A stretch of DNA of 64,000 bases from Eledone cirrhosa (taxonomy: Eukaryota): positions 25,048,001-25,112,000 of the forward strand of contig OZ024742.1 of assembly GCA_964016885.1 (NCBI GenBank), read 5' to 3'. The notes under the pieces were generated by a model, which was not told the DNA's origin, searched no databases, and saw nothing but the letters and a program-made list of their open reading frames with translations. Shown piece by piece: positions 1 through 64,000 of the stretch (its first letter is position 1; each line of letters opens with the position of its first letter). The position numbers were made by a program, and so were the translations under genes.

Positions 1-939
1 GGTGCGAACAACGGCTAAAAAAAGTCGTTGGGACACGTAAATAAAGGGGACACGAGAGTGTAAACAAACAAAGATGATGAAGCAACGAAAAGTGAGGAAG
101 AAAGAGTCAACTCCCAAATTTCCATGAATATAAGTTCAGTGAAATCGTGAACGAGAGAGAATAAAGACCATCAAACCTGGTTGGAATGTGAGCAAGGAAA
201 GAATTCCGTACAGGTCTAACAGGAGGAAGAAGGAATCTAGTCTGTGAATTCGGTGAACATAAGTTCTGTGAAATCGTAGACGAGAGAGAGAAAAAAAGCG
301 AACCTGCCTGACCAAGGGTGCTAAAGAAAAGAATTACGCACAGGTCAAACGGGAAGAAGGAGGAGGAGGAGAGGTAGTAACAGAGAGTGAGTGAGTGAAG
401 GGTGAGGAAGAGGCTAACAGAGAGAGTGACTGTTAGAGAGGGTAAAGATACAGAGAAAGAGGAAGCAGTAAGAACGAAATAGACGGGTCACAGCGGTGGA
501 AAAAATATGTGTAAATATGAGAATAAACGTGCTGCTTGGTTGCTAATGGGTTACATATGAATAAAGTTAGTCCTTCATCAGTGATCTTCCAACCATCATT
601 GGTATTTCATCGCTATATATATAGTTGGTTTTACCTGTTGAAAAATGTCTAGCTATTCTTTCCTGAGACATTCTAACCACATGCCCATAGTATTGGAGCT
701 GTGATCTCTCAATTTGGATTTGGAGAAGTAGCGGCTCTACCTTGAGTGACTTGTTCAGGCTTTAGGTAGAAGGGTCTGTTCGAAAACTATATTGCAGTCT
801 CCATTTCATGCCACAAAAACTGGCAATAAACTTGTAATCTATCCTGTGAGGCATGGGATGGGCACATGAAGATTTGTGTATCCTGAGGCCACAAAGTGGG
901 TTTAGAAGGGAGCAAACCATGACAATTAGTGTCCATCAC

Positions 940-1130
940 TTTTCTGATTATCCTGGCAGTGCCAAGTTGTCATGTATTTTGCACAGTCTCTATACCAACA
1001 TCAAATCCAGTATGTTTTAATTTTTATAAAGATATCTGTTATACATCCTAATGCCCCTATAATTATTGGTAACAGTTTTACCTTATTTACTTCACCCTTC
1101 CATACTTTCAAAATTTCAATGTTTCCAAAA
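940..1130 (-). pseudogene. Highly degenerate 3' fragment of an R4/Dong-like RLE retrotransposon
   Basis: Minus strand reads ..PIIIGALG.., matching the endonuclease C-terminus (PIVIGALG) of the copy at 7196-7579. Confidence 0.5.
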
Positions 1131-1155
1131 TATTATTATTATTTTTCTTTTGCAG

Positions 1156-1207
1156 GTTTTATACAATGACTTGCCGAGTTATTATCTGTGTCTTGTAGCC
1201 AGAGAAG
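1156..1207 (+). CDS. Candidate 52-nt internal exon of an unknown host gene (VLYNDLPSYYLCLVARE-G)
   Basis: tttttcttttgcag acceptor, AAG|gtaagt consensus donor, open frame 0; no homology recognised. Confidence 0.45.
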
Positions 1208-1454
1208 GTAAGTGAATATGTAGTTGCTTTTAGCTATTGCATGGGAAGGGGGAAGTGACATGAAAACATATAATTTACAGGTAGAAATGTGTACTTGGTA
1301 CATATAACTAAATGTTGAATATATATATATATATATATATGAAGTATAGAGATATATAAAGTATAATTCAATTTAGGTGAAGAAGGCCCAATTTTCAGGT
1401 ATGTCACATTAACTTACAGGTATTTTCTAATTCATATTTAGTTGAGAGACCTCT

Positions 1455-1620
1455 TCACAGTATATGTGCTCTGATAGTCAATACTACTTTCTGAAATGTC
1501 TGAAGAGATGATTCACTTTGGATATTGCTAAGATATTTCTCACACCACTTTCTTATCATACATAAGACTTCTATAATCAGTGGGACTGTTTTGGTTTGAA
1601 GGTGCCACATTTTTTCGATC
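1455..1620 (-). pseudogene. Degenerate C-terminal fragment of an R4/Dong-like RLE retrotransposon
   Basis: EIEKMWHLQTKTVPLIIEVL..LQTFQKVVLTIRAHIL parallels EVKRIWNCHEVKVVPIVIGALG..LQKACLLGTARTL. Confidence 0.6.
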
Positions 1621-2715
1621 TCTCTCTCTCTCTCACACATATGCACACACACAATCTCTCTCTCACACACACACATTCTCTCACACATACACATACATAC
1701 ACACACACACTTTCTCTCTCTCGCACACTCACACTCACACATAATTTCTTTCTCTCTCTCTCCTTATTTTTTCAAATACTTATACTCATATGTTTGTATC
1801 TGATGGAATTCAATACTCATATCAATTAATTTCAAGGTTTTATCTTTCCCTTTTTTTGCTTATGATATCTTGTCTATTAACTTGAATTGTTTTAAGTGCA
1901 AAATCCCAGAGTATTGTTACATTATCTCTTTCATTTACTGGCTTTGTTGGTGTTTATACCAGTTTAACGGTTGTATTTATTTTGTAATGGTGTTATAGCT
2001 GCCAATGGAGGTATTGACCTATTCTATCATGGCAGTTCTAATACTGATTAGTCATCAAAACTGGACAGATTGGAATACGATGGGCTAAAGTTTTTATGTC
2101 CACTGTGGCAATGAGATGGATCTCAGTCGGTGGTATGTGGAAAAAAGTGAGGCCCAAGAAAACCTGGTGCTTAAATTTCAAAGATTTCCAGAGGATCGAA
2201 CTGGACTGGGAAACTACACAAGATGCCACAGCTGATCGTGTAACTCATTGTCCAATATGCCCCAGTGCAAAAGAAGCCCTAAGAGTAATACTGTTTCATA
2301 ATAAGGGTCAGAAAACCAGCATTTTAGGTCTGCACCATTGTTTAATACATGAGCCTTGTAGTTTCTGACCAGCAAGCTTTGGTATTGTGCTGCCAGTATG
2401 AACCCTTATATTTCTGCTTTTACTCGTGAGCTCCTCAACTGCTAAAGGGTTGTTTTCTTATCTACATCACTATCTTACTTCTGAGAACATACTCTCCAGG
2501 CAGCGACTTTTGCACCCATCAATCTTCTAGTTATTATTTGCTTTCCATTTTCACTACCTTGCTTAATCTGTTCGCCTTTCACAACAGCATATTTTCTTTG
2601 TTGCTCACATATTTCAAGGTACATATTGATGTAAGGAAAAGATTTTCTACATTTATTTTCAATTGAGGGCAGTTTTTTGCTGGTGTCATGCATGTTTTAA
2701 AACCTACTGCATCAT

Positions 2716-2990
2716 CCAGTCATTTTTTGAGTGCTAGTGGTAAGGGTGTTGGGTCATAATGTAGTAGGTTTGATCTTTGGACTGGTTTGTGTGTGTTCTT
2801 CATCAAAACAATTCATTTCATATTGCTCCAGTATACTCAGCTGGAAATGAGTACCAACAATAGCTGGGGATTTAACCCTGAGATGGACTGGCCTCATGTT
2901 GAGGGGGAAGTCATGTACTCTCAATCACATCATGTTACAGAAACCAGGATAAGGACTGTCCTGATGAGCCTTTGGGCTTGAGACAGACTT
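2716..2990 (+). mobile_element. Old CORE-type tRNA-derived SINE
   Basis: Degenerate head and tgtgttcttcatcaaaacaattcatttcatattgctccagtatactcagctg core shared with 6044-6420. Confidence 0.55.
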
Positions 2991-3156
2991 TAGACTTTTT
3001 AGGTATCTAAACATGTTTATTGTTGCTGTTTTATATTTGGTAGTTTCAGTTGTGTCATTCCCCTACATTAATTGTTTCTCTGCACATTCAGACAAACAAC
3101 ATCTGCATTGGAATGGTGCATTTGGTAGCATGTCAGTATGTTTCAGATCTTTCTAT

Positions 3157-3420
3157 TGTCATCACAACCATCACAAATGTCATCATCATCATTACCACTA
3201 CCATTGAAATCACCCCCAACACCAACATCAACACCATCACCACCTTCACCATTATCATCATTACCTCCAATATCATCACCACCTTCACCATCATCATCGG
3301 CACTACCATCATCACCATCACAATCATACATTATCACCACTACCACAACCATGATCACCACCACCATTACCACCATCACCATTGTTATCATTATCATTAC
3401 CACCATAATCACCATTTCCA
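3157..3420. repeat. Degenerate (CAT/CAC)n trinucleotide repeat
   Basis: Direct inspection; source of His/Thr/Ile-rich spurious ORFs. Confidence 0.9.
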
Positions 3421-3739
3421 ACATTAATGGGCCATTGAATCTGTGTGTATCCCATTGTCCAGAATAACATCCATTATCTCCTACCCCCGCGTCCACTCCC
3501 TCCTCACTCCCCAGGTTAATATTCCAATGATGCATGAGTTACAAACAAAGTCTTCCATTTTCTCTGCCAAAATATGAAGATATTGCAAGTGTGAGGTGTC
3601 AACAGTCTACCTAAAGATATAGAGGAGTTTAGAGGGAAAGGTTGCTGATAAACTGTTACTAACAACTTGCACTGCTCAATCAAGTGCAATTAGTGTTAAT
3701 AAATATAATTAATTCCGTCTGGCTTCAGACTTTCTCTCA

Positions 3740-3775
<36 letters not shown>

Positions 3776-4102
3776 ATACATACACATGCAAATAACAAAT
3801 ACACACACATACAACACGTACGCACACATGCACATACAGATAACACATACACACACATACAACACGTACACACACATACACATACAGATAACACTTACAC
3901 ACACATACAACACATACGCACACATACACATAGAGATAACACTTACACACACTAATAACAAGACTGTGTATAATGAATTAATTAATTTAGAAAACGAGGC
4001 TGAACAAGGAAAATCTTATATAATTAGAAGATGTCTGCTTATCTATAAATTATATATAATCTAATGTGTGTGCACGTATATGTATGTGTAATTATATATG
4101 TA

Positions 4103-4216
<114 letters not shown>

Positions 4217-4296
4217 ATAGCTAACCCATACAAGTATGGGAAATGAATGTTAAACAGTGATGATTGTGATTTTATATATATATATATATATATATA

Positions 4297-4549
4297 TCAT
4301 CATCATCATCATCACTGTTTTACGTCCATTCTTCCACGCTAGCATGGGTTAGACGTGTTGTCCTGTTGTGGGCAGTGTCCAGTCGGCTGACCTTATCTTG
4401 CTCATATGGGAACTGATTCTGGCTTGATTTCTACAGCTGAGTAAACTGTAGCAATGTGAAATAAAGTGTCTTGCTCAAGGAAATAACACATCACCCCGTC
4501 CGAGAATTGAACTCAAGCCCTATGCTCTAACCACTAAGCCATGCGCTTT

Positions 4550-4550
<1 letters not shown>
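4297..4550 (-). mobile_element. Internally deleted CORE-type SINE with RTE-like tail, inside (TA)n
   Basis: (CAT)n tail next to (TA)n, cttgctcaagg core, ctaaccactaagccatgcg head. Confidence 0.7.
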
Positions 4551-4583
<33 letters not shown>

Positions 4584-4929
4584 CATGGTTATAATTATTA
4601 TTAGATAATATATAAAATGATGGCAGATCTCCAGTTTTGCCGCAGCCCACTAAGTGGTACCAGTAAAAGAATAGACACACTACTATTTAGATTTGGCTAC
4701 ATTTTTATTGTATATATATGGAGAGAGCAAAATGAGGGGCTCATCCTACTGACATGGCTTAAAAGAGGCTTGTTTGCATAATTGCAAACGAATCGAACAT
4801 TATTATTAATAGTAAAAAAACTAAGATTACATATATATATCATCATCATCATCATCATCGTTTAATGTCTATCTTCCACACTAGCATGGGTTTAGACGGG
4901 TGCTAGCATGGGTTATATATATATATATA

Positions 4930-5530
4930 CTAGCATTAAAGCGCGGCGTTGCTCGGGGTCATTTAGTTACCAAAGTTAGGTTGTACCACCCATTTTATGG
5001 CAGCACTTTTTTGTCTGCCAGGCACTGGGTGAATGAATTGCAGACCTGGAAGCATGAGCTGTGCCAGCAGTGACAATTGTAGTTTCGCCTATGGATATTA
5101 TCTCTGTGCAAAAAAGTGTTGAAATTTATTGTTTCACAGTACTTGCGCAACACGCACGTAGACGGTGCCAGCCGAACAACAGAGCTGCGATGGAGTTGTT
5201 CTGCATGGTTGTCTGTGTGTTTTCTAAATTTAAGACAGTAGGGAGGGTTGTGACATGAGGGAGAGTTAGCTGTTGTTTCTAGCAGGTTTAGTGACCTCAT
5301 AGAGGATATGTGTTTTCTAAATTTAAAACAGTAGGGAGTGGTGTGATATGGGGGAGAGTTAGCTGCTGTTTGTAGCAGGTTTAGTGACCTCATAGAAGAT
5401 ATGTTTTCTAAATTTAAGACAGTAGCGAGGGGTGTGATATGGGGGAGAGTTAGCTGATGTTTCTAGCAGGTTTAGTAACCTCATAGAGGATATGTGTTTT
5501 CTAAATTTAAGACAGTAGGGAGTGGTGTGA
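4930..5530 (-). mobile_element. Non-autonomous Helitron-like element, 3' part, with about 3.4 internal 91-93-bp tandem repeats (5218-5530)
   Basis: Minus strand ends CCCGAGCAACGCCGCG..CTAG|T, the same terminus as 21196; 5' end not located. Confidence 0.6.
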
Positions 5531-6043
5531 ACGGACAGTATCACCATCAAGCTTGGAAAGAAAAAGTAGCAGAAGTATGAAGTTGTATAGATTTTGAATG
5601 GTAATAGAAAGAGTTCAGCAGTTTAAATGAGAGAGAAAATGTCCAACTTCTGTCAGCATAGAAAACAGATGTTAAGTGATATTGATGATGATGATGCTTC
5701 CTACATTATATGTAGAGATAGGTGTGTGTATTTGTGTACGTATGCGTGTATTTGTGTATGTATGTATGTGTATATGTGTGTATGTATGTGTGTGTATATG
5801 TGTGTATATTTGTGTATGTATGTGTGTATTTGTGTATGTATGTATGTGTATATGTGTGTATGTATGTGTGTGTATATTTGTGTATGTATGTGTATGTATA
5901 TTTGTGTATGTACGTATGCGTGTATTTGTGTATGTATGTATGTGTATATGTGTGTATGTATGTGTGTGTATATGTGTGTATGTATGTGTATGTGTGTGTA
6001 TATGTGTGTATTTGTGGTAGAAGTCTAATATCAATTATATGTA

Positions 6044-6420
6044 GGCACATGGCTTAGTGGTTAGAGCAGTGGCCTTGCAATCGAAAGGTTGTGAGTTCAA
6101 TTCTCAGACCGGGTGATGTGTTGTTTCCTTGAGCAAGACACTTTATTTCACATTTCTCCAGTTTACTCAGCTGTAGAAATGAGATGATAGGGACTGGGGT
6201 CCATATCATACCACTGCAAAGTGGTCGTGGAGGTGCCACGGCAAAAACGCACCCAGCCCACACTGTAAAGTGGATGTGTATGTGCCACGGAAAAAAAGCA
6301 CCCAGCTTGATGAGGTTGGTGTTAGGAAGGGCATCCAGCTGTAGAAATGAAGCCAGAATCAGTTCCCATCCCACCCTTGCAAGCAGGGAAAAGTGGACGT
6401 AAAATGATGATGATGATGAT
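6044..6420 (+). mobile_element. CORE-type tRNA-derived SINE with RTE-derived 3' tail and (GAT)n end
   Basis: A box TGGCTTAGTGG, B-box-like GAGTTCAATTC, CCTTGAGCAAGACACTT core, 3' half matches RTE 3' UTR 16220-16488. Confidence 0.85.
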
Positions 6421-6425
6421 GCTGA

Positions 6426-6460
<35 letters not shown>

Positions 6461-6683
6461 GGTGTGCAAAAGAGAGAAGAATGGAGGGAAGCTACAGTCA
6501 AGGTAGACTAAGGTAGACCAGAGGTGGTGAGATTCACGGCAAATATGATGAAGGAATGCAATGAGTGAGACATGATGTTCTGAAAAGGATCCATCGAACC
6601 CTTGTAAACATGGAAAAATGGACATAAAAAAGAAACGTTTATGATGTATATATAGATGTATGTATTATATATATAATAATAAT

Positions 6684-6899
6684 GATTTCTAGTACAGGCA
6701 CAAGGCCAGTAATTTGGAGGAAGGGGAAATTCAATTAAATCAACCCCAGTGCATTACTGGTGCTTTATTTTATCGACCCTGTAAGGATGAAAGGCAAAGC
6801 TAACGTCGGTGAAGTTTGAACTCAGAACGTAAAGGACCGTAACTCTGTGCAGCAAACAGTTTTGTCCGATGGTCTACTGATACTGCCAATCTACTGCCC
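6684..6899 (-). mobile_element. tRNA-derived SINE with Nin/Deu-like central domain
   Basis: GCCTTTCATCCTTAC(A/G)GGGTCGATAAAATAAAG core, GAGTTCAAA B box, (ATT) tail. Confidence 0.8.
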
Positions 6900-7024
6900 T
6901 CATATATAACAATAATAATATTAATAATAATAATAATAATAATAATTAAAATCACATCTGAACAGTAGGAATGCCATAAGTGCAGTAAATTCCAGAGCTG
7001 TGTCTATTATTAGGTACAGTGCGG

Positions 7025-7220
7025 TGAATTGCGGTGAATTGGCAGTATCGGTAGAGGGTTGGACGCCATGCTTTCTAGCATAGTTACGTCTCTTTACGGT
7101 CTGAGTTCAAATCCCGCTGAGGTTAACTTTGCTTTTCATCCTTACGGGGTCAATAAAATAAAGTACCAGTAATACACTGGGTAATTGCTGGCATTGTGCC
7201 AAAAGTAGAAACAATTATTA
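7025..7220 (+). mobile_element. Nin/Deu-like SINE nested in the Dong-type fragment
   Basis: Full head-to-tail match to family. Confidence 0.85.
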
Positions 7221-7633
7221 GGAACACAATAGACCTGGAAAAACTGGAACTGGAACACAATAGACCTGACCTGGTGGTTTTGGACAAGGAAAAAAGATTG
7301 TGCCTGATTGTGGATGTAGCCTGCCCATTCGACACAAGAGTGCAAGAGAAAGAGAGGGAGAAAATTAACCGATACCAGGACTTAAAGTGGGAGGTAAAAA
7401 GGATTTGGAACTGCCATGAAGTCAAAGTGGTCCCGATTGTCATAGGCGCACTAGGTACTATCTCAAAGAGTTTCCAAGGATGGTTAAAGAAAATTGGTCC
7501 CGCCCCGCTTTTTGGAACACTTCAAAAGGCATGCTTGCTGGGAACAGCAAGAACCCTCTGGTACGTCCTGAATATCTGAGGTTGCAGGTAGTGGCTTGAT
7601 ATTAATTTCAACAAACTTTCCAGTTAAATAACT

Positions 7634-7815
7634 GTTTCTACTTTTGGCACAAGGCCAGCAATTACCCAGTGCATTACTGGTACTTTATTTTATCGACCCC
7701 GTAAGGATGAAAGGCAAAGTCAACCTCGGCGGGATTTGAACTCAGATCGTAAAGGGACGTAACTATGCTGGAAAGCATGGCGTCCGACCCTCTACCGATA
7801 CTGCCAATCCACCGC
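7634..7815 (-). mobile_element. Nin/Deu-like SINE with 14-bp TSD
   Basis: ccagttaaataact at 7620-7633 and 7816-7829. Confidence 0.9.
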
Positions 7816-8021
7816 CCAGTTAAATAACTTTCCAGTTAAATAACATCAATGACTGAGACTCAAAGAACGATAATAATAATAATAATTGTTTCTACTTTAG
7901 GCAAAAGGCCAGCAATTACCCAGTGCATTACTGGTACTTTATTTTATCGACCCCGTAAGGATGAAAGGCAAAGTCAACCTCGGCGGGATTTGAACTCAGA
8001 TCGTAAAGGGATCTGAGTTCA

Positions 8022-8068
<47 letters not shown>

Positions 8069-9032
8069 GGGTTTAGATCGATATTATTTAGATAATAAGT
8101 GATTTTGATCTTGTTGTTTACAATTTGCTCAACAAATTCATTTGGAGCATATGCAGAGTAGTGAGTGTAATACAAGCCTCCCAGCCAGTGGCCTAAAGCT
8201 ATGAAAACAATGTAATTATTGTATGACGGATTGACATGTGAAAAATGTTAAAGTACTCACAATTTCATAAATTGAAAGTCAGTATCTTCCTAATTAAGCA
8301 CACAAAAAAATTCTCCAGACTACAAAAATTCACATCTAAACTAATACAGTACTGTCTTAAATTCTGTAGAGAATCCGCTGGTGATGAATTAATAATAAAT
8401 CCATAAGCAACAACTTCCAGATGAAGTAATTATCATCAGCCAGCAATCCAAAGAAGGATTTCCGAAAATTGAGCTTACTACTAAATTTTCAGGTTGGTGC
8501 TGTTATCCCACATGTAGCATTAACTTGAGTGACTACTAGCAATTTTATAGCAGCATGACAGGACCAGTTTATCTGGTTAAATTGGCGGGACAATTCTAAA
8601 CACAGAAGCACTTGGAAAGTCTAACCTCTCAATTGATCAAATCAAATTATCGGAATGTACAGGGTGTAGTAGCTAAGGTGTGGTGATGGAGATTGCAGTG
8701 GTGGCGAGGATAGCTGTTGGGGAGTGCTAGTGGATGGGGGGGGGCATGGATAGGCCAGGTCATATAGTATTTTATGATGTTGACGGGTCTTCATCTTCAC
8801 AGCATATGTTCTTCCTGACACTCAAAGAATTCCTGAACCACAACAGACTTTCTACTAGGAACCGCTGGTTCCAATCATTAATGAATCCAGTTAATGTTAT
8901 AGGAGCTAGTCTGCTCCTACATCTTCTTTTTTCCATACAGTGTTCACTTTCCGGACATTTGTACATTATTCTATGTACTATACATGCACCTTTGATGAGT
9001 TATAGTTCACCTGAGCACTGTACACAATTTTC

Positions 9033-12000
9033 ATTATTATTATTATTCTTTGAGTCTCAGTCATTGATGTTAGTTAACTGGAAAGTTTGTTGAAATGAAT
9101 ATCAAGCCACTACCTGCAGCCTCAGATATTCAGGACGTATCGGAGAGTTCTTGCTGTTCCCAGCAAGCATGCCTTTTGAAGTGTTCCAAAAAGCGGGGCG
9201 GGGCCAATTTTCTTTAACCATCCCTGGAAACATTTTGAGATAGTCCCTAGTGCGCCTATGACAAATCCTTTTTACCTGGCAGTTCCAAATCCTTTTTACC
9301 TCCCACTTTAAGTCCTGGTATCGGTTAATTTTCTCCCTCTCCTTCTCTTGCACTCTCGTGTCGAATGGGCAGGCCACATCCACAATCAGGCACGATCTTT
9401 TTTCCTTGTCCAAAACCACCAGGTCAGGTCTATTGTGTTCCAGTTTCTTATCCGTCTGTATCCTAAAATCCCATAGCACCTTCATCTGATCGTTTTCTAT
9501 CACCGACTCTGGCTTATGCTCATACCACTTCTCAGAATGTGGTAAATTGTTTACTTTGCCTAGGTGCCAGTGGATCACCCTGCCCATCACATCATGTCTC
9601 CACCTTTTATAGTGAGTCTGGGCTAGGTGTTTACACTCGGATACAATGTGAGCCACAGTCTCCTCTCTCTCTCCACAGATCCTGCACAGTGAGCTAGCCT
9701 CCTCCTTGTAAATATGGTGTTTCAGCCACTTCGTTTTGAGTGCCTGCTCTTGCGCAGCCATTAGCATTCCTTCTGTAGCCTTTTTAAGGTCTCCTCTTCT
9801 CAACCAGTTCCATGTCTGTGGATCTCTGAATTCCGTGTTCTCAAAGAAGGTACTATGAAGGGATTTTTCATGAAGGTTGCTCTTTCTCCTCGTTGTTATT
9901 TCCTCCTTGGACATCCCCTGGTCTATTGTCCTCTCCTTCAGTACAATTCTGAACATTGGCTCCTTACTATCGGTCACGTATTTGTGTAGGTTGTTTTTCT
10001 CCATCTGAACACAGTCCTCTATGCTGATAAGATCTCTTCCACCTTCAGATCTCCTTAAGTAGAGTCTATCGACATCACTCCTCTTGTGGAACATGTTGTA
10101 GATAGTCAATAGCTTCCTAGTCTTCCTATCCATTTCTTTTTGTTCAGCAACATTCCATCTCAGAATTCCCGCACCGTACCTAATAATAGACACAGCTCGG
10201 GAATTTACTGCACTTATGGCATTCCTACTATTCAGATGTGACTTTAATACGCTCGTTACTCTCCGAATGTATTCAGATCTTATCAGTTCCTTCATTTTTT
10301 TGTTCTTGATGTCATCAGCCTCCAGAATACCCAAATACTTGTATCCTTCTTCAGTGTCAATTTCCTTTATCATCTCACCTGTTGGTACCTGGATTCCGTT
10401 GCTTCTGCTCAATTTACCCTTCTTCATCACAAGGACTCTACACTTACTAATACCAAATTGCATACATATATCATTGCTGAAAATACGGACAGTGTCAACA
10501 AGCACATCCAACTCCTTCTCACTCTCCCCGAAGAGCTTAAGATCGTCCATGAAGAGGAGGTGATTGATGGTAAGCTCTCCCTTTCCCAACTTGTATCCTG
10601 CTCTCACTTTTCGCAGTATAATGGTCAGGGGCATCAGGGCAAGGACAAACAAGAGAGGGGACAGACTATCTCCCTGGAAGATACCTCTCTTGATCTTCAC
10701 GCCTCCCAAGGATTCTCCAGCTGATGTTAACTCTGTTTTCCAGGACTTCATACTTTTGCTCAACAACTGTCTGATGTTATCTGCCACCTTGAAGATCTCT
10801 AGGCTTTTGGTGATCCAAGAATGAGGCACCATGTCAAATGCCTTTTTGTAGTCTATCCATCCCATGGCAAGACCAGTGTGTCTCCTCTTGCAATTCCTCA
10901 TTACCATATTATCAATAAGTAACTGGTCCTTTGTACCACGGGACTTCTTTCGGCATCCTTTCTGTTCGTCCGGTAACAAGTTGTTTGTGTGGAGCTGATG
11001 GTAGATTTCCTCAGACACAATGCTTGTCAACAGTTTCCACATTACGGACAGACGTGTGATAGGTCTATAGTTGGTAACATCATTACCCTTGATTCGGTCT
11101 TTCATTACCAGAACTGTGGTACCTTTTGTCCACCACTCTGGTACCTCACCTGACATCAAGCAGTCATTGAACATGGCTGTCAGTTTCGGGTGGAGGGATG
11201 TTACACTTTTAATCCAATACCCCTGCACACCATCTGGGCCTGGTGATTTCCAGTTGGTTAGTTTTTTGGCCTGCCCCTTGAGAGTTTCAACTGTGATACT
11301 CAAATCAGTTTGTTGGTGTGCCTGTTCACTAATCTCCTTTTGTACTGTCTCAATCCACACTGCCTTGTCATTATGTTTAACATCCTGCTCCCATATTCCC
11401 CTCCAGAATGTCTTAGTTTGTTCCGCCTCAGGGATCAAGTTGTTGCCTCTTTCTTTCCCTTCAAGCTGTCCAAACAGCATCTTCTGGTTGTTGTCAAACA
11501 TGCGGTTCTGTCTATACTGACAGACTCTGCTCTCGTATCGCCTAATTTTTGCACTCTTAGCTACAATGCGTTTCTTCAGTTCCTCTATGATAATATTTAG
11601 CTTTTTCCTCCTAGTTTTGTACTTTATTTCCAGTCTATTTTTAGTGTCTATGTTTTTTAGTGTCCCATTCAGTAGGGACTCAAGCTTTCCAATGTCATTT
11701 CTCATTTCCCTGATTTGACCATTCAGTCGTTTCTTCCACCAAGGTTCTGATCTTTCTTGTTTGTTGTTTCCTCTCGCTTTTATGCCAAGAAATTTCCGCA
11801 CCGCATTCGCTGTTGCTTTGAGGATATTGTTGCACTGGTGAAGGCTCCTCGCCTCAAGGTATGGGATGACTTTGTTTACCTTAGCTGTTGTTTCTTTTAA
11901 CTTTTTCCTGTCTACAAATCTTAGGTTCATAGGTTTCCCACTATCATTGTTCAAGTCATCTACCACTAAGTTTAGGATATCAACCAAATCTTGTCCTAGC

Positions 12001-12645
12001 CCGTCAGCATTCATCTCCTCAATGGCCGTATCTTTGTTCCAGGTATTATTTATTTCAGCATTCAGATCATTGTCTGCTTCGGATGGTTCCTCCGTTTTCT
12101 CAACCTCTTCACCTTCATTTCCCACTGGCTCGTTTGCCTGGCATACCCCACTCTCCATTTCCGACCTAATCTCTCTGCTCAGTTCCTCCAGTTTCAGCTC
12201 GCTTATCCACCCATTATTTCTTATTACCCGAGCCTGCCCGGCCAATTTTTGTTCATCTAATTTAAATAGACCAATCTCGTTCCAGATGTTATGCATCCAT
12301 TTCCTATAGCCTTTCTCCTTGGGGTTACTCTTCAGGTAACATTGCATAACAGTTCTATTCAATTCTTTCGTCCAGTTGGTTCTGGTCCCTTGCCTTCTTC
12401 TTCTTCCTCCGACACCAGCAGCATTTGGTTGACAGCCAGGTCCCTGCTGCTGAGCCAGGGAGCACCTGCTGGGTGAGAGTCTGTCACATGACATTCCAGT
12501 CTTCACTTCACCGTTATTCGAACTGTTTAGGTTCGACATTGAAACACTCTTATCGAGGATTAGTGAATGTATGGTTACATAACCACCGGTGATTTCATCA
12601 CCCTCGGTGATTTTAGCGTGGCACTATCACGCTGTAGACGAACAT
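9033..12645 (-). mobile_element. Near-full-length R4/Dong-clade non-LTR retrotransposon
   Basis: Single long ORF, short 3' UTR, (TAA)n tail at 9033-9047; 5' boundary approximate. Confidence 0.85.
9102..12539 (-). CDS. Retrotransposon protein: RT + CCHC zinc knuckle + restriction-like endonuclease, frameshifted near the C-terminus
   Basis: KSPGPDG, YRPIT, DYKKAFD, GIFQGDSLSP, FMDD, YKYLG, CRICGEREETVAHIVSEC, RHD, RPDLVV..DVACP..EK..RY. Confidence 0.92.
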   Translation of the reverse strand: MSNLNSSNNGEVKTGMSCDRLSPSRCSLAQQQGPGCQPNAAGVGGRRRRQGTRTNWTKELNRTVMQCYLKSNPKEKGYRKWMHNIWNEIGLFKLDEQKLAGQARVIRNNGWISELKLEELSREIRSEMESGVCQANEPVGNEGEEVEKTEEPSEADNDLNAEINNTWNKDTAIEEMNADGLGQDLVDILNLVVDDLNNDSGKPMNLRFVDRKKLKETTAKVNKVIPYLEARSLHQCNNILKATANAVRKFLGIKARGNNKQERSEPWWKKRLNGQIREMRNDIGKLESLLNGTLKNIDTKNRLEIKYKTRRKKLNIIIEELKKRIVAKSAKIRRYESRVCQYRQNRMFDNNQKMLFGQLEGKERGNNLIPEAEQTKTFWRGIWEQDVKHNDKAVWIETVQKEISEQAHQQTDLSITVETLKGQAKKLTNWKSPGPDGVQGYWIKSVTSLHPKLTAMFNDCLMSGEVPEWWTKGTTVLVMKDRIKGNDVTNYRPITRLSVMWKLLTSIVSEEIYHQLHTNNLLPDEQKGCRKKSRGTKDQLLIDNMVMRNCKRRHTGLAMGWIDYKKAFDMVPHSWITKSLEIFKVADNIRQLLSKSMKSWKTELTSAGESLGGVKIKRGIFQGDSLSPLLFVLALMPLTIILRKVRAGYKLGKGELTINHLLFMDDLKLFGESEKELDVLVDTVRIFSNDICMQFGISKCRVLVMKKGKLSRSNGIQVPTGEMIKEIDTEEGYKYLGILEADDIKNKKMKELIRSEYIRRVTSVLKSHLNSRNAISAVNSRAVSIIRYGAGILRWNVAEQKEMDRKTRKLLTIYNMFHKRSDVDRLYLRRSEGGRDLISIEDCVQMEKNNLHKYVTDSKEPMFRIVLKERTIDQGMSKEEITTRRKSNLHEKSLHSTFFENTEFRDPQTWNWLRRGDLKKATEGMLMAAQEQALKTKWLKHHIYKEEASSLCRICGEREETVAHIVSECKHLAQTHYKRWRHDVMGRVIHWHLGKVNNLPHSEKWYEHKPESVIENDQMKVLWDFRIQTDKKLEHNRPDLVVLDKEKRSCLIVDVACPFDTRVQEKEREKINRYQDLKWEVKRIWNCQVKRICHRRTRDYLKMFPGMVKENWPRPAFWNTSKGMLAGNSKNSPIRPEYLRLQVVA

Positions 12646-13426
12646 AAATAAACAAACAAACAAATAGGTAACCCCCCCAAACAAACAAAATAAGCATAAG
12701 TTTCATTGTAATGTCATGTTTGAATGTCTGACTTAGTTTTTTTTTTGCTTGTCTGTCTGTTTGTTTTTCTTTTCTTTTTTCTTTTCTTTACGTTTTTCGT
12801 TGCTGCTGTGCTGTTTTGATTTTGACTTTTGATTTTTTGATTTTTTGACTGGGTCATCAAATCAGTCTATTTATATCTTTTGATGCCTTCCTAATTTAGT
12901 GGGAGTACTATGATACCTGTCTTAGCAGGAGGTAGTGGGAGAGAATAGCGGCGGTAGCGATAATGAGGCAGTGGTGGTGGTGATGTGATCGTAGTACTGT
13001 AGTGATGGTGTTGAAGTTGAAGTAGAAATAGAAGTTGAGATAACTTGACTAGAGTTTTTGGCGTGGTAGTGGTGATGGTGGCGGTGTGGTGTTGGTGGTG
13101 AAATGATTTGCCTGTCTGTCCACTTAGCCATTTTCTCTTTTTCGACTATAACATTTCTGATCCAAAATTAAATATTAAATATTGGGGCCCTATGGCGTAA
13201 TGTGATGCGTTGTTGCCTGCTGAGAGTCAAAACTGTAATCTTATATTTCATTTGTAATAAGAATTATTCTATCACAGTTGTTTTAAATAAGTAAAAATCA
13301 AAAACTTACGGGAGCGATTCCATAAAGATATATATCCACCATGTGCGTTTTCTTCTCTTTTATTGTGATGTTTAGTTTCTTAACCCTTTAGCATTTACAT
13401 TACTTTATAGTTACTATTATATTTTA

Positions 13427-13612
13427 TGGTGGATTGACATTAACGTTAGATGGTCGGACGCCATGCTTTCAAGCATACTTACGTCCCTTTACGATCTGAG
13501 TTCAAAGCCCGCCGAGGTTGACTTTGCCTTTCATCCTTACGGGGTCGATAAAATAAAGTACCAGTAATGCACTGGGTAATTGCTGGCCTTGTGCCTGAAG
13601 TAGAAACAATTA
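13427..13612 (+). mobile_element. Nin/Deu-like SINE
   Basis: Family match. Confidence 0.85.
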
Positions 13613-13627
13613 TATTTTATGGTAAAG

Positions 13628-13815
13628 GGCGGTGGATTGGCAGTATCGGTAGAGGGTCGAACGCCATGCTTTCCAGCATAGTTACGTCCCTTTACGATTT
13701 GAGTTCAAATCCCGCCGAGGTTGACTTTGCCTTTCATCCTTACGGGATCGATAAAATAAAGTACCAGTAATGCACTGAGTAATTGCTGGCCTTGTGCCTA
13801 AAGTAGAAACAATTA
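13628..13815 (+). mobile_element. Nin/Deu-like SINE (young-looking copy)
   Basis: Family match; flanked by ttatattttatggtaaagg direct repeats. Confidence 0.88.
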
Positions 13816-14029
13816 TATTTTATGGTAAAGGCTTTACTTCACATGATTATCTCACATATCAAATCTATGAGACTTTGATATTATTTATTTTGAGAATAAT
13901 ACCTTAACATTGGTATGAGCAGCCGGTTACAACCAGTTTGAATGGAAAGTGGTGAGGGAATTCTGGCCGGATATGGCCGGTTTAAATGCTAAAGGGGTAA
14001 ACTTCATTTACACTAGTTTGTTCCAAGTC

Positions 14030-14310
14030 TTTCCGAGTCTTCTTCTTCCATGGCTTCAAGCCATACTCACTCTATTTTTGCCAGGCTTTGCAGGTCATCT
14101 TTGATGAAGGCCCATATTTCACTGCCTTGTTGCAGTTCTCACACTGGCATCATACAGTTTACCATTCACTTTGAGAGAAAAGCCTTTGTTATCAACAGAG
14201 GTGTCAGCACTGTAAAAAGCCTTGTTAAGTGCATACTCCGCCACTGCTTATTAGATCACCTAGGTAACAAAAGCTGTCCAGAACTGCCAAAGAGCCTCTC
14301 TGGCCACTGA
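14030..14310 (-). pseudogene. Old degenerate RTE fragment
   Basis: Minus strand resembles GFSLK..GKLYDA..GSE.WA. Confidence 0.55.
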
Positions 14311-14499
14311 AGGAGTCTACGTTACATGTTTTCTTAGTGCATACTTCTCTTGGTCATCTGCAACATACAAAGGCTCTTTTCCGTGAATCTGCCTGCAATC
14401 ACACCACATCATAAATATGTCTATACACACACACACACACATATCTATATATATATATATATACCTAACACACATATGTACATGTATATATATATATTT

Positions 14500-16488
14500 A
14501 CAGTACAAGTCAGTACAAGCAGTACAAGTCAGCAGCAGTGTAGTAAGTAAGGCAATCAAAGATATGAAGATGGGGAGGGCAACTGGTCCATCGGGTATAG
14601 CTGCCGAGATGCTGAAGGCATCTGGGTCTGTAGGTCACACTATAACCACACGTATTGTTAACCAGGTAATACTAGAAGGTGTCATACCAAAAGATTGGTG
14701 CAGTAGCATCATTGTCAACTGCTACAAAGGTAAAGGTGATGCACTAGATAGAGGAAACTATAGAGGTATAAAGCTGATGGACCAGGTCATGAAAGTAACA
14801 GAAAGAGTTATAGCACAGTTGATTAGGGACCAGGTGAAACTAGATGAGATGCAATGTGGGTTTGTACCAGAAAGAGGCACCACTGATGCTCTCTTCCTTG
14901 TGAGGCAGTTACAGGAAAAGTACCTAGCTAAAAGTAAGCCACTCTACCTGGCATTCATCGATCTCGAGAAAGCCTTTGACAGAGTTCCACGTGCTATAAT
15001 CTGGTGGGATCTTAGAAAACTAGGAGTAGATGAATGGCTTGTGAAAGCTGTACAAGCCATGTATAGGGGAGCAGTCAGCAAAGTTAGGATTAGCAATGAG
15101 TATAGCGAGGAATTTAGCGTACAGGTTGGTGTCCACCAGGGCTCTGTTCTTAGCCCTCTCCTGTTCATCATAGTCCTGCAGGCAATAACGGAGGAGTTTA
15201 AGACCGGATGCCCATGGGAACTCCTGTATGCAGATGACCTCGCACTTGTAGCTGAATCTATGGTAGAACTAGAGAAGAAATTCCAAACTTGGAAGCAGGG
15301 ACTAGAAAGAAAGGAACTCAAAGTCAACATGACAAAGGCTAAGGTCCTTGTAAGTAGACGAGAAAACAGAACCCAGATTCCCTCAGGGAAATGGCCTTGC
15401 ACAGTATGTAGGAAAGGTGTAGGTAGGAACTCCATTCTCTGCCCCAAATCCAAACAATGGGTACACAAGAGATGTAGCGGGATCTCAGGAAGCTTAATTA
15501 AGAATGTAGGCTTCACATGTAGCAGCTGTGCTGGGACAGCAAGCAGCAAACAGCCACAGGAAACAAGTACCACCAATCTCTGAGAGGGCTCTGTAGAAAC
15601 AGTAGACAGCTTCTGCTACCTAGGTGACCGAATTAGCAGCGGAGGTGGGTGTTCAGAAAGTACAATAACTAGAGTAGGATGGAAGAAGTTCAGGGAACTA
15701 CTGCCACTGCTAGCTGCAAAAGGCTTCTCCCTCAATATGAAAGGCAGACTGTATGATGCGTGTATCCGAAAAACAATGTTACATGGTAGTGAGACCTGGG
15801 CGCTGAAGGTGGAAGACTTACGTAGATTAGAAAGAAACGAAGCCTGCATGCTCCGATGGATGTGTAATAGTAATATAAGCGAACGGCAAAGCATAAATGA
15901 ATTGAGAGAGAGACTGAGCATAAGAGGAATCAAATGCTGTGTGCAGGAGAGGCGGTTGCGTTGTTATGGACATGTGATGCGTATGAAGGATGACAGCTGC
16001 ATAAAAAGGTGCAGAGCACTAGAAGTCAATGGAAACCACGGAGTGGGGAGACCCAAGAAGACCTGGGATGAGGTGATAAAAGCCGACCTTACCCAATTAC
16101 ACCTCTCAAAGGCGATGACACAGGACCGTGACCTCTGGCGTCACGCAGTAATACAGAGTACCCGACTTCCCATGGGTACAAGCTGAACCATATAGACAAT
16201 ATGGCCCCACACCCTCCCATTGCAAAGTGGTCGTGGAGGTGCCACAGCAAAAAAGCACCCAGCCCACACTGTAAAGTGGACGTGTGGGTGCCACGGAAAA
16301 AAGCACCCAGCACTCACTGCAAATGAGGTTGGTGTTAGGAAGTGCATCCAGCTGTAGAAATCAAGTCAAAATCAGTTCCCGTATGAGCAAGGCATGGTCA
16401 GCCAACCAGACACTGCCCACAACAGGACAACCCGTCTAACCCATGCTAGCATGGAAGAACGGACGTAAAACGATGATGATGATGATGA
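14500..16488 (+). mobile_element. 5'-truncated RTE-clade LINE (RT with internal PHD finger), frameshift near 15580, (GAT)n tail
   Basis: YRGIKL, DLEKAFD, GVHQGSVLSP, YADD, F.YLG, GHVMRM..GRPKKTW; coding about 14520-16186. Confidence 0.92.
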
Positions 16489-16659
16489 TTTATCTATATA
16501 TATATGTGTATGTGTTTATATATATATATGTGTATTTCAGAAGATCCCGTTAAGCAGCGATTCTTTGCTTAAACTTTGATCTGTTATTTTAATATATATA
16601 TATATATATAGAAAGTGACAATAAGAAGTCAGATTTGCAGCTTGTTAGGAAATTTTGTT

Positions 16660-16747
16660 GCATATTACAATTGTTTTGATATCAATCAGCTCGGGTTTGA
16701 TCAGGCGAACTGATCCCGACTCCTAATCGACACCTCTTCAGATATGC
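16660..16747 (-). ncRNA. Type I hammerhead ribozyme fold with G12A core change
   Basis: gcatat-CTGAAGA-long stem II-AAAAC-AATT-GTA-atatgc. Confidence 0.7.
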
Positions 16748-17031
16748 GAGTTTACATGGGTGACCCCATCCAAACTGTTGACATATCTATCTATCTATCT
16801 ATATGATAAGTATTTTCGTAGAAAATGTAAAAGAAAGAAGAGTGCTCTATGTATAGTACAGAGCAATTTATTTACATAATAAACAAAGGTTTCAAGAAAC
16901 TAGGTGATTCTTACAGAAACATCTTGCCTGTGCATCAGATAAAATGATTATTTTATCTAATGAACGGTCTAGATGTTTTGGTAATGGAATAATTATATTG
17001 TGTTGTTTATTATGTAATTAAACACACACAC

Positions 17032-17067
<36 letters not shown>

Positions 17068-17530
17068 AAAAGAAATTTAAAATGCAACTAGAGTCTTTTA
17101 AGAATATTTATTTACTTTATCGGTTTCGCAGTTCTTATGATTATCACAAGTAAAATTGAGATGGAGTGTTTGTGTTTATATTGCGGTGTGTCTCTCACCC
17201 CTACCCCCACCCCCACACACATAGACACACCCCACACTCCCACACACACACATATGTATATAATGAAAGAAAACGATAAAATAAAATAGAGGAATTGCTA
17301 AATATCTGAAAGAAATGTTTCCATGTTGATAGAGAACAAATACTAACTACATATATTACATTTGAACATTAGAGAATACTAGATCAAGGTAATCATTTCC
17401 AAATTATTATTTTAGAATAATTCGTTAAAATTGAGAAAAAAAAAGATAAATCAATAAAATAAAAAAAAAATGATAAATAAATGTTTTAATGTATAAAAAT
17501 GTAAAAAATTACAAGTAAATAGATAAAAGA

Positions 17531-17556
17531 GAATAATAATAATAATAATAATAATA

Positions 17557-17639
<83 letters not shown>

Positions 17640-17670
17640 AAGAAGAAGAAGAAGAAGAAGAAGAAGAAGA
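17531..17670. repeat. Compound (AAT)n(AAG)n microsatellite
   Basis: Direct inspection. Confidence 0.95.
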
Positions 17671-18569
17671 AAAAATACATGAAAAAAAATCAATATCATT
17701 TTATTGTTAATTTCAATCGTGTGTGCTAGACTTATATAATGATTTCTCAGTGCAATCAACGGTAGCTAGATAACAATTTGGACACAATCAATAATAATCA
17801 GATAATAATTACTGTGTAATCAATGTTATCATTGTTGTTATTGTTGTTTTTCAGGATATTACACTGCCACCACCACTACCACTACTACCACCACTACCAC
17901 TGTCCAACATTGCATTGGTTTCACTTTTCAATCATATTACATGCCTCACTTCAATAATACATTTCTCTTCAGAAACAGAAATCATACACATGCATTATTG
18001 ATGCTGCTACTTTTTTTTTTAACCACATTATTATTTACCAATAAAAGAAAAAATATATACATAACAAAAATATCATCATTATCATCATCATCGTTATCAT
18101 CATCGTCGTTTAACATATGTTTTTGCTGCTAACAAGTGCTGGACAGGTTATCATAGACTAAATCTCTACACAATCAGAGCTTCTGACAAGTGTGGTCTTT
18201 CACCTGCTGAGACCCTGAGGTATATGAAATTTGAGGGTATTCTCTAAAAAAATATAATTATCATTTTTTTAATATAAATGTTTAATATAAAGAATAAATA
18301 TATATATATATATATAAATGAAAATAGAGAAATTAATGCGAGCAAGAAGCCAACAGTATTTCATAATATATAAGTGACTATAATGTCAAAATGGAAAATA
18401 TTTAACGTAAGATATGGGAAAATGATTCGAACTCAATTTTAAAAAAATCAAGACAGAGATTTTATCCATAGATTTTGTGAAATCCAGGGAAAAAAACCAA
18501 TAGAGTCTTAACTCAGAATAAAAAGTTTAAATACTCATCCTTCAATTTGGAAAAACTATATATATATAT

Positions 18570-18938
18570 CAGTGGCAAATGGTAACCTGGAAAGCAGGGC
18601 ATGCAGTCCAATCGCCATGGCAGAGAGTGGGGCTGTGCAGCTTCCCCCACCTCCCAATTCCCTCTAAATGACCCTCCCGGTCAAAGCTGCATGTAGTGTT
18701 ATCTAGTGTGTGTGTTATCTTTTTATGTGTCTACGATTTAGTAAGCAGTAAAAATTCTGCTTGCCCCAAAGCTGTCGTGTGTTTGTGTGTATGTGTGTGT
18801 GTGAGTTATCTTTTTTTGTGTCTATACGTTTTTAGTAAGCAGCCAAAATTCTGCTTGCTTCAACTGACGCAATTGATCAACTCAAGATTCTATAACGCAT
18901 GCACTGCATGCATTGCATGCACAGACCCTTCGGCCCTG
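18570..18938. mobile_element. Possible MITE in (TA)n
   Basis: Imperfect termini atCAGTGGC / GGCCCTGat. Confidence 0.35.
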
Positions 18939-18963
18939 ATATATATATATATGTATATGTATA

Positions 18964-19092
18964 TAAGGTCGAGTGACGCAATTTCGAGTGATTAGCGGCC
19001 TTTTGACTCACCTGATCAATGAAGCAATTGTTAATACTGTAAATAAAACCCATTTTGTACAGCCGATCATGTTATTCTTCACTTTTTCACTA
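18964..19092 (+). repeat. About 130-bp dispersed repeat end, second copy at 41497-41630
   Basis: taaggtcg.gtgacgcaattt.gagtgattagcggcc..ttattcttcact.tttcacta followed by (TA)n in both copies. Confidence 0.8.
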
Positions 19093-19527
19093 TAAATATA
19101 TATATATATATATATATAAATCAATATATATATATATAACTTTTGATGATTTAGTGTTAAAGGATAAAACCTAATTATGAAATAAATATATATTTCTTTT
19201 AAATAAGGTCCCAGAGGGTGTGTGGTCTGAAGCGATAGTTTATTTAGCTTATAGGTATATCCTGCACTGATGGTAAGTCAATTATATCTACCCAACTGGT
19301 ACATTATTTTATCAATCCAGCAAAAATAAAATACAAAGTTGAGCTCAACTGATTTCATCATCTTCATCATCATTTTACGTCTACTTTTCCCTGCTTGCAA
19401 GGGTGGGACGGGACCTATTCAGCACAGCATCTCTCCACTTGTCACAGTCCTTCGTCATCTCCTCCGTGAGTTTCAGAATATAAAAAGTTGTAGCTAAATA
19501 CCCCAAACCATTTTGTCTTAGATGTTA

Positions 19528-20109
19528 CTTATCTTTCTCCAAACCTGTTCGTCTTGTACCTAAATTAGCAATCACTAATAGGATTGTGAAGGCTTAGAGG
19601 GTTAGACAATTGGATTCACAATTCACGGGTTGCACGTTTAATTCCCAGACTGCGTTATTCATTATGTCCTTGAGCAAGACAATTTATTTCATGTTACTCT
19701 TTCTGCCAGAAGCTGTGATCAGTAGATAGTATCAGCAATGGCAAGACCAATGGAAACATGCCAATCCACAGTCCGAATTTGTTTCATTTTCTTTTTTTTT
19801 GTTAAATTGATCGACAAGGTCCCAGACCTGACTCGCTTACTGAGTGGGGTGGAACTCGTCAAATCAGTCAAGGAAACAATGTTCCATTGGTCTTGCCATT
19901 GCTGATACTATCTACTGATCGCAGCTTCTGGCAGAAAGAGTAACATGAAATAAATTGTCTTGCTCAAGGACATAATGAATAACGCAGTCTGGGAATTGAA
20001 CGTGCAACCCGTGAATTGTGAATCCAATTGTCTAACCCTCTAAGCCTTCACAGTCCTATTAGTGATTTCTAATTTAGGTACACAGGAACAGGTTTAGAGA
20101 AAGACGAAG
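19528..20109. repeat. Long inverted repeat: arms of about 230 bp, spacer of about 120 bp
   Basis: 19528-19760 is the reverse complement of 19879-20109 with few mismatches. Confidence 0.92.
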
Positions 20110-20804
20110 TTGACCATATCAAGCCTAGTGCTTGACTGGTACTTTATTTGATCAACCTTGGAAGAACGAAAAGCAAATTTGACCATGGCAGGATTTGAAC
20201 TCAGAATATAAAGACCTGGAACAAATACTGATTAGCATTTGTCCGACACTTTAGTGATTCTGCCAATCCACCACCTTTTACTGCCCTAACAATGATAATT
20301 ACCAATAATGGTTTCTGATTTAGGCACAAGGCCAGCAATTTGGAGGGAGGGGAAAGTCGATTAAATCACCCCCCCAGTGCATTACCGGTGCTTTATTTTA
20401 TTGACCCCGTAAGGATGAAAGGCAATGCTAACCTCGGTGGGATTTGAACTCAGAATGTAATAATTACCAATACTATTGCCAACAACAACACCAACTACCA
20501 TAATAGCAACAATAATAGATAAACAGTGGATGGAGAATTTATCTGAGTAATTTCATATCAACCTAATGCTAATTACTAGAAATATATAGACAATCTGTTG
20601 TAATTGTGACAATGAGAGTAGCTTGGTGGGAGAAGTGGACTGACTGGTGATTGATCTGTTTAAATGAGAGGATATTGATCTGTAATATTGCTTATAGATC
20701 CCATGGTACACCCTAATTAAAGGAGGTGGTGGTGGTGGAACTAAAGCAGAGGAGATATTACACTATTGCCTGACACCCAGGTTGTTACCATTCCTATCTA
20801 CCTA

Positions 20805-22075
20805 TCAGCTTTGTAATTACCAACTATATAAAGAACTTTACTGTAATTAATTGTTTCTACTTTAGGCACAAGGCCAGCAATTACCCAGTACATTACGGGT
20901 TGTAATTAATGACTATATAAAGATCTTACTGTGTAGTTAGTGACTGTGTAAAGAATGTTATTGAGTAATTAGTAACAACATAAGAGTTACCTGTGTAAAT
21001 AGTGACTATATAAATATATTTACTGTGTAGTTAGAGACTTTATAAGGAATTAACTGTGTAAGTAGTGAATATAATTACTGTGTAATTATTAACTGTGTAA
21101 ATATCTTTACAGTGTACATATTTTACTGTGTAATTACAGACTATACAGACCTCTTCTGTCTAATTAGTGACTATGCAAATAATTTTATTATCTAACTAGC
21201 AGTAAAGCCCGGCGTTGCTCGGGGTCGCTCAGTAGCTGTGTTAAAGTTACAATGTTAAGTTTCTTTGTTGGCTTAAAGTCTGTCTGCACGACTATCTGTC
21301 TGCACGCCTAACGAAATTTACAGATACATATATTTTAAATAAACTTATATAATTTTTGCTTTTTTTTTACGAAATATTTGCTTGTTTTACGTAGTCTTTA
21401 AATAGACTTGTTTTCAAGTAAAAATATTGTTTTAAAAGGCTTTTAAATGGAAATGAAGCAAAACGGAAGCTTAGTGTTCGAACTGATGAATTTTGCAGGT
21501 CAAAATTTTGCTGGCTCGACAACTGTTCGTGTATTGTGTTAACGTCATTTTAAACGCTGAGAAAGCCAGCGTAATTTTTTTAATTTTTGCACGCAGAAAA
21601 TGTAAACAGAACGTAAGACGCTCAATGTAAACTGAACAAAGGGAAATAACTCGTCACTTACGCTCTAAAATCGATACATCAGATTCGATTTCGTCACATA
21701 GGGTGGGTCAATTTGATATTTTTTTTTTCCGATGTCTTCGCTAGGGCTCAATGTACAAGTATAGCAATTTCGGTGCAATTCCGTCAGAGATTCTAAGAGG
21801 AGATGTGTGCCAAAAATCGATAGACAGACAGACAACCACAGTTTTATATATATAGATTAGTGACTTTATATAGACTTTGCTGTCTAATTAGTGACTATAT
21901 AAGAACTTTGTCATATATGTGGTTGTATAAGAATTTTACTGGATAGATCTTTTCTGTCTAATTAGTGACTATAAACAGATTCTTTTGTATAATTAGTGAC
22001 TATAGACAGAACCTTTCTCTCTTGTTAGTGACTGTATAAAGACCATTACTGTGTAATTCTAATTTTATTTCAAGG
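20805..22075. repeat. Degenerate ~33-bp tandem array (tgtgtaattagtgactatataaagaacttta-like), interrupted by a Helitron
   Basis: Recurrent attagtgactat motif. Confidence 0.75.
21196..21856 (-). mobile_element. Complete non-autonomous Helitron-like element (661 bp)
   Basis: Minus strand A|TCTATATATATAAAAC ... CCCGAGCAACGCCGGG hairpin ... CTAG|T, no TSD. Confidence 0.82.
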
Positions 22076-22499
22076 CCCCCATCAGTCACTAATGACCATG
22101 AATTTGCCCCTAGAATGTTCTCCTCCGAGGCCAAATTTTTTGTGGAAGACCAACAGTCAGCCATACACACCAGTATCCTCTCTCCATGCCACCGGTGTTG
22201 TCCAACAGGCAGGCAATGGCTGATACAGCTTGGCAGCAGTGAGATTGCAACACATTTCTACATATGAATAAACTAAAGTAATGTGAAATAAAATGTCTTG
22301 CTCAAGGACACAACGCATCGCCTGGTCTGAGAATTGAACTCACAACCTCTCAATTCCAAGCTCAGCACTCTAACCACTAAGCTATGTGCCTTCACACTGT
22401 AATTAGTGGCTGTATAAAAACCAATATAATTTAATTAGTGACTAATATATATAAATAACTAGAGATATATTTACCATACTGGCATTAAAAATCTAAAAT

Positions 22500-22950
22500 C
22501 TAAATGATGAAAAAGATGAATTGAATGTAGATGAGAAATTTAAATCAAAACTATTTTCATGCAAGATGATATGGATATCTACTGAGAGTTATCCAGGTTT
22601 CATATTTGATGTTTATATAATGAACCCTACTGGAAAACATTGTAAAGTGAAGATCCTGTTTTAGGCCAATAAATCACTGTCACTGCTTAAATCCAAGAAG
22701 GATTCCGTATGGTATCATTTCCAAAGTTAGTAAAAACTTCAGATCTGAAATTGATCTGTTATTCTGTAATTCTGATGTCATTTATGTCATCTTAGAATGA
22801 TGGATTTTCACAGTGTGGTTTTATGATATATGTAGGAGATATTATGAGCAAGGTGGCAAGATGGCTCCAATGTGATGGCCACCAAGAAGAGAACTGGATT
22901 GTGTAACTAAAAGTGCATTGGTTTCAGGGAGTTGTATTGTCAATAAAGCA
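22500..22950 (+). pseudogene. Possible ancient pogo/Tigger transposase remnant
   Basis: Scattered LNVDE, NPTGKHCKVK, IF.VWF motifs in the order of the DDE_1 domain; many stops. Confidence 0.35.
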
Positions 22951-24074
22951 ACTGATGCTGACGTTTTAGTAGCTGTTCTGAGGCAGGAGATGATCATATT
23001 GCTAGAAGTACATTATAAAACTAACAACTCATCACTCGTAGAAATATTACATTTATCTAACCTTGTTAGAAATCATCTTCTATGTGTTGTTGCAGAAAGA
23101 ATTCTTCTTTCTCCCGTAACTCCTTAGGAAGTTGTAGGGGTGCATTATTGACAAAGCATTTCTAAGACATTTTTTAAAACCTGGTGGAGCCCATCACTCT
23201 CCGGGTCTGAGTACAGTATATTTTTTCTAAAGAAGGATAGAGAGGGAAATAATGGCAATGATAAAGAAATATAGAGGAAGAAGTGACGCCAGTGCTTAAC
23301 ATTCTAATGACTCTGCAAAAGTCCTGTAAAAGAGTTTGTGATATGACGGGCATTCAGCCATGAAAATCATTCTACATGAAGTGTCACGAGGATACTTTAG
23401 TTTTGTCAAACATATGACAAAATGACTAGTACTGGTGGTACAACAAGATACAGTCAATCCACTCTGTCAAATAGGAGAAAATATGTGAAATGCAGCCTGC
23501 CTACCCATCAAAGACACCAGTAGTCTTGATTAAATATTCACCTGATCTAAGACAACCCATTCAAACCTTACTAGTAGGGAAAATGAGCAATAAATAAGGA
23601 TGATGATCAAAAATAGATTCAGATGGAATGGATCAGAGATGGTGAGCAGCTTTCAAATTGTCTATCAAAATAGCAAAAGCTTTGTCTGAGATTCTGAGAG
23701 ATATAGGGAACATATTCAGTCAGGGCCAGATTAATCAGATGTAGAGGGGGGGGGGGGGGGGTCAATGCCTTAGGCATCCCTTGTCAAACAGAACCTTCTC
23801 TAGGAACAGCCCCCCCCCCAATTCCCCTCTGAACAGGGCTTTACATTCATCATCCAGAATGTAGAACAGCATAAAAGGATAGAAAGAGTTAAAATGTTTG
23901 TTGTTGTTATATGAGGAGCCCAGAAAACCTAAACTGTCTGGGGCTGCCTAAAGTTTAAATATAGTCTTGTATCCAGCACCAATGACAAATGTCAGAGTTT
24001 GGCCCAGTATCCAATGCATGAACATGGAGGATTTGATGAAGACAAAAGTGGTCAAATACATATGCTATGATATG

Positions 24075-24355
24075 TACATCATCATCATATCATCAAGCAG
24101 TCAGTCGGTGTGACTATGACTTAATGTCTTTGGCATGGCTTGATAAGCTTTCTCCAGACTACTCAGTCTTTTGCTTGAGTTCGCCATTTTGATATGTTCA
24201 ATTCCTTTCCACACTTTGCAGTATCTTTGAATCTCAGTCTAGGTTTTCATTAGTTTCTTTTGCCCATACATGGTTGGAAGTTAAGGAGTGTCTGGAGAGT
24301 CTGCTGTTGTCAATCCTGTGTACGTGTCACAGTCACTGTAAATTTCTATCAATGA
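24075..24355 (-). pseudogene. Degenerate 3' end of an RTE-type LINE with (GAT)n tail
   Basis: HVHRIDNSRL..LRFKDT..WRKLI on the minus strand. Confidence 0.6.
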
Positions 24356-24522
24356 GTATTTCCATCACAGATCTCCCTTGCCGTCCTCCGGGGAAATGCC
24401 TTCTCCATTCAGTCTGCCGGGGCTGTGGGTGGGTCCCATCACGTACCGATGTAGTTGTTGTAGAAGAAACAGGAAGACAACAACTGGAAAGTTTGATTTT
24501 CTACTTTATCATTTACTTTTAT

Positions 24523-24710
24523 GGATTGGCAGTATCAGTAGAGTGTCGGACGCCATGCTTTGACGCAAAGAGTTATGTCCCTTTACGATCTGAGTTCAAA
24601 TCCCACCCAGGTTAACTTTGCCTTTCATCCTTACGGGGTCGATAAAATAAAGTACCAGTAATATACTGTGTATTTGCTGGCCTTGTGCCAAAAGTAGAAA
24701 CAATTATTAT
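24523..24710 (+). mobile_element. Nin/Deu-like SINE
   Basis: Family match. Confidence 0.8.
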
Positions 24711-25735
24711 AAGATGCTGTTTGCTGATATATTGCTGGTTGCCCACAGTGCTGAAAGTTGTAGATAACTTTGCTAGAGCTCCATCACAATTCAGTATACA
24801 CTCTGTGATTATACACCCTTGTTCTACATGCACACTTATACTTGATGTAGTGAAGCACCATATATACACCATTCCATGCTAACAAGGGTTATAAAAATAT
24901 GCACATACTCTCACTGGTACCACATGCATTGATGATGATGATAATGATGATGACAACGATGATGAAAACGATGATGATGGCAATGATGATGATGATGATA
25001 ACGGTGATGATGATGAGCTATTAAACTTCCCATTTAGAATAAACTTTTTAAAAGCATTGACCCCCCCATCTCTACCCCTCATCACTATTTTCCCCTCCCC
25101 TCACATTTCTCTCTCCTCAATTTCTCTCCCTCCTCTCTTCTGTCTTTCTCTCTCCTCTTTCTTTTTCTCTCTATCACTTCTCTCTCTTTCACACCTTTCT
25201 CTCCCTTCTCTCTCTCACTCTCTCTCTATCTCTCCTCTTTCACTTTCTCTCTCTGTGTCTCTTTCTCTGTCACCCCGCTCTCTCTCTCTCTCTCTTTCTC
25301 TTGATCATATCATGAAAGCACATGACACCATCCCACACATAAAGTAAAGTGTCTGAAGAACAATGTCTGTTAGCAGGAGTTAATTAGGTCAGACCTCACT
25401 TGTATAGACCAACAGTAATGGTAAATACAGTTAATTAAGCCATAGTTAATTTAAAAAAGCAGAAGGAAAAAAAAAATAAGACACAAAAAAAACAGACCAA
25501 AAAAATAATATAGAAGACAAACTACTGAAATTGTAAAACTAAAACACTACAAAGCAGATAGCAACAAAACAACAGTCACCACAACAACATAAAAAACATC
25601 CTTTTATATATATATATATATATATATACATATATATATACACGTATGATACATGTATATATATACATATACATATATATATATATATATAATTAGGTTG
25701 GTTGAATGTATTTGTAAATATCCATATTATATGTA

Positions 25736-25791
<56 letters not shown>

Positions 25792-25843
25792 TCATCATCA
25801 TCGTTTAACGTCTATCTTCCACGCTAGCATGGGTTTAGACGGG

Positions 25844-25887
<44 letters not shown>

Positions 25888-26020
25888 ATAATATATATAT
25901 ATATATATATGTATATATATGTATGCATATGTATATATGTGTGTGTATATATATTGTATAATATATGTATATATATATATAAACATAATGATGATGATGA
26001 TATATATATATATACATAAT

Positions 26021-26098
<78 letters not shown>

Positions 26099-26327
26099 AC
26101 CAATGTAGAAAAGATAACTTTACAACAACAGCCCTCATCCTCTCATCCTGATGCTGACAATGATGATGATGACAATGATACTTGTGATACTAAGTGGCTC
26201 TGGATGGTGCCTATTAGTAGGTGAAAAATTCCCCGATAAAATGGTTTTGGCTCTAGTTTAATGCGGTGCTTTCTTTTTCCTGTCTTTCTATTGATTCTGT
26301 ATTATCTTCTCTGCGACACTAACTCAC

Positions 26328-26388
26328 TTGTCGATGTTTGATGTTGTACTTTTCTACCAAAACTATATAACCGCTTATCTCTCGCCAT
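26328..26388 (-). CDS. Candidate first coding exon of an unknown host gene (MARDKRLYSFGRKVQHQTST)
   Basis: aaaATGG start context, 61-nt open frame, A|gtgagt donor, unique sequence next to an A-rich leader. Confidence 0.4.
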
Positions 26389-27589
26389 TTTCCAAGCTGC
26401 TGTTTTTTGGTGTCCTTTTTTTTACTTTTGTTTTTTTTTGTATTTTTTTTGTATTTTAGGTTTGTTTGTTTTTTTTCAATATATTTTCTAATTATTTTTA
26501 TCCATTTTTATGTAGATTTTTTTTTTTTACAAATATTTTTGTTATCTTGTTTTCTTTTTTTTTTTAAAATCTTTTTCTTTTCGATATATTTATTTGTTAT
26601 TATCTGAGAGAAGTGCAGCTCTTTAGCGAGGTATATGAAACGAAAACAAAATAGCAAGGAGAGAGAAGAAAAAATAGAAATTGAAAGGAAACAGAGATTC
26701 ATTGTCTGTTTATCTTTATTTTTCTCTTATTTTTCATCCTCCTTCTCTTCTCTTCCCTTTCTCAACTCCTCCTTCATTTACACACACACATACACACTCT
26801 CTCTCTCTCTCACATAAACACACATATACACAGCACACATACACATATGCACACACAAATACTCATCTTCTCTCTCTCTCTCACACACATAGACACACAT
26901 AGATACACATATACACAGATTATCTCTCTTTCTCAAACCTTTTTCACTTACACACTCATGCACACACGCACACGTACACAGATGCACACACAAATACACA
27001 TCCACTCTCAGTCTTTCACACACACACACACATCCTCTCTTTCTCTGTCTCACACACACAAACAACCACACACACACACTCATCCTCTCTCTGTCATACA
27101 TACACACACACACCATCTCTTTCCCCGCTCGCTCTCACACACAAATACAGAATCAAACATACACACATACATATGCAAACACACATACATCCTCTCTCTC
27201 ACACACATACATACATACACACCCTCTCTGTCACACACACATCGTCACTCTCTCTCACACACACATCGTCACTCTCTCTCACACACACATCGTCACTCTC
27301 TCTCTCACACATATACACCCACAGTGCTATTCCTATTGCTATCACTACAATATAATACTGTTTTCTTCCTTATCCAATAAAGAGACAATTAATTGACATT
27401 TCATGATCCATCAAAACTATCCATCAATGGGAGTATGACTCCTATTGATCTTTCTCACTGGAAAATATTTATGTTTCTCCAATACTTAAATAACATCAGT
27501 CAAAGAGAATGAGGTACCATTCTCAGAGACATAATGGAAAGCTTGTATTTGAACTTATAATGTAAGTTATCTATCAGCTTATATGTCAT

Positions 27590-27860
27590 AAGTTTAACCA
27601 TATTTGTGACATACATATTTATGATAATAATATTCAGAGTTATGACATACTTATGACACACTTATTTATCATAATAGTATGCAGAGTTATGACATATTTA
27701 TGACATACGTATTCATCATAATATTATGCAGTGTTATGACATATCTATGACATGCATATTTATCATAACAGTATGCAGTGTTGACATATTTATGACATAT
27801 TTATGACATGCATATTCATCATAACAGTATGCAGAGTTATGACATTTTTATGACATGCAG
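27590..27860. repeat. Degenerate 35-45-bp minisatellite (ttatgacat-based)
   Basis: Direct inspection. Confidence 0.75.
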
Positions 27861-27954
27861 GAAACAAGTGGCGGAAAAAACTGATGCAGCACAGAAATCC
27901 CTGCTAAAAGATAGCATAAGATCACAAGCTGAAGTATTTTAGATATTCTGTGAT

Positions 27955-28740
27955 ACTCCTCAAAGATTTAAGACTGGACACCACTAATACATGGATGTGC
28001 CAAGCAGCAGGAGATGAGCGACAACCAAAGATTTGAGACTGGACAGCACTAATACATGGATGTGCCAAGCAGCAGGGGATGAGGGACCCCCAAAGATTTG
28101 AGACTGGACAGCACTGTAATACATGGATGTGCCAAGCAGCAGGGGATGAGGGACCCTCAAGGATTTGAGAATGGACAGCACTGTAATACATGGATGTGCC
28201 AAGCAGCAGGGGATGAGGGACCCCCAAAGATTTGAGACTGAACAGCACTAATACATGGATGTGCCAAGCAGCAGGGGATGAGGGACCCCCAAAGATTTGA
28301 GACTGAACAGCACTAATACATGGATGTGCCAAGCAGCAGGGGATGAGGGACTCCCAAGGATTTGAGACTGGACAGCACTAATACATGGATGTGCCAAGCA
28401 GCAGGGGATGAGGGACTCCCAAGGATTTGAGACTGGACAGCACTAATACATGGATGTGCCAAGCAGCAGGGGATGAGGGACTCCCAAGGATTTGAGACTG
28501 GACAGCACTAATACATGGATGTGCCAAGCAGCAGGGGATGAGGGACTCCCAAGGATTTGAGACTGGACAGCACTGTAATACATGGATGTGCTAAGCAGCA
28601 GGAAGCTAGAGATACCTAAAGATTTGAGACTGGCCAGCACTGTAATACATTGACATGTGCCAGGCACCGGTGGGAGATGGACCCAAAAGGATTTGTGACT
28701 GGTGTGCACTATAATACATGGCTGTGTGCCAGGCAGCTAA
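27955..28740. repeat. Minisatellite, about 12 units of 65-69 bp
   Basis: atacat motif at 27987, 28052, 28119, 28186, 28251, 28316, 28381, 28446, 28511, 28578, 28645, 28714. Confidence 0.95.
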
Positions 28741-30254
28741 AGAGAGTGGCCAAGAAGGTGCTGGATGAGCAGCATCTGTGCATTGATTGAAAAGAGTCCC
28801 TGAACAATGAACAGAATGACAGAGGAGAGGACTGCTTTGAGGAAATTGCTGAAGGTATGCACAGACATTTGGGGGTCTATGATGATGGTAATGATGCATG
28901 AGTGCAGTCATACAGGATATCATAATAATCATCACCATAACATTGCAATGTTAACGTGGGTTGGCCAGATCTGTAATACCTTTTAATCCAGGTTTGTTTG
29001 ATATTTGAAACTCAACATATTAAGATCAAAACTCCCTATTTTTTCAATGCATAATATTCTCCATACATTTTAATTTACATATCTTTCATGAATTTGCATA
29101 TATGCATATATACATGAATTTACACTGATGCATACATACACAGAACTGATGTTGGCTGAGCCATAGAAACCAAGCCCAAATCAGTTCTGTGTGAGCATCA
29201 CATGGTCCTTCGACCTGATCTCTCACAAAGAGACAGCCTGTCATACCCATGCTAACATGGAAAATGGATGTTAAACAATGATGATGATTACAACACTGTC
29301 ATATCTACAAGGCCGGATTAATCAAGAAGCAAAATAAGCATGTTTAGAGTATCAAAGGATGAGGAGAATAATTTTATTTAAATTAATTGTATTTTTGCAA
29401 TCAATAAATAAGGAGAATCATTACAGACCTTATATATAGAGGGCAACATAATATTTTAAGTATTTAAGACCTCGACAGAACTTAATCCTGCTCTGCATAT
29501 ATACACATAATACTAGGTGCTGTGGGGCATACATATACTCTGTGTACTTGTTTAGACATTCTAATATCTAAATATCATGGCATCTTAATTACTATCCCAT
29601 CATGCTGTTTATCTATATATATTTCCATCTTACTGCCAACAACCAGCAAGTATCTACCACAGTTCGCTACATCTACGATCCTATCCATTTGGTACTCCCA
29701 TCCATTCACACTCATATCCATACCCTACTCTCCTTTAACCTCCCGGCCATTGCCTTCTAGTCACAACTTTACCTCATGTTTACCTTCAAAGAATAGAGAT
29801 TATATAGACGAGAAAGGATTTCTGTGAGGAAGGCAACCTCTCTTGAGGAAAAAATTCTGTAAAGTGTTTGGTGATCACACAGTTAATGTAGTGTAGACCA
29901 GGCAGTTGTGACTGCTAGACACTACCAGCAATGGACAAAACAACTATAGAAACATTGTTTAATTAGTCTGATTTGATGAGTTCCCCACCCACTCAGATCT
30001 TGTTGATCGATTGATAAAATAAAAAGAGCAGGCACTTTAGCTTTGTCAAGGATATATCAACCTGTTTAGTGCTGGTGCTGCTACAATAAAATACGCCTTG
30101 TACACTCTGTAATGTGGTTGATGTTAATAATTGTTTCTACTTTTGGCACAAGGCCAGCAATTGCCTAGTGCATTACTGGTACTTTATTTTATCGACCCTG
30201 TAAGGATGAAAGGCAAAGCTAAACTCGATGGGATTTGAACTCGGTTGATGTTAA

Positions 30255-30475
30255 TAATGGTTTCTTATATAAGCACAAGGTCATCTATTTGGGGGAGGGG
30301 AAAGTCGATTAAATAAATCAACCCCAGTGCGTGACTGGTACTTTAGCTTATCGACCCCGTAAGGATGAAAGGCAAAGTTAACCTCGGCGGGATGTGAACT
30401 CAGATCATAAAGAGTCGTAACTCTATGCTACAAAGCATGGTGTCCGACCCTCTACTGATACTGCCAATCCACCTT
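30255..30475 (-). mobile_element. Nin/Deu-like SINE (a partial copy precedes it at 30128-30243)
   Basis: Family match. Confidence 0.8.
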
Positions 30476-30574
30476 GGTCTCTAACCATAGAGATCATACA
30501 GAAACATGAGAAAGACAGGTTTTCAAGGCCATCTAGGACACTAACTTAGAATTAGAACTGACTTAATCCTTGAC

Positions 30575-31142
30575 AAATGTCCAACTTCTGTCAGCATAGA
30601 AAACAGATGTTAAGTGATATTGATGATGATGATGCTTCCTACATTATATGTAGAGATAGGTGTGTGTATTTGTGTACGTATGCGTGTATTTGTGTATGTA
30701 TGTATGTGTATATGTGTGTATGTATGTGTGTGTATATGTGTGTATGTATGTGTATGTGTGTGTATATGTGTGTATTTGTGGTAGAAGTCTAATATCAATT
30801 ATATGTAGGCACATGGCTTAGTGGTTAGAGCAGTGGCCTTGCAATCGAAAGGTTGTGAGTTCAATTCTCAGACCGGGTGATGTGTTGTTTCCTTGAGCAA
30901 GACACTTTATTTCACATTGCTCCAGTTTACTCAGCTGTAGAAATGAGATGATAGGGACTGGGGTCCATATCATTCCACTGCAAAGTGGTCATGGAGGTGC
31001 CACGGCAAAAAAGCACCCAGCACTCACTGTAAATGAGGTTGGTGTTAGGAAGGGCATCCAGCTGTAGAAATCAAGCCAGAATCAGTTCCCGTCCCACCCT
31101 TGCAAGCAGGGAAAAGTGGACGTAAAATGAAATGATGATGAT
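30575..31142 (+). mobile_element. CORE-type SINE (30808-31142) with a 5' flank duplicated at 5637-6043
   Basis: Non-repetitive flank is identical by eye. Confidence 0.85.
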
Positions 31143-31219
31143 GAAATGATGTCAGCTGTACAGTTGCTACATTGTTGTGGTCACTATAATATATAATGGA
31201 GGAACTGAGAAATGACCAA

Positions 31220-31735
31220 CTTTGTCTCTCTCTCTCTCTCTCTCTCTCTTATCTCCCTCCTCCACTGAATACTTATTATACTTATTATGACTATCTCTGG
31301 CTCCCCCTCCCAAACTCTCTCTTTCTTTCACTCTCTCTCTCTCCCTCTCTCTCTTCCTCTCTGACAGTCTCTCTCACTCTCTCTCTCTCTCTGACAGTCT
31401 ATCTCTCTCACTCTCTCTCTCTTTCTCTCTGACAGTCTCTCTCCCCCCTCTCTCTCTCAACCTCCCTCCCTCTCTCAACCTCCCTCCCTCTCCCTATCTC
31501 CCCTCTCTCTCTCTCTCAACCTCCCTCCCTCTCCCTATCTCCCCTCTCCCTCTCTCAACCTCCCTCCCCTCTCCCTCTCTCCCCTCTCTATCTCCCCCAA
31601 CCCCTCTCCATCTCCCCCTCTCTCTCAACCTCCCTCCCTCTCTCTATCTCCCTCTCTCTCAACCGCCCTCCCTCTCCCTACCCCCCTCTCAACCTCCCTC
31701 CCTCTCTCCATCCCCCCCTCCCTATCTCCCCTCCT
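31220..31735. repeat. Polypyrimidine (CT)n and ctctcaacctccctcc minisatellite
   Basis: Direct inspection. Confidence 0.9.
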
Positions 31736-32126
31736 ATAAGATCTTTCCTTCCTGGCAGCAACCAGGCAGTAAGACTAAAATAATTGGGTGATAAAATATA
31801 AAAGTAGACTAGTCTTGTCAAGATGATAACACAATAGCTTTTATTGGTATGATGTGTGTTTTTTTTCTTCTTCTTTCGCTTTCCTTTCCTTTCATTTAGG
31901 TCCTAACACATACAATGGAATATTTATTATCATCAAATAGGAAATATATTTACTTCATTTGTGAAGATAATCTAGAAAATGACTCCACATTTAATTTCTT
32001 GCTGGTGAATTATTATCTACTAAGATCCTTGATGATATTCTGCAATTTGTATATGTGGGTGTATCTATGTTTACACATTAGCACATACACACACATGCAT
32101 ATTCAGACGCACACAGACACACACAC

Positions 32127-32157
<31 letters not shown>

Positions 32158-32291
32158 GCTTTTTGTGTGTAGGTGTGTGTATGTGTGTGTGTGGTCTACA
32201 CATCATCATATATACGTATATACCTTATTTGATTGCGTATGTGTGAGAATCTTTTATATTTATGATTATATATATGTATATATATATATAC

Positions 32292-32324
<33 letters not shown>

Positions 32325-32380
32325 AGGCATAAAAGATAGGCATGCAAGCATACATACATACAACCAACCACGTGTGTATA

Positions 32381-32416
<36 letters not shown>

Positions 32417-33102
32417 TGTATGTATGTATGTATGTATGTATGTATGTATGCATGTATGTATATATGTATATATGTATGTGATAGAAAAGATAGGTAGGCA
32501 TACAATATGATAGATATAGACTTGTCATTCAATCATTGATATATTAGTGTTTGAGTTACACCTATAATTGAATAATGTATTGTTTTTCTCAGATTATATA
32601 TAAACACATAATATGCTTGGTGTATATATATATATATACATATATATACATATATATATATATATAATGTATATATATATATATATATATGTGTCTAATG
32701 AAAAAAAAATAGACATGTCTCCCTATAAAGACAGTTTTCTGTATCAGTTTTGCTTGTTTGATAATGTAAAGAAAAAGAGAAATATATAGTGCACTGAGGT
32801 AGCACCTTGCCTTTGTGTGTATATATATATATATTGTATATATATACAACATTTCCTCTCATTACCACATGATTCTGTTACCTGGAGATATACCCATATG
32901 CATTGTTGAGCATTCCAAAATGACAATTGTATATATATATAGAAAAGCAGAAGAACTGCGAAACCGGTAAAGGAACCAAATAAATATATATATTTTTTTT
33001 AAAACAGACTCCAGTTGCATTTTCGATTTCATCTTTTTTTCTTTATACTTTCACTCGTGTAGGACACCTCGGTTATTTTTCATTTTGTAAAAAAAACCTC
33101 AC

Positions 33103-33157
<55 letters not shown>

Positions 33158-33158
<1 letters not shown>

Positions 33159-34060
33159 CCTTTGAAATTTTGAAATTGTTGAATATGAATTGTGCTGCAG
33201 ATTTGATGAATTATAGAACCACACTCAAGGCAGTGTGCGACACTAGATATTGACTTCCGGCCGACCCAGAAGGGGTCACACCCGACTGTGAATGGATTAC
33301 AACCTCCGGATTCAGTAATCTATACGAAAACTACGTGGCGGACATATAAATAACATAACTGTCATTGACAGTTTTAGCCATTTTAGGTGTTTATCGCAGA
33401 CCGCCTATGCAGATAAATCCCCTGGGTATATGTTTTGGAAACATAGTGTTATCTCGCCTAATGCTCAGAACTGGAACCAATGGATGTGGTTCGTAGGGTA
33501 CTGATATGATACGGAGAATCGACCTGTTTCAAGGCGATATAACTGGAGTACACCATCCTTCCTATGGACAATCATACATGTAAAGCTGCACCACCGCTAA
33601 CCAACTTTTCTTCTCACAGACTCATGCTTGCAAGCTCTCTTAATCTATACACCCTGTATTTGCACTGCTTGTGCTTTGATGTATCTATGCTTTGCTTTTT
33701 TTTTTTTTTTTTTTTTTTTTTGATCATGCTGAGTAATACCTTCACTCATTCCTTGCTACCCTCTCCCAACCTCATTATCATCTATTGCACCATTTAAGTG
33801 ATACATTTTTGATGTAATTTTTTATGACATTTTATGACATTGTGTGCATCATGTATTCTGTCTTTTTCTATATAGCGCTGGCCTCGGGACCCCCCTGCTG
33901 GTCCTTTAATCTTGTTCTGGTGACGCAGCTTGATGGAGCATGCAACTATTGATATACTCTTGTTTATTGTTTATAGGCTCTGATGATTCCTGCCATAGGG
34001 TATGGATGAAATACTGTTAGCTAATATTTCTAAACACTCTTTGGTTATTCCTATAATTAT
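33158..34060 (+). mobile_element. Probable 5'-truncated Penelope-like element: ORF tip, structured 3' region and hammerhead, between (TA)n tracts
   Basis: 33158-33253 reads TFEILKLLNMNCAADLMNYRTTLKAVCDTRY*, resembling the EIL..LLN.R.EL...C terminus of PLE proteins; hammerhead at 33976. Confidence 0.5.
33976..34022 (+). ncRNA. Minimal type I hammerhead ribozyme fold
   Basis: ggct-CTGATGA-t tcc..gga t-GAAA-TACT-GTT-agct. Confidence 0.65.
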
Positions 34061-34087
34061 ATATATCATCATCATCATCATCATCAT

Positions 34088-34118
<31 letters not shown>

Positions 34119-36681
34119 GCCCACATTATAAAATGGATGTGTAAAAGACATGGCAAAAAGCATCCAGTACACACAGTCAATGTGGTTGGTGTTAGCAAAG
34201 GCATCCAGCCATAGAAAACCAGCCATAAACACCCCTATATGAGTGAGACGCAGTCACCTAACCCAACTTGCCTCTAAATAAAACCTGTCTAACCCATGTT
34301 AGCATGGAAGAGAGATGTTTATCAATGATGATGATGATGATTATATATATGAGTGTGTGTATGTATATTCAGTTTATTAAAGCTAAATAATGAGTTTTAG
34401 CCTGAATACAATGAATATTTAAATTTTACTTTGGCATTGAGTACTCTTTTCCCTTGGCTGTCATGGATTTCATTCCTGGACTGGATTGTGTGCTGTGTTC
34501 TGAAGCAAAACACTTCATTTCACGTTGCTCCAGTATACGTGTATGAATACCAAGAGTAGCTGGGGGTTTAACCCTGCAATGGGCTGGCATCCTGACCAGG
34601 GTGTAGTCTAGTATTCTCAGTTGCTTCATGCCATGGAAACCAGGAGAAGCACTGGCCCGGAGGTTTGAGACATTTTTTTTATATTCTATGGTCAGATGCT
34701 ATGACTGACGCCAACCAACCTTTATTTGTTGCATGAGGAATGACAATATAGTTGCTCTTTTGAGGCTCATTTGTTAATGTATTTAAAGGAAATCTTCTTA
34801 TATCGACAGTTAAGCTATTTACATTTATAAACATCTGTGAGTAACTTATTGTGTAAATTACCTACCAGTTGAATAAACTTTAGTTGGATGGAGTGCCTCT
34901 GAAGTCTAAAGTCTGTTATGAGCCTGGAAACTCGTTAGGATGGTGCTTATCCCTGTTTATGTAGTGTTAAGCAGCTGAAAATACAAGACAAAAGACCACT
35001 CAATTGTAAGGTTAAACTCCCATCTATTGCTGGTTCTCATTTTCAGCTGAGTATACTGGAGCAACATTAAATGAAGTGCTTTGTTCAAGAACACAACACA
35101 CAATCCAGACCTGGAATCTAAACATATGACATTATGATCATAAGTCCAGCACAGTTACCACTAGGCCACACACACCTGATGAAATGCTTAGCTGTTCAAA
35201 ATTCTATTGAAATCTTTGCATTTATAGCTCCAGCAAACCCTCACTAACTAACAGTAAGTAGATATAGAATAAAAGAAAATTTATTTCCATACATTATAAT
35301 GCATTCTGCTTCCTTTTTGGATCAAGTTAGATAAATGAAGAACTTAATGCATTATGACATAAACTCTGGTTTTAAGCTGCATCCTGTCTTATTTGTAAAA
35401 TTGTTTAGCAGATGGTTTACTAAAGTAGTTTAAAGAACTTTAACCACAGACTATTGTTTGCTGAGTTGAATACAGCCTGTTTAGATATACTTGCTGAGAA
35501 GAATGTATTTGCAGAACAGGTCTTAAAACTTGTTTTTCGTACCAGTTTATCTAACCAGGATGCAAGGAAAAGAATGAACTACTTTATTGAAATTTATCAC
35601 TTCTAAATCTGTCAAAGCTGTAAGAATTGTGTTTCAATTGGCAGCATGTTGTGAATGAGGCAGAGTTGGTGTGTAAAATTCAAACAAAAGTTTCCTTAGA
35701 ATAGCAACTAATATGGTCAGGAGAAACCGGATACAGAAATGGTTGAATGCAATGATGAAGGTTATAGATTTAGCTGAACAAGCTGAATAAACTCTTTCAT
35801 GAAAATAATGGTGATAGTAGTGGTAGTGGTGCTGCTGCAAATCATGAAGATAATTTTGCTAGTTAGAATCATGATGTCGATGATGATGACATTTCCTTCT
35901 AGTTGGTTTTAAATCGTGAAAATCTCTGGTTGGTTCTATAGAATATCAGAGATAATATACTTCCTCTGTGGAACTGTGAATAGTTATTCTTTGATTATAT
36001 CTATGTCTTACAAGCAACCGTTTCTAGCACAGTAGAATCTATTCAACAGATTCAATGAGCATTTGAAATACCAAAAAATAAAAGAAGAAAAATATAATAA
36101 CAACATAAGATAAAATAAAATGGAATGACCAAGAGCTGAATTGAACCAATGTAGCCTGCTTTTCTGTTACTCATACAGTCATTGATTTCTAAATCTTACT
36201 GATCATTTGCTATTGTAAAGGTCATTTAGTTTTGGCTAGTGAGGAATCTATTTTGAGCACAATGGACTGGAACATGTCAGCTAATATGTATTGTAATGAA
36301 ATGATGCTGCTACTTATACACAAGCAGAAGTTTGAAGACATAGATTATGTGTTCAATCCTGTTAATACTGCTGCAGAGAATTCTCAAATATAAAACTGTT
36401 ATGTTTTGTTTACCTTTTACTCTTGAATCATTATTAAAAACTTTCTCCTCTTTAATGTTGTATTATTCAACTGATTTTGCTGTCAGCTTTAGTAGAACTT
36501 ATTCTGATAACTAACCATGACATATGAAATCTTTTTCTTCCAGTTGTCTCTTAAACAGGTTTGACATTTAGCAACAGCCATCTCTATGTATTCTGACTAC
36601 ATATAATAAACATTATAATGACAAAGTAGAACTTCAACATTGTTTTATAGCTTGTTAATCTTTAAATAACTAAATATAATA

Positions 36682-36872
36682 TAATTGTTTCTACTATTGG
36701 CACAAGGCCAGCAATTACCCAGTACTTTACTGGTACTTTATTTTATCGACCCCGTAAGGATGAAAGGCAAAGTTAACCTCGGCAGGATTTGAACTCAGAA
36801 TGGCAAGGGCCATAACTCTATGCGTCAAATCATGGCATCCGGCCCTCTACCGATACTGCCAATTCACTGCCC
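36682..36872 (-). mobile_element. Nin/Deu-like SINE with probable TSD taactaaatataatataat
   Basis: Family match; flanking direct repeat near 36667 and 36876. Confidence 0.85.
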
Positions 36873-36939
36873 TCTAACTAAATATAATATAATGTTAGTA
36901 TGTATCACTATTACTGTAGTACAATATTGTGTTGATATG

Positions 36940-37600
36940 TACTAGTATTATGATAAAATTCACCCACTCTACCTTTTAGAGCGGTAGTGCTGGTGTTATT
37001 GTAAAATGCACCTAGTGCCTACTGTAACATGATAGAGCTGGTGCCACATTAAAATCACCTCATGCACTCTGTAAAGTGGTAGTGCTGGTGATATTATAAA
37101 ATTCACCCTGTGCACTCTGTAAAGTAGTAGTGCTGGTGTTATTATGTAATGCACACGGTGCTCAGTGTAATTTTGTAATGGTGGTGCCACGAAAAATGTA
37201 CCCAGTGGATTCTGTAAAAGGTTACTGTTGAAGTCATGAAATAATGCACCCAGTCCCCTCGGAAAAGTGGTAGTTCTGTTGCTACAATAAAATCCATTCA
37301 CTAAATGCTCTAAAGTAGTTGTGATGGTGCCATAATAAAATGCACCAAGTCCACTTTGTAAATTGGCTATGATTGTGTCACAATAAAATGTACCCAGTAC
37401 ATGCTGTAAGGTTGTTGTGTTGGTATCATGATAAAATACACCCAGTCCAATTTGTAAAATGGTAATGCTGGTGATATGGTAAAAGGTAGCCAGTCTCCCC
37501 TGTAAATGATAGTGTTGGTATTATAATATAATGCACCCAGTACCTGGTGTAAAGTGTTTGGCATTAGGAAAGGCATCTAGTCACAGAAACTATACCAAAA
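36940..37600 (+). repeat. Tandem array of ~45-bp units derived from the RTE/SINE 3' UTR repeat
   Basis: Units gtgccac.ataaaatgcacccagt.cactctgtaaagtggt ending in gtttggcattaggaaaggcatc. Confidence 0.75.
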
Positions 37601-37748
37601 TGGAACATTTGAAATATGAACAAGTCATGGTATATTTTGACCAGGCAAATCTCAGTAGACATTGTAGACCATTAAACTACATATCAAGGTTGAAACTAGA
37701 TTTTTAAACTATGTCATTGTTAGCAATGTTGACCCTTAATATATATAT

Positions 37749-40700
37749 CATCATCATCATCATCATCATCAACGTTTAACGTCCGTGTTCCACGCTTGCA
37801 TGGGTTTGGACGGGGGTAGTTCCACTTGAGGCAAGAGTGATTGTCTTGCTCGCATAGGACTGTCTGGCAGGTTTTCTACAGTTGGATGCCCTTCCTAACA
37901 CCAACCACATTTACAGTGTGGATCTGGGAGGTTTTTACCGTGTTGCCTACACGGCCACATTACAGCGTGGACTGTGTGTTTTTTTGTCGTGACACCTACA
38001 CGATCTCATTTGTTTCGGCCTGGATGGCGCGGCACCAACATAACTTTACATAGAACGGGGTGGTGTGGATGGGGTGGGGGTGGTGGCGGGACGGGGTGTA
38101 TTTTGTTAGAGATGCCTACTGTCAAGGCGGGTCTTCTCTGTTACTGAGTACCGCCAAAGGTCTCGGTCCAGTGACATTGTCTTGGAGAGGTGTAAGTGTG
38201 TGAGGTCGGAGTTTATCAGATCGTCCCAGGTTTTTCTAGGTCTGCCTATTCCGTGGCTACCGTCTATCTTTATTGCCCTGCACTTTGTTATACAGCTATC
38301 GACTTTCATGCGCATCACGTGTCCATACCAACGTAGCCTTCTCTCGAGTAAACAACATCTGATCCCTCTTATCTCTAATTTTTTCCTTAGTTCGTTTATG
38401 CTTTGCCGTTCACGTATATTACTGTTACACATCCAGCGGAGCATGCAAGCTTCGTTCCTCTCTAGTCTGCGTATATCCTCTGCACACAATGCCCAGGTCT
38501 CACTGCCATGCAACATTGCTGTTCGTATGCAGGCATCGTACAACCTGCCTTTCATTTTTAGGGAGAACCCTTTAGCAGCTAATAGTGGTATAAGTTCTCT
38601 GAACTTTTTCCAACCAGTTCTGACTCTAGCTACAGTACTTTCAGAGCACCCTCCCCCACTGCTGATTTTATCGCCCAGGTAACGGAAGCTGTCCACTATT
38701 TCTATAGAACCCTCTGCGCAATTGAAAGAGCTAGTATTTTGTGGGCACTTGCTGCTACTTATTGCACCAGAACACCGGCCACATGTAAAATCTATGTTCT
38801 TAGTTAGCTTACCTGTGATCCCACTACATCTTTTATGCACCCATACTTTGCATTTAGGACATAAAATGGAGTTTCTACCTACGCCTTTCCTACACACCGA
38901 GCACGACCATTTCCCAGAAGGGACCGCCGCCTTGTTTTCTTTCCTACAAACTAGAACTTTGGTCTTAGCCAGGTTAATTTTAAGTCCTTTTGACTCTAGG
39001 CCGTGCTTCCATGTTTGGAATTTCTTCTCTAGCTCGGCCATTGATTCCGCTATGAGTGTCAGGTCGTCTGCGTATAGGAGTTCCCATGGGCAGCCTGTCT
39101 TGAACTCCTCTGTTATAGCCTGAAGGGCAATAATAAATAGTAGGGGGCTGAGAACAGAGCCCTGATGGACGCCAGCTTTTACGCTAAACTCTTCACTATA
39201 TTCGTTGTTAATTCTAACCTTGCTGACTGTTTCTTTATACATGGCTTGTATAGCCCTCACAAGCCATTCGTCAACGCCTAGTTTTCTAAGAGCCCACCAG
39301 ATAATGGAGCGGGGGACTCTGTTGAAGGCTTTCTCCAGGTCGACAAAAGCTAAGTAGAGGGGTTTACCTTTAGCTAGGTACTTCTCCTGTAGTTGTCGTA
39401 CTATGAAAAGAGCGTCTGTGGTGCTTTTGCCTGACACAAACCCGAACTGCATTTCATCTAGGTCAATTCTCTCTCTGATTAGTTGCGCTATTACTTTTTC
39501 CGTGACCTTCATGACCTGGTCGATTAATTTAATGCCTCTATAGTTAATCCTATCTAGGGCGTCTCCTTTACCCTTATAACAGTTAACGATGATGCTGCTA
39601 TGCCAGTCCTTCGGAACAACCCCATTCTGTACGACTTGGTTAACTATGCAGGTGACCATGGTGTGTCCCACCGTGCCAGATGCCTTCAGCATCTCAGCAA
39701 CTATTTCCGAAGGCCCAGCCGCCTTACCTGTCTTCATATCCTTGATTGCCTTACTTATTATACTCCCCTCGACTAACACTGCTGGTCCCTCTATTGGGTC
39801 GATATGGGGGAGACTGTCTTTCTCCCATTTATTCTCCTCATTTAGTAGCCTTTCATAGTGACACTTCCAAGCTACCTTCTTATCAGTGTCGGTGATGGCA
39901 AGTATGCCATCATTGTTAAGTACACACTTCTCCCCGACAATATCACGGTTTTCCTTGACGCATTGCCTAGCAATCCTGAACACCTCACGTTTTTGGTCAT
40001 CGCGTTGTAGAACATGCTTGAACTTTCTTTCCTCAGCTTCTCTTCTTGCTAAGTACACTTCTCTCCTAGCTTCCCTCCTGGCCACTTGATAGTCTACTCT
40101 ACTTCCCCCATCCCGCCATACTTTCCAAGCCTGCTTTTTGGCCTTAATTGACCCCTCCACCTTACTGTTCCACCACCATGTTACTCTCCTCCTGCCTACA
40201 GGCCTGCTCCAGCCACAGACTTCGTCTGTCGCCAACAGCAGGTTTGCTTTCAGAAATTCCCACTGTCCCTCTATATTGTCCGACTCTAGATGCTCTTCCT
40301 TACTGTCGAAAGCATCAAGTAATATGCTTTGAAATTTATTTCTGGCTGTGGGGTCCTTTAGCTTCCATATTTTCCTCCTGAGGATAGTCCTCTTCTGCTG
40401 TCGAGTACGTCTCGTGCTGACTATGAGGTCGCTAATTATCAGTCTATGTTGGGAGGTGCATTCTTCATGGGGGAGGGATTTAGTGTTTACAACAGACACT
40501 CTGTCACGTCTTCTGGTAAGGATATAATCTACCTGGCTTGTGTGTTCCCCGGATCTATAGGTGATCAGGTGATTGTCACGTTTTTTGAAGTTAGTGTTAC
40601 AGAGAGTTAGGTTATTTGCATCACAGAATTCCAGGATTCTGGAGCCTTCCTCATTTCTAGTACCAAACCCATAGCCTCCATGGATTTCGTCGTAGCCGTC

Positions 40701-40853
40701 ACAATGTTGTCCAACGTGACCATTTAGGTCGCCTGCAATAATTATATAGTCACTGTCGGTTATTTGGGAGGTAGTTAGCAACAGTGTCTCATAGAATCTG
40801 TCTTTTATAGTGCCGGGTAGTCCGGATTGGGGTGCGTATGCAGATATTACTGT

Positions 40854-40855
<2 letters not shown>
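37749..40855 (-). mobile_element. 5'-truncated RTE-clade LINE flanked by (TA)n
   Basis: Begins mid-endonuclease (VTVISAYAPQ) at (TA)n and ends in (GAT)n then (TA)n. Confidence 0.95.
38106..40854 (-). CDS. RTE ORF, 5'-truncated but uninterrupted: partial APE endonuclease + RT with internal PHD finger
   Basis: SAYAP, GDLNGHVG, QVDYIL, SQHRL; YRGIKL, DLEKAFN, QGSVLSP, YADD, FRYLG. Confidence 0.93.
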
Positions 40856-40891
<36 letters not shown>

Positions 40892-41087
40892 AAAAGTATG
40901 TGTTCCTACATGTAATTAATACATACAGGGATACAAGTATAGTCCAACCGTATGCTAGTGTGGTTCAATGGCAAGTTAATAAATTAACAAGCCAGAACAT
41001 ATAAAATCAGGGAGTGTAAACACAGAAAATATCTTAAAAAATAATAAATAATTAAATTACAAAAAATTCACTGTACTTACTATATGT

Positions 41088-41167
41088 GCCCTTACCGCGG
41101 TTTCAGATCCCAAACAAATAGATAATCCAAGCGAATTCCATTGAGAAAGAGATCATCGTCAGAAGGC
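41088..41167 (-). ncRNA. Type I hammerhead ribozyme fold
   Basis: gcctt-CTGACGA-t gatct..ggatc t-GAAAC-CGCG-GTA-agggc. Confidence 0.8.
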
Positions 41168-41624
41168 TTTTCTCTCTCGGAGAATATAAAATTCCCGAGT
41201 TCAAATTACAAACTGGCGCCATTCAGAACTGCCTCAGAATGAGAGTAAATGAATGATGAAACAATTTCTTTATGGTACCATGTGCAAAGACAAAAGCACG
41301 GTGGACAAGTCAATTCTGTGCTGCTAAAAATAGCGGCCGTTCAAACGACCAAAGGTTTCTCTACCATTTATTATTATCTTTTATTATTGATGTTATTGTT
41401 TTCATCCACTTGATTCTCCGATATATCTATAAATACCAATGCCATGTGTTACACCCTCCAGTATTCCGATGATTTGATCAGAGACACACACTGTATTTAA
41501 GGTCGGGTGACGCAATTTTGAGTGATTAGCGGCCTGTAGACTCACCTAATCATTGAAACAATTATTAAACAATTGTTAAATAAAACCCTTTTTGTACAGC
41601 TGACCATGTTATTCTTCACTCTTT

Positions 41625-41656
<32 letters not shown>

Positions 41657-41878
41657 CATCATCATCATCATCATCATCATTTTACGTCCGCTTTTCCCTG
41701 CTTGCAAGGGTGGGACGGGAACTGATTCTGGCTTGATTTCTACAGCTGGATGCCCTTCCTAACACCAACCTCATTTACAGTGAGTGCTGGGTGCTTTTTT
41801 GCCGTGGCACCTCCACGACCACTTTGCAGTGGAATGATAGGGACTCAAGTCCCTATCATCTCATTTCTACAGCTGAGT
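41657..41878 (-). mobile_element. 3' part of the CORE/RTE-tail SINE inside (TA)n
   Basis: Matches 30930-31142. Confidence 0.85.
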
Positions 41879-44561
41879 ATATATATATATCAATGTTGGC
41901 TCTATGGACAATTAAAGGACATCAATATTGACAATATAGCACAGATTATAAATTTGTGTGAAGATAAAGGGAATCATACCTAGTTTTAGTTACACAAACT
42001 GCCATAGATTCTTCTGTTAATTAATATATATTTCTTGGCTCCCATTTGTGTGTTATCAGTAATCGTACCATCTATTTATATGCCAATTTTCTAATGAGTT
42101 TTGTATTTCTCCATTAAATTAATCATTCTTGTTCATTAACCACTTTTGCTTTCTATGTAGAAAGAATAGTCTAGTAATGCTTTACAAATATAGAAATCAT
42201 TACCATACCATAGATACAATTTGAACCTACAACTCTTCATCTCAGAGTTAAACAGCTTAATCCCTTTTATGTAACTTTTGTTGGTGTTAGGAAGGGCATC
42301 TGGCCATAGAAAACGAGCCAGAAATAGTTCTGTATGAGCAAGACATGGTCATCTGGTCTGACTTGTCTGACAGCAGGATAACTCACCTATCTCATGCTAG
42401 TGTTGAAAAATAGATGTTAACGGTGATGATGATAATGCAACATTCACAGACCAACCGATAACATTTTTAAGAATGAGATGCTATCATATTATTCCATTTC
42501 CAAAAGAACATCAGTTAAATCAGCAACCATTTTGTTTTGTGTGGGTAATTAGATAAAGCTCTTTGGATTATCTATGTAGTTGTTTTGTTAGAGAATACAA
42601 TTTACTAGTCGTTAATAGCCAGTGCCAGCACACTTTCACATTCTAGGTAATTGGGAAGCATTCACTTATAAATTAGGTTTTAATTGGACATGTAAATTGG
42701 ACTTTAATGTGGATCTTTAAATACAAGAACAATCTGACTGATAACAGTAATAATGACGTTTCTTGTGACAATAATTATCCTGAAATTACATTGTCATGAA
42801 CACTGGACAAAATGAGGCCGTATCATACATTTACACTGGTATTCTACAAGCATATTGGAAGCAGTGCCTGTAGATTATCTTCTTCGAATATGGTTTATTT
42901 GTAAAACTTTAATCACCTTTTAATGGTTCTGTTTTCAAAGACCACTAGAATCAAGTTCTGAGAGCTAATAGGAAAGGTTTTAATAGCATATTAGGTAGAA
43001 ATCTTTTTAGTGTATATTTTTACATTTTCAACGGGTCTCCATCACCATATTCCAGGGAAATACCTTCTCTATTGTGTCCATGGGGCTGTGAAGTGGCAAG
43101 CATATGGGCTCCTGTTTGCTTATAATAGTGAAAGATGGGGAGAGCGAGAGAGACAGAGACAGTGAGTGAAAGAGAGAGAACATCAATGCAAACACACACT
43201 TGATAAGACAGGTAAGCAGTAAGACTGACTTGCTGGTTGGCTGACACATACACACATACTTTCTCTCTTATATACGCAGAGAAGAGCAAGAGTTGGTGTG
43301 GCAACTGTGCACAGAATTATTCATGAAATCTGATCATGTGCAAAATATTTGCAAATTTATTTTCATGGAAATAACGGAGTAATTAGCATGAACATTTTGG
43401 CAGTGATGTGTGAATTTAGACATAGTAATTATTTATTGTATATTGTTTCATAAAAATAGGGGTAAGTGGTGAAATTCATCAAGAGGTGAGAGAAATTATG
43501 GTAGAGGAATATTCAGTGGCTGAAAATATTTATAGTTGTTGTTTAACCCATAGGTAGGGCTGGGTAAAGAGACCTATGATGAAAGATAATCTTTTTTGGA
43601 GACAGTGGAAAGAGATTTAGTTATTTCTACTAACCGATCGATCGACTATGTAGTAAATCCCATTTTGGTTTCAAAGAGATGAATGTATGGAAGATGTGAC
43701 AGCAATTAATAATCAATTGAATATATTTATGAGGTAATCACAGTTGAAATTGAAATAAGAACTATATATTTCTGAAAGGTGCGTCTTGTTTGACAGTTGA
43801 AATAGGTGATGCCTCTCACTTGATGTCACTTAACAATTTTATGCAAGAGTCCTAAATACAATTAAAGAAGTTTTGGGAGAAAATATTCACAAAAAATATT
43901 TGATAAGAAAGTGACAGCAAAGAATTGAAGCATTTAGTCATTAGGAAGTGTTAAATATGTAACTTTTTAAATTATTTAGAAGTATTTTAATGTCATTTTA
44001 ATATCCAAGTAGAAGCAGTCAAGCATTGCTATCCAGTAACAACCAGTAACAAAATATAACACAAATACAACACATCTAACCTATGCAGATATAGCACATG
44101 GATGGTAAGCTGTGATGATGATGATGAGGATTATGAGGAGGAGATTTAGTGTGACATATTGTATGACAAAGTTGGTACGTTGAATTGCAGGTACTCGTCA
44201 TTTTGCCAACTGAGTTGAGAGAAGCAACATAAAATAAAATGTCTTGCTGATGAACACAACTCACCACCTGGTCAGGATTTGAACTGACAACTTAACAATT
44301 GTGAAGCCAGTGTCATAACCTCTAATACAAATAATTTCACAAGTATTACACCATTTGAATAACTAAAAAAAAAGTTATTTTTTAATATAATTTTCATTAT
44401 TTTTTTTAAATTTCTCTCAGAACAATTTTTTAATACTTTCAAAATCGGATTTATTTTGACCAGTGTCCTAATCTTGGTTGTTATGTTCAGGACATTTTAC
44501 CCTCAGGTCTTCTTTAGATACTTGACATATCTGGGAATTTTTAATTAAAACTTATATTTAA

Positions 44562-44779
44562 CCCTTTAGCATGTAAACCAGCCAATTCCAGCCAGAATTC
44601 TTTCATCTCATTCTTTTCAAACCAGCTGTAACCAGCTGCTCATACTGATATTAAGTTATTGTTCTCAGAATGAGTATCAAAATCTCATAGGTTCGATATT
44701 ATGTGAGATGATTATGTGATGTAAGGCCTTTACAACAAAAATACAATAGTATATATAGAGTAATCTAAATGCTCAAGGG
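44562..44779 (+). mobile_element. piggyBac-like MITE
   Basis: TTAA|CCCTTTAGCAT..ATGCTCAAGGG|TTAA. Confidence 0.78.
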
Positions 44780-45529
44780 TTAAACCCTTAAGAGGGGATT
44801 TTTTTTCGTTCTGCTTATACACAAAATATTCTTGTATTTTTAATAAGTTAATTGTGGTGTTGCTTGCTTATTTATTCTGTTTAACTCTTAACATTCTGTA
44901 CCACTCAGAACTACATTAACAAACATTCTTGAAAAATACTAAGTAGTACTATGTCTGCACAACATTAAAAATTAAAGTCTTTACTTAAATGCTTCAAACT
45001 TTCACAAAAAAACTGTCCATTAGTAAATTTCACATATATTTGAATTAACAAACCTCATTAAACCACATTAGTAAAATATTCTTCAAAAGTATAAAATAAA
45101 ACTTGAAGATTTTAATACTACAAATTTTTTTTATAATGATCTTCTACTAGTAACGATACTATAAACATTTGAATTAACAAACTACATGAAACCTCATTAG
45201 CAAAACATTCTTGAAAAGTTATAAAAAGCACTATGAGTGTGACACATAAATATTTGTAGATACTGTAATACTGTGAATTTTCACAATCTGTTCAGTAGTA
45301 AAGATACTATAAAAATTTGAATTAAATGCGATTTTTGATATTTTCTATTGAATCATTATTGGTTTTTAAGAGTTAAAATCTATTATATACAGTCAGACTT
45401 GCTAGCAGGGAAAACAGACATTAAATGATGATGGTGATGATAGTGATACTAACCCAGAGAGTGAACACATGACAAGCAGATAGACTTGTACCCATAATGT
45501 TTATCTAATGATTACATTGATCATGAAAA

Positions 45530-45726
45530 TAATGGTTTCTGCTTTAGCCCCAAGGCCAGCAATTTTTGGGGGAGGGGAAAGTCGATTAATTCAGCCCCAG
45601 TGCGTTACTGGCGCTTTATTTTATTGACCCCATAAAGAAGAAAGGCAAAGCTAACCACAGTGAAATTTAGACTCAGACTGAACAGCAAATTATCTGACAC
45701 TCTACCAATACTGCCAATTCACTGCT
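45530..45726 (-). mobile_element. Nin/Deu-like SINE, diverged
   Basis: Family match. Confidence 0.7.
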
Positions 45727-45798
45727 CTTATTGACCATGAAAATAATAAAACATAAAAATATAAGAGTTACAATAGAGTATAAATAGACAAATATTAA

Positions 45799-46016
45799 CT
45801 CTTTAGCATTTAAACCGTCCCTATCTTGCCAGAACTTTTTCAACTCTTTCTGTTCAAACCAGCTGTAACTGGCCACTCATACTGATGTTAAGGTATTGTT
45901 CACAAAATAAATAATATCAAAATGTCATTGATTCAATATTATGTGAGATAATTATGTAACGTAAAGCCATTACAGTGAAAATATAGTAAATATAGAATAA
46001 TGTAAATGCTAAAGGG
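45799..46016 (+). mobile_element. piggyBac-like MITE
   Basis: TTAA|CTCTTTAGCATTTA..TAAATGCTAAAGGG|TTAA. Confidence 0.8.
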
Positions 46017-46740
46017 TTAAATTATGATGATGATGATACTAACCCAAGGATTAGAACTCCTGACAGTCAGATAAACTTATACACTTAACATTTAAGCAGT
46101 AATTACATTGACCATGAAAATAGTAGAAGACAAAAATATAATATTTAATCAAAGCATGATATGAATGTGAAGTGCATTTCCTTTACAGCTGCTTTGTAAG
46201 ACACCAGCACAGCAGAAGATGCACAAGCATTAAAGATTATTGGAATGCTTCGTTAGCTTGGATCTAACGAGATATTTATATAATATCTTCAATTTGCAGT
46301 TAGAAAGGGGAAAAAGTACATTTTATAATTCATAGTCGACATGGAGTTCTGGTTGATTGAATTTAATTCTATCTGGTTATAGTCCCATATGGTTTGCCAG
46401 TAGTACCATATTTGGAAAGATAGCTATTGAAGTGTTAAATGGGTCATTTTAGTTGAAATATCAATCAAAGATAATAGGAATGATGCTATTGAAATAGTTA
46501 TACAGCTGATGAGAGAATTCCATATTGAGATTCTGTCATTTAAACTTGAGTGTCTGCTAATACTCGCACATTAATAAATACCAGGAAAGAACTTAAGACA
46601 AAGATATTTGCTAACAGAATTGTTTCTGTTTAACACCCACATTAAATCTTAATCAATAATTGATCTCAGAAATCAATATCCGTTTTCACATCATTGTTTT
46701 GTTGTTCATGTTTTCAGTGCTGGCCTTAGTTAGATGGTGG

Positions 46741-46980
46741 AAACATGTGGCCAAGTGGTAAGGGTGTTTGACTTAACAATCTTAATATTGTAGGTTTGAT
46801 TCCTGGACTGGGTTGTGTGTTGTTTTCTTTAGCAAGACATTTCATTTTACATTGCTCCAGTATACTCAGCTGAAAATGAGTGCCAGCAGTAGTTGGGGGT
46901 TTAATTCTATGATAGAATAATGTCCTGTCCAAGGGGAAGTCTAGTACTCTCAGTCGCTTCATGCCAGAGAAACCAGGATG
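46741..46980 (+). mobile_element. Old CORE-type SINE
   Basis: ctttagcaagacatttcattttacattgctccagtatactcagctg core. Confidence 0.65.
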
Positions 46981-47357
46981 TACTATTAATGTTGTCACTT
47001 ATTGTTAAACATAAACCTTAATTTTGTGTTGGCACAATTTGTTTACTGAGCATGTAATGTTTCATTAATATTAAACATACACACACACAACACCATAGAC
47101 ACATTTAAACATAAAGAGAGGCACACACACACATTTTAACATAGACATACACACACAGACAGACAGACATAAACACACACACAAAAAGACATTTAAACAT
47201 GAAGATAGACACACACAGCCAGGCACACATACACACTTAAACATAAAGACATACACACACACAGATAGGTACACATACACAGAAATACACACTTAACCAT
47301 GAAGATAGACACATGCAGACAGGCACACACACATTCACACAGACACACAATCAAAGA

Positions 47358-47872
47358 CCCCCCCCCCCCATTCTCTCACATACTCAATACCACACCCCCT
47401 CCATTCTCTGCAGACTGAATACCACACCCCTCCATTCTCTCCCAGACTCAATCAGCCCCCTCTATTCTCTCCCAGACTCACCCCCACACCCCTCCATTCT
47501 CTCGCAGATTCACCCCCACCCCCCTCCATTCTCTCCAAGACTCACCCCCACACCCCTCCATTCTCTCCCAGACTCACCCCCACACCCCTCTATTCTCTCC
47601 CAGACTCACGCGCTCTCCATTCTCTCCCAGACTCACCCCCTCTCTATTCTCTCCCAGACTTACCCCTCTCTCCATTCTCTCCCAGACTCACCTCCCTCTT
47701 CATTCTCTCCCAGACTCAACCCCACACCTCTCCATTCTCTCCCAGACTCAACCCCACACCTCCCCATTCTCTCCCAGACTCAATCCCACACCCGTCCATT
47801 CTCTCCCATACTCACCCCCCACTTCATTCTCTCCCAGACTCACACACCCCTCTCCATTCTCTCCCAGACCCA
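47358..47872. repeat. C-rich ~25-30-bp minisatellite (ctccattctctcccagactca..)
   Basis: Direct inspection. Confidence 0.9.
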
Positions 47873-49426
47873 AATGTGCAGCATTCATTTGACTAAAACA
47901 GATAAAAAAAAAAAGAATCTTTGATTATTTTAAATTTCTAGGAATCCACATTGATAAAAATCTTAAATAGAAACCATATATTGATCTAACCTGCAGGCAA
48001 ACACTCACTAACTTTGGTCTCTTATCTCATACAAAAAGTTATTTCCCTAGGTAGGTGCTACTAAACTTATATCAAGCTCTTATTAAACAAAAAAGAAAAA
48101 AGACCTCACTAATTCTTTCTAGAATTCACCAGTCTTTTTCAAATTTTTATGTATTTACTTACACTTAACATCTTGTAATAATTTAACAGAAAATATCTAA
48201 ATGTGAGATTTGTAATTCAAATATCTATATTAAGTATCTTTATTAGTGAACTGACTGTTGAGAAAATTTACAGTATTGGAATAGCAGTTTTATATTTAAT
48301 GTAATGCAGCCACAGTGCTGTTTTATATGATATTCTTTTTAAATGTCTTACTAATGCTGTTTCATGTGGTACAGAATGTCTAGATTAAAATTTTTATCTA
48401 ATCCAATCCAATCCATGTTTTCTCACTACTGTTGGAGGAACCCTCCCTTGTTAACCTCCACTGTTTTCTTTTTGGTTTTGATTTTGGTCATGTCAGGTCC
48501 ATGTCAGGTCCAAGTCTTTTGGCTGGGTTGGTAATTAAAGGGTTAAAACATTTGACCTGTATCTATTACTAGCTTTGGGGTGACTATATTTTACATCTAG
48601 CTTGAACCTATTATGATCTTTACATGGGTATGTATATAGGTATTAGCTATATTACTCTCTGTCGGCTGATCAAATGGTATTATATATCAGATCGATAAAA
48701 TAAAGTACCAGTAATACACTGGGTTAATTGCTGGCCTTGTGCCAAATATAGAAACAATTATATATCAGATGAGAATCAAAGAGATTTAACACTTTCATGA
48801 CAATATTTCCAGTAAAATAGATTCTATTTAATTTAATTAATGAGGAATATTGAAGGATTTACTAAAATTATAATTATTTCATTAGTAAATTAGTAACTTA
48901 ACATATGATCTTTTATAAATTTATACTGGAAAATCTAAATTTAACTCTAATCCTTTTCAAATAAGTGGTTATATTTTATTGGGCCAGGTTTTATTTTATA
49001 GCAGCAGATAATTAAAGGGTTAAATTCTGTAAGATAGATCCATTTTGTTTTCTCTGAACAGAAAAAATTAAAAAGAAAATTGAGAATTGTTTTAAAATGT
49101 CTTAACCCAAGGATGGATTATGTGCATTACCATAAACAGATTTAGCAGATGGATAATATTGTTTATATCTAATTGAATCAATAAATCAAATAAGAAGTGA
49201 CACTGCTATATATTGTGTCCATGGCCTGAACACTCAGCTCTAATTAAGGTCTAGGTAGATGGTGCTTCATAAAAATGACACCGGTCAAAATAGCATTTAG
49301 TGGAAAACTGTGGAAAAAAATGATATACATTTAATTAAAAAAACAGTAATCACCGATCACAATTTTTAATTAAAATTTCTTAAAAATCAAGTTCATTAAT
49401 TACATCTTATTATAAGGTTAGAAGAG

Positions 49427-49950
49427 GGCAGTGGATTGGCAGTATCTATAGAATAATGGACAACATGCTTTGCAGCATAGTTACATACCTTTGTAGTTTG
49501 AGTTCAAATCCTGCTGAGGTTAGCTTTGATTTTCATCCTTACGACGTCGCTAAAATAAAGTAGCAGTAATATGCTAGGGTTAATTTAATCAACTTTCTAT
49601 TCCTCAAAAATTGTTGGCCTTGTGTCTAAACTAGAAACCATTATTTTTGTCAGGAGCTTGGCTGTATCAGTAGAGTGTTGGACATTAGGTTTTGCAGCAT
49701 AACGTTACATTCCTATATGATATTAACCTTGGTAGGATTTGGAACAAATAATTGTTTCTTCTTTTGGCACAAGGCCAGCAATTTTTGGGGGAGGGGAACG
49801 TCGATTAAATCGACCCCAGTGCGTGACTGGTACATTATTTTATCGACCCCGTAAGGATGAAAGGCAAAGTTAACCTTGGCGGGATTTGAACTCAGATCAT
49901 AAAGGGCCGTAACTCTATGCATCAAAGCATGGCTTCCGACCTTCTACTGA
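49427..49950. mobile_element. Two oppositely oriented Nin/Deu-like SINEs (49427-49645 +, 49748-49950 -)
   Basis: Family match. Confidence 0.75.
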
Positions 49951-51158
49951 CCAAATAATGCAAAGCATTTTGTCCAATTCTCAATCAATCCTGCCTCTCC
50001 ACCACCCACTATGTAAACTATACAATATATAGATTTATATGTGCCACAATAAAAAAGCACACAGTCCTTACTGTAAATGTGGTTGGCATTACGTAGGGCA
50101 TCCAGCTGTAGAAACCAAGCCAGAAACAGTTGTGTATGAGTAAGACAAGGTTACCTGATCTAATATGTCTCACAATAGGACAACTTGTCTAACCTATGCT
50201 AGCATGGAAAAAGGATGTTAAATGGTGATGATGATAATGGTGATGCAACGTTTTTCTATGCTAGCATGAGGAGGACAGGATTTTTTTGAGGCAGTAGTTT
50301 ATAAATGGATGTTCCTCCTTTAGTTGTCTATTATGTCTGGCAGAGATACTGTGTACATCTTCTATAAACAAGGATATATGGTTAGATGCTGCCAAAATAC
50401 AGACAAGAATTTGTCGTTTACAATTGTATAAGAAAACTGTCAAATTTAAATCTTAGTAAAACACCATCCTACTTTCTAACTGAAGGCACAACACTGTTCA
50501 GATTGGCCATTCTGTTCAAGCCATCTCTATCTCTCTGAAAGATTAGAGAGCTTGTTAATGGAAGAGAAGAAGTGGTTCGTTAAAAGCACAGAAACATGGG
50601 AGGGTGCCAAGAATGAAGACAACAAAAGGTCTCCACACCTGCAGAAATCTTAACCAGCATTATATGCTAAATTATTCTAGCATGAGATTGAAGTAAATTT
50701 TTATCTAAAAATTAGTAATATAACAACATGTATTTGGTTTCTACGTATAACCTGCTATGAGACAATATGTTTATTTTATATATGTATATATATATTATCA
50801 TCATCTTCGTTTAATGCCCATATTCCATGCTAGCATGGGTAAGAGATATATATGCAGTCATATAGGATATGTCAGCTTATGAACTTTTCAGCTTAGATAT
50901 ATGTACATAAAGTAACAACTACAGTTTAGTATACTCACCTAACTTAGTTTCCTCACAACTGTACTAATGTATATTTGACAGATATATCTTATTGAAGGCA
51001 TAAATCATGATTATGTAATTAAAATTTAACAAACATTTTCACACACAAAAATTACCGACCGGATGCATGTATATGTCTTTGCATCCAGCCATCTTTCTCT
51101 CTGTCTACCTATATTATATGTGTTTACCTATATCTATCTGTCTATCTATATAAACAAT

Positions 51159-54061
51159 AGACAGGGACCCGGTGATTGGAAGCTAAACATGTCGCTCCCA
51201 GCGTATAAAGCCTACAGTAAACGGATTAGCACCTTAGTTAAGTGCCAGTTGACGGGGGCGATCGTCAATAACAGGTGGTGGAGCTCTCTCAAGAGAGCAA
51301 TTAGAATAGAATCGATAGCATTTAGCAAGGAGGTAGCTTTAGAAAAAAAAAAACTGAAAAGGAACTGGTAGCTAAAATAGAAGAGGCACTTAGGAATGGC
51401 AGTACTGCTGACGTGCTAGCGGCGAGAACGGCACTAGACCAGTTCTTCAATGTGAAACACGACGGTTGTATTGTCAGAAGTAGAACACGTGCTCTAAGAA
51501 ACGAGGGAGCCAAAGCTGTTAGCTGGGCCCGAGTGTCAGAGGCGAAAAGTGGCAACACATCCACAATTCGGTCTTTGCAAGACAAAGATGGACGCATTAT
51601 ACTTGAATCCAAGCAGATGTGCGCAGCCTTCCAGCAGCATTTTGCACAACTGTTCGGGCAAAGCGGTACATCGAGCGAGGTGATGGACTTCAGCTCCTAC
51701 CTCGACGACGTACCGCGACTCTCGAGCACGGATGCGGACAGCTGCGAAAGGCCGATCACAGCGGGCGAAATAGAAGATGCCTTAGGCCGCTGCGGGAAAC
51801 GCAAATCACCCGGTTTAGATGGTCTACCCTATGAGTTTTACATAGGCATGCCAGACTTGTTCTCTGGCATCCTCGAAACGGTCTACTGCAACTGGCAGCA
51901 GAACGGGAGGATTCCCAGTTCTGTAGGCAGAGGCGAAGTAATGCTGATCAGGAAAGATGAGAACAAGGGGGATGAGATAAGCAATTTCAGGCCCATAACT
52001 CTGCTCAACACAGAGTTAAAGATTTTGGCCAAGGTGTTAGCAGCAAGGCTGGCACTTGTCGTCGAGAACCTGGTAGGAGAAGCCCAAACGTGTGCAATCC
52101 CGACCAGGTCCATACACGATAACCTCCACCTCATGTGATACATCATAGAGAGGGTAGGGTGTAAACCTGGCTTTGGTGGGGCTCTGATCAATTTAGATCA
52201 GTCTAAGGCATTTGATAGGGTCGACCATCAATACTTGGAAGAAGTTCTCAAAGCGGCCAGCTTCGATCCCGTCTTCAGAGGCTAGATCGCTGCCATGCAC
52301 ACCAGCATCTGCTAGGCAGTCAAGGTGAATGGCTACCTATCAGAGCCATTCCAAATCATGCGTTCCATCCGTCAGGGATGCCCTCTCTCCTCCATTCTGT
52401 ATTTATTGACTCTCGAGCCATTACTGCGGAAATTGGAGCTGTTGCAGGGCATCCCGATCGAACCAGGACTGCGGAAAGCAGTGTCGGCCTATGCCGACGA
52501 CATAACCGTAATGGTGTCGAAAACCTCTGAAATCAGGGTAATCGGGAACCTATTACAGGAATACGAAACGTTGACAGGAGCAAGACTCTGTCGGTTTGCA
52601 ACTCGGTACATGGAGAGGCAAACCCATGCCTTCCGACAGTGTCGTTGGACGATGGTGAAATTGCTCGGGGTCTGGTTCTGTCCAGACCTCCAGGTGGACA
52701 AGAACTGGAACGGCGAAGGTGTTTGCACTCACCCAGAAGTGGGCTGAGTGCAAACTCTCCTTGAAAGGTTGAGCGGAGGTGGCGAACACTTACATAGCAT
52801 CCGTCATCTACTACCGCTTGACAGTCGTGCCTTGCCCACGCGAATACCTTACCAAAATGGAACGCCTACTCTTCAAATTCCTCTGGAAGAAACAGGCTCC
52901 ATTGGTGAGGAGATCCATCTGCTATCAACACCCTTCTAACGGAGGGCTGGGCATGCCGTGGCTGATGATGCGCAAACATGCGCTGAGGCTACGCCATCTC
53001 CAGGTATTCCTGACCGGTGAACTGGTGTGGCTGTCGTTTGTGAGACAAGCTTTTCCACAACTCGTCTCACTAACAGAGCTGCAGTCCTGGGTCAAGCGAA
53101 GAGCGAAAATGGGTGCCTGGCACCTCGAGTGCCTACAGGCGCTCACAGCCCTCTACCAAGTGGAAACGCCAATCAGCGGAGACTCCACTACGACATTCTA
53201 TATGGGATTAGTGGAGGATAAGTGCAACGACGCTCTCGGGGAAAATCTAGGCATCGAGGAGGACAAACTGACCAGTCTGCTCGGGAGGACATTCCGTCCA
53301 GGGTCTATTTATAACTTCCAGAGGTCTCTGGCCTGGCAGTGCTACCGAGGAGCTCTACCAGTTCGAGACAAAATCTACAGGCACGGACGCCTGGCAGAGA
53401 TCCTGCCAAAAGGACCTGCTCTAGATGCGAGCAGGACATCGAAACCGTTCTGCACGCAATTGTTCAGTGCCCAGGGGTGACCGACCTGTGGAATTATGTC
53501 GAACAGCTGCTGTCATGTGTGGGACGCATCCAGTTGTCAGCCGAGTCCATCGTTTAAGAACGAAGGAGAGGCGGTTTTCCTCTATCTGGTGGCTATGGCG
53601 AAAGAGGTAATATGGTGGACGAGATTAAAAGGACTGAGGGCAAACACCTTTCTCTCCGGACAACAACTTATCCCCTTCTTTAAGTATCACTTCAGAAGGA
53701 AAGTGAGAGTGGAGAGAGAGGTGCTACACCCCAGTAAATTGGCTGAAAGGTGGGTGAATGTGGCGAAAATGGCCCGAGTGGATGGGCCTTCACTGTATAT
53801 AAACCTGTAGGTTGAGGAAGATAAACAGAGAGAAGACAGGAACACCTACAAAACGTGTTCCTGGTGTTGAGGGTTGTTCTATCCATGGGGTGTAAAACAA
53901 CCCTGCAGTAACATTCCCCCCTACTGGGGATTTCAATTGTTATTTTATTATATATAGTTTATTGTTATTTATTAATGTTAAAGTTATTTTTATGTAAAAC
54001 CCCCTCCGTCACGTCTTGTAATGTCCCATTTTTGTACGCCCCTGTCGCAAATAAAGAAAGA
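51159..54061 (+). mobile_element. 5'-truncated Tx1/L1-clade non-LTR retrotransposon, pseudogenised ORF2, 16-bp TSD
   Basis: KSPGLDGLP.EFY, FRPITLLN.E.KILAK, DQSKAFDRV, RQGCPLS, YADD, GGLG, CSRC..ETVLHAIVQC; AATAAA at the end; tatctatataaacaat at 51143-51158 and 54062-54077. Confidence 0.92.
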
Positions 54062-54430
54062 TATCTATATAAACAATGAGTTAAAGACTTAGTTGACTTG
54101 CTTGTCACTGATCTATCAAGATCATTCTTGCTGGTATATCATGAAATAAATAGTGATGATATAAATTTATATCTTTCATTTATTACTATTATTATCCATC
54201 TTTATATATAGGTCATCATGTTCATTTGATATCCATTTATCCAGGCTAGCATGCATTGGATATATATATATATATATCCAGCTCTGTGCACCTAACCTCT
54301 GCATGAACCCAGTTCTCTAGCTGCTTCTCACTGAATATTGCACATTGAGCACATGCCTTTATGCTTTTGGCTTCTAACACCTTCACCAATCTCTCTTCTC
54401 CTCTCGTAGCCCCATATTTAAGATTATATA

Positions 54431-54520
<90 letters not shown>

Positions 54521-54539
54521 ATATGTATATATACATATA

Positions 54540-54646
<107 letters not shown>

Positions 54647-54667
54647 ATGTATATGTATATGTATGGA

Positions 54668-55027
54668 GGCACATGGCTTAGTATAATCGAAAGGTTGAGA
54701 GTTCAATTCCCAGACCGGGTGATGTGTTGTTGCCTTGAGCAAGACACTTAATTTCACATTGCTCCAGTTTACTCAGCTGCAGAAACGAGATGATAGGGAC
54801 TGGGGTCCCTATCATTCCACTGCAATGTGGTCGTGGAGGTGCCACGGCAAAAAAGCACCCAGCCCACACTGTAAAGTGGTCGCGGAGGTGCCACGGTACA
54901 AAAGCACCCAGCACTCACTGTAAATGAGGTTGGTGTTAGGAAGGACATCCGGCTGTAGAAATGAAGCCAGAATCAGTTCCCATCCCACCCTGCGCAAGCA
55001 GGGAAAAAGCGGACGTAAGATGATGAT
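54668..55027 (+). mobile_element. CORE-type SINE with RTE tail inside (TA)n
   Basis: Family match. Confidence 0.88.
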
Positions 55028-55045
55028 ATGTATATATATATATAT

Positions 55046-55308
55046 ATCATCATCATCATCGTTTAACGTCCATCTTCCACGCTTGCATGGGTTTGGACGG
55101 GAGTTTTCCTTGAGGCAAGATTGGTTGTCCTGCTCGTATAGGACTGTCTGGCGGGTTTTCTACGGTTGGATGCCCTTCCTAACACCAACCACGTTTACAG
55201 TGTGGACTGGGAGGTTTTTACCGTGTTACCTACACGGCCACATTAAAGCGTGGACTGTGTGTTTTTTTTGTCGTGACACCTACACGACCTCATTTGTTTC
55301 GGACTGGA
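55046..55308 (-). mobile_element. 3' UTR-only fragment of the RTE LINE
   Basis: Reverse complement of about 57953-58219. Confidence 0.9.
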
Positions 55309-55323
55309 TATATATGTATATAT

Positions 55324-58219
55324 CGGCTCCAGAATCCTGGAAATCTGTGACGTAAATAACCTAACTATCTGTAACACTAACTTCAAAAAACGAGACAATC
55401 ACTTGATCACCTACAGATCAGGGGAACATACCAGCCAGGTAGATTATATCCTCACCAGAAGACGTGACAGAGTGTCTGTTGTAAACACTAAATCCCTCCC
55501 CCATGAAGAATGCACCTCCTAACATAGACTGATAATTAGCGACCTCATAGTCAGGACGAGACGTACTCGAAAACAGAAGAGGACTTTCCTCAGGAGAAAA
55601 ATATGGAAGCTAAAGGACCCCACAACCAGAAATAAATTTAAAAGCATATTACTTGATGCTTTCGACAGTAAGGAAGAGCATTTAGAGTCGTACAATATAG
55701 AGGAACAGTGGGAATTTCCTGAAAGAAAACCTGCTGATGTCGGCAGACGAAGTCTGTGGCTGGAGCAGGCCTATAGGCAGGAGGAGAGTAACGTGGTGGT
55801 GGAACAGTAAGGTGGAGGAGTCAATTAAAGCCAAAAAGCAGGCTTGGAAAGTATGGCGAGATGGGGGAAGTAGAGAAGACTATCAAGTGGCCAGGAGGGA
55901 AGCTAGGAGACAAGTGTACTTCGCAAGAACTGAAGCAGAGGAAAGAAAGTTCAAGCATGTTCTACAACGCGAGGACCAAAAACGTGAGGTGTTCAGGATT
56001 GCTGGGAAATGTGTCAAGGAAAACCGTGATATTGTCGGGGAGACGTGTGTCCTTAATGATGATGGTGTACTTGCCATCACTGACCTGATAGGAAGGTAGC
56101 ATGGAAGTGTCACTACGAAAGGCTACTAAATGAGGAGAATAAATGGGAGAAAGACAGTCTCCCCCACATCGATCCAATAGAGGGACCAACAGAGTTAGTC
56201 GAAGGTGGTATAATAAATAAGGCAATCAAAGATATGAAGACGGGTAAGGCGGCTGGGCCTTCGGAAATAGTTGCTGAAATGCTGAAAGCTTCTGGAACGG
56301 TGGGACACACCATGGTCACTCGGATAGTAAACCAAGTCATACAGAATGGGGTCGTTCCGAAGGACTGGCATAGCAGCATCATCATTAACTGCTACAATGG
56401 TAAAGGAGATGCCCTAGATATGGGTAACTATAGAGGCATTAAATTAATCGACCAGGTCATGAAGGTCACAGAAAAAGTAATAGCGCAACTAATCAGAGAG
56501 AGAATTGATCTAGATGAAATGCAGTTCGGGTTTGTGTCAGGTAAAAGTACCACAGACGCTCTTTTCATTGTACGACAACTACAGGAGAAGTACCTAGCTA
56601 AAAGTAAACCCCTATACTTAGCTTTTGTTGACTTGGAGAAAGCCTTCGACAGAGTCCCCCGTTACATTATCTGGTGGGCTCTTAGAAAACTAGATGTTGA
56701 TGAATGGCTTGTGAGAGCTATACAATCATGTATAAAGAAACAGTCAGCAAGGTTAGAATTAACAACGAATATAGTGAAGAGTTTAGCGTAAAAGTTGGTG
56801 TTCATCAGGGCTCCGTTCTTAGCCCCCTACTATTTATTATTGCCCTTCAGGCTATAACAGTGGAGTTCAAGACCGGCTGCCCATGGGAACTCCTATACGC
56901 AGATTATCTAACGCTCATAGCTGAATCAATGTCTGAACTAGAGAAGAAATTCCAAACATGGAAGCATGGTCTAGAATCAAAAGACCTTAAAATTAACCTG
57001 TCTAAGACTAAAGTTCTAGTTTGTAGGAAGGAAAATAGGGCACTGGTCCCATCCGTGTGTAGGAAAGGAGTAGGTAAAAACTCCATTTTATGTCCCAAAT
57101 GCAAAGTATGGGTGCATAAAAGATGTAGTGGGATCACAGGTAAGCTAACTAAGAACATAGATTTTATATGTGGCCGGTGCTCTGGTGCAATAAGTAGCAG
57201 CAAGTGCCCACAGAATACGAGCTCATTCCATTGCACAGATGGTTCTATAGAAATAGTGGACACCTTCCGTTACTTGGGTGACAAAATCAGCAGTGGTGGA
57301 GGGTGCTCTGAAAGTACAGTAGCTAGAGTCAGAACTGGATGGAAAAGGTTCAGAGAGCTTAAACCACTATTAGCCGCTAAAGGGTTCTCTCTAAAAATGA
57401 AAGGCAGGCTGTATGATGCCTGAGTACGAACAACAATGTTACATGGCAGTGAGACCTGGGCATTGTGTGCAGAGGATATACGCAGACTGGAGAGGAACGA
57501 AGCTTGCATGCCCCGCTGGATGTGTAATAGTAATATACGTGAATGGCAAAGCATAAACGATCTAAGGGAAAAATTAGAAATAAGAGGGATCAGATGTTGT
57601 TTACTCGAGAGAAGACTACGTTGGTATGGTCACGTGATGCGCATGAAAGACGACAGCTGTATAACAAAGTGCAGGGCAATAAAGATAGATGGTAGCCACG
57701 GAGTAGGCAGACCCAGAAAAACATGGGACGACTTGATAAATTCCGACCTCACACACTTACACCTCTCCAAGACAATGTCACTGGACCGAGATCTTTGGCG
57801 CTACACAGTAATACAGAAGACCCGCCTTACCTAAGTACAAAGTGAAACCTACTACATTCAGTTGGCCCCTCTAACAAAATACACCCCCATCCCACTACCC
57901 CCACCCCATCCACACCACCCCTTTCAATGTAAAGTTATGTTGGTACCACAACATCCAGTCCGAAACAAATGAGGTCGTGTAGGTGTCACGACAAAAAAAC
58001 ACACAGTCCACGCTGTAATGTGGCCGTGTAGGTAACACGGTAAAAACCTCCCAGTCCACACTGTAAACGTGGTTGGTGTTAGGAAGGGCATCCAGCCGTA
58101 GAAATCCCGCCAGACAGTCCTATGCGAGCAAGACAACCACTCTTGCTTCAAGTGGGAAAACTCCCGTCCAAACCCATGCAAGCGTGGAAGATGGACGTTA
58201 AACGATGATGATGATGATG
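55324..58219 (+). mobile_element. 5'-truncated, multiply disrupted RTE LINE, same subfamily as 37749-40855
   Basis: Collinear peptides over four ORF pieces with stops and frameshifts; (GAT)n tail then (TA)n. Confidence 0.93.
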
Positions 58220-58262
<43 letters not shown>

Positions 58263-58499
58263 GTGTGTGTGTGTAAAAGTTTTATTTAAATTGTTGGGAT
58301 ACAACAACCAAATATTTTTATAACTGATATAAAGCACTCAACAAATATTTGGAGTAAAAATAAGATATTAACAAATGGAAACTATATTTATAAAACCATA
58401 TTTATTTCATTATACATATTCCAAGGACACCAAGTTAAATTATGGTGTGCTTTCATCAGATAAAATATAATATAGATCAGTTTTATAAATAAATATTGA

Positions 58500-59600
58500 C
58501 ATACCCTTAAAGAATGCAACCATTGGAGAAATACAAAGTAGCAAATAAAGACGACCTTGAAAAATTGAATACAGATGCCTCTTATATAATGCATGAACTA
58601 AGCATTGAAAATAGGACACAACCCTTCACGCCAAGGAAACCTAAGATTAATATGAAGGATCATAAAAGGAACTTCGAAACTGATTTACCAGTCAGATTAA
58701 TTGCACCATCTAAATCGGAGTTTGGCAGACTTAGCAAAAATATTCTAGACAGAATAATACCACACATTAAGAATTTATCTTATTTAAAATTATGGAAAGG
58801 AACTAGTTAAGTTATCGATTGGTTTAAAGATATTAAATATAACTATAATAATAAGTTTATTCAGTTGGATATTGCTAACTATTACTCATCTATCACTCCT
58901 AATCTACTGAATAAAGCACTAACTTACGCATTTAAACATACAGACCTAATTAGCAATGAAATGCACATTATATTATTCGCACGGAAAACATTACTAGAAT
59001 TTAATAACCAACTCTGGACTAGGGCAGATAGAAATAATAATTTCGATATAACTATGGGATCATCCGATTCCGTTCAGGTAACGGATCTTGTGGGCCTATT
59101 TATAATTAATTCTCTACATAGAAAAATACCTGAGATAACCGGAGGTTTATATCGTGCCGACATGCTTTTATAGAAAATAATAACTGTGAACTAAATAGAA
59201 AAAGAAAACAAATTATACAATTGTTTAATTACCTTAATCTAAAAGTAGAAATAGAGAATAACCATAAAATAGTTAACTTTCTAGATGTAACACTAAATCT
59301 TAACACATGTCTTCATTATCCATTTCACAAACTAAATGAGAACTTAAAATATGTCAATTTTAACTCTAATCACCCCAGATCCGTTAAAAATACAATACTG
59401 AACTCTGTACAAGAACGAATTTCGAGAATTTCAGCTAATAAGAATATATTTGATGAAAAAGCACATTATTACAACGAAGCGTTAGGTAGAGCTGGGTATA
59501 GAAATAAAATTAAATACATCGATAATAATAATAATATAACAACTAACCATAATCGTAACAATTTTAACTATGGTAACAATTTTCACAACTATAATAGAAA
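58500..59600 (+). pseudogene. Penelope-like element reverse transcriptase remnant (possibly Naiad-type); no GIY-YIG domain seen
   Basis: KDHK..PVRLI.P.KSE.G.LSK.ILD, DIANYYSSI, FDITMGS.D...DLVG, GLYRAD (degenerate YxDD), VNFLDVTL, YVNFNSNHP; stops and frameshifts. Confidence 0.85.
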
Positions 59601-59607
59601 ACCTTAC

Positions 59608-60147
59608 ATATATACATACTACTGTACGTCTGTATACATATATGTATGTACGTGTACATACTTATATTTAAGTAACAGCCGTACTAAGAGTGGGAAATGA
59701 AATTTCGTTTCATTATTTCCGTTTATCGTTTTCGGTGCACCCGGCCGATTAACCCACTCGATATGCAAATTGGGCTACTCAGCCGTTAATATGCATAAGG
59801 TAAGTATATACGTTCAACAATCTGGCAGGAAGGTATACGTTGCTGACGATAGCTAATAAGCTTGAAACTAGTACAGCGTTCCTTTGTCAGTGTTGAACAA
59901 ACGAGCAACAATGGTTGCTAGATACTACGGCTTAATACGGGATGCTTGTTTACAAACACACCGAGCATTATAATAAATGTTTGGTGAATCCATACGTACA
60001 TATATATATGTGTGCATGTATGTATATATATATATACATACTACTGTACGTCTGTATCCATATATGTATGTACGTGTATATACTTATATTTAAGTAACAG
60101 CCGTACTAAGAGTGGGAAATGAAATTTCGTTTTATTTTTTCCGTTTA
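59608..60147 (+). repeat. Partial tandem repeat, period 422 bp (pseudo-LTR-like)
   Basis: catactactgtacg..tttccgtttat begins at 59615 and 60037. Confidence 0.9.
59812..59898 (+). ncRNA. Type I hammerhead ribozyme fold with extended stem I
   Basis: acgttg-CTGACGA-t agct aata agct t-GAAAC-TA-GTA-cagcgt; stem I continues aagg/cctt, ctggca/tgtcag, gttcaaca/tgttgaac. Confidence 0.85.
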
Positions 60148-60187
60148 TATATATATATATATGTATATGTATATATATCTATATATA

Positions 60188-60273
<86 letters not shown>

Positions 60274-60357
60274 TATATATAGATATATATACATATACAT
60301 ATATATATATATATAAACGGAAAAAATGAAACGAAATTTCATTTCCCACTCTTAGTA
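60104..60357. repeat. 254-bp near-perfect palindrome centred on (TA)n
   Basis: ORFs 60119..60316(+) and 60145..60342(-) translate identically; one mismatch seen. Confidence 0.92.
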
Positions 60358-60396
60358 ACTGTTGAAAATTGCAAACTCGACTGTCACCACATATTA

Positions 60397-60435
60397 TGAA
60401 CCTGAAGATTGCGAAAGCATGAAAGTACTTGTTCA
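60397..60435 (+). ncRNA. Minimal type I hammerhead ribozyme fold
   Basis: tgaac-CTGAAGA-t tgc gaaa gca t-GAAAG-TA-CTT-gttca. Confidence 0.8.
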
Positions 60436-60547
60436 ATTAACACTTAGAATTTAATATTCTATCATACTATTTCATTATAATACCATTATATATTTTAAAG
60501 GATTGTAAATAAAACGAGTAAATCAGACAAAGTTGGAATTCCTCTTA

Positions 60548-60591
<44 letters not shown>

Positions 60592-60784
60592 GATAAATCT
60601 ACCAAGAGTTTACGGTAGTGTCCAATCCGTATGAAGAACTCAATGTATTCCGGATATCATGGAAAGAAGAGATGTAATGAAAAATCACTTTCGGTAAAAG
60701 ATAAACGGTATACAGAGTCAAGATAAAATATTAAACAAATAATGAATAAACAATGAAACAGTTCCTTATATTAAACAAAAAAAG

Positions 60785-60938
60785 TTCATTATTTAACGAT
60801 CGTTTCTAGGATATATATGTGTTAGAATTGGCATGCATATTCAATAGATCTATGTACAAAATTATACAAAATTATACAAACTATCAAGATTAAATATACA
60901 TACCAACACATATATACGCCGTCTTCAGAAATAATGAA
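60785..60938 (-). ncRNA. Type I hammerhead ribozyme fold with a ~115-nt stem II domain
   Basis: ttcattattt-CTGAAGA-..tatatatgtgttgg..ctaacacatatata..-GAAAC-GATC-GTT-aaataatgaa. Confidence 0.78.
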
Positions 60939-61566
60939 ATATATTTATTGATAATAACAACAATTCAAAATTTCAGGTCCGTTTGGGAACAAAATTGACC
61001 AATGAAAATACAAAAGGTTTAATGCAGTTCGGTGTGTGTATATACATGTAACTACCCTTACACATATTTTACAAAAATGTATGCACAACTTGTATACGCA
61101 TACCAAAAGGATGGATGCAAATACAAAATTTCAAGGTTAATGTCTCTGTAAGTTTATAATGCACAGATAAGATGCGTATAGACACATAAATATGAAATAA
61201 GTGTATACACATATTCTCATACTCACACATATCCGTACAATCACACACACACGCGCGTATATGCATAAACATACACATAACTACGAACATACAAACACAC
61301 ACACACCCCCACTCAAATATATATATGTGGATATAAAATCCTAAGCACATGGATATTAATTCACTCACATAAACACTGGCACACACATTTAGATCAAGAT
61401 ACAGAAATTAGGTGGGAGGGGGGGGAGAGGTCAGTATTCAACGGTTTGGGCAGACTGCTTAATATAGATGTATCTATAAACTAAGAAAATAAAAAATAAT
61501 AAATAATAAATAAACATTAAAAAGGAAAGAAAAGAAAAAGAAAAAAGAAAAAAGAAATATATCAAG

Positions 61567-61569
<3 letters not shown>

Positions 61570-61618
<49 letters not shown>

Positions 61619-61769
61619 CACCACATATATACACATATACATATACATACACATATACAAACACATACATACATATACACACATCCACACTTAGAACATA
61701 CATATACACACATATATAAACATACATATACACACATACATACATATACACACATACATATAAATACAC

Positions 61770-61833
<64 letters not shown>

Positions 61834-62111
61834 ATACACATATAATCACACATACTATATAGACACACATATATATACACACATACACGCACATATACAT
61901 ACACTTACATACTTATATACATACAGATATACACATACATACCTATATATACACACAAATACATACAGACATACATACATATATACAGACAAATACTTAC
62001 GCATCTATATATCGGTATATACATACAAACACCACTACACTCTCACACAACTCAGACATACAAAGAAAAAGGTATATACCTATACACATATACATATACA
62101 AATAGAGAAAC

Positions 62112-62176
<65 letters not shown>

Positions 62177-62376
62177 CACATATACACACATACACATACA
62201 TACACATACATACATGTACATACACATAGATATATATACACACATACACACATACACACATACATATATAGTCATACACACACATACACCTACACGAACA
62301 TACACATACACATATATAAATATATATATACACACACACACACACACATACACACACACACATATATATAAAATAA

Positions 62377-62411
<35 letters not shown>

Positions 62412-62985
62412 CATATACATACACACATACATAGACATATATGTACATACATACACATACATAGATACATACACACACATACATATATATATACACACAT
62501 AGACATATACATACATACACACACAACATACATACACACATATATACTCATACATAGAATTAGATATATATTCATACATACATACGCACTTACATATACT
62601 CATATATACAAATACATACGCATCCATATATGCGTATATACATAGAAACACCACTACACCCTCACCCAACTCAGACATACAAAGAAAAAGGCATATACAT
62701 ATACATATATACACGCATTAATAGAGATATATATACACATATATATATATATATATATATACACATACACTTATATATATATATACACACACACACATAC
62801 AACCATAAATACACATACAAACACCCACATATACATATATATACACATATATATATATATACACACACATAAAAAAATAGACATGCACATATATATTTTT
62901 TTACACATATATATACACACACATATACATATACACACCCTCACATATACACACATACACATAAGTTATATTATAATAATAAATA

Positions 62986-63040
<55 letters not shown>

Positions 63041-63291
63041 CGAATATAGACATATATACACACATAGATATATACATATATATATACACATACACATACA
63101 CACACACATATACACACTCACATATATATGTGTGTGCACACACACATATATACACATACACACATATACACATAAACACATATATGTGTATACATGCACA
63201 CACACACACATATATCCACATAGATACGAAGATAGACATATAAATAGAGAGACATACATATATATACACACACACATATACATACATACAT

Positions 63292-63356
<65 letters not shown>

Positions 63357-63545
63357 CACACATACACATACACATATATATACACATGCATATATACACA
63401 TATACACATACATACACACATATATATACACACACAATCTTACATTCTTATTTGCATGCGCATATATGTATTTTTATATTCAGATATAAATACCCAAACA
63501 TATATACACCTACCTACATATATATTCATACATACACGCTTACAA
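61570..63545. repeat. Mixed (TA)n/(CA)n/(TACA)n microsatellite field
   Basis: Direct inspection. Confidence 0.95.
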
Positions 63546-64000
63546 ACACAGATGATAATAGTATGGGGGAAAGGGGGGGGGGGGGGTGGAGAAGGGGATT
63601 ATAGTAAATATATGTTTCAAGAAACATAGAATATTATCCGTATCTGGATCCAATGTATGTTTTTACATAGTTTCAGTGTTAGGAAATACAATAAACAAGA
63701 AATAAGGCAAAATTTATGCATTTCAAAATAAATAAGTATACCATTAATTATATGTTAACTAAACTAAAGATAGTTAACATATTGATTTCTAAGGTGTAAA
63801 TTAGTTAGGTTTATAATATTTGAAGCAGAATTTTGAAGTTAAATAGTAGTAGAGTATTAATTATAGTATAACTAAATTAAAGTTAATAACGTTATGGTAT
63901 CAATATTAGGAAATGAATTTAGTAATAGGGAAAAAACAAATAAAGTATTACATCGGTAGTAGAATATAAATTATAGGTTAACTAAATTAAAAATTATATA

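Follow-up and report, generated by a model that had tools for sequence, protein, structure and literature searches.

We read, with moderate confidence, the 422-bp unit that follows a Hydra-like Penelope RT relic as a defunct copy of a retroelement of the retrozyme-like, non-autonomous type, which is separate from this RT. The window (the whole stretch of 64,000 nucleotides analysed) holds both in the order given in Table 1. The retrozyme-like reading is favoured because the unit is non-coding, has a GC content of 37%, is strongly self-paired and carries a hammerhead with canonical helix sizes. An active retrozyme copy is by definition a tandem of at least two units, each with a hammerhead, and the locus shows one family member of approximately 1.3 units with one hammerhead. 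Hence, we regard the unit as a retrozyme-like solo copy and not as a proven member; solo monomers are a recognised class of retrozymes (here and below, published work is cited from partial texts).

Table 1. Features of the locus (positions within the window; a dot marks features given without strand).
Feature	Position	Strand	Remarks
(AT)n(GT)n microsatellite	58220-58275	.	Left flank of the Penelope-like insertion
Likely inverted, 5'-truncated pseudo-LTR	58276-58510	-	Hammerhead and motif; single copy in the window
TTGAGTGCT, variant of the Hydra-locus motif	58333-58341	-	70 nt after the hammerhead cut
Decayed type I hammerhead	58403-58467	-	Core from 58459; relaxed scan
Hydra-like Penelope RT relic	58511-59604	+	tblastn homology, frame analysis
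Asn-rich linker of the RT relic	59521-59604	+	28 codons, 46% N
Partial unit copy, repeat 1	59608-59726	+	Left edge inside the unit's own TA run
422-bp monomer	59727-60148	+	Non-coding, 36.7% GC, ends on (TA)n
Octamer ATGCAAAT	59763-59770	+	In predicted hairpin arm formed by 59762-67 and 59792-97 (P 0.97)
Donor-like AG/GTAAGT	59798-59805	+	Candidate acceptors 59828 (29 nt) and 59890 (91 nt)
Type I hammerhead of the unit	59812-59898	+	Core CTGACGA 59843-49, GAAA 59864-67
TA/TG-rich long hairpin in the unit	59992-60077	+	19+6+10 bp, predicted
Repeat 2, 3' end of the unit	60030-60148	+	Copy of 59608-59726
Interrupted (TA)n tract, right flank	60149-60312	.	Interruptions mirrored about the centre
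Terminal 45 bp of the unit, inverted	60313-60357	-	Part of the palindrome 60104-60357
Segment of ~190 bp with second hammerhead	60358-60550	+	Core 60402, helix I 5 bp; ends on (TA)n

Judged from its homology, the RT relic is a truncated relic of a Hydra-like Penelope family that is cut at both ends. Its stretch 58511-59523 was aligned by tblastn with homologous proteins (P0003, E 6e-81; P0005, E 2e-80) at approximately 35-52% identity, and the protein search yielded 1661 matches at E <= 0.001 among 1.84 billion representatives; Pfam recognised no frame of the relic. One stop (58808-10) and one frameshift (~59170) interrupt the frame, and the catalytic YRDD has become YRAD. The alignment to Hydra-like proteins needs no insertion, i.e. 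there is no insertion-in-fingers domain, as in Hydra-type RTs, and the motifs agree by eye with the published Hydra alignment of PMC8557442. In a quick tree of 45 rows, composed of the relic and the fetched proteins of at least 400 aa, all Hydra-like and without outgroup or labelled references, the relic fell within a 9-row subgroup (SH-aLRT 100); the RT phylogeny proposed as a check in the preliminary description thus placed the relic in this subgroup, which is all that such a tree shows. The relic begins at about residue 145-150 of the full-length homologs, so that ~145 N-terminal residues with the RWK/DKT region are missing, which is present in sister proteins such as P0007 and P0009. At the other end, the Asn-rich linker in which the RT had been reported to stop was confirmed downstream of the tblastn-supported relic; the copy ends 79 residues past the NHP motif of the thumb and does not reach WFNPP.

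A long polar linker was found in 5 of the 6 measured proteins of the relic's subgroup (53-67 residues in P0005, P0007, P0008, P0010 and P0011; 16 in P0009). The sister proteins carry RW, DKT and CxCX5C, the last of which is the linker motif of the Hydra clade (PMC8557442) and occurs in 14 of the 20 fetched homologs of at least 600 aa, with CxCX4-7C in 18 of them. The CxCX5C linker and the C-terminal GIY-YIG endonuclease of the RT are absent from the window, in which 17 C-terminal queries gave no endonuclease or linker homology (best E 0.16), nor did the profile (best E 0.029). Since the close homologs continue through a long linker to WFNPP and three of them (P0005, P0007 and P0008) run on into the endonuclease, the copy is truncated, and a naturally endonuclease-free family was rejected. 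At the 5' side a candidate was discarded, namely 'SSDK' at ~58453 as the DKT motif of the RT: the match was not above shuffles and its bases are those of the minus-strand hammerhead core. Over its 357 codons the relic contains 1 stop, where a divergence of 1.7% would lead one to expect 0.6-0.8 and a divergence of 5% 1.8-2.5, and it has changes in 4 of 49 conserved columns (baseline 4.6%).

The unit itself is delimited by a direct repeat. The sequence 59608-59726 recurs at 60030-60148, at an offset of 422 and with 4 mismatches in 119 bp, and BLAST extended the repeat to 122 bp (E 4e-52), a little more than the ~110 bp that had been noticed to return 422 bp further on. The right end of the unit adjoins (TA)n. 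The left edge falls within the TA run of the unit itself and may be a deletion breakpoint; microhomology at this site could have terminated the copy or determined where a deletion occurred. No stop-to-stop ORF of at least 60 aa lies wholly inside the monomer, and its 422 nt slightly exceed the ~170-400 nt reported for retrozymes. A MITE with 45-bp inverted ends was rejected, as the 45-mer belongs to the 119-bp direct repeat. No match to the unit was detected in phage records or in six fetched Hydra loci (L001-L006), which are Hydra-like Penelope elements with (TA)n flanks in contigs labelled bacterial MAGs, likely representing contamination by animal host DNA. Five of six unit-derived motifs were absent from the supplement of PMC8557442 as far as it was available, and the sixth gave a chance match inside an ORF.

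The non-microsatellite core of the unit (59672-59992) folds much better than expected (z -4.2, 0 of 100 shuffles), also when the hammerhead is held fixed (z -4.0). For comparison, five Hydra 3' regions reached z-values from -1.2 to +0.5, and only 1 of 37 background windows, a 321-nt window at 52400, reached z -4 (12 shuffles each). As a circle, the unit is 70% paired with z -7.3, a value inflated by the TA hairpin. In the predicted fold a helix near both monomer ends connects 59754-59 with 60110-15 (P 0.99), and two further helices link the repeated with the unique part of the unit (7 bp, P 0.96; 6 bp, P 0.99). Helices spanning the junction (6 of 200 shuffles) also form within the linear monomer and therefore are no proof of circularity. 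The pairing between repeated and unique parts makes them look like one RNA and argues against the assumption that the 119-bp repeat arose by duplication at the DNA level or represents a target-site duplication of unusual length round a 300-bp insert. We regard this as very improbable, although the neighbouring sequence (60104-60357) is a local inverted duplication and the TA/TG sequence within the repeat is prone to slippage.

The hammerhead considered best supported in the preliminary description, with a stem I of about 24 bp, was borne out with an intact core and a helix I of 8+6+4+6 = 24 bp, the proximal part of which has 6 bp. Helix II comprises 4 bp on a U.U pair with an AAUA loop, helix III has 4 nt (palindrome ACUAGU), and the cut is predicted after GUA at 59873. 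These helix sizes fit the canonical metazoan type I hammerhead, which is described with a helix I of 6 bp, a helix II of 4 bp and a short palindromic helix III (PMC4209133). U1.7 is unpaired at 59880 and loop 2 ends in A, both of which fit the contact described in PMC11875169; however, the U.U pair replaces G10.1-C11.1, and the contact between loop 1 and loop 2 is a putative one. The same U.U base of helix II has been described for axolotl retrozymes, and 14 of 25 Hydra hammerheads have it as well. The hammerhead fold is better than that of most shuffles (z -3.2, 2 of 200), and a descriptor scan returned 3 hammerhead sites in the window compared to a mean of 0.06 in 100 shuffles. The support from Rfam was weak: it gave no hammerhead match in the whole-window scan, and with 131 nt alone it reported Hammerhead_HH9 at 19.7 bits (E 0.0075), far short of the gathering score of 52, which was outscored by a miRNA model on the same 131 nt (22.6 bits). 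Helix III has a pair probability of 0.0 in the monomer fold, whereas the duplex between two copies amounts to -6.8 kcal/mol; hence, the model predicts that the unit RNA would be cleaved as a dimer. The short helix III also separates the unit from most Hydra hammerheads, in which it measures 7-8 nt in 25 of 25 families (our own count in the supplement of PMC8557442) and in all five ORF-linked hammerheads of L002-L006 (L001 had none). However, a 4-nt helix III is not unique to retrozymes, because another hammerhead of L003 (6326, minus) shares this length.

Upstream of the ribozyme, the octamer and the donor-like site announced in the preliminary description are both present, but they are weak and represent leads without a demonstrated role. 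The window contains 7 instances of the octamer ATGCAAAT, which also arose in 176 of 5000 unit shuffles (3.5%) and thus is not clearly above chance; AGGTAAGT occurs twice in the window and in 34 of 5000 shuffles (0.7%). An octamer is a part of snRNA-type promoters. Such a promoter belongs to newt satellite 2, as cited in PMC2220036, which resembles the unit in being a hammerhead repeat with a possible internal promoter, whereas the octamer of the unit is embedded in a predicted hairpin arm and is not clearly more frequent than expected by chance. Regarding the donor-like site, the acceptor at 59828 would leave an intron that is too short, and the one at 59890, with a branch-like CTAAT and a pyrimidine-rich CAG, would mark an intron of 91 nt round the ribozyme core. 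The strict intron pattern was found in 2 of 5000 shuffles and the loose one in 70 of 2000, with both patterns set post hoc; moreover, the intron-like signals coincide with ribozyme helices, the pyrimidine tract being the 3' arm of helix I. We consider it highly unlikely that the ribozyme resides inside a 91-nt spliceosomal intron (59800-59890), in which case splicing and self-cleavage would compete. An intron together with a hammerhead is known from the pseudo-LTR of the Drosophila virilis Penelope element (PMC4209133), which shares with the unit the arrangement of a donor or donor-like site upstream of a hammerhead with small palindromic helix III. However, the intron of D. virilis Penelope stops at the 5' side of helix I; the matching acceptor in the unit is the one giving 29 nt, and the longer candidate encloses the ribozyme.

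The 5' side of the RT relic bears on the question of whether the unit belongs to this RT. There, a segment of 235 bp (58276-58510) stands head-to-head with the RT start and has its 3' end on the left microsatellite; from this geometry, it likely represents the inverted pseudo-LTR of the RT's own element. Penelope elements are characterised by such a copy, inverted and 5'-truncated, at their 5' side, and inverted copies exist in 3 of the 6 fetched Hydra loci (L001, L003 and L005). The segment contains a decayed minus-strand hammerhead with 9 of 10 bp in helix II, a helix I of 8 bp, GGAA in place of GAAA and a 6-nt helix III, which is an imperfect fit to the 7-8 nt of Hydra elements. At matching thresholds none of 100 shuffles contained such a site, although its overall fold is not significant (z -1.5), and the predicted cut is situated 135 nt from the microsatellite. 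The segment's protein (ORF) homology was not above shuffles. It also contains a variant of the motif T(T/A)GAGC(A/G)CT. Of the ORF-linked Hydra hammerheads, 4 of 5 (L002, L004, L005 and L006) have this motif 55-67 nt past the cut, corresponding to 4 of 9 of all locus hammerheads, and it is visible too in three published Hydra consensus sequences. This motif is possibly an RT-binding or promoter signal; the available part of PMC8557442 contained no mention of it. The variant TTGAGTGCT has an expectation of 0.0025 in a 40-nt slot, with the pattern widened after the fact, and it is missing after the other three hammerheads of the window and from the 422-bp unit.

No similarity was found between the inverted segment and the unit (score 27 compared to 24+-4, with 60 of 300 shuffles as high). 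Because an inverted Hydra-like terminal segment dissimilar to the unit is already present at the 5' side of the RT, the unit is disfavoured as pseudo-LTR of this element and is likely not the terminal repeat of the neighbouring Hydra-like RT. When tested as a Hydra pseudo-LTR, it showed a 4-nt helix III and no similarity to 58276-58515. One can nevertheless imagine that the unit is the RT's own pseudo-LTR, which came to lie against the linker after an internal deletion had removed the endonuclease: it is on the same strand, directly adjoins the relic, and the decay of both parts is compatible (1 stop per 357 codons, 4 differences per 119 bp of repeat). However, the inverted segment is the better candidate, while the unit lacks T(T/A)GAGC(A/G)CT and has a helix III of non-Hydra length, which leaves this origin with only a slim chance. 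The pseudo-LTR comparison covers Hydra elements. As a whole, the locus resembles the Hydra-clade elements of PMC8557442 in its RT motifs, the (TA)n target and the inverted 5' hammerhead copy, and it differs in that the relic has neither N-terminus nor endonuclease. Hydra-1_Obim of Octopus bimaculoides appears by eye to be another family, and its hammerhead is unlike that of the locus.

Another possibility is that the unit represents the 3' end, i.e. the pseudo-LTR, of a different autonomous Penelope-like family, with two 5'-truncated cDNAs of ~120 and 422 bp in tandem, for which no circle is needed. Partial tandems and hammerheads are standard in pseudo-LTRs, a terminal repeat without hammerhead exists in L004, and the donor upstream of the hammerhead recalls the D. 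virilis Penelope intron. Furthermore, the distance from stop codon to hammerhead is ~80-194 nt in the Hydra loci, so that an ORF could end just upstream of 59727. On the other hand, the whole unit folds with z of about -4, its 24-bp helix I contrasts with the short one of minimal PLE hammerheads, and a random truncation need not respect the helix between 59754-59 and 60110-15. We consider such an origin rather unlikely.

The region to the right of the unit is occupied by a palindrome of 254 bp (60104-60357), which is centred on the (TA)n tract, shows 98% identity and has mirrored interruptions; fold-back duplication, self-priming and an assembly effect are alternative explanations. Since the interruptions of the TA tract are mirrored too, the inverted 45-bp copy is not independent of the unit, and it may be due to a local inverted duplication or to tail-to-tail self-priming. 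An interpretation of 60313-60357 as a second insertion with fixed ends was rejected, as 6 of 6 G/C interruptions are mirrored. The segment 60358-60550 is joined to this inverted copy of the unit's end. It is not similar to the unit, the score being reached by 104 of 300 shuffles, and its hammerhead core (60402) has no Rfam match. We also rejected this segment as the lost 3' end of the RT: endonuclease homology was not found, and 113 of 300 shuffles matched the score against the inverted segment.

The unit shares several characters with the metazoan non-LTR retrozymes (PMC7229834), which are non-coding, have a GC content below 45%, a type I hammerhead and strong self-pairing, and are organised as repeats associated with Penelope-like elements. 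With the axolotl retrozymes it additionally shares the U.U at the base of helix II. Reported sizes are 350-390 bp in mussel and 330-350 bp in axolotl (PMC7229834; bioRxiv 10.64898/2026.07.22.740005). The unit differs in its ~1.3 copies with one hammerhead, its length of 422 nt, a TA/TG hairpin of ~90 nt and the donor-like site. It has been proposed that the template for reverse transcription is a circle, which is copied round, or a tandem, which is copied along (PMC4209133, PMC7229834), and ~1.3 copies fit such a process; internal initiation has been shown for a Poseidon element (PMC11167929). However, the autonomous, ORF-bearing Hydra locus L004 displays the same layout, with a hammerhead-free terminal repeat of 66 bp round its ORF, and the left edge of the unit may be a deletion breakpoint. 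Hence, 1.3 copies are no proof of a circle. Of the two origins named in the preliminary description, the retrozyme-like one is thus favoured and the pseudo-LTR of this RT disfavoured, whereas the 1.3 copies, then taken as what copying round a circular or tandem RNA would leave, are not diagnostic.

According to the history that we propose for a retrozyme-like unit, the Hydra-like element would have inserted into a TA/TG microsatellite, with an inverted pseudo-LTR and a 5'-truncated ORF. Because it has one hammerhead only, the locus would be unable to release a monomer alone; the RNA would stem from tandem master copies transcribed elsewhere, in which two hammerheads pair via the palindromic helix III and cut after GUA, and the monomer would then be circularised by ligation. 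The (TA)n target would be nicked by an RT-endonuclease of Penelope type, which would start synthesis at the unit's 3' end (60148) and continue beyond a full lap, ~1.3 times round. Within the unit's TA run the copy likely stopped, or it was cut there afterwards, and at this point it would be joined to the linker of the Hydra-like element. The 3' part of the RT would have been replaced by the unit through a deletion at or after a separate insertion, or through a template switch in one event; the endonuclease and the direct pseudo-LTR of the Hydra-like element would have been lost, leaving the RT core and 58276-58510.

The last of these options concerns only the junction and overlaps with the retrozyme-like reading. 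In that case, unit and RT would be one chimeric cDNA, for which the Hydra RT was primed on the unit RNA at (TA)n, ran 1.3 laps and, within the linker, switched template to the mRNA of the RT itself. Microsatellites enclose the entire stretch 58276-60148, the ages of both parts are compatible considering the changes in conserved RT columns (4 of 49, against 4.6% as baseline) together with the stop and repeat counts given above, and template jumps have been proposed for Penelope elements. However, the same picture would result if target-site DNA had been deleted during a subsequent insertion or if a deletion had followed afterwards, the age estimates do not have the resolution to tell these scenarios apart, and the inverted hammerhead has 2-3 changes compared to none in the core of the unit. 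We regard a chimeric cDNA as doubtful, and its more specific form, a fossil cDNA made by a Hydra-clade Penelope RT on a circular 422-nt retrozyme RNA followed by a jump to its own mRNA, as distinctly unlikely. Such a fossil cDNA, if real, would identify the enzyme by which an animal retrozyme is mobilised in trans, without shared terminal sequence.

The surroundings have the character of animal intergenic DNA, with many microsatellites and decayed LINEs. An RTE-like LINE relic (~55310-58220) with a PHD-like finger in its RT frame ends just left of the Penelope insertion; its 3' tail (57950-58220, plus strand) is found inverted at 55046-55309 (minus strand; 96% over 267 bp), and many further tail copies are scattered across the window. 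A GC-rich, decayed LINE-type RT region recognised by eye at ~52000-53810 (plus strand) holds the 321-nt window at 52400 with z < -4. At 27961-28726 a 65-bp tandem repeat of 11.6 copies with 91% matches is located, in which the hammerhead scans found no site. A third hammerhead-like core at 33980 (plus strand), with a helix I of 4 bp and a weak fold, lies near the right end of 33158-34060, a stretch of ~900 bp bounded by (TA)n tracts, in which neither ORF homology nor similarity to the unit was seen. Altogether, four hammerhead-like cores of unlike sequence are present in the 64 kb, three of them within 2.2 kb.

In the literature searched (titles and abstract openings), no cephalopod retrozyme was described. 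The retrozyme as a kind of element is already known, and what is new here is the decayed minus-strand hammerhead (58459) head-to-head with the RT start. Apart from the pairing of unit and RT, there is nothing unusual about the locus, in which decayed Penelope-related insertions are clustered in (TA)n. Penelope-like elements have been proposed to mobilise animal retrozymes, an assumption based, in the literature consulted, on co-occurrence and pseudo-LTR similarity, and the retrozyme-like unit joined to a Hydra-like RT provides a specific pairing with which this can be tested.
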